From a virus (taxonomy: Duplodnaviria > Caudoviricetes): a DNA stretch of 32,590 nt. Of this stretch, positions 1 to 32,590 are shown one piece after another; position 1 is the stretch's first letter; each line of letters begins with the position of its first letter. Made by a program: the position numbers and the translations under genes. The stretch spans positions 1 to 32,590 of IMG/VR virus record IMGVR_UViG_3300020120_000177. One strand, written 5' to 3'. The notes below the pieces were generated by a model that was not told where the DNA came from, searched no databases, and saw only the letters and a program-made list of their open reading frames with translations.

Positions 1-1
1 C

Positions 2-301
2 GGGGCCGCCTGGGCCGCCTGGGCCGCCTGGGCCGCCGAGGCCGCCGAGGCCGCCGAGGCCGCCGAGGCCGCCTGGGCCGCCTGGGCCGCCTGGGCCGCC
101 GAGGCCGCCTGGGCCGCCGAGGCCGCCGGGGAAATCGACTGGTCCAAGGTCAAGACCATGGACTACTACGAGGCCAAGGAGTACTTCCGGCCGATCTTCC
201 GGCGCCACCTCGACGAGGCCCTCAAGGCCGAGATCGAGGCGTCGATCGCGGACACGATGGCGTGCCTCGACGCGATGCTCGACCTGCAGGTCGCGGCGTG
301 A
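2..301 (+). CDS. 5'-truncated phage protein with an Ala-Ala-Trp/Ala-Ala-Glu repeat tract
   Basis: Frame 2 is open: GAAWAAWAAWAAEAAE...GEIDWSKVKTMDYYEAKEYFRPIF...LQVAA*. The TGA at 299-301 overlaps the next GTG. Not in the ORF track because the start is outside the window. Confidence 0.8.
   Translation, partial: GAAWAAWAAWAAEAAEAAEAAEAAWAAWAAWAAEAAWAAEAAGEIDWSKVKTMDYYEAKEYFRPIFRRHLDEALKAEIEASIADTMACLDAMLDLQVAA
5..130 (+). repeat. 14 tandem 9-bp units GCCGCC(TGG/GAG/GGG)
   Basis: Read directly. Unit order by last codon is W W W E E E E W W W E W E G. Confidence 0.95.
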
Positions 302-789
302 TCCTCGCGATCGATCCGGGCTCCGAGCACTCGGCGTTCGTCGTGCTGAACCCAGCGACGGGCGGGCTTCGTTCGTTCGCGAAGATCCCGAACGAGGAGC
401 TCCTCGAGCAGCTCCGGACCGGCATCTCGCCCGAGGTCGACGTCGTCGTCATCGAGTGGATGCAGCCGCACGGCCGGCCGACGTCGCTCCAGGAGTTCGA
501 GACCCTCTACTGGATCGGCCGCTTCTCCGAGGCGGCCATCGGTGCGGGCTTCCGGGTCGAGCGCCTGGCGCGCGACGACGTGAAGTTCCACCTCACCGGC
601 CTGCGGGCGAAGGTCGGCGACGCGAACATCATCGCGGCGCTCATCGACCGCTACGGGGGGGTCGGCGGGCGCGCGGCCGCGGTCGGGACGAAGACGACGC
701 CGGGACCGCTCCACGGCGTGACGGCCGACATCTGGCAGGCGCTCGGCGTGGCCATCACGTGGTCCGACCAGCACGAGGAGGCCGCATGA
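298..789 (+). CDS. RuvC-like Holliday junction resolvase
   Basis: N-terminal ILAIDPG, VVVIE, and C-terminal ADIWQALGVA, typical of the RNase H/RuvC fold. GTGA-coupled start at 298. Confidence 0.8.
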   Translation: MILAIDPGSEHSAFVVLNPATGGLRSFAKIPNEELLEQLRTGISPEVDVVVIEWMQPHGRPTSLQEFETLYWIGRFSEAAIGAGFRVERLARDDVKFHLTGLRAKVGDANIIAALIDRYGGVGGRAAAVGTKTTPGPLHGVTADIWQALGVAITWSDQHEEAA

Positions 790-1271
790 CCCCGATCCGG
801 ACCCGCGCCTCGAACTTCGTCTACCGCGGGCCCACGCCGGACATCGGCGACGCCTGGGTCGAGCGCCAGCCGGCCGAGCGGGCGGTGATGCTGACGTGGA
901 AGCCGTCCGACGAGGAGCGCGCGGCCATCGCCGGCGGCGCGATGATCGAGCTCGGCATCTTCGGCATGGAGCCGATCCCGCCAGTCTCGGTCGGGGTCAG
1001 CCCGCACCGCGAGATCTCGGCCATGGGCGCGCACCTTCGCGACCTCGCCCTGGTCGAGCTCAAGAAGGTCAGCCACGGCCCGGGCAGCTTCCCGCCCGGT
1101 AGCTGGGTCATCAGCCCGGACGTGTGGGAGGACCTCCAGGCATCTGAGGCGCTCGATCCACCGGATGGCGTCCCGACACTGCTTGGGCGTCCGCTCCTCG
1201 TCGGATCGGATCTGGGCGAGTTGGCAGCCGGGACGATGTACTACAGCTCCGACCTCGGGGCGGGCCTGTGA
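786..1271 (+). CDS. Hypothetical protein: conserved-looking phage N-terminal domain plus a C-terminal segment resembling the HK97 capsid A-domain
   Basis: ATGA overlap with SD GAGGAGG upstream. WKPSDEERAAIAGGA..PPVSV, then WVISPDVWEDL...PTLLGRPLLV. Confidence 0.7.
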   Translation: MTPIRTRASNFVYRGPTPDIGDAWVERQPAERAVMLTWKPSDEERAAIAGGAMIELGIFGMEPIPPVSVGVSPHREISAMGAHLRDLALVELKKVSHGPGSFPPGSWVISPDVWEDLQASEALDPPDGVPTLLGRPLLVGSDLGELAAGTMYYSSDLGAGL

Positions 1272-1873
1272 AGCTCTACGTCGCGTCGTCCTGGCGGAAC
1301 GCCCACCAGCCGGGCATCGTCGCGGATCTCCGCGAGCTCGGGCACGAGGTCTATGACTTCCGCCACCCGCCGGGCGGCGAGCACCTCGGGTTCAGCTGGT
1401 CCGACGTCGACCGCGACTGGGTCAGCTGGTCGCCCGAGCAGTACCGGGACGGGCTCGAGCATCCAATCGCCGTCGCCGGGTTCGAGTCGGACTTCGGCGC
1501 GATGCAATGGGCCGACGGCTGCGTCCTCGTGCTTCCGTGCGGCCGCTCGGCGCACCTCGAGGCCGGCTGGTTCGTCGGCGCCGGCAAGCCGCTGTGGATC
1601 CTGCTCGACCCGGGTGAGTTCGGCGTCGACGCCGGCCACCACGTCACCGAGCTCATGTATCGAATGGCCACCGGCGTCTGCACCGGCCTCGACGAGCTCG
1701 TCGACGCGATCGCGGCTCATCGGTGCGCGTACTGCAAAGGCCGGCGCTGGGTCAACGACGAGAACTGGCAGCCCGACGACCCCCGCGATCCACGCCGTTC
1801 GCCGCATGACGGGCTTCTCCCCTGCGACGGCTGCAACTTCGCCGGCTGGGACACCGCGGAGTGGGCGGCGTGA
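1268..1873 (+). CDS. Nucleoside 2-deoxyribosyltransferase-like protein with a C-terminal Zn ribbon
   Basis: KLYVASSWRN; DFGAMQWADGCVLVLPCGRSAHLEAGWFVGAGKP; C-terminal CAYC...CDGC. Confidence 0.75.
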   Translation: MKLYVASSWRNAHQPGIVADLRELGHEVYDFRHPPGGEHLGFSWSDVDRDWVSWSPEQYRDGLEHPIAVAGFESDFGAMQWADGCVLVLPCGRSAHLEAGWFVGAGKPLWILLDPGEFGVDAGHHVTELMYRMATGVCTGLDELVDAIAAHRCAYCKGRRWVNDENWQPDDPRDPRRSPHDGLLPCDGCNFAGWDTAEWAA

Positions 1874-2085
1874 CCGCCGATCGACCGCTGACGCCGGCCC
1901 AGCAGCGCCGGTGCGACAAGGAGCTCGCCCAGCTCGAGCGCGACATCGCGGACCTCGAGGCGACGACACACCTCCTGATGACGAGCGCGCTGCTGCGCGA
2001 TGGCCACGCCGAAACCTGGAACGAGGCGTCGAAGCTGGCGCGCGATCTGCCGCGAGTCCGTGAGCTCTACGGGATCGAGCCGTGA
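1870..2085 (+). CDS. Hypothetical coiled-coil protein
   Basis: GTGA-coupled at both ends; helical sequence. Confidence 0.65.
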   Translation: MTADRPLTPAQQRRCDKELAQLERDIADLEATTHLLMTSALLRDGHAETWNEASKLARDLPRVRELYGIEP

Positions 2086-3788
2086 CCCCGGTCCTGAGCG
2101 CCGAGATCATCGCGAACCACGTAGGCATCCTGGGCAAGACCGGATCCGGCAAGAGCAACCTCGCGAAGGTCATCGCCGAGCAGCTGCTGGCCGCCGGCGA
2201 GCGCGTGGTCGTCCTCGATCCGACGGGCACCTGGTATGGCCTCCGGCTGACGCGGGCGCGGAAGCCGAGCCCGTTCAAGGTCGTGATCTTCGGCGGGGCC
2301 CATGGCGACATCCCGATCGCCGCTCACCACGGCGAGGAAATCGCCGCGGCGCTGGCTCGCTCGTCGACGAGCGCGATCATCGACACGCGCCAGCTCACGG
2401 TGAAGGGCCGGACGACGTTCGCGACCGGCTTCGCCGAGACGCTCCTGCAGCGCAACGTCGGCGTGCTCTACGTCATCGTCGACGAGGCGCATCTCTTCGC
2501 GCCGCAGGGCAAGGTGCCGGATCCGGACGCCGGCAAGATGCTCCACGCCTGGAACAACCTCGCGAGCCTCGGCCGGGGCGTCGGGCTCGTCCTCATCCTC
2601 ATCAGTCAGCGGCCCGCGAAGCTCCACAAGGACTCGCTGACCCAGATCGAGACGCTGATTGCCATGCGGCTGATCGGCCCGCAGGACCGTGCCGCGATCC
2701 GTGAGTGGATCCGCGAGTCCGCCGACGAGGCGCAGGGCGCCGAGATCATGCGCTCGCTGGTGTCGCTGCCGACCGGCACTGGCTGGGTGTGGTCGCCGGC
2801 ACTCGACGTCCTCGAGAAGCGCTCGTTCCCGCTCGCGTCGACGCTCGACACCGGAACGCCCTCGGCCGCGCCGGATGTCGTCCTCGGGCCCATCGACGTC
2901 GACGCCATCCGCGCCCAGCTCGGAAAGGTCGAAGAGGAGCGCAAGGCGAACGACCCGACCGAGCTTCGGAAGCAGATCGCAGCGCTCAAGCATCAGCTCG
3001 AGCAGCGCCCGACCGAGCAGGTCGTCGAGACCGTCGAGAAGATCGTCGAGATCCCGGTCCTCAATGGTCAGGTCCACGAGCTCACGGCCCGGGCGCGCGA
3101 CCTGCAGGCCCTCAGCGCGTCGATCGCGCTGACGAGCCAAGAGATCCTCGCGGCCATCGACCGTGTTCAGCAGACCCCAACCAGGGAGCGGGAGGAGCGA
3201 GCGCCAAGGGGTGTGCCGGCTGTACCGGCCCGCGGCCGCGGCGACACTGCGGTGGCAACGCTCGCACCGGCGGCTCCGCGCCGTGATCCCGCTCCCGCTT
3301 CGCCCGCTCCCGCTTCGCCCGATTGTGACCCGAAGACCCTGACCAAAGTCCAGCGAGCGGTCCTGAGCGTCCTCGCGCACTTCCCCGAGGGCCGCAGCCC
3401 GAAGCAGATCGCGGTGATGACCGGCTACGCGGTGGGCGGGTCGACGATGCGCACCACGATCGGAGGGCTCCGAACAGCGGGCTTTGCGACGCCTGCAGGG
3501 ATCGAGCCCGTCCAGATCACCGCTGCGGGCCGCGAGGCGCTGGGCGACTACGAGCCGCTCCCCACGGGGCCTGACCTCGCCGCGTACTGGATGGGCCAGC
3601 TGCCGGCCGGAGCGCGAAACGTGCTCCAGGCGCTCCTCGCGGCCCATCCGCGAACTCTCGACCAGCTGGCGCTCGCCGAGATAACGGGATACGCCGCAGG
3701 TGGTTCGACGATGCGGACGGCGCTCGGCCGGCTGCGGACGCTCGAGCTCATCGACGGGTTCACCGTCAGTCCAGAGCTGCTCGCATGA
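2082..3788 (+). CDS. HerA/FtsK-like (DUF87-type) P-loop ATPase with a coiled coil and two C-terminal winged-helix-like repeats
   Basis: HVGILGKTGSGKS (Walker A), VLDPTG, VIVDEAHLFAPQ (Walker B), GRGVG, ISQRPA; duplicated TGYAxGGSTMRT. Confidence 0.85.
   Translation: MTPVLSAEIIANHVGILGKTGSGKSNLAKVIAEQLLAAGERVVVLDPTGTWYGLRLTRARKPSPFKVVIFGGAHGDIPIAAHHGEEIAAALARSSTSAIIDTRQLTVKGRTTFATGFAETLLQRNVGVLYVIVDEAHLFAPQGKVPDPDAGKMLHAWNNLASLGRGVGLVLILISQRPAKLHKDSLTQIETLIAMRLIGPQDRAAIREWIRESADEAQGAEIMRSLVSLPTGTGWVWSPALDVLEKRSFPLASTLDTGTPSAAPDVVLGPIDVDAIRAQLGKVEEERKANDPTELRKQIAALKHQLEQRPTEQVVETVEKIVEIPVLNGQVHELTARARDLQALSASIALTSQEILAAIDRVQQTPTREREERAPRGVPAVPARGRGDTAVATLAPAAPRRDPAPASPAPASPDCDPKTLTKVQRAVLSVLAHFPEGRSPKQIAVMTGYAVGGSTMRTTIGGLRTAGFATPAGIEPVQITAAGREALGDYEPLPTGPDLAAYWMGQLPAGARNVLQALLAAHPRTLDQLALAEITGYAAGGSTMRTALGRLRTLELIDGFTVSPELLA
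3288..3321 (+). repeat. 15-bp tandem duplication CCCGCTCCCGCTTCG (PAPAS x2) in the ATPase linker
   Basis: Read directly at 3288-3302 and 3303-3317. Confidence 0.85.
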
Positions 3789-4270
3789 ACGGTCTGCTCC
3801 TCGACGACGGCGCTTGGCGGCGCGCGCTGGACGGCGATCCGGAGGGCCTCGCGATCTACCGGCGCCACTACTCCCGCCGGCGCTATCGCGATGGTCGGCA
3901 GCCGCGGCTGTTCGTCGGGCCCGGCGAGAAGCAGGTCCTCGTCTCGCACGATGGTCGCGCCCTGTTCGTCTGGCGGAGGTTCGTCGACGACGCCGGCCAG
4001 GAGGGCGTCAACTGCGCGGCGTTCCGGAACGAGGGCGCCGGCCTGAGCTCGAGCCTCATCGCGGAGGCGATGGCGATCGCGTGGGCGCGCTGGCCGGGCG
4101 AGCGGCTGTACACGTACGTCGACGCCGCTGAGGTTCGGAGCTCGAACCCGGGCTATTGCTTCCTGGTCGCAGGTTGGCGTCCGGCCGGCTGGACTCGGGG
4201 GGGGCACGGCCGACGATCGCTCAGGATCCTCGAGGCGCTCCCGGCGTGGTTCGCCGAGGCGGCCGCATGA
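3785..4270 (+). CDS. Mom-like (GNAT-fold) putative DNA-modification protein
   Basis: RRHYS near the N-terminus; SSSLI; LYTYVD...NPGYCFLVAGW, resembling the Mom-family TY-D...G..y.aAgW motif. Adjacent to a methyltransferase. Confidence 0.6.
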   Translation: MNGLLLDDGAWRRALDGDPEGLAIYRRHYSRRRYRDGRQPRLFVGPGEKQVLVSHDGRALFVWRRFVDDAGQEGVNCAAFRNEGAGLSSSLIAEAMAIAWARWPGERLYTYVDAAEVRSSNPGYCFLVAGWRPAGWTRGGHGRRSLRILEALPAWFAEAAA

Positions 4271-5334
4271 GCATCGTCATCGCCGACGAGTGGATGACCG
4301 TCCATCACGGCGACGCCCGGGCCGTCCTGCCGACCCTGGAGCCCGAGTCGATCGACGCGTGCGTCACGAGCCCGCCGTACTGGCGCCAGCGGTCGTACTT
4401 GGCGGCCGACGATCCGCTCAAACCACTCGAGCTTGGGTCAGAGGAGACGTTCGACGAGTGGGTCGCGAACCTCGTCGAGGTCTGTGCCGGGATCCGCCGC
4501 GTCCTGAAGCCCGCCGGCTCGCTGTGGCTCGTCCTGGGCGATCGCTTTGTGGCCAACGGCGACCCGTACGCACACCCGGCCGTCAACCGCTCGGCCTTCC
4601 ACGCTGGCGCGTTCGCTCGCCACGTGCCGGCGCGCAAGGGGATCCAGGGCTTCCCACCTGGTCTCCGCCGGAAGAGCCTCCTGCTCGCCCCGTATCGACT
4701 CGCGATCGCGCTGTGCGAGGACGGCTGGATCCTCCGCGATCGCGTCGTGTGGGCGAAGACCAACGGCCTCCCCGAGAGCGTCCAGGACCGGCTGCACGTC
4801 CGCGACGAGGTCATCTTCCGGTTCACGCTGCGCGAGCGCGCCTACTTCGACGTCGACGCGATCCGCGAGCCCTACGCGATCGCCTCGATCGTCCGGGCCC
4901 AGCCTGGCCGGGCGGCCACATTCGCCGGCGCGAAGCACGCCGCGCCTGGGCAGCCGCCACGGACCCCGAAGGTCTGGACGGGAGACGAGGGCGATCGCCA
5001 TCGCGTCGAGTGGATGCGTGTGGGTCGCGTCCGGACCGGCAAGAAGGTTCCTGGCAAGAACCCGGGCAACGTCTGGCCGGTGGCTACGGCGGCCGGAGGC
5101 GGCTCGCCCTACGCCCACTTCGCGATGTTCCCGAAGGCGCTCGTTCGCCGGCCCATCCTCGCGACGGTGCCCGTCGGCGGCGTTGTGCTGGATCCGTTCG
5201 CCGGCACGGGGACCACGGCCGAGGTTGCGAACGAGCACCTCCGGCGCGCCGTCCTCATCGAGCTCGATCCAGCGTCGATTGAGCACATCCGGATCCGCAC
5301 GCAGCGGCGCCCGATCGTTGAGGTCCCGGCGTGA
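4267..5334 (+). CDS. DNA N4-cytosine/N6-adenine methyltransferase, beta class
   Basis: Motif IV VTSPPY comes before HFAMFP and motif I VLDPFAGTGTT; ATGA-coupled start. Confidence 0.92.
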   Translation: MSIVIADEWMTVHHGDARAVLPTLEPESIDACVTSPPYWRQRSYLAADDPLKPLELGSEETFDEWVANLVEVCAGIRRVLKPAGSLWLVLGDRFVANGDPYAHPAVNRSAFHAGAFARHVPARKGIQGFPPGLRRKSLLLAPYRLAIALCEDGWILRDRVVWAKTNGLPESVQDRLHVRDEVIFRFTLRERAYFDVDAIREPYAIASIVRAQPGRAATFAGAKHAAPGQPPRTPKVWTGDEGDRHRVEWMRVGRVRTGKKVPGKNPGNVWPVATAAGGGSPYAHFAMFPKALVRRPILATVPVGGVVLDPFAGTGTTAEVANEHLRRAVLIELDPASIEHIRIRTQRRPIVEVPA

Positions 5335-5495
5335 CGAAGCGCCTCGCGATCGCCGCGGCCCTCGGCTTCATCGGCGGCGTCGTCACCATGGCCCAGGTCC
5401 TCGATCGCCTCCTCGGCGGCCAAGGGATCCGGATCCGGGTCCGCCACGAGCACCCGACCCTCGACGACGAGCCTGGTGGCGGGTGGCAGTCGTGA
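5331..5495 (+). CDS. Small protein (54 aa) with an N-terminal hydrophobic helix
   Basis: MTKRLAIAAALGFIGGVVTMAQVLDRLLGGQG...; GTGA overlaps at both ends; below the ORF-track cutoff. Confidence 0.65.
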   Translation: MTKRLAIAAALGFIGGVVTMAQVLDRLLGGQGIRIRVRHEHPTLDDEPGGGWQS

Positions 5496-5776
5496 GCTTG
5501 GATCGGATCACCGGCCTCCGCATCCGGACCAGCCTGTTGGGCAGCGGCTCGTCGCTGGAGTTCGTTGACCAGGTGCCGGTCCGCTTCGAGACGCGCCCCA
5601 ACGACGACGGCACGATCGACGAGGTGCTCGTCTACGCCGGCGATCGCTGCTTGCTCCATCTCGAGCAGTTGGGCAAGGACCACTACTGGTTCGCGTGGTA
5701 CGGGGACGGCCCCGATGCCGAGCGGCACTTCAACATCGCCCGTCGCAAGAAGCGGGTCGAGATCACCGAGCGATGA
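5492..5776 (+). CDS. Hypothetical protein
   Basis: MSLDRITGLRIRTS...DGTIDEV...LHLEQLGKDHYWFAWY; coupled start and stop. Confidence 0.7.
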   Translation: MSLDRITGLRIRTSLLGSGSSLEFVDQVPVRFETRPNDDGTIDEVLVYAGDRCLLHLEQLGKDHYWFAWYGDGPDAERHFNIARRKKRVEITER

Positions 5777-5973
5777 GCGGTCGGTTCGAGCGCCTGCACC
5801 GTGAGCCTCGCCGGCTGACCGACGGCGAGAAGCTCCGGATCACGCTCGCTGGCGCCGCGCTGCTGATTGCCCTCGAGCTCTGGTGGGGCGAGCGCCTGGG
5901 ATTCGGGCTCGGACTCGTCGCCGGCTGGGTTCTCGCCGAGCTCAACCGCTGGTTGGAGCGGCGTGGTGGCTGA
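5773..5973 (+). CDS. Small membrane protein (2 TM)
   Basis: ITLAGAALLIALELWW and LGFGLGLVAGWVLAEL; ATGA-coupled. Confidence 0.7.
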   Translation: MSGRFERLHREPRRLTDGEKLRITLAGAALLIALELWWGERLGFGLGLVAGWVLAELNRWLERRGG

Positions 5974-6124
5974 GACGCGCGGCCGCTCTCTCAGCCGCCT
6001 CGAGCTCGTCCTCCTGCGAGCCCTCGAGGAAGCAGCCGAGGCGCGCCGTCGACGATCAATCGAGCGGGCCGAGCGGCGTGCGAAGATGACGGTCGTGGCG
6101 GGCGGTAGGAGGAGCGCGGCATGA
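5966..6124 (+). CDS. Small basic helical protein
   Basis: MAETRGRSLSRLELVLLRALEEAAEARRRRS...; fills the gap and its stop overlaps the next ATG. Confidence 0.55.
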   Translation: MAETRGRSLSRLELVLLRALEEAAEARRRRSIERAERRAKMTVVAGGRRSAA

Positions 6125-6375
6125 TGTGGGCCGCTGACGGCGCGTTCTGGCAGCGCTTCCTGCTGTGGTCGATCGACCCCGCCGCTCAGGCCACCTACTC
6201 GATGGCGCGTCTCGGCCGACAAATGCGCCGAGCGGCCGCCGCGATCGCTGCGTTCGGTGTCTCGATCGCGGACCTCGAGCCCGCGTTTCGGCGAATGGCC
6301 GACGGCCTGCCGATCACCGCGGCCGACGCGACCGCCCACCTGAGTCGCCCTGACGATCGACAGCCTCGAGCTTGA
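6121..6375 (+). CDS. Hypothetical protein
   Basis: Strong SD AGGAGGAG; coupled to the recombinase start. Confidence 0.65.
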   Translation: MMWAADGAFWQRFLLWSIDPAAQATYSMARLGRQMRRAAAAIAAFGVSIADLEPAFRRMADGLPITAADATAHLSRPDDRQPRA

Positions 6376-7925
6376 TGCGTCTGCCGCGCTCCCTCGACGA
6401 GCTCCAAGGCCTCCGCGCCGCGCGCTGGATCCGCGAGTCGACGGCGGGCCAGGCTGATCGGTTCGGGCCCGATGCCCAACGCGATCACCAGGACCGGGCG
6501 ATCGAGCGCTACGGCCTCGTCGACACCGGGCTCGCTTGGCAGGTCGCCCACTCCGGCCGGACGATCGCGACGACGTCGCAGTGGGCGGAGATGCTCGCTG
6601 GCGCCGGGCGCAGCTGGGACGTCCTCGTCGTCGGGTACGTCAGTCGCTTCGCCCGCGACCTCCGGACCGCGGTCAACGCCCGCCACGACCTGCACGCCGC
6701 CGGCGCCGCGATCCTGTTCGCCGACGAGCGCCTGCTGACAAGCGACGAGGAGGCGTGGGAGGGCTGGGCTCGGGAGGCGGTCGAGGCAGAGGCGTACTCT
6801 AGGCGGCTTGGCAAGCGGATCCGCGAGGGCTACGCCGCGAAGCGCCGGCGGCTCGCGGATCCCGGCGGCCACCCGCCGTTCGGCTTCCGGCGCTCCGGCC
6901 AGGACCACGTCCTCGAGCCCGTGGCAGAAACCGCTCACATTGTGAGCAGGGCCTTCCAGCTGGCCGCCGCCGGTGAGCCTGACCGGGCGATCGCCGGTGA
7001 GCTCGGGATCGGCCTCTACACGGTCCGCGAGATGCTCCGGTCGCCGCTCTATGTCGGCCGTCTGCGCGATGGCACCGCGGCGCGATACGAGGCGCCCGTC
7101 GACGAGGCCCTCTGGGAGCAGGTCCAGGAGCTTCGCGATCGCCGGCACACGCGCTCCGGCCGGCCTGGCAAGGCCCGGACGTATGCGCTGTCGATGCTCC
7201 GCTGCGGCGCGTGCGGCCGGCGGCTCCATGGCGACACGGGGCGGTACCGACACCCCGACGTCTGCCCGGAGTTCGCCGCGGCCGCGCCGGCGCTCAAGCG
7301 TCGAGCTCGTGGCCAGCATCGGACGCCGCTCGGTCGGAGCTACCCGGCGGACGTCTACGAGGGCGCGTTCCGGGCGATGCTGGCGAAGGTGTCGCTCGGC
7401 GCCGATGCGGTGGCCCGCCTTGTCGCGGCGACCCGCGAGCCCGAGCCAGATCGCCTGATGCTCGCCCGGCTCGAGCGCGAACGCGATGCCGCCCTGGCCC
7501 GGTACCGGAAGGATCGCGACCAGGTCGCGCTCACCGCGGCGATGGCGAGGATCGATGCCGCCGAGCACGCGGCGCGGAACGCTCCGGCCACGCCGGCGTT
7601 GACCGCGGCCGAGGTGCGGGCCTACCTCACGAACCTGCCGGCGCTCTGGGACGACGCGCCGAACCAGCGTCGCGCGCTGAGTGAAGCCCTCGCCCAGCAG
7701 ATCGAGGTCATCGGGATCCGCACCATCCGGGTGACGCCGACGCCCGAGGCGATCGAGAGAGGCTTCGTGGAGGCATTCCGAACGGGAACAGTTGGGAATG
7801 GTCGGGGCGAGAGGCGTGGAGCCCTCGATTCCCGGCTGATCCTGTCCATCGTACCCGGGGTTGAGACGCGCCTGTCCGTCGTCCTCCCGCGGCGCGCGCC
7901 GCTCCGAATCCTGCGGTCCGCATGA
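6372..7925 (+). CDS. int: Large serine recombinase (integrase)
   Basis: Catalytic WIRESTAGQ, HSGR, SRFARD; recombinase domain GGHPPFGF...LRSPLYVG...APVDEALWEQVQ; Zn ribbon LRCGACGRRLHG; coiled coil. Start is TTG 6372 or ATG 6375. Confidence 0.93.
   Translation: MMRLPRSLDELQGLRAARWIRESTAGQADRFGPDAQRDHQDRAIERYGLVDTGLAWQVAHSGRTIATTSQWAEMLAGAGRSWDVLVVGYVSRFARDLRTAVNARHDLHAAGAAILFADERLLTSDEEAWEGWAREAVEAEAYSRRLGKRIREGYAAKRRRLADPGGHPPFGFRRSGQDHVLEPVAETAHIVSRAFQLAAAGEPDRAIAGELGIGLYTVREMLRSPLYVGRLRDGTAARYEAPVDEALWEQVQELRDRRHTRSGRPGKARTYALSMLRCGACGRRLHGDTGRYRHPDVCPEFAAAAPALKRRARGQHRTPLGRSYPADVYEGAFRAMLAKVSLGADAVARLVAATREPEPDRLMLARLERERDAALARYRKDRDQVALTAAMARIDAAEHAARNAPATPALTAAEVRAYLTNLPALWDDAPNQRRALSEALAQQIEVIGIRTIRVTPTPEAIERGFVEAFRTGTVGNGRGERRGALDSRLILSIVPGVETRLSVVLPRRAPLRILRSA
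7782..7845. other. Putative attP inside int; crossover at GG 7813-7814; targets the 3' end of a tRNA-Pro gene
   Basis: Arms 7782-7799 and 7828-7845 are inverted repeats (14/18) centred at 7813.5. The - strand of 7799-7814 reads CCTCTCGCCCCGACCA: T-stem 3' strand, acceptor strand, discriminator A and CCA. Confidence 0.8.
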
Positions 7926-8266
7926 CCCCTCGCCGGATCCAGCGCCAACGCACTCGCGGCTGGCGGATGCCCGAGAACACGATCTACGTCGGCCGCCCGA
8001 CCATCTACGGCAACCCGTGGCCGCTCGACGTCTACCGGCGCGAGTTCGCCTACTACTTCGCCGACGAGGACGAGCTCCGCCGGTATGCGCTCCGCGAATA
8101 CCGCGGCTGGATCACCGGCGAAATCCAGGCCAAGCTGCCGATGCTCGAACTCCCGGAGCGGCCCGATCTCACGCCGCTCCGCGGTCGCAACCTCGCGTGC
8201 TGGTGCCCAGACGGGCAGCCCTGCCACGCCGACATCCTGCTCGAGCTGGCCAACCGGGCCGCGTGA
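7922..8266 (+). CDS. DUF4326-family protein
   Basis: IYVGRPTIYGNPW ... LRGRNLACWC...PCHADILLELAN. Confidence 0.88.
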   Translation: MTPRRIQRQRTRGWRMPENTIYVGRPTIYGNPWPLDVYRREFAYYFADEDELRRYALREYRGWITGEIQAKLPMLELPERPDLTPLRGRNLACWCPDGQPCHADILLELANRAA

Positions 8267-8496
8267 CGCTCGTGGCCCGAGACAGGCACCAGCCCTGGCG
8301 AGGGGCCCGTCTCCCCGTGCGGCCACCGAAGGCCGCGGTCGAATGCTGGCGGTGCTCCGAAGACCGCCGGCGGCTGTACACGATCCCGATCGGTCGGCCC
8401 GGCCACGGGATCGGGACGATCGACGTGTGCGGCCCATGTCTCGCGACGATCACGCCGCTCCCACCTGACCCGCTCGACGTGCAAACCACCGCCTGA
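8263..8496 (+). CDS. Small Zn-finger protein
   Basis: CWRC...CGPC; GTGA-coupled; last gene before the intergenic gap, a position where late regulators often lie. Confidence 0.65.
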   Translation: MTLVARDRHQPWRGARLPVRPPKAAVECWRCSEDRRRLYTIPIGRPGHGIGTIDVCGPCLATITPLPPDPLDVQTTA

Positions 8497-8517
8497 CACG
8501 AGGTTGTAGGGCCTCCT

Positions 8518-8558
8518 CCGACGCCGGTTGCTTGACAACGTCGGCGATAAGGTGGCGG
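8518..8558 (+). promoter_or_regulatory. Candidate late/lysis promoter region
   Basis: TAAGGT (8548-8553) as -10. TTGACA (8532-8537) lies only 10 nt upstream, a non-canonical spacing. Inverted repeat CCGACG (8518-8523)/CGTCGG (8539-8544). Confidence 0.4.
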
Positions 8559-8669
8559 ATGGCCGGGCGGACCCCTCTCCTCGACGCCTCGGGTGCCGGC
8601 GGCGCCTTCCTCCTCGGCGCCGCCGGCCGCATCTCCTACCGGACTTACCCGGGCGCCGGCATCTCTTGA
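8559..8669 (+). CDS. Possible leaderless 36-aa leader peptide abutting the first lysis gene
   Basis: ATG lies 5 nt after TAAGGT. MAGRTPLLDASGAGGAFLLGAAGRISYRTYPGAGIS*. TGA is directly followed by GTG 8670, which has no SD. Confidence 0.35.
   Translation: MAGRTPLLDASGAGGAFLLGAAGRISYRTYPGAGIS
8595..8627. other. Perfect 12-bp GC hairpin with loop TTCCTCCTC
   Basis: GCCGGCGGCGCC / GGCGCCGCCGGC; no U-tract. Confidence 0.8.
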
Positions 8670-8876
8670 GTGCCCAGCCCTGATGCGATCGACGCCTTCC
8701 TGCGCCTGGGTGTCGCGGGCCTCCTCGCCGTCGGGCTCATCGCGTTCGTCCTGGAGATCGTCGTCAGCGGTCGGGCCTACCGGCGTGTCCTGGCTGAACG
8801 AGATGCGGCCTACCAGCGCCTCAGCCGATTCATCGACGTCGTCGAGGCGGCGACCGGCGTCAGGCCGCCGCCATGA
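8670..8876 (+). CDS. Membrane protein (1 TM plus coiled coil), lysis block
   Basis: LGVAGLLAVGLIAFVLEIVVSG followed by a charged helix. Confidence 0.7.
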   Translation: MPSPDAIDAFLRLGVAGLLAVGLIAFVLEIVVSGRAYRRVLAERDAAYQRLSRFIDVVEAATGVRPPP

Positions 8877-9082
8877 GCTGGCTGCGTAGGGTGATGGCGC
8901 TGATCGAGCGGAAGCCGCCTGACCTCGGGAGTGTGGTTCCAGTGGACCCCTACCAGGCGCATCTGCTCGAGCAGGCCGACGCGATGCTCCGGCACCCGAC
9001 GATCCGGAAGCTCGAGCTCAGCCGCCAGGAGGCGATGCGGGCCTCGTTCCGGCGCGCTAATCAGCGCCTGGCCGACCGATGA
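8873..9082 (+). CDS. Hypothetical protein, lysis block
   Basis: ATGA overlaps at both ends. Confidence 0.7.
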   Translation: MSWLRRVMALIERKPPDLGSVVPVDPYQAHLLEQADAMLRHPTIRKLELSRQEAMRASFRRANQRLADR

Positions 9083-9399
9083 GCCTGCCCGACGTCCTGC
9101 TGAACGCGGCCGCGGCCTTGATCTTCCTCGACGTCCCGGTGGCGATCATCCTCGTCCGGGCCGCGCTCCGAAAGCCGCACATCACAGCGCTGACGCTCAT
9201 GGCCGTGGCGTCGTGGGGAATCGCGATCCTCATCAGCGCGTACGTCTTCGCCGCGCTGAACGCGGTCGCCGGCTACCCGGTGCCGAAGGAGACCGCCCAG
9301 ATCGGCTTCCGCCTGGCCGCGGTCGTCCTCGCGATCTTCCCGCCGCTGTTCCTGCTCGCCTACCTCCGCGGGTGGTTCCGCGACGGGCAGAAGTCATGA
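9079..9399 (+). CDS. 3-TM membrane protein, putative holin or lysis accessory
   Basis: Three hydrophobic segments and a basic C-terminus; immediately upstream of the peptidase. Confidence 0.65.
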   Translation: MSLPDVLLNAAAALIFLDVPVAIILVRAALRKPHITALTLMAVASWGIAILISAYVFAALNAVAGYPVPKETAQIGFRLAAVVLAIFPPLFLLAYLRGWFRDGQKS

Positions 9400-10397
9400 C
9401 CCTGAACGAGGACGAGACGATGACCACCGACCAGCTGCCCGGCCTGGGCGGCCAATACGACCCCGCCCTGCATGTCGCCGACTGGCCAATTTCCGACCTG
9501 TTCGCGGCCGCAGGCCTGCCGCCCGCCGCCGCCTTCCCGGCAAGCTTCCGCGTCGGCACGATGCCGTCGGTCCTGAACCAGGGCACGACCCCGCAGTGCG
9601 TGGCCTTCTCCGGGTCCGCGATCAAGGGCCACGAGGACCGGCTCGACCAGGGCGAGTTCTTCAACTTCGACGAGGCCAAGTTCTTCGGCGAGATCGGCGG
9701 CGGCCCGAACGGCGCGTACATCTCGAACGCCCTGGCCCGGGTCAAGAACTACGGCTACCCGGTCGTCAGCGTCGGCCAGGAGGGCCAGCACAAGGCCGCG
9801 GCCTACTACAGCGTCCCGCTGACCGTCGCCGACCTGAAGGCCGCGATCACCGCCTTCGGCCCGCTGTGGTGCATCGGCGAGTGGAAGAACAGCTGGTTCC
9901 GGCCCGGCGCGAACGGCGTCCTGCCGGCGCCGTCGACCGTCGCCGGCGGCCACGCGACCGTCATGTACGGCTGGGACGACGCGCTCGGCGGGTTCCGGTT
10001 CCGGAACAGCTGGGGCGCCGGCTGGGGCGCATCGGGCGACTTCATCCTGCCGTACAAGTACCTGACCGCCGCGGCGAACGGTGGCTACCTGTGGGGCGCC
10101 TGGAAGCTCACCGACGCGATCGAGTACTCGCCCCGCACGCTGGCCTGCGGCGCCCAGATCCGGCCGGACGCCCACTTCGGGGCCTCGCTCGGCACGATCG
10201 CTGTCGGCGCCCACATCGGAGTCTCGGGCAAGGTCGCCGGCTCGACCTGGTCGAAGACCTCGAGCTGCAACCCCAGCGTGCCGAACTCCGGCACCAGCTG
10301 GTACGTCGTCCGCACGATCGGCGGGGTGGCGGTCAGCGTCCGGTTCCCCGGGCACGCGGCCGTCTACGTGTACGCCGGCGCAATCCAGGGAGGCTGA
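9396..10397 (+). CDS. Papain-like (C1A) cysteine peptidase with an extra C-terminal domain; putative lysin
   Basis: NQGTTPQCVAFS (Cys 9597-9599), GGHATVMYGWDD (His 9951-9953), FRNSWGAGWG (Asn 10005-10007). No signal peptide. Start is ATG 9396 or 9420. Confidence 0.85.
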   Translation: MTLNEDETMTTDQLPGLGGQYDPALHVADWPISDLFAAAGLPPAAAFPASFRVGTMPSVLNQGTTPQCVAFSGSAIKGHEDRLDQGEFFNFDEAKFFGEIGGGPNGAYISNALARVKNYGYPVVSVGQEGQHKAAAYYSVPLTVADLKAAITAFGPLWCIGEWKNSWFRPGANGVLPAPSTVAGGHATVMYGWDDALGGFRFRNSWGAGWGASGDFILPYKYLTAAANGGYLWGAWKLTDAIEYSPRTLACGAQIRPDAHFGASLGTIAVGAHIGVSGKVAGSTWSKTSSCNPSVPNSGTSWYVVRTIGGVAVSVRFPGHAAVYVYAGAIQGG

Positions 10398-10399
10398 CA

Positions 10400-10765
10400 A
10401 TGGAAGTCCTGCTCGCGAAGCTCCCGGGCGATCCCGTCGCGAACGCCGCGGCGATCGGCATCGTCGTCCTGGCCCTCGCCGACTTCATCATCGGCTCGCT
10501 TCGGGCGATCTCGGGCGGCACCTTCACGTGGGACTCGTTCTCGACTTGGGTCCGTTCGCAGCTCGCCGGCCACGTCCTGCCGATCTTCTTCCTGCTCCTC
10601 GTCGGCCAGGTCTTCGGGACGATCGCGATCGGCGACGTCCACTTCAACGCGATCCTGATCGCTGCCGAGGTCGCGGCCGCGAGCTACGCGGCGACGACCG
10701 TGAAGTCGATCCTCGACTCGCTGAACACGAACGCACCGGATCCGGTGCCGCCGCCCGCCACCTGA
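10400..10765 (+). CDS. Putative holin (about 3 TM)
   Basis: SD GGGAGG; IVVLALADFIIGSLRAI and KSILDSL resemble the holin_4-type D..tG..kA...SI.EN pattern. Confidence 0.65.
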   Translation: MEVLLAKLPGDPVANAAAIGIVVLALADFIIGSLRAISGGTFTWDSFSTWVRSQLAGHVLPIFFLLLVGQVFGTIAIGDVHFNAILIAAEVAAASYAATTVKSILDSLNTNAPDPVPPPAT

Positions 10766-10960
10766 GTGCCGGGGCTGTACTGCTGGGCCTGCGGAGCAGC
10801 GCGCCAGCTCATCGAGTTCATCGCCTTCTGGCCGGTCGAACGTCCGGCGGAGCGGCACTTCGTGTGCCGGCCGACGCTCGACCGGCCGAACGCCTCGATG
10901 TGCTTCCGCGAAGCGGTCGGGCCGGCCGTCACCCACGCGATCGCGCCGGCCGCCGCATGA
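10766..10960 (+). CDS. Small Cys-rich hypothetical protein
   Basis: CWAC...C...C; abuts the holin stop and overlaps the next ATG. Confidence 0.6.
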   Translation: MPGLYCWACGAARQLIEFIAFWPVERPAERHFVCRPTLDRPNASMCFREAVGPAVTHAIAPAAA

Positions 10961-11205
10961 GCACCCATCCGCCGGCGATCACGCACGTCGGCTATCGCCG
11001 TCGCAGCGCAGACCCACCCGTCCAGGAGTACGACACGGTCGAGGACTGGATCCGGTCGCTGCCGAAGCTCGCGGCGTTCGAGCTCGGGTTCGAGACCGGG
11101 GGCACCGCGATCGTCACGGTGGGGACCATCCTCGAGGGCGGCCGGCTCGAGGCGATCGCCGAGCGGATCCGGATCCAGCAGCGCCTGGCGGCGCTGGGCC
11201 GCTGA
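10957..11205 (+). CDS. Hypothetical protein
   Basis: MSTHPPAITHVGY...; ATGA and TGATG coupling. Confidence 0.65.
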   Translation: MSTHPPAITHVGYRRRSADPPVQEYDTVEDWIRSLPKLAAFELGFETGGTAIVTVGTILEGGRLEAIAERIRIQQRLAALGR

Positions 11206-11894
11206 TGCCCGACACGTTCTACTGCCCCCGCCGCGATGACATGACGCGCTCGATGATCGCGTTCTCCGGCAAGGGCGGTCTTAGCCTGTGGATCGACCCG
11301 GAGCTCGAGGTCGGCGGGACGCCGAACGAGGACCGCTGGGTCAGCGATCGCGGCCGCGATCGCGGGTATCGCCACTGCACGTACTGCGGCAGCCTCGAGC
11401 CGTCCGAGTTCCTCGCGGCCGTCCTCGCCGGCGCCGAGGTCGGGCCGACGGACAAGGGCTACAAGGTCTACATCGACCTGCCGGAGCCGGCGCCCGACGA
11501 GCTCCGCGTCGTCTCGGCGATCACGTGGGATCCGGGGCCCGAGCGGGTCAAGGCCGAGGGCTGGCTGAAGGTCGATCGCAAGGGTCGAGCGCTCCTGAAG
11601 CGCGACGGCTGGGGTGACAGCGGCTACCTCTTCTACCGGCTGACGGCGCGCGGTCGCATCCACCACGACAAGTTCTACCTGCAGCACATCGCCCACCCGG
11701 GCCTCTTCCGGCAGTCGTTGTACGACCTCGTCAACGCCGGCAAGGTCAAGGTCGGCTATCCGGGCCACTTCTACTCGGGCCTGCTCGGCATGCGCCAGGA
11801 GCACCTCGCCCGCCACCCAGAGGCCGCGACCGAGGCCGAGCAGCGCGCGATCGACGAGCTCCGCGCCCGGATGCCGGAGGTCATGCTCCCGTGA
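11205..11894 (+). CDS. Hypothetical phage protein with a CxxC motif
   Basis: HCTYCGSLEP...GPTDKGYKVYI...KFYLQH; normal codon usage. Confidence 0.75.
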   Translation: MPDTFYCPRRDDMTRSMIAFSGKGGLSLWIDPELEVGGTPNEDRWVSDRGRDRGYRHCTYCGSLEPSEFLAAVLAGAEVGPTDKGYKVYIDLPEPAPDELRVVSAITWDPGPERVKAEGWLKVDRKGRALLKRDGWGDSGYLFYRLTARGRIHHDKFYLQHIAHPGLFRQSLYDLVNAGKVKVGYPGHFYSGLLGMRQEHLARHPEAATEAEQRAIDELRARMPEVMLP

Positions 11895-12187
11895 CGCCGC
11901 AGGAGCCGAACGTCGAGCAGGCGATCCTCGCCGCGGCCGCGAAGGCCGCCGCCGAGATGAAGCAGATCGCCGTGGCATTGCCGACTGGGCGGCCGGTGAT
12001 GCTCGCAGTCCACGGCGACATGACCGACTCCGAATGGCTCGCCTTCATCGGGATGCTGCCGGCGATCCGGGACGACCTTCGCCGCGAGTGGAACGCCAGC
12101 CACCCGTCGCCCACATCCGGCCTGCACCTCGTCGAGCCGCAGATCGACGCCGCGGCCGTGCGACGCAACCTGGCGCGGCACTCGTGA
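11891..12187 (+). CDS. Hypothetical protein
   Basis: SD GGAGG; GTGA coupling. Confidence 0.7.
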   Translation: MTPQEPNVEQAILAAAAKAAAEMKQIAVALPTGRPVMLAVHGDMTDSEWLAFIGMLPAIRDDLRREWNASHPSPTSGLHLVEPQIDAAAVRRNLARHS

Positions 12188-12423
12188 ACCGGCGGCCGTG
12201 CGCCGACGAGGACGACGAGCCGGTGATGGGCGCGTACCTCGGCATCGGCAGCCTGCACCACGTCAAGGATCCCGACTCGGCCGAGGAGACCGCGGCCGGT
12301 CGCCTCTACATCCCGGACCTCACGCAGCGCTCGGGCTGGTGGATGCACCTGGTGCCTCGACCATCCTCACCGAGCTCGTCGACGTCACCCCGCAGGCCGG
12401 TTGGCTTCCGGGTGCGGCGGTGA
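12184..12423 (+). CDS. Hypothetical protein ending RRPVGFRVRR
   Basis: GTGA-coupled start. Confidence 0.6.
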   Translation: MNRRPCADEDDEPVMGAYLGIGSLHHVKDPDSAEETAAGRLYIPDLTQRSGWWMHLVPRPSSPSSSTSPRRPVGFRVRR

Positions 12424-12435
12424 GCGGCGCTGCTG

Positions 12436-12756
12436 GTGGCACGGCTGCGCCGATGTCTCGACTGTGGGGACCTGACGACGAGCACGCGCTGCTCGACCTG
12501 CGAGCGGCTGCACGACGCACCACGGCGGGCGGTGTACGACGACCCGCGGTACCGGCGCCTGCGCGCTCGGGTCCTTCGGCGGTGGAGACTCCAGCACGGA
12601 CCCTGGTGCCCGGGCTTCGAGGTCGAGCCTCACGTCAGCTGGGACCTGACGCTCGACCACGTGATCCCGCTCGAGCAGGGCGGCGATGGGCTGGACGAGC
12701 GGAACGCCTCGGTGCTGTGCCGATCGTGCAACTCGAGGAAGCTGGCACGGGTCTGA
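12436..12756 (+). CDS. HNH endonuclease, packaging-associated
   Basis: CLDC..CSTC, LTLDHVIPLEQGG, N..VLCRSCNSRK; directly upstream of terS. Confidence 0.9.
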   Translation: MARLRRCLDCGDLTTSTRCSTCERLHDAPRRAVYDDPRYRRLRARVLRRWRLQHGPWCPGFEVEPHVSWDLTLDHVIPLEQGGDGLDERNASVLCRSCNSRKLARV

Positions 12757-13023
12757 ATGGGCTGCTGGCGGAGGTGGGCGACCACCCCGGGGGTACCCAC
12801 AGGGGCGTACGGCACCCTGCCAGCCGACTCCCTCGACTTTTGAGGGGTAGGACTCCGGCGCGTTTTTTTCGCCCGGCAGCCGGCAGCTCCTCCCTCGCGG
12901 GACGGGAGGCGCCTGGCGCCTCGACCGTCGCGCTCATCGGCTGCGGTGAACCCACCGTAGCACCCCCGTCAACGTGGCGCGAGGCCACGATTCGCCGGCG
13001 CGATGCCGGCGCGGAGGTCATCC
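12757..13023. other. Non-coding HNH-terS interval; probable cos/packaging-initiation region
   Basis: Position is typical of HNH-dependent cos phages. Palindromes CCCCGGGG (12785-12792) and GGGTACCC (12791-12798), plus T-tracts that are rare elsewhere. The cut site cannot be determined. Confidence 0.45.
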
Positions 13024-13590
13024 ATGCCCAGGGCGCCGAAGCCCAAGTCGGTCCGACAGAACACCGAGCGCCGCGACGTCGGCGAGGTGCCATCCGACGC
13101 GCCATCGCCGTCGCTCGAGCCGCCGAAGCCGCTCTCCGAATGGCTCGCGACCACGAAGCGCAGCTGGACGCGGTATTGGAGCTCGCCGGCGCGGCACGTG
13201 ACGGTCGCGTCGCTCGACCTCGACACGCTCGAGCGCCTCTGGACGCTGTACGACGAGCGCGAACGGGCCCAGCGCGAGCTCCGGAAGCCCCAGAAGGACG
13301 CCTCGGGCAAGGTCATCCGGCGCGATTCGCGCGTCGTCGAGGGTTCGCAGGGCCAGATGCGCCCCTCCGGGTTCTACACGGTCATCGCGCGGCTCGACGC
13401 GGAGATCCGGCAGCTCGAGGACCGCGTCGCGAAGCACATGAAGTCGCGACTGACCCTCGGAATGGTGGTCGGAGCCGATGACGCTCCTGTCGACCAGCCC
13501 GATGACGACCCCGAGCGCTCCGCCGGCGATTTCGACGACGAGCCGAGCGCCGATCCACGCCTCTACGTCATGGACGGGGGCGCCAGGTGA
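13024..13590 (+). CDS. terS: Terminase small subunit
   Basis: SD GGAGG; PPKPLS..W..YW, VEGSQGQMRP, SRLTLG pattern of P27-like TerS; precedes terL. Confidence 0.85.
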   Translation: MPRAPKPKSVRQNTERRDVGEVPSDAPSPSLEPPKPLSEWLATTKRSWTRYWSSPARHVTVASLDLDTLERLWTLYDERERAQRELRKPQKDASGKVIRRDSRVVEGSQGQMRPSGFYTVIARLDAEIRQLEDRVAKHMKSRLTLGMVVGADDAPVDQPDDDPERSAGDFDDEPSADPRLYVMDGGAR

Positions 13591-15322
13591 GTTCCGGCCG
13601 CCCCGGTACGCCTCGCCGCAGCCCTTCCTGCCGTCCGGCGGGCCCTACCCGACCGCGGGGCGCATCGCCGGCCGGTTCATCCAGCGCGACCTCGTCCACG
13701 GCGAGGGTGATGCGCTCGGCGAGCGGATCCGGCTGCTGCTCTTCCAGTGGTACGCCCTGAATCGCATCTACGAGTTCGATCCGGACACCGGCCGGCTGCT
13801 GCACGACACGGTCCTCATGGTCATCCCGAAGGGGAACGGCAAGACCGAGACGTGCGGCCAGATCGCCAACGTCGAGATGCAGTCGCCGCTCGCGCCGCTC
13901 CGCTCGCCGAAGGTCACGCTCTCGGCGGCGTCCTGGAAGCAGGCCGACGAGCTCCTGACGGCGTCGCGGCTCGCGATCACCGGCTCCGAAGAGGCCCCCG
14001 GACCGCTCGCAGGGCGTTTCCAGCGGGGCCTCCACCTCCTCGACGACAAGATCATCGCCCCGACCGGCGGCCGGATCGTCCGCCAGGCGGCGGTGGGAGG
14101 CCGCGCCGACGGCGGCAAGGAGACGTGCCACCTCGGCGACGAGATCCACGAGTGGATCGGGACGCGGGCCGAGCGCATGTGGACGGTCAAGGGCCGCTCG
14201 CTCCGGAAGCGCATCGTGATCCGCGGGACGTGCGCCCGGTGCCTCGGCGAGCTCGTCCCGGTCCGCGGCACCGGCCCGGCGCATCGCGACCGCGCCGCGG
14301 ATGCCGATCATGCGGCCCTGCCGATCCGCGGCGGCCTCCAGATCGGGATCACGACGGTCGGAGACGATCCGACGGTCGTCACCGAGGAGCCGGCGACCCT
14401 GCTCGCCCGCCTGTGGCGCAAGGGCGTGGCGATCGCCGAGGGCCGCCTCGTCGACCCGGGCTTCCTGTTCCTCGCCTGGCAGGCTGAGGAGGGCCTCGAC
14501 CTCGACAACGACCGCGACCTCGAGCAGGCGATTCTCCAGGCGAACCCGGCGGCCGGCTACGCGATCAAGGCCGACCCGAAGGTCGCCCAGCCGTTCCTCT
14601 CGGTCGAGGAGAAGGTCCGGAGCATCCGCGACATCACCGTGTCGCGGGCCGAGGGCGAGCGCTACGACCTCTCGTGGTGGTCGCAGGCGCCCGACAGCTG
14701 GATGCCGCTCCGCGCCTGGACCGCGCTCCGCCACAAGACGCTCACCATCCCGCCGAAGGGCACGAAGGTCTGGGGCGGCTTCGACGGCTCGAAGTCGCGC
14801 GACTCGACCGCGCTCTGGGGCTGCACCGCCGAGGGCCACCTCTTCAAGTGGGCCGTCTGGGAGCGGCCAGCGAACGCCGTGGCCGGCTGGACGGTCCCCC
14901 ACCTCGAGGTCGACCGCGAGCTCAAGGCGTTCTTCGCCTACTTCGACGTCCAGTTCGTGCAGATGGACCCGCCGCGCTGGGAGACCGAGTACGAGACCTG
15001 GTCGCAGGCCTGGCCGAAGCGGGTCCTCGCGTTCGAGACGAACGTCTACGAGCGGTTCGCGCCGGCGGTCGGGCGGTTCAAGGACGCGGTCCTCGAGGTC
15101 CCAGCCGGCGGCGTCGCCCGGATCAGCCATGACGGCGATCCGGTCCTGACTCGCCACATCGCCAACGCCCGACGGAAGGACGTCCGCTGGGGCGAGGTCA
15201 TCACGAAGGAGAACCCCGACTCGCCGCGGCGCATCGACGCCGCGGTGGCCGCGGTCCTCGCCTACGACGGTGCCATGGCCCCGGTGAAGAAGGTCGACAG
15301 GACGGTGCGCGCATGGTCCTGA
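13478..15322 (+). CDS. terL: Terminase large subunit
   Basis: IPKGNGKTE (Walker A), LGDEIHEW (Walker B), ITTVG coupling motif, GFDGSKSRDSTAL, RIDAAVA. The only in-frame ATGs near the 5' end (13478, 13502) lie inside terS. Confidence 0.95.
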   Translation: MTLLSTSPMTTPSAPPAISTTSRAPIHASTSWTGAPGEFRPPRYASPQPFLPSGGPYPTAGRIAGRFIQRDLVHGEGDALGERIRLLLFQWYALNRIYEFDPDTGRLLHDTVLMVIPKGNGKTETCGQIANVEMQSPLAPLRSPKVTLSAASWKQADELLTASRLAITGSEEAPGPLAGRFQRGLHLLDDKIIAPTGGRIVRQAAVGGRADGGKETCHLGDEIHEWIGTRAERMWTVKGRSLRKRIVIRGTCARCLGELVPVRGTGPAHRDRAADADHAALPIRGGLQIGITTVGDDPTVVTEEPATLLARLWRKGVAIAEGRLVDPGFLFLAWQAEEGLDLDNDRDLEQAILQANPAAGYAIKADPKVAQPFLSVEEKVRSIRDITVSRAEGERYDLSWWSQAPDSWMPLRAWTALRHKTLTIPPKGTKVWGGFDGSKSRDSTALWGCTAEGHLFKWAVWERPANAVAGWTVPHLEVDRELKAFFAYFDVQFVQMDPPRWETEYETWSQAWPKRVLAFETNVYERFAPAVGRFKDAVLEVPAGGVARISHDGDPVLTRHIANARRKDVRWGEVITKENPDSPRRIDAAVAAVLAYDGAMAPVKKVDRTVRAWS

Positions 15323-16887
15323 CCGCTGAAGCCTTCGCACTCGCGGGCCAGCCGGCCAGCAGCGAGATCCTCGTCGACGTCGCGCTGCCGGCCGGATCCG
15401 CGCGGGACCGCTCGATCGCGACGATCCGCCGGCTGTCGACGACGATCTACGCCCGCTCCGCCGAGATGGCCAAGGCCGACGCGTACTACCGGGGCGAGCA
15501 GGGCCTCCGGTTCACGAGCTCGAAGCAGCGGGCCGACTTCGGCAAGGCGTTCGGCAAGTACGCCGAGAACCTGTGCGGCCTTGTCGTCGACGCGGTCGAG
15601 GAGCGTCTCGACATCGAGGGTTTCCGGTACCCCCACACCGACGAGCCGGGGTCAGATCCTGACGAGACGAGCACCGACGCGGACGCCGACGCCTGGCGGA
15701 TCTGGCAGGACAACCAGCTCGACGCGAAGAGCCAGATCGCCCACCAGGAGGCCCTCATCAAGGGCTTCGCCTACGTCCTGGTGAGCCCGATGGCCGACGA
15801 CATGATCGCCGGGCGATCGCCGCGGATCACGATCGAGGACGCGCTCGCGACGATCGTCGAATTCCAGCCCGGGACGACGCTCCGGACGGTCGGGATGAAG
15901 CGCTGGGACGACCCGGTCGCGAAGCGCACGTACGCGAACCTGTACTACCCCGACCGGATCGAGAAGTGGCAGAGCTCGACCTGGCGCGACCTCGCCGGTC
16001 GGCTCCGCAGCGCCGGCGGGCAGTTCGCCGCCTCGAGCGAGGAGAGCTGGGAGCCGCGCGTCGTCCCCGGCGAGCCGTGGCCGCTCTACCACGAGCTCGG
16101 CGTCGTGCCGCTCATCCCCCTCGTGAACCGGCCGCGCCTCGACGGCTCGGGCCGGTCCGAGATCGCCGACGTCATCCCGATCCAGGACGCCCTCAACAAG
16201 ATCGCGATCGACATGATCGTCGCGTCGGACGCCGGCGCGTTCCGCCAGAAGTGGGCGACGGGCGTCGAGATCCCGATCGACCCCGAGACCGAGAAGCCGG
16301 TCGGCCCGTGGAAGCCCGACGAGGAGCGGATCCTCTCGGTCGCCGTCGCCGACGCGAAGTTCGGGACGTTCGAGGCGACCCAGCTCGACAACTACACCTC
16401 GGCCCTCGACCAGAAGGTCCAGGCGGTCGCCTCGATCAGCCGGACCCCGTACCACTACTTCCTGCGCCAGGGCGGCCAGCCGCCGTCGGGCGAGTCGCTG
16501 AAGAGCTCGGAGACCGGGCTCGTCCGCAAGGCGAAGCGCCGCCAGCGCCAGTACGGCGAGGGCTGGGAGGAGGCGATCCGGATCGCCTTCCTCGTCCTCA
16601 AAGACGCCCGCGGCGAGGTCCTCGACAACGAGACGATCTGGTCGAGCCCCGAGACGATGACCGAGGCCGAGCACATCGACGCGCTCGTGAAGCGCCGTCA
16701 GGGCCTCAAGGTCCCCCTCCGCCAGCTGTGGGAGGACGCCGGCTACACGCCCGGCCAGATCAGCCGGTTCCAGGCGCTCCTGAAGGCCGAGGCCGAGCTC
16801 CTCGCCGGGACGCTCGTCGAGCCGATCGGGGCCAACGCCGAGCCCGGCAAGACCCCCTTCCAGGTCCAGGAACGCACCGAGCCGTGA
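15313..16887 (+). CDS. Portal protein (SPP1 gp6-like)
   Basis: AYYRGEQ, NLCGLVVDAVEERL, HELGVVPLIPLVNRP, GRSEI, PSGESLK. Confidence 0.93.
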   Translation: MVLTAEAFALAGQPASSEILVDVALPAGSARDRSIATIRRLSTTIYARSAEMAKADAYYRGEQGLRFTSSKQRADFGKAFGKYAENLCGLVVDAVEERLDIEGFRYPHTDEPGSDPDETSTDADADAWRIWQDNQLDAKSQIAHQEALIKGFAYVLVSPMADDMIAGRSPRITIEDALATIVEFQPGTTLRTVGMKRWDDPVAKRTYANLYYPDRIEKWQSSTWRDLAGRLRSAGGQFAASSEESWEPRVVPGEPWPLYHELGVVPLIPLVNRPRLDGSGRSEIADVIPIQDALNKIAIDMIVASDAGAFRQKWATGVEIPIDPETEKPVGPWKPDEERILSVAVADAKFGTFEATQLDNYTSALDQKVQAVASISRTPYHYFLRQGGQPPSGESLKSSETGLVRKAKRRQRQYGEGWEEAIRIAFLVLKDARGEVLDNETIWSSPETMTEAEHIDALVKRRQGLKVPLRQLWEDAGYTPGQISRFQALLKAEAELLAGTLVEPIGANAEPGKTPFQVQERTEP

Positions 16888-16900
16888 GGAAAGGAGAGTC

Positions 16901-17206
16901 ATGACGTTCGAGGGTGATCTGAACGAGCAGGCGCCGGCCGAAGAGGCGCCCGCGTCCGAGCCGGAGGCCGAGGCCGCCGCGCCGGTGCCCGAGATCGGCG
17001 ATATCCCGACGACGACCTACGGCGGCGTCGTCGCGTGGACTTGCCCGACGTGCGGGTACATGAGCCGCGCGGACCGCGACGGGATCGTCGCGCACCACGC
17101 CGAGGCCCACGGATCCGCGGCGGCGCCGGCGAAGGCCGCCGCGCCCGCGAAGCCGAAGGCCGCTCCCGCGAAGAAGCCGGCCGCTCGGTCCGCGCGCGGC
17201 CGCTGA
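16901..17206 (+). CDS. Small protein: acidic N-terminus, C2H2-type Zn finger, Ala/Lys/Pro-rich tail
   Basis: SD AGGAG; WTCPTCGY...IVAHHAEAH; AKAAAPAKPKAAPAKK. Confidence 0.75.
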   Translation: MTFEGDLNEQAPAEEAPASEPEAEAAAPVPEIGDIPTTTYGGVVAWTCPTCGYMSRADRDGIVAHHAEAHGSAAAPAKAAAPAKPKAAPAKKPAARSARGR

Positions 17207-17242
17207 ATTCCTCGTTGACGTCGTAGGAGGCCTGACAGTACC

Positions 17243-17890
17243 GTGCCGAACGAGACAACCCCAGCCGCGGGCGCGACGCCCGCCGCGGCAGGTGCGACGC
17301 CTGCCCAGACCACGCCGGTCAGTCCGGCAGCCGATACCAACCCGACGACACCGGCGACGCCCGCGACGGGCAACCCGGAGGATCTCGGGGCGGCTGGCCT
17401 CCGAGCTCTCCAGGCCGAGCGATCGCGCGCAGATGCCGCCGAGCGGGATCTGAAGGCGCTGAAGACTCAGCTCGAGGAGCTCCAGAACGCCCAGAAGTCC
17501 GATGACGAGAAGGCGATCAGCCAGGCGAAGAAGGACGGAGCCGCCGAGGCGAGCGCGAAGCTCACCGCCGCGATCCGCCGGTCCGAGGTCCGCACGGCGC
17601 TCACCGCAGCCGGCGCGAACCCCGCTCTCCTGGACCTCGCCGCCAAGGCCGACGAGTTCGCAGCGCTCGACGTGAGCGATGCGGGCGAGGTGACCGGGCT
17701 CGCACAGGCCGTCGAGGCGTTCAAGAAGGGCCATCCCGAGGTGTTCGGCAAGCCGGCGACGCCGGGGACCGCGGACGGCGGGACCAGGGGCACGGCCTGG
17801 CTCACTCGCGAGCAGATCGAAAAGATGACCCCTCAGGAGATCGCCGCCCGCTGGTCAGAAGTGGAAGCGGCGCTCCCGAACCTTCGATAG
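17243..17890 (+). CDS. Capsid scaffolding protein
   Basis: SD AGGAGG; disordered N-terminus, LGAAGLRALQAER coiled coil, HPEVF..ADGG; directly before the capsid gene. Confidence 0.85.
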   Translation: MPNETTPAAGATPAAAGATPAQTTPVSPAADTNPTTPATPATGNPEDLGAAGLRALQAERSRADAAERDLKALKTQLEELQNAQKSDDEKAISQAKKDGAAEASAKLTAAIRRSEVRTALTAAGANPALLDLAAKADEFAALDVSDAGEVTGLAQAVEAFKKGHPEVFGKPATPGTADGGTRGTAWLTREQIEKMTPQEIAARWSEVEAALPNLR

Positions 17891-17902
17891 GAGCCCATCG
17901 AC

Positions 17903-18763
17903 GTGTCGATCGACACCTTCATCCCGAGCGTCTGGTCCGGCGCACTGCTCGTGAACCTCCACAAGGAGCACGTGTACGCCCAGCCCGGCGTCGTGAACAG
18001 CGACTACGACGGCGAGATCGCCAACGTCGGCGACACCGTCAAGATCCACGCGATCGGCGCGGTCACGGTGTCGGACTACACGAAGAACACCGACATCAGC
18101 GCGCCCGAGACGCTGACCGATGCCGAGCTGACGCTGGCGATCGACCAGGCGAAGTACTTCAACTTCCAGATCGACGACATCGACAAGCGCCAGCAGACCC
18201 CGAAGCTCATGACCGGGGCCATGGCCGAGGCCGCGTACGCCATCAGCGACGCGTCCGACCAGTTCGTCGCCGCGCTCTACACGGACGCCGCGTCCGCGAA
18301 CCTGATCGGCTCGACGGGCTCGCCCAAGACCGACCTCGGGACGGCCGGCCAGCCGTACGTCTACCTGACGAACCTCAAGACCGCGCTCGACGTGGCGAAC
18401 GTGCCGAAGGCCGGCCGCTTCGTCGTCGTCCCGCCGTGGTACGAGGCGCTGCTCCTCCAGGACCAGCGGTTCGTGTCGTTCGGCACCGCGCCGAACGTCG
18501 AGAACCTGCGCAACGGCCAGATCGGCCGGGCCGCGGGCTTCGACGTCCTCGTCAGCAACAACGTGCCCTCGGCCGACGCGACGACGAAGTTCCGGATCAT
18601 CGCCGGGCACCCGATCGCCTGGTCGTTCGCCGACCAGATCTCCGAGGTCGTCGCCTACCGGCCGGAGCGCCGGTTCGCCGATGCCCTCAAGGGCCTCCAC
18701 GTCTACGGCGCGAAGGTCGTCCGACCGTCCGCCCTGGCCGTCCTCACCGCGAACGCGGCGTAG
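17903..18763 (+). CDS. Major capsid protein (HK97 fold, P22-coat-like family)
   Basis: FIPSVWSG, DYDGEI.NVGDTVKI, LAIDQAKYFNFQIDDID, GLHVYGAKVVRP. Confidence 0.93.
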   Translation: MSIDTFIPSVWSGALLVNLHKEHVYAQPGVVNSDYDGEIANVGDTVKIHAIGAVTVSDYTKNTDISAPETLTDAELTLAIDQAKYFNFQIDDIDKRQQTPKLMTGAMAEAAYAISDASDQFVAALYTDAASANLIGSTGSPKTDLGTAGQPYVYLTNLKTALDVANVPKAGRFVVVPPWYEALLLQDQRFVSFGTAPNVENLRNGQIGRAAGFDVLVSNNVPSADATTKFRIIAGHPIAWSFADQISEVVAYRPERRFADALKGLHVYGAKVVRPSALAVLTANAA

Positions 18764-18772
18764 GCCGACTGA

Positions 18773-18818
18773 TCGAGTGGCGCGCCGCCGGAGCCCCCGC
18801 CCGGCGGCCGTCGCTCGA
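18773..18818 (+). terminator. Long GC hairpin after the capsid gene (attenuator or mRNA-stability element)
   Basis: GCCGCCGG/CCGGCGGC inner stem plus TCGAGTGGCG/CGTCGCTCGA outer stem; no U-tract. Confidence 0.5.
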
Positions 18819-18846
18819 CACCTGACCTGACAGGAGGCTTCGCACC

Positions 18847-19257
18847 ATGGCCAACGCCACCGCCATCACCCTCAACGACTGCGTCGCCAACGGCGGCATC
18901 ACGCAGCCGACGGCCGACGTCCTCGACACCGGCACCGCCGCCGTCACCCTCCCGCTCGCGCTGTCTGGCATCGGTGCCGACCGCGTCCTGCTCGAGGTCA
19001 CGAACAGCGGCCTCCAGAACTTGAAGGTCGAGATCCTCGCCGGCGACAACCCGCCGGCGTCGCGCGCCGGCCTCGGCGACCTGACGCTCGTCGCGGCGCT
19101 CGCCGCGAGCGGCGTGAAGGTCTTCGGGCCGTTCGAGGGCAGTCGCTTCATGCAGAACGACGCGACCTCGAAGGGCCGGCTCGACTTCAAGTTCACCCCG
19201 GCCTCCGGCACGATCGGCGTGGGCATCCGCGCCTATCGGCTCCCGAAGCGGGTCTAG
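18847..19257 (+). CDS. Virion structural protein (possible capsid decoration protein)
   Basis: SD AGGAGG; beta-rich; follows the capsid gene. Confidence 0.6.
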   Translation: MANATAITLNDCVANGGITQPTADVLDTGTAAVTLPLALSGIGADRVLLEVTNSGLQNLKVEILAGDNPPASRAGLGDLTLVAALAASGVKVFGPFEGSRFMQNDATSKGRLDFKFTPASGTIGVGIRAYRLPKRV

Positions 19258-19267
19258 CGCGACGAGG

Positions 19268-19305
19268 GGCGGCGGTTTCGGCCGTCCGCCCCCCCGACCG
19301 CTGCC
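19268..19305 (+). terminator. GC hairpin with a C-rich loop
   Basis: GGCGGCGGT...ACCGCTGCC in the intergenic gap; no U-tract. Confidence 0.4.
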
Positions 19306-19308
19306 ACG

Positions 19309-19848
19309 ATGGCCGTCCGCTCGTCCATGACCGACCTCATCGCCCGGATGCGGGTGATGACCGGCGATACCGGCTCGTCGCCCGTCTTCGATGACCAGGC
19401 GATCCAGGACGCGTTCGACGAGCGCCGGACCGACGTCGTCGAGGCCGAGCTCCGCTACCGGCCGTCGTTCACGGATCCCGGGCTCGTCGTCTTCCACGAC
19501 TTCTTCGCCCCGCGGCGCCCCTGGGAGGCCAGCGTGGTCCTCCACGACACCGGCGGGAACGTCCTGACCCCGAGCACTGCGGACCTCATCGCGGCCCACT
19601 GGACGTTCGCCAGCGGCCGCAGCGTGCCGGTCTACATCACCGGCAGCTTCTACGACCTGTGGGGCACCGCGGCCTCGATCCTCGAGCAGTGGGCGGCCAA
19701 GGTCGCGCTCGAGTTCGACTTCGCGACCGACCAGCAGACCTTCGATCGGACCGGCAAGCGCGAGGGCCTCCTCAGGGTCGCGGCCGAGTTCGCGCGCAAG
19801 GCCATCCAGCCCGCCGCGCGGCCCGCGTGGCGGTCCCTCGAGTGGTGA
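19309..19848 (+). CDS. Head-to-tail adaptor
   Basis: LIARMRVMTGD..VFDDQAIQ, YDLWGTAASILEQWAAK, FDFATD; position. Confidence 0.75.
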   Translation: MAVRSSMTDLIARMRVMTGDTGSSPVFDDQAIQDAFDERRTDVVEAELRYRPSFTDPGLVVFHDFFAPRRPWEASVVLHDTGGNVLTPSTADLIAAHWTFASGRSVPVYITGSFYDLWGTAASILEQWAAKVALEFDFATDQQTFDRTGKREGLLRVAAEFARKAIQPAARPAWRSLEW

Positions 19849-19862
19849 GAGGAGCCGATCCG

Positions 19863-20120
19863 ATGCCCGAGCAGCGCGTCATCATCAGCCACCCCGACGG
19901 CCGGAGCTACAGCGTCACGCCGGCGGGATTCGCCGAGCTCTACGAGCCGCAGGGCTTCGAGATCGTCGGGCCCGAGACCGACGAGAGCTTCGACGTGACC
20001 GGGATCCCGGTGCCGAAGGCCCCCCGCAAGGCGCCCCGCGCGAAGGGCACGAGCCGGCCGAAGCCGAAGCCGGCGAAGCCGATCGCGAGCCAGGAGCCGG
20101 CGCCGGCGGAGGAGAGCTGA
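19863..20120 (+). CDS. Hypothetical protein with a Lys/Pro-rich tail
   Basis: SD GAGGAG; MPEQRVIISHPDG... Confidence 0.7.
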   Translation: MPEQRVIISHPDGRSYSVTPAGFAELYEPQGFEIVGPETDESFDVTGIPVPKAPRKAPRAKGTSRPKPKPAKPIASQEPAPAEES

Positions 20121-20124
20121 GCCG

Positions 20125-20508
20125 GTGCTCTCCACGGCTGATCTCGAGGCGATGCAGACGACCGTCAACGAGTCGCTGCCGGACGCGTGCGCGCTCGTCG
20201 TCGACACGCTCGCGTCCGACAGCGCCGGCGGCCAGACGGCCACGCCCGGCAGTCCCGTCGACGTCGCCTGCCGGATCAGCCCGATGCCGGTCACGCGCCG
20301 CTCGACGGACGCCGAGGTCCTCCAGACCGGCCGGATCGTGTCGCAGGCGCCGTGGCTCATCGCGCTGCCGGCCGGCACGACGATCGACACCCGCTACCGG
20401 ATCACCTCCGGCGGCCGCGCGTTCGAGGTCGTCGAGGTCCTCGCCGCGCGGAGCTGGGAGCTCAGCGTCCAGGTCGCCTGCCGCCTCGTGAACGGCGGGG
20501 CCGGCTGA
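20125..20508 (+). CDS. Head-to-tail stopper (head closure)
   Basis: SDSAGGQ..VACRI, LPAGTTI..RI.SGGRAFEV; SPP1 gp16-like pattern. Confidence 0.75.
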   Translation: MLSTADLEAMQTTVNESLPDACALVVDTLASDSAGGQTATPGSPVDVACRISPMPVTRRSTDAEVLQTGRIVSQAPWLIALPAGTTIDTRYRITSGGRAFEVVEVLAARSWELSVQVACRLVNGGAG

Positions 20509-20999
20509 TGGCCCTCGCCGCGAACCCGACCTACGTGATGAAGCCCGCGAAGCCGGCGCGCCCCGGGCCCCGCGGCGTCATCAAGCCGGGCAAGGCCTTC
20601 AACCACTTCCCCGAGATCATCGCGGCGTTCCCGGGCGCGGTGAGCGCGATCGTGATCGAGACGACCGAGGCGCTCGCCCTCGCCGCCATGGAGAAGGCGC
20701 CGGTCGAGCAGGATCCGCGCCCGGGCGACCCGACCCCGGGGACGCTGCGCGCGTCGACGCACGTCCGGTTCCTCCTGGGCAAGGGCTCCGACCTGGTCGT
20801 CACCGGGCGGGTCGAGTTCCCGGCCAAGGATCCGCGCGGCCACCGCTACGCGAAGCCCCTCGAGACCGGATCGATCCGGAAGCGGCGCGGCCGGCTGGTG
20901 AAGGTGGCCGCCCGGCCGTTCCTCGTCGACGCGATCGTCGAGGAGCGCCCGAAGTTCTACGGCTCGCTGCGCGAGCTCGAGTCGAGGCTGCCGCGATGA
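20508..20999 (+). CDS. HK97 gp10-like neck protein
   Basis: APV...GTLRAS, YAKPLETGS, AARPFLVDA. Confidence 0.75.
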   Translation: MALAANPTYVMKPAKPARPGPRGVIKPGKAFNHFPEIIAAFPGAVSAIVIETTEALALAAMEKAPVEQDPRPGDPTPGTLRASTHVRFLLGKGSDLVVTGRVEFPAKDPRGHRYAKPLETGSIRKRRGRLVKVAARPFLVDAIVEERPKFYGSLRELESRLPR

Positions 21000-21292
21000 G
21001 GGCGGTCGCCGTGCCGCGGATCGTCGTGGCCACGCCGGACCAGCCCTGGATCTCGATCGACGACGCCGTCTGGCTGTCGGGCAACGTCCTGACCGACGGC
21101 GAGCCGTCAGCGGTGCTGGCCGTGCACGTCAACCCGGCGACCGGGGAGCAGTGCCGGCGCTCGCCGCGGACGATCGGCGCGCACACGATCGTCTCGCGCG
21201 ACCCGCTGACGATCCGGGCGAGCCTCGTCTGCGACGAGCCCGGTTGCACCTGGCACGGGTGGGTCACCGATGGACGCTGGGTGCCGGCGTGA
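20996..21292 (+). CDS. DUF6527-like metal-binding protein
   Basis: DPLTIRASLVCDEPGCTWHGWVTDGRW resembles the PT..PSi..C..C..HG.i.dG.W pattern; coupled at both ends. Confidence 0.55.
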   Translation: MRAVAVPRIVVATPDQPWISIDDAVWLSGNVLTDGEPSAVLAVHVNPATGEQCRRSPRTIGAHTIVSRDPLTIRASLVCDEPGCTWHGWVTDGRWVPA

Positions 21293-21723
21293 GCGGCTTC
21301 TCGGCGTACACCCGGGCGACGAAGTGGCTCTACGGCGTCCTGACCTCGCCGGCCATCAGCGGGGTCCAGGGCGTGTACGAGGACGCGGCGCCGGAGGGCG
21401 TGACGGTCGCCGGCGACGTGTGGATCGAGTTCGAGCCGATGACGCCCGGACAGGACCTCGGCGTCGTCGGCGAGCAGCGGGTCTGGACCGAGTTCCCGTT
21501 CCTCGTCCGGGCGATCACCCGCGGTCGCTCGACCAAGGCGCTCGAGGCGATCTCGGACGCGATCGACAGCCGGTTGCACCGGGTGGAGGGCACCACGACC
21601 GACGGTCGGGTGCTCCAGAGCACGCGCTCCTCGGAGGAGCAGGACTCATGGGTCGAAGCCGGCGTCGAGTACCGGGCCCTCGGCGGCATCTACCACCTCA
21701 TCGTCCAGCCCCTGCACGCTTGA
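21289..21723 (+). CDS. Tail terminator protein
   Basis: GVYEDAAPEG..WIEF, ISDAIDSRLH; directly before the tail tube gene. Confidence 0.75.
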   Translation: MSGFSAYTRATKWLYGVLTSPAISGVQGVYEDAAPEGVTVAGDVWIEFEPMTPGQDLGVVGEQRVWTEFPFLVRAITRGRSTKALEAISDAIDSRLHRVEGTTTDGRVLQSTRSSEEQDSWVEAGVEYRALGGIYHLIVQPLHA

Positions 21724-21740
21724 GCTCGTAAGGAGATCCG

Positions 21741-22724
21741 ATGACCGACCGCGCCAGCGTCGCCGAATCAGTCCAGGTAGGCCTCGAGGTCACGCCTGGC
21801 ACGGCGGTCGCCGCCCCGACCAACATCCGCAGCGTCTCCGTCATGTTCAAGATGCCGGGCGCGGCCGAGCTCTTCCGGCCCGACGGCCACAAGTTCAACG
21901 CGCTCGCCGAGAACAACGCCGAGTGGACCGGCTTCGACATCTCGGGCAAGCCGACGTACACCGAGATCTGCTGGCTCCTCGCGCCGATGTTCGGCAACCC
22001 CTCGCCGAGCTCGTCCGGTGTGGCGGTCAAGACCCGCGTCTACTCGATGAGCGACACGGCGCTCCTGAGCCCGACGACGCTCACCATCGAGAAGGGCGGC
22101 AGCGTCCGCGCCCAGAAGCTCGCCTACGGTGTGCTGACGGACCTCGGGATGTCGATCACCCGGGCCAACGGCCTGTCGCTCACCGGGCAGGGCATCGGCC
22201 AGCTGATGAGCGACGGGATCACGAAGACGGCCTCGCCGTCGGACGTGGCGCTCGTCCCGATGATGGGCAAGCACTTCGACCTCTACATCGACGCCACGGC
22301 CGCCGGCCTCGGCACGACGAAGATGCTCCGCGCCTTCAAGGTCGAGCCGTCGCTGGCCGGCGTGTTCGGCCCCATCTGGGCGATCAACTCGGCGTCGACG
22401 TCGTTCACCGGCGTCGTCGACCTCGCGCCGACGACCGGGATGAAGCTCACCGTCGAGGCCGACGCGGCCGGCATGGCATACCTCACCCAGTTCCGGGCCG
22501 GCACCATCATCTTCCCCCGCCTGAAGGCGACGGGGCCGATCATCGACAGCTCGATCCCCTACTCGTTCCAGTGGGACGCGGCGCTCCTCATCAAGAGCGT
22601 CAGCCCCGACGAGGACGAGTCGGGCGTCAAGGTCGTCAGCTTCGAGACCGAGTTCGTGAAGGACTCGACCTGGGGCAAGGCGACGGAGATCACCGTCGTC
22701 AACGACGTCGCCTCGGTCGCCTGA
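21741..22724 (+). CDS. Major tail (tube) protein
   Basis: SD AAGGAG; QVGLEVTPGTAVA, TLTIEKG, ITVVN C-terminus; position. Confidence 0.85.
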   Translation: MTDRASVAESVQVGLEVTPGTAVAAPTNIRSVSVMFKMPGAAELFRPDGHKFNALAENNAEWTGFDISGKPTYTEICWLLAPMFGNPSPSSSGVAVKTRVYSMSDTALLSPTTLTIEKGGSVRAQKLAYGVLTDLGMSITRANGLSLTGQGIGQLMSDGITKTASPSDVALVPMMGKHFDLYIDATAAGLGTTKMLRAFKVEPSLAGVFGPIWAINSASTSFTGVVDLAPTTGMKLTVEADAAGMAYLTQFRAGTIIFPRLKATGPIIDSSIPYSFQWDAALLIKSVSPDEDESGVKVVSFETEFVKDSTWGKATEITVVNDVASVA

Positions 22725-22727
22725 CCG

Positions 22728-23384
22728 ATGCCGATCACCCTCGCCAAGCTGTTCAGCCCGACGGCGACCGTCTCCTTCCCGTTCCTGGGGGAGACGGTCA
22801 ACGTCGTCTGGGCACCCTTCAGGTACACGGGCGAGATGCAGGAGCTCGCGGACCGGATCGCGGCCGAGCAGGCCGTCGATACGGACGAGATCGCCCGGCT
22901 GCGCGCATCCGCGACCGACAAGTTCGAGGAGGCCGCCCGGCTCGAGCAGGCCGACTCTCCGGATCCCGAGGCGATCGCCGCGCTGCGCACCGAGGCGGCC
23001 GCGGCGCTCCTCGAGGCGGACGCGAGCGAAGTCCGGCTCGACCACCGCGACAAGGCCGCGGTCCGCGAGGTCCTCTCGAAGCTGCTCGTCAGCTGGGACG
23101 TCCTCGACGAGGCCGGCAAGCCGATCGGGACCGACGTCGACACGCTGGCGCGGCTGCCGGACGTGTTCAACCGGACCGTGTTCTTCTCGCTCAGCCAGGA
23201 GAACGTCCCGGACCCTACGAAGGCGCCGCCGTCAGACGAGCCCTCGAGTTCGAAGACAGCGACGCCATCCCCGACTGGCTCCCCTTCCTCCAGGCGGCGC
23301 GCGCCCTCGGCGTCAGCCCCTTCGAGCTCGACGAGCGGGCCGAGCGAGCCCGCCATCATCCCGCCTGGCGACGCTGGGCCATGA
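22728..23384 (+). CDS. Tail assembly chaperone (G-like)
   Basis: LSKLLVSWDVLDEAGKPI; Ser/Pro-rich tail after PDPT; lies between the tube and tape measure genes. Confidence 0.8.
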   Translation: MPITLAKLFSPTATVSFPFLGETVNVVWAPFRYTGEMQELADRIAAEQAVDTDEIARLRASATDKFEEAARLEQADSPDPEAIAALRTEAAAALLEADASEVRLDHRDKAAVREVLSKLLVSWDVLDEAGKPIGTDVDTLARLPDVFNRTVFFSLSQENVPDPTKAPPSDEPSSSKTATPSPTGSPSSRRRAPSASAPSSSTSGPSEPAIIPPGDAGP

Positions 23385-23446
23385 CGCTGCGCTCGCTGGA
23401 TCCGCTGCTCGAGGCGCCGAAGACCGTCCGCGTCCTGATGGGCTGA
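23210..23446 (+). CDS. -1 frame extension of the tail chaperone (GT-like)
   Basis: The -1 frame reads PYEGAAVRRALEFEDSDAIPDWLPFLQAARALGVSPFEL...WRRWA and stops 1 nt before the tape measure start. Candidate shift site GGACCCTAC 23210-23218. Confidence 0.7.
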   Translation, partial: GPYEGAAVRRALEFEDSDAIPDWLPFLQAARALGVSPFELDERAERARHHPAWRRWAMTLRSLDPLLEAPKTVRVLMG

Positions 23447-23447
23447 C

Positions 23448-26105
23448 GTGTCCATCCAGGCTGCGAACCTCTACGCCCTCGTCAGCGTCCAGGGCGCTGG
23501 CCAGTCGGTCAGCGAGCTCGGGCGCGTCTCGGGCGCGGTCAACTCCACGCAGGGCACGCTCTCGAAGCTGACCGCGAACGCCCAGCAGGTCGGCAAGGGC
23601 ATGGGTCAGGTCGCCACCGGGCTCGTCCGCGTCGCCGAGTGGGCCGCGGCCGCGATCATCACCGCTGGCGGCGCGGCCGTCCGCGAGACGACCAGCTTCC
23701 AGGCCCAGATGGAGCTCATCAAGACGCAGGCCGGCGCGTCCCAGCAGGAGGTCATCAACCAGACGAAGGCCGTCCAGGACCTCGTCCACCAGGTGGGGAT
23801 GTCGCCCGACGCCCTCGCGAAGGGCCTGTACCACATCGAATCGGTCGGGGTCCGGGGCGCCGCGGCGCTCGACATCCTGAAGGCAGCCGCGCTTGGGGCG
23901 AACGTCGGCCTGGCCGACATGGAGAGCGTCTCGAACGCCCTCACCGCGGTCTGGTTCTCCGGGATCAAGGGCGCCAAGAGCATGACCGACGCCGTCGCCC
24001 AGCTCGATGGGATCGTCGGCGTCGGCAACATGCGGATGCAGGACATCACCGACTCGTTCCGGTCGGGCATCCTCGGCACCGCGGCGAACTACGGCATCGA
24101 CATCCGGAGCCTCGGCGCGGCGATCGCGACCCTCACCGATGCCGGCGTGCCTGCGATCAACGCCGCGACGCGCCTGTCGATGACGTTCACGCACATGGCC
24201 GCGCCCACGCAGGCCGCGCTCAAGCAGTTCAAGCTGCTCGGCCTCGGCCAGTACGACTTGGCCTATGACCTCCGGAAACCCGACGGCGTGTTCGTCGCGC
24301 TCAAGGACCTCCACGACCACCTGGCGAAGATCGGTGACATCGACGCGAAGGGCCAGCTGACGCCCCAGGGCGCCTCGATCGTCTCGAAGATCTTCGGCGG
24401 CAGCCGGTTCGGCGCGTCGGCCATGCAGCTGCTCAACCAGATGGACCGGGTCCAGCAGAAGTACGACGTCATCTCCACGCGCGCCGCCCAGTTCAGCGAC
24501 AACGTCGCGAAGACGATGGAGACCGCCGGGTTCTCCTGGCACCAGTTCATCAGCGACCTCCAGGAGGGCGGGATCGCGTTCGGTGAGGGCGTCCTGCCGT
24601 CGCTGGTCCACGGCCTCAAGGAGCTCGACAACTTCGTGGTCGCGCACACCCCAGACATCGCGAACCTCGGAGTGCAGGTCGGGGCAGCCATCGACAAGAT
24701 CGACTGGAAGGGCGTCGAGAAGGGCGCCGAGACGTTCGTCGGCTGGCTCCGGACCGGCTTCGACATCCTGAAGAACATCCCGGTCGAGGTCGATGCAACT
24801 GTCGCGGCATTCCTCGGGCTCAACAAGCTCTCGGGTGGCCTCCTCGGCACCGGGCTCAGCAACATCCTCGGCGGGCTCCTGAAGGGCGTCGGGAATGTCG
24901 CACTGGGCCTCCTGTCGAACGTCCCCGGCGTCGGTGGCGCCATCAGCGCCGCGACGGCCACGCGCGTGTTCATCGTGGGCGCCGCGCCTGGCGTCTTTGG
25001 ACCCGGGGGCCTCGGACCCATCGCACCAGCGGCTGCCGAAGGGCTGGGGCTCCTCGGTGGCCTGATCGTCGGCGGCGCGCTGCTCGTGTCGATCGCGGGC
25101 ATCACGGCCGAGGTCGCCGACATGTTCGGCTTCCGCAGCCAGCGGCAGGATCTCGAGGGGAAGTACAACCTCACGAACGCCCAGGCGCTTGCGCTTCAGG
25201 TCGAGCAGCACGGCGGCCTGCAGAGCTACGACACGCGATCGCGCGGCGGCATCGCCCAGGCCTTCATCGACGAGCACACGAACTACGCGGAGGCGCTCGC
25301 CGCGGCGCACGCGGCGATGCAGAACGTCGACACCCTCACGTCGTCGAGCAACGTCATGGCCAGCAGCATGGTGGCTGCCGGCGCGGCGTTCTCCACCGCG
25401 ATCGGGCCCCTCGAGGCCGCCATCAAGGCGAATACCGCCGCCCACGCGGCGGCGCACATGACCAAGCCGGGCTGGCTCGTCGCGTGGGAGAAGTCGGTCC
25501 ACCCCGAGCTCCGAAAGGGCATCACCGACGCGATCACCGGGCTCGGCTCGGGGAAGAACCTCGCCGCGAATGCGCGGTTCCTCGGCCTGAACCTCGGGAC
25601 GGGCGGGATCGGCGGTGGCGGGATCCACCTGGCCAAGGAGACCATCTCGCTCCTCAACGAGGCGAGGCTGCACACAAGCGATCCCGACACGAAGGCCGCG
25701 ATCACCACGGCGATCGCCCGGATCGAGGGGCGGATGCCGACCCTCCAGGCGAACCAGGCGAACATCGCCGCGGCCGACCGGATCGCGAGCTCGAGCGAGA
25801 CGCAGGCCCAGAAGCTCAGCGACCTAAACGCCGTCCTCGACGACGTGAGGAAGAACGGCGACCGCCTGACCCGCTCGCGGATCAACGCCCTGATCGCCGA
25901 GGTGAAGAAGCACCCCGACACGACCGGGCCCGGGCTCGGCGCCGACTACAAGGACCTCGCCGAGCGGCACCAGCCGACGAAGCTCAGCCAGACCCTGCAG
26001 GTGTTCAACCACATCGCGGCCACGCTCGTCGTCAGCGGCCAGGCGCTCTCGACCGTCGTCCTGTCGCAGGACCAGTTCATGCGCACCTACCAGCGGGACC
26101 TGTAG
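23448..26105 (+). CDS. Tape measure protein (TP901-type core)
   Basis: 885 aa, Ala/Gly-rich; ALAKGLYHIESVG, AATRL..F..MAAPT, IFGGSRFGASA. Confidence 0.93.
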   Translation: MSIQAANLYALVSVQGAGQSVSELGRVSGAVNSTQGTLSKLTANAQQVGKGMGQVATGLVRVAEWAAAAIITAGGAAVRETTSFQAQMELIKTQAGASQQEVINQTKAVQDLVHQVGMSPDALAKGLYHIESVGVRGAAALDILKAAALGANVGLADMESVSNALTAVWFSGIKGAKSMTDAVAQLDGIVGVGNMRMQDITDSFRSGILGTAANYGIDIRSLGAAIATLTDAGVPAINAATRLSMTFTHMAAPTQAALKQFKLLGLGQYDLAYDLRKPDGVFVALKDLHDHLAKIGDIDAKGQLTPQGASIVSKIFGGSRFGASAMQLLNQMDRVQQKYDVISTRAAQFSDNVAKTMETAGFSWHQFISDLQEGGIAFGEGVLPSLVHGLKELDNFVVAHTPDIANLGVQVGAAIDKIDWKGVEKGAETFVGWLRTGFDILKNIPVEVDATVAAFLGLNKLSGGLLGTGLSNILGGLLKGVGNVALGLLSNVPGVGGAISAATATRVFIVGAAPGVFGPGGLGPIAPAAAEGLGLLGGLIVGGALLVSIAGITAEVADMFGFRSQRQDLEGKYNLTNAQALALQVEQHGGLQSYDTRSRGGIAQAFIDEHTNYAEALAAAHAAMQNVDTLTSSSNVMASSMVAAGAAFSTAIGPLEAAIKANTAAHAAAHMTKPGWLVAWEKSVHPELRKGITDAITGLGSGKNLAANARFLGLNLGTGGIGGGGIHLAKETISLLNEARLHTSDPDTKAAITTAIARIEGRMPTLQANQANIAAADRIASSSETQAQKLSDLNAVLDDVRKNGDRLTRSRINALIAEVKKHPDTTGPGLGADYKDLAERHQPTKLSQTLQVFNHIAATLVVSGQALSTVVLSQDQFMRTYQRDL

Positions 26106-26109
26106 CCCG

Positions 26110-28014
26110 ATGGCCACGGTCAAGGTCCACGGCACCGATCGATCGGCGCAGTACACGCCGAACGAGCTGGGCGCGATCGACATCCAGTTCATGGCCCAGG
26201 ACGGCCAGCCGGGGCAGGGCTCGGCTCCGATCCCGGACCCCGCCGGCTCGCAGGTCCCGTACGCCGGGTTCAGCTTCCAGTTCCTCGTCGGCGCGACGCT
26301 GCTGTTCGACGGGTTCGTCGGCGGGATCACCCGCGATCGCGGCGTCGCGGCCGCCGGCAGCCGGCTCGTGAACACCTACGTCATCGGCGACGAGAACGCC
26401 GCGTTCCACGGCTTCCGGGCGTACCGCTGGGTCCGGCCGGCCGAGACGACGAAGGCGCGCTTCCTCGCGATGCTCGCGGCCTTCGTCCCGTGGGTCACGG
26501 ACACGACGTGGGTCACGAACGACGTCGTCGGCAACATGCCAAAGAAGACGTACACGACCGAGACGCTCTTCGACGAGGTCATGCAGGAGATCCGCGACCT
26601 CACCGGGAACACGGCGTTCATCGAGCACCACCGGGCCCACCTGCATCCTCCGACGCTCGGCATCACCGGCGGCCTGGCGTTCTCGGACACCTCGTACGAC
26701 TTCGCGAGCGCGTTCCCGATCTACAACCCGAAGCGCTCCAAGGACGCGATCGACCTCCGGACCGACATCATGGTCACGGTTCCGAAGGGCAAGGCCACAG
26801 CGTCCGACGCGACGGCGATCGCGCGCTACGACGCCGACGGGATCGTCCACCAGGGGCTCGTCGAGCTCGGCTCGGGCACCGTGGCCGAGGCCCAGACGAA
26901 GGCGAACCAGCTGCTGGCCGACGCAAAGGCCGAGAAGATCACCTACGAGTTCGATACGGGCCCGATGACCGCGGCGCAGGTCACCACGATCCCCGTCGGT
27001 TCGCTCGTCAACGTCACGTCCGCGGTCCTCGGGCTCTCGAGCTCGACGCAGCGGATCGCGGCGATGGGCCTCAAGTACATCCACCCCGACCGCTTCATGG
27101 TCCACATCGAGGCCGGTTTTCCGGTCCGCCGCCGGCGCGCTGCGCCGCGGACAGTCAACCCGGTCGACGCCATGAACGCCCAGGCGGACATCCAGCCGTG
27201 CGGCTCGCCGATGAGCCTCACCGAGTACGGCCTCCAGATCCTCGAGGGCGTCCGCGGCACGTGGTCCGTCGGTGGCCTCTCGACAGCCTGCGGTGGCGTC
27301 GCGCAGGTCGGCTGCGAGCTGGCGAACAACGTGGCGTGGCCGTCGACGGGCTGCGGCGTCGGGACGGGCGGCTGGAACGGCCACCTCGACCGCTGCCTGG
27401 CGGTCGGGTTCACGGCGCCGGCCGACTCGGACCAGCTGTTCGCCCGGCTCGACCTCAACGGCGTGCCGTGGGGCAACTATCACCTCGCACGGTGCTTCCT
27501 CGGGACCGTGCCGGCCAAGGACGGCGTCCTCGTCAGCGTGGTCGGCGGATCCGCGACGCCTGCCGTCGGCGACCTCGACACCACCGCGCCCACGCGCACG
27601 TTCGGCGCCGGCAACGAGGTCTACCTGCCGCGCTCGCTCTTCAGCTTCGGCGCCGGCAACCGGATCATCTTCCAGCCGGCCGAGCACGTGACGACGGACT
27701 TCGCCTGCACCTCGTACGTGCTCGGCGTCGGGATCAACGACTCCGGGATCCAGCTGACCCCGACCGTCCAGTTCTACTGCCTCGTCGACGGGACCTACGG
27801 CTGGATCGAGGCGCCGCCGCGAGAGGCGTTCGACGGCTCGACGACGACGTTCCACCTCATCGGCGGCTACACGCAGGTCGACCGCGCGACCCTGAACGGC
27901 GTCCTGCTCTCGAACGATGTCTGGTCGGCCACGGACGGCTCGACGATCGTGACGAAGGGCTGGGCGCCGAAGGCCGGCGACATCTTCCTCGCCCACTACT
28001 ACATCCCGCAGTGA
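26110..28014 (+). CDS. Tail tip/hub protein with C-terminal extension
   Basis: First gene after the tape measure; LFDGFV, DATAIARYD, IPVGSLVNVT hub-like pattern; C-terminal FDGSTTTF...LNGVLL module. Confidence 0.7.
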   Translation: MATVKVHGTDRSAQYTPNELGAIDIQFMAQDGQPGQGSAPIPDPAGSQVPYAGFSFQFLVGATLLFDGFVGGITRDRGVAAAGSRLVNTYVIGDENAAFHGFRAYRWVRPAETTKARFLAMLAAFVPWVTDTTWVTNDVVGNMPKKTYTTETLFDEVMQEIRDLTGNTAFIEHHRAHLHPPTLGITGGLAFSDTSYDFASAFPIYNPKRSKDAIDLRTDIMVTVPKGKATASDATAIARYDADGIVHQGLVELGSGTVAEAQTKANQLLADAKAEKITYEFDTGPMTAAQVTTIPVGSLVNVTSAVLGLSSSTQRIAAMGLKYIHPDRFMVHIEAGFPVRRRRAAPRTVNPVDAMNAQADIQPCGSPMSLTEYGLQILEGVRGTWSVGGLSTACGGVAQVGCELANNVAWPSTGCGVGTGGWNGHLDRCLAVGFTAPADSDQLFARLDLNGVPWGNYHLARCFLGTVPAKDGVLVSVVGGSATPAVGDLDTTAPTRTFGAGNEVYLPRSLFSFGAGNRIIFQPAEHVTTDFACTSYVLGVGINDSGIQLTPTVQFYCLVDGTYGWIEAPPREAFDGSTTTFHLIGGYTQVDRATLNGVLLSNDVWSATDGSTIVTKGWAPKAGDIFLAHYYIPQ

Positions 28015-28208
28015 TCTTCGTCGTCCTCACCCGCGCGCCGAGGTTTGCCGTGCGGGGCACAGCCCACCGGATCTGCTCGGATCCGCATCCGGGCGGCACG
28101 ATCCGGACCGTCTGCGGCCGCAATCTCCGGAACACGCCGACGCGCGCGACCGTGGCGCTCCACGAGCTCGTCGACGGGCTCGTCCTGTGCTCGAGGTGCG
28201 GCTCGTGA
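28011..28208 (+). CDS. Small Zn-binding protein
   Basis: AHR...TVCGR...LCSRC; GTGA overlaps at both ends. Confidence 0.65.
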   Translation: MIFVVLTRAPRFAVRGTAHRICSDPHPGGTIRTVCGRNLRNTPTRATVALHELVDGLVLCSRCGS

Positions 28209-29593
28209 GCAGCATCGGCCAGATCGACCTCAGCCGGCAGACCGCGATCGGCCTGCCGCGCGTCCTGCCGCTCGCGGCCGGTGGCACGGCGCGCGACGAC
28301 GGGCGGGCCGCCGGGCTCGTCCTGCGCGCGGTCAACGACTCGGGCGGGTCTCTGCTCGCGGGGCAGCTCGTCGTCGTGCGAGGTGCCTCGACGCTCGGCG
28401 GGAACAATCCGAAGGTCATCGGGCCGTCCGCGGCGATCGACTTCGCCATCGGCATCACCATCGCCGCCTGCGGGAACAACGAGCCCGTCGACATCCTCAC
28501 GCTCGGGCTGCACCAAGCTGCCCTGTCCGTCGGGACGATCACTCCTGGCGCGCTGCTCTTCCCGTCGACGACGCTCGGATACGTCACTGCCACCCGAGCC
28601 GCGGGTGCGATCCCGGTCGGTTACGCGATCACCGCGGCGTCCGGGACCTCGACGGTCGTGATGTGGTTCGACCCGACACCAGCAGGCTTCGCGCTCGAGC
28701 ACAAGCGCACGCTCGGGACGCCCGGGATCATGCGCCATGCCGATCTCCTCGAGTCGCTTGCCGCCGGGTACTTCAGCTACGACCCGAACTGCGGCGTCCA
28801 GACCCACGGCGGCCCCGCGGACATCAACGACCGCGACGCGACCACGTACGCGAGCGTGAACGGTTCGACGCGACCGGTCGTCATGGATGTCGGTCAGGGA
28901 AGCGACTATCGGTTCTCGACCATCGGCTGCCGGATGCTCATCGCCCACGGCGGCGGCCCAAACCCGAAGACGGCGACGATCTCAGGCTCGAACGACAACG
29001 TGACGTACACGACGATCACGACGGCATCCGTGTCGCTCGGCACAGCGGGGTCGCCGGTCGACAACACGCTCACGTGGGCGCCCACGATCCCCTACCGCTA
29101 CTACAAGTTCGAGGTCACGTCGGGCGAGACGCTCTGGGTGAGCACATACGAGCTCTATGAGGCCGTCGGCGAGTCGCTCCTCGTTCCGAACCCGGTCAGC
29201 GGCGGCCAGGGCTACCTCGATGCGGTGCTCGCGGCGATCTACGCCGGAGCGGTCGTGCCCGGCACCGCAGCCGGCGGCGACCTGTCCGGCACCTACCCGA
29301 ACCCGACGGTCGCGAAGGTCAACGGGGTTGCAGTGTCCGGCGCTCCGACGGCATCGCAGGTGCTCCGCGCCAGCAGCCCGACCGCGGCCGGCTGGTCGAA
29401 CGACGACCAGCTGAATGGCGTGACGGTCTCGGGAACTCCGGCACCGGGCATGGAGCTCGTCGCTGTGACTCCGACGATGGCGACGTGGCAGAACCAGAGC
29501 TCGGCGCTGCGCCCAATCATGGTCGCGGATACCGACGGCATCCATTGGAACGTCCTCGTCGATGGCAGCGGCAACGCGATCATGGCGAGCTAG
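28205..29593 (+). CDS. Fibre/receptor-binding protein (cement-like domain, discoidin-like domain, fibre repeats)
   Basis: NDSGGSLLAGQLV..AIGI..GALLF; ISGSNDNVTYTTI...YRYYKFEVT (F5/8-C-like); AGGDLSGTYPNPTVAKVNG. Confidence 0.7.
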   Translation: MSSIGQIDLSRQTAIGLPRVLPLAAGGTARDDGRAAGLVLRAVNDSGGSLLAGQLVVVRGASTLGGNNPKVIGPSAAIDFAIGITIAACGNNEPVDILTLGLHQAALSVGTITPGALLFPSTTLGYVTATRAAGAIPVGYAITAASGTSTVVMWFDPTPAGFALEHKRTLGTPGIMRHADLLESLAAGYFSYDPNCGVQTHGGPADINDRDATTYASVNGSTRPVVMDVGQGSDYRFSTIGCRMLIAHGGGPNPKTATISGSNDNVTYTTITTASVSLGTAGSPVDNTLTWAPTIPYRYYKFEVTSGETLWVSTYELYEAVGESLLVPNPVSGGQGYLDAVLAAIYAGAVVPGTAAGGDLSGTYPNPTVAKVNGVAVSGAPTASQVLRASSPTAAGWSNDDQLNGVTVSGTPAPGMELVAVTPTMATWQNQSSALRPIMVADTDGIHWNVLVDGSGNAIMAS

Positions 29594-29602
29594 GAGGCCG
29601 CG

Positions 29603-29830
29603 ATGGCGAACACCTACAACCTCGTCGGCATCCTGGCCACCGGCACGCTCGCTGCCCGCCCGTCGGCCACGACCGTCGCCACAGGGTCGCTGTACGCCGC
29701 GACCGACACCGGCGTCATCTATCAGTCGAACGGTGCGACGTGGTCGGTCTGGGCCACCGTCACCGGGACCGCTTCAGGCCCCGCGACCAATGCCGCGGGT
29801 CTCGTCTTCGCCGCCACCAGTTTCAGATAG
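29603..29830 (+). CDS. Small fibre-associated structural protein
   Basis: SD AGGAGG; GTLAARPSA..GSLYAATDTGVIYQSNGATW fibre motif. Confidence 0.7.
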   Translation: MANTYNLVGILATGTLAARPSATTVATGSLYAATDTGVIYQSNGATWSVWATVTGTASGPATNAAGLVFAATSFR

Positions 29831-29839
29831 GAGGCTCAG

Positions 29840-30262
29840 ATGGCCGCCGGAACCACCCCGATCTTCGTCGCCACCCCCAAGACCGCTGACGTCACGTTCG
29901 TCAACGGCGACGGCAAGACAGCGAAGACCCTCTACACAGCCGGCGCGAACGGCAGCCGGATCCTGTCGATCAACGCCGTCACGAACGATTCAGCGGCGAA
30001 CGACGTGAACCTGCTACTCAAGACGAACGGCGGTGGCGGAACGGCCCGAAACCTTGGCGGGAAGCGAGTCCCCGCGGCGTCGGGCGACCAGGTCGCCAGC
30101 ACGACCACCTCGGTCCAGATCCTCGACCCGGCGCAGATCGCCGGGCTCCTCGCGGACGGCTCGCTCCAGCTCGGCGCGACCGACGTTCTCCAGGTCGCGC
30201 CCGTCGCCGCGGTCACCAGCGGGAAGACGCTGACGATCGTCGTCCAGGCCGCGGACTACTAG
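29840..30262 (+). CDS. Virion structural protein (beta-sandwich)
   Basis: SD AGGAGG; PIFVATP, TLYTAGANGSRI..I; ends ADY. Confidence 0.7.
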   Translation: MAAGTTPIFVATPKTADVTFVNGDGKTAKTLYTAGANGSRILSINAVTNDSAANDVNLLLKTNGGGGTARNLGGKRVPAASGDQVASTTTSVQILDPAQIAGLLADGSLQLGATDVLQVAPVAAVTSGKTLTIVVQAADY

Positions 30263-30266
30263 ACCG

Positions 30267-30830
30267 ATGAGCGGACCGTACGGCCTGCCCCTCGGGCCTC
30301 TCAACCGGCTGCACGACTTCATCGTCCAGGCGGCCGCGTCGATCGGGCGGCCGCCGAAGAACGTCTACCGCCTTGTCGCGAAGAGCGACGGGCTCCACGT
30401 CATCAAGTGGGATGGCACCGACGTCGGACCGCTCGGTGCCGGGGGCGGCGGCGGCTCGCTCACGACCGCGTACGCCGACCAGACGACCGGGAACGTCAGC
30501 CTGACCACGGATACGCCGGCCGACGCCACCGGGGTCTCGATCTCGCTCGCCGCTGGGACGTGGGTGATCCTCGCCCAACTGACGATCGATACCGGCTCGG
30601 CGACGTACATCCTCCTCTACATCACCGACAACTCGAATGCCCAGGTCGGCGAGGCCCGCGGCACCAGGAGCGCCACCTCGCCGACGACGCTGTACGGCCA
30701 CGCTGTCGTCACGCCTGGCTCGACGACCACGTACAAGCTCCGCGGGCAGGCCGGCGCCGCAGCGACGCTGCTGCGCTACGCGGAGGGCACCATCATCGGC
30801 ACGAAGATCTTCGCGCTGAAGATCGCCTGA
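30267..30830 (+). CDS. Fibre protein with a Gly linker and a C1q/BclA-like C-terminal domain
   Basis: GAGGGGGS linker; ISLAAGTWVILAQ, VTPGSTTTYKLRG, IFALKIA. Confidence 0.7.
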   Translation: MSGPYGLPLGPLNRLHDFIVQAAASIGRPPKNVYRLVAKSDGLHVIKWDGTDVGPLGAGGGGGSLTTAYADQTTGNVSLTTDTPADATGVSISLAAGTWVILAQLTIDTGSATYILLYITDNSNAQVGEARGTRSATSPTTLYGHAVVTPGSTTTYKLRGQAGAAATLLRYAEGTIIGTKIFALKIA

Positions 30831-30863
30831 GCCGCGTCCGGGGCGCCTTACCGAGCAGCGCGG

Positions 30864-30881
30864 GCGTTCCGCGCGGAACGC
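30864..30881. terminator. Perfect 18-bp palindrome between convergent genes
   Basis: GCGTTCCGCGCGGAACGC; no U-tract. Confidence 0.45.
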
Positions 30882-30885
30882 TGCC

Positions 30886-31539
30886 TCAGCTCGCTTGCAC
30901 CTCGCGCCGCGCGGCGAGCGACAGGAAGCCGGCAGCCCCGCTTGCGATGATGACGAGGAAGAAGACCCAGTACGTCGCGCCTCCGACCACCTGGATCACG
31001 CCGAACCCGACGTTGACCACTGCCCAGAAGAGCGACCACGACCAGAAGGTCCGCCCCGGCCGCTGGAAGCACCGGATCGCGAAGTAGGCCGTGATGACGG
31101 CCGCGACGCCGTTCTCGATCGCCGCACCGTCGAGCCCGAGCCCGGCCTGGCCCAGCGCCGTGAGCTCCTGATACGCCTGCCACTGCTGGAGAGCCAGGAA
31201 CCCTGTCAGCGCGGCCGCGGCCAGCCATGCGAGGCCCGCGCCGAGAGCCATCTGTGACGAGTTCGCTTGGGCGATCGGCGCCGCCGCCGCGGCAGGAACG
31301 GCGGCTGGCGGAGCGGAAGGGCGCAGAGAGACCTCAGCGAGGGCTCGGCGGACGGCTGCCGTCTCGTCAGGCGCGTACACGTACTCGACCGTGAGGACCT
31401 GCTGCCCGAGCGCCTCGGACCAAGTCTCAGACCGGGGCACGTAGCCGTCATCGAGCGCTCGGCGCGCCGCAGCGTGGTACTGCGCCTCGGCGCCCTCGCG
31501 GGTCGCGGCGCGATAGGCGCCCGATCGTGGCTCGGTCAC
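30886..31539 (-). CDS. Membrane protein (soluble N-terminal domain plus about 4 TM); possible superinfection exclusion
   Basis: Four hydrophobic segments; SD GGTGG; same strand as the repressor. Confidence 0.7.
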   Translation of the reverse strand: MTEPRSGAYRAATREGAEAQYHAAARRALDDGYVPRSETWSEALGQQVLTVEYVYAPDETAAVRRALAEVSLRPSAPPAAVPAAAAAPIAQANSSQMALGAGLAWLAAAALTGFLALQQWQAYQELTALGQAGLGLDGAAIENGVAAVITAYFAIRCFQRPGRTFWSWSLFWAVVNVGFGVIQVVGGATYWVFFLVIIASGAAGFLSLAARREVQAS

Positions 31540-31613
31540 TTGTCCACCGTCATTGCCAGACGAGGTGTCACAGCTCGTCCACAGCGATCGTCGGTGAGCC
31601 GGGGATAAGTGCC

Positions 31614-31642
31614 TTGCGGCACGATCCCGGGAGGTTCATGCT
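31614..31642 (+). promoter_or_regulatory. Candidate promoter TTGCGG-N17-CATGCT facing the repressor 3' end
   Basis: -35 at 31614-31619, -10 at 31637-31642. Confidence 0.35.
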
Positions 31643-31712
31643 CGCCCGCTCGACGAGGACCGGGAACCTCGCGCCGGCGCTGGGGGAAGAACGCCGCACG
31701 AGGAACGACGTC

Positions 31713-31889
31713 ATGCAGCACCGCGCCGAGCCCGCCGAGATCCTGAATGCCCTCGAGTCCGACGTCGAACGCGCTACGGTCCGAGCGATCCGACGTCTGT
31801 CGCGGCTGCCTGCGGCTACCCGCCGCGAGCTCGACCCCTACGGGCTCCTGCTTCGACCGCGCGGGCGAGGCGTTCGGCGACTGGACTGA
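31713..31889 (+). CDS. Small helical protein overlapping the repressor 3' end in antisense
   Basis: SD GAGGA; MQHRAEPAEILNALESDVERATVRAIRRL...; alternative start at ATG 31638. Confidence 0.45.
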   Translation: MQHRAEPAEILNALESDVERATVRAIRRLSRLPAATRRELDPYGLLLRPRGRGVRRLD

Positions 31890-32142
31890 TCGGGCCCTTG
31901 GGCGGCCTGAGCAGAACATCGAGCTGATCGTCCTCGAGCTTCACGACGCGGGCGATCTCACGTAGGTCCCAGGCCGAGGGCGTGGCCTTGGCGGTCTCCC
32001 ACCGGGACACCGCCGCCTCGCTTCGATTGATCTTCTCGGCGAGCTCCGCCTGTGACATGCCAGCGATCGCCCTGAGCTGAACGATCGCCGGACCGAGGAG
32101 CCGCCGGTAGTCCTGCTCCTCGCCGGAGACCTTCACTGGCAC
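31816..32142 (-). CDS. Xre-family HTH immunity repressor
   Basis: LRAIAGMSQAELAEKINRSEAAVSRWETAKATP. Start placed at GTG 32142, 7 nt after the -10-like CATCCT; the ORF is open to 32232. Confidence 0.88.
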   Translation of the reverse strand: MPVKVSGEEQDYRRLLGPAIVQLRAIAGMSQAELAEKINRSEAAVSRWETAKATPSAWDLREIARVVKLEDDQLDVLLRPPKGPISPVAERLARAVEAGARRGRARGG

Positions 32143-32225
32143 GACGGCGAGGATGGGGCGTCGGTCGTGCGCGGACCATGCCTCGACCGCTGCCGGGTCG
32201 TCGTAATCGAGTGCTAGTCGCGCTA

Positions 32226-32254
32226 TTGACATGTTGGCAGCGTTACCGTAACTT
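32226..32254 (+). promoter_or_regulatory. Early lytic promoter TTGACA-N17-TAACTT with overlapping palindrome GTTACCGTAAC (candidate operator)
   Basis: -35 at 32226-32231, -10 at 32249-32254, palindrome at 32242-32252; cro ATG lies 7 nt after the -10. Confidence 0.8.
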
Positions 32255-32261
32255 CCCCGGC

Positions 32262-32489
32262 ATGCCTGAGACCCGAGTTTCGAAGACGCGACCGATGCAG
32301 CGGGTCGAGCGCCGCATCGGGCGGCCGCTCGAGGAGTACCTGGCCGCGGCCTATCGCTCGAAGACCCAGGAGCAGATCGGGATCGAGCTCGGTGTCGATC
32401 GCTCGACCGTCAACCGCTGGATGTTGGCCCTCGACATAGAGGCGCGATTTCCGGGGCAGAAGCCGCCCGACGCCGAGGCGGTCGCATGA
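32262..32489 (+). CDS. Cro-like HTH protein, probably leaderless
   Basis: TQEQIGIELGVDRSTVNRWM; divergent from the repressor. Confidence 0.85.
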   Translation: MPETRVSKTRPMQRVERRIGRPLEEYLAAAYRSKTQEQIGIELGVDRSTVNRWMLALDIEARFPGQKPPDAEAVA

Positions 32490-32590
32490 CCGCCCGGGCG
32501 CTGGAGGCCGTCGAAGGGCGACCACCGACGACTGCCGAGGGACGGGCCCGCGCCCTCGAGCGCGCCCGGCTTCGCAACCTCGCCCTGGCC
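32486..32590 (+). CDS. 3'-truncated early protein
   Basis: ATGA-coupled to cro; MTARALEAVEGRPPTTAEGRARALERARLRNLALA runs off the window end. Confidence 0.6.
   Translation, partial: MTARALEAVEGRPPTTAEGRARALERARLRNLALA

Follow-up and report, generated by a model that had tools for sequence, protein, structure and literature searches.

Introduction

It is already known that the attachment site of an element (attP) can lie inside the gene of a serine integrase. This arrangement has been published for three groups, Goe14, DsiB and the integrases of the rumA-targeting ICEs, whereas the original prediction for the locus described here had cited precedents only among tyrosine integrases and the BPs repressor. 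Goe14 (bioRxiv 10.1101/2021.11.22.469490) is, like the phage described here, a tailed phage with attP in the coding sequence for the C-terminus of its serine integrase, which is truncated on integration. It targets a protein gene, spoVK, with the loss of 131 aa, and no equivalent of sprB was seen; its authors speculate that the long and short forms together replace a recombination directionality factor (RDF). Unlike in Goe14, integration of the present phage would restore its target, a tRNA, and remove 36 aa whose end is conserved, and the phage has an RDF candidate.

DsiB of the ssrA islands of Dehalococcoides (PMC3146451) also belongs to Chloroflexota; the 3' end of this serine recombinase gene overlaps an att site that lies antisense to the gene of a structural RNA, and the elements form tandem arrays, as is the case here. 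It differs in that the target is tmRNA, the elements are islands and not phages, and a second recombinase, DsiA, is present. Its authors mention possible regulation; they saw divergent C-termini and described no conserved tail of a free form. Single serine integrases of streptococcal ICEs that target rumA (PMC4701971) likewise have att inside int and a C-terminus altered by integration, but they belong to ICEs and enter a protein gene with reciprocal 3' exchange. The integrase of myxophage Mx8 (PMC4701971, PMC6070905) also carries attP inside int and changes from a long to a short C-terminus; unlike the enzyme described here, it is of the tyrosine family, 112 aa are replaced by 13, and the change in activity has been shown experimentally. 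In the integration-dependent immunity of BPs and Brujita (PMC3694055), integration removes a C-terminal degradation tag, which is the logic proposed below. There, attP lies in the repressor gene, the integrase keeps a tag of its own and the switch operates without xis, whereas attP of the present phage lies in int.

Three papers raise the question of whether serine integrases that split their own gene employ the long and short forms as a means of control, and the integrases described here make this question testable, because they provide a precise attP, attB, attL and attR, a 50-aa RDF candidate, and a short tail whose conserved end can be mutated. They also offer tRNA-restoring integrases for uncultured Chloroflexota. 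A search of titles and abstract starts, with most subscription journals outside its range, gave no paper that treats either the tail or serine integrases of Limnocylindria with a tRNA-Pro target.

Genome Setting and Integrase

The DNA analyzed (the window) is a virus record of 32.6 kb (32,590 nucleotides) with 70% GC from a tailed soil phage; it is a linear contig and probably incomplete. To the right of the attachment site are genes of terminase, portal, scaffold, capsid and tape-measure proteins, and to the left are RusA-like, deoxyribosyltransferase and HerA-like genes. A tRNA gene scan of the 32.6 kb gave none, and repressor matches were absent among the ORFs scanned in this probably incomplete contig. 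Tandem 9-bp units occupy the contig start (1-130).

The gene at 6375..7925 (+ strand) encodes the free-phage form, 516 aa, of a large serine integrase, which consists of a catalytic region with S22, a recombinase domain, a zinc-ribbon domain with a coiled coil and a 36-aa tail. It was assigned by matches to Resolvase (PF00239, E 7e-11), to Recombinase (PF07508, E 1.7e-5, at the family cut-off of Pfam) and to phrog_95 (E 5.8e-45). The catalytic motifs are RES22 and SRFAR (90-94); S22 is nearly invariant across 35 homologues, in which C277, C280 and C297 are invariant. Long helices at 360-402 are found in the AlphaFold model, for which Foldseek gave 37 matches with E<=0.001, led by serine integrases, the best being solved serine-integrase complexes including those of Bxb1 and phiC31. 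The zinc-ribbon domain alone gave weak matches (best E 0.064), the top eight of which are all integrases. When the protein was used as a single query, no loci were obtained from IMG/VR, and only distant matches (<=28%) from GenBank phages. Sigma-70 promoter or terminator consensus sequences were not found in 5200-9500.

The Attachment Site Within the Integrase Gene

On the minus strand, 7799-7814 has the sequence CCTCTCGCCCCGACCA. As had been predicted, this is the 3' end of a tRNA-Pro: the block is the last 16 nt of the host tRNA-Pro(CGG), comprising the T-stem 3' strand, the acceptor strand, A73 and CCA, and it is identical to the tRNA end at the 22 integrase-tRNA junctions described in the next section. 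The 16-mer is the sole match in the window even when two mismatches are allowed (chance mean 0.21), and 7675-7908 is covered with zero differences by an independent contig that comes from another soil study. The site is in frame within the 516-aa ORF, R480 being encoded by 7812-7814 and followed by 36 residues. The left arm (P, 7782..7812), with an outer motif at about 15-30 bp from the centre, lies in the integrase body and matches in inverted orientation the right arm (P', 7815..7845), which also provides the first codons of the tail.

The inverted repeat of 7782-7799 with 7828-7845 (14/18, centre 7813.5) agrees in coordinates and letters with the original prediction. By itself it was rejected as proof of attP, because 24 centres in the window alone have 14/18 inverted repeats with spacers of 10-44 nt; the GG-centred score of 20/36 is reached by 66 of the 32,250 window centres. 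The significance of the site rests on its relatives. When centres were scanned over 15 viral sites, symmetry peaked at GG with 17.7/36, against <=13.7 at 48 other centres, and was strongest at 16-29 bp from the centre; tRNA junctions gave 10.9/36 in the same scan. Among 65 distinct right arms, 22 depart from the tRNA sequence directly after GG and 35 one base further on (57/65 in total). From this dyad symmetry and the end of the tRNA identity, the crossover is predicted at GG 7813-7814 (C61-C62 of the tRNA), the dinucleotide that had been proposed from the window alone.

The tRNA arm fits the P arms best at an inward shift of 6 bp (5.4 of 13 for 58 left arms and 5.3 of 13 for 65 right arms; other shifts <=4.4), and at this shift 8/13 is obtained on both P arms of the window. 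For the SPbeta and LI integrases, PMC11722253 places the outer DBD2 motif of attB 4-5 bp nearer to the centre than that of attP, compared with the 6-bp attB shift here.

Integrated and Free Copies in Relatives

The alignment search gave 77 loci, of which 24 are viral and 53 are from genomes, the latter being nearly all Chloroflexota and several named Limnocylindrales. At 22 junctions among these loci, the int body continues, in antisense, into an intact tRNA-Pro(CGG) gene from its 3' end; the hosts or elements are Chloroflexota (Limnocylindria), and host tRNA-Pro genes ending in the 16-mer, proposed at the outset as a check, are thus found. With ATT TGA as the antisense reading of the T-loop, 16 of the 22 integrases end in GRGERI followed by the stop codon, whereas four in the other frame (MVGARG) run on for 38-40 residues and two are frameshifted. 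The lysogen form of the window phage is therefore expected to be a truncated protein of 481 aa with one added residue. The original prediction that the C-terminus is rewritten is retained as to the restored tRNA, the loss of the last 36 residues and the existence of two forms in homologues, whereas a long antisense-tRNA tail after GRGER was not found, the 38-40-residue tail being restricted to the four relatives in the other frame. Read across the junction sequences, the constant feature is loss of the tail and not its replacement.

In 80 metagenome loci, 14 of which lack the C-end and 15 of which show no core by pattern, there are 16 distinct junctions: 14 with Pro-CGG, one with Pro-GGG and one with Arg-TCT. 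All 36 protein homologues contain the motif region; seven end in GRGERI, two in GRGERT, and 22 have a tail of 20-38 aa, while five of the 36 read the motif DNA in the MVGARG frame. Five virus records were checked, and the three with direct terminal repeats each have one core, inside int and followed by the tail; of the other two, a provirus ends at the core and a linear record ends in the tRNA. With these three records and the 22 junctions, the predicted location of attP inside the serine integrase gene and its tRNA-Pro target are confirmed in relatives, and almost certainly attP of the window phage lies within the 3' end of int and integration truncates the protein.

The complete prophage in G008 has two cores 47.9 kb apart, with int and the tRNA at one end. 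At the far end are found, in order, host DNA, a core, an in-frame tail ending in VRSA, an HTH gene, and genes of endolysin, terminase and portal; once rejoined, its attP arms match at 19/36. Most of 18 adjacent-site pairs within loci likewise rejoin to in-frame tails, and their outer arms match at 10.1 of 24 for cognate pairs against 8.0 for shuffled pairs (permutation p 3e-5, for pairs that are not independent and include several near-copies). Five host genomes carry 2-11 tRNA-Pro cores each, often in tandem, and hybrids are therefore produced, in which one integrase body is joined to the tail of another element (L011 and L016). It should be noted that genome mining recovers integrases in their truncated form, and that integrases taken from tandem arrays carry the tail of another element. 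For the window phage itself, joints or loose ends at 7813-7814 were absent among the matches listed from four soil runs; since the contigs there are shallow, a missing junction is no evidence against integration.

The 36-aa Tail

The tail found only in the free form (residues 481-516; 7815..7925, + strand) consists of a linker, a predicted beta-hairpin (487-502) and a flexible end, LRILRSA; it is absent from integrated copies and is found in frame at their far ends. The ending [S/T]A is shared by 18 of 22 homologue tails. Among DNA-defined free forms it occurs in 16/33, compared with 9/430 long background ORFs, counts that are inflated by kin; the set of 33 includes two failed frame calls and two hybrids as misses, and two viral loci at contig ends were dropped. 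R[S/T]A also ends the tail in 6 of 7 relatives with a tRNA-Arg-type core. Other endings are LVG, in 4 of 14 viral forms, and RAG, RIA and GAG; among metagenome junctions without a tRNA, many of which are tandem hybrids, only 8/26 end in [S/T]A.

The tail end lies beyond the att arm, at a distance of about 90-110 bp from the crossover. Each of the four Ala codons occurs at the [S/T]A ends (11/6/6/7) and an SD-like word is present in 5/30, which argues that the tail end has been selected as protein; the same 5/30 led us to reject a Shine-Dalgarno sequence as the source of the RSA ending. An RTGA stop/start overlap, found in 17 of the 30 [S/T]A tails, can account in part for the terminal Ala. On a quick tree (frame labels assigned by pattern; 3 of 58 rows unlabelled), the reading frame through the core switched at least four times, and both frames reach RSA. 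The middle parts of the tails vary widely in sequence, in length (20-38 aa) and in frame, in contrast to the convergent last residues, and the first ten or so tail codons are constrained as attP DNA.

The hairpin 487-502 is ordered in both AlphaFold runs (pLDDT 76-92; domain pTM 0.75), with a flexible linker, and the last tail residues are of low confidence, as would be expected in these models for a flexible tag. The tail may resemble the ClpX-binding peptide of SspB, a likeness that is given no weight in the argument for a tag. The ssrA tag of the hosts ends in ALAA in three of five tmRNAs read, to which the RSA end is not identical. The C-terminal degron motifs of ssrA and MuA listed in PMC8138137 do not include RSA; these rules are for Escherichia coli and the hosts here are Chloroflexota. 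Separately, five left-arm ORFs of the window within 262-8266 (RusA-like, deoxyribosyltransferase, 3785-4270, a small ORF and DUF4326) and the capsid gene end in AA, for which tags and stop/start overlap are alternative explanations.

A Candidate Directionality Factor Upstream

While the original prediction recognized no RDF, phages and islands carry a conserved small helical ORF a short way upstream of int, with the family consensus DPxVxALAxAVRD and a length of about 50 aa. The window member (5966..6124, + strand; about 52 aa, ending RRSAA) was identified by the family alignment and by a held-out profile: when its own copy was left out, 5966-6124 was the best match in the window, but a weak one (E 0.018). 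The profile, built from 39 loci, matches 54 of 61 loci with upstream DNA when the training set is included, and 7/61 are without a match. It also matches 29 of 67 metagenome loci, a few of which repeat earlier loci, and gave no match in the other 38/67; all 29 matches are on the sense strand and 25 end within 40 nt of the int start. Pfam and Atlas gave no match to the small ORF. The RDF of SPbeta is a protein of 58 aa acting through one helix (PMC11722253). We regard the product of 5966-6124 as a candidate RDF. An 84-aa ORF at 6121-6375 lies between this ORF and int, overlapping both, and has no homologue in the fetched loci.

The Gene Downstream of the Tail

A DUF4326 gene (7922..8266, + strand) begins with an ATG that overlaps the integrase stop codon (ATGA), and integration would sever it from the upstream operon. 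In most related free phages, the int stop overlaps or abuts the next start. Matches to HTH domains with E<=0.01 were found in 9 of 12 chosen downstream ORFs, including that of the G008 prophage; the ORFs scanned were from 11 of 16 listed viral loci and from L088. A small HTH gene resembling LuxR or sigma region 4 is coupled to the tail stop in L003, L008-L010, L013, L014, L022 and L024 and in L088 (2405-2785), and is possibly a late-gene activator that would be cut from the early operon on integration. Further downstream in the window are a small ORF with two CxxC pairs (8263-8496) and then, preceding the lysis genes, a TTGACA hexamer in the middle of an imperfect inverted repeat (8518-8547), which together may form a late control region.

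Proposed Mechanism and Alternatives

The site, its target, the two gene forms and the conserved tail end are read directly from the sequences, and the explanation that we prefer for them, with a probability of roughly 45%, is that the lost tail is a removable C-terminal protease tag. By recombination of attP with the host tRNA-Pro(CGG) at GG 7813-7814, the tRNA would be restored and the integrase reduced from 516 to 481 residues (ending GRGERI), and the prophage would encode only this untagged form, with all catalytic and DNA-binding domains retained. Since a lone prophage has only the short form and this form keeps every domain, the short form is likely to excise, and we infer that the tail is dispensable for excision. 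On induction, accumulation of the untagged integrase would lead to excision of the phage, probably with the small helical protein acting as RDF; excision would rejoin the tail, new integrase would be short-lived, and re-integration would be limited. On infection, integration would hinge on escape from Clp-type proteolysis of the host. The same cut would detach the coupled downstream gene from its operon. This logic is that of the BPs repressor, from which integration removes a tag (PMC3694055), here applied to the integrase.

The broadest form of the proposal, a Chloroflexota-wide clade of tRNA-targeting serine integrases whose degron tail is lost on integration and regained on excision, so that the enzyme is stable only when integrated, while a tiny helical RDF sets the direction and the cut silences a downstream regulator, is doubtful as a whole; it would place a switch between lysis and lysogeny inside the integrase gene.

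Two other explanations are live and are not mutually exclusive. According to one, the main rival, which we consider unlikely, the tail is a structural element of directionality or activity: the hairpin packs on the zinc-ribbon domain, and integration falls to the long form, whereas the short form carries out excision or has lower activity, whether or not an RDF takes part. The original prediction and the Goe14 preprint both put forward this idea. The hairpin modeled as ordered in both AlphaFold runs suggests such a function, a hydrophobic strand-like stretch is seen by eye in most tails, the short form of the Mx8 integrase is less active (PMC4701971), and the title of one cited paper puts the extreme C-terminus of SprA in a directionality switch. 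However, a structural role does not sit well with tail middles that vary in sequence, length and frame while the last residues converge, with first codons constrained as attP DNA, or with the presence of a separate conserved RDF candidate. According to the other, somewhat less likely again, the enzyme is indifferent to the tail and the frame across attP only carries translation to the downstream gene, the operon break that silences a late regulator being the real switch. The overlapping or abutting starts in most free phages, the HTH matches in 9/12 chosen downstream ORFs and the several early window ORFs that end in Ala at such overlaps are in line with this explanation, but the window carries DUF4326 and no HTH gene at that position, non-phage islands retain the same tail ending, and neither the variety of codons nor the Ser/Thr and Arg that precede Ala is explained by overlap.

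It is very improbable that the window site is a chance match or a hybrid junction of tandem elements in place of a free-phage attP. Arrays and hybrids of the kind described above are common, and the window is a linear and probably incomplete contig; against this, its arm symmetry is at the level of cognate pairs (15/24 outer bp), its tail is homologous to those of its closest homologues, its gene order (RusA-like upstream; lysis and packaging downstream) is that of other phages, and an independent contig covers the site.

Tandem Arrays and Other Targets

Two arrays illustrate the crowding of tRNA-Pro cores, with eight in 57 kb at G010:C1:1672098-1729597 and five in 27 kb at G006:C11:676930-703968; both contain hybrid integrases with a foreign tail in or out of frame. 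Cores of tRNA-Arg type were found in seven relatives in the same register, and five of them agree with host tRNA-Arg ends either fully or with a single mismatch. A host tRNA-Arg at L098:1501-1576 was called with the anticodon GCG, which is uncommon for tRNA-Arg in bacteria. The integrases of L156, L159, L160, L164, L167, L172 and L179 end in VGDTGFEPVTSRM before the stop codon, which resembles the antisense of a third tRNA, presumably that for Val. In L120, L132, L142, L116, L119 and L131, a second core-like stretch is found in frame upstream of GRGER, together with a longer C-terminus, and may be what remains of a former att site.
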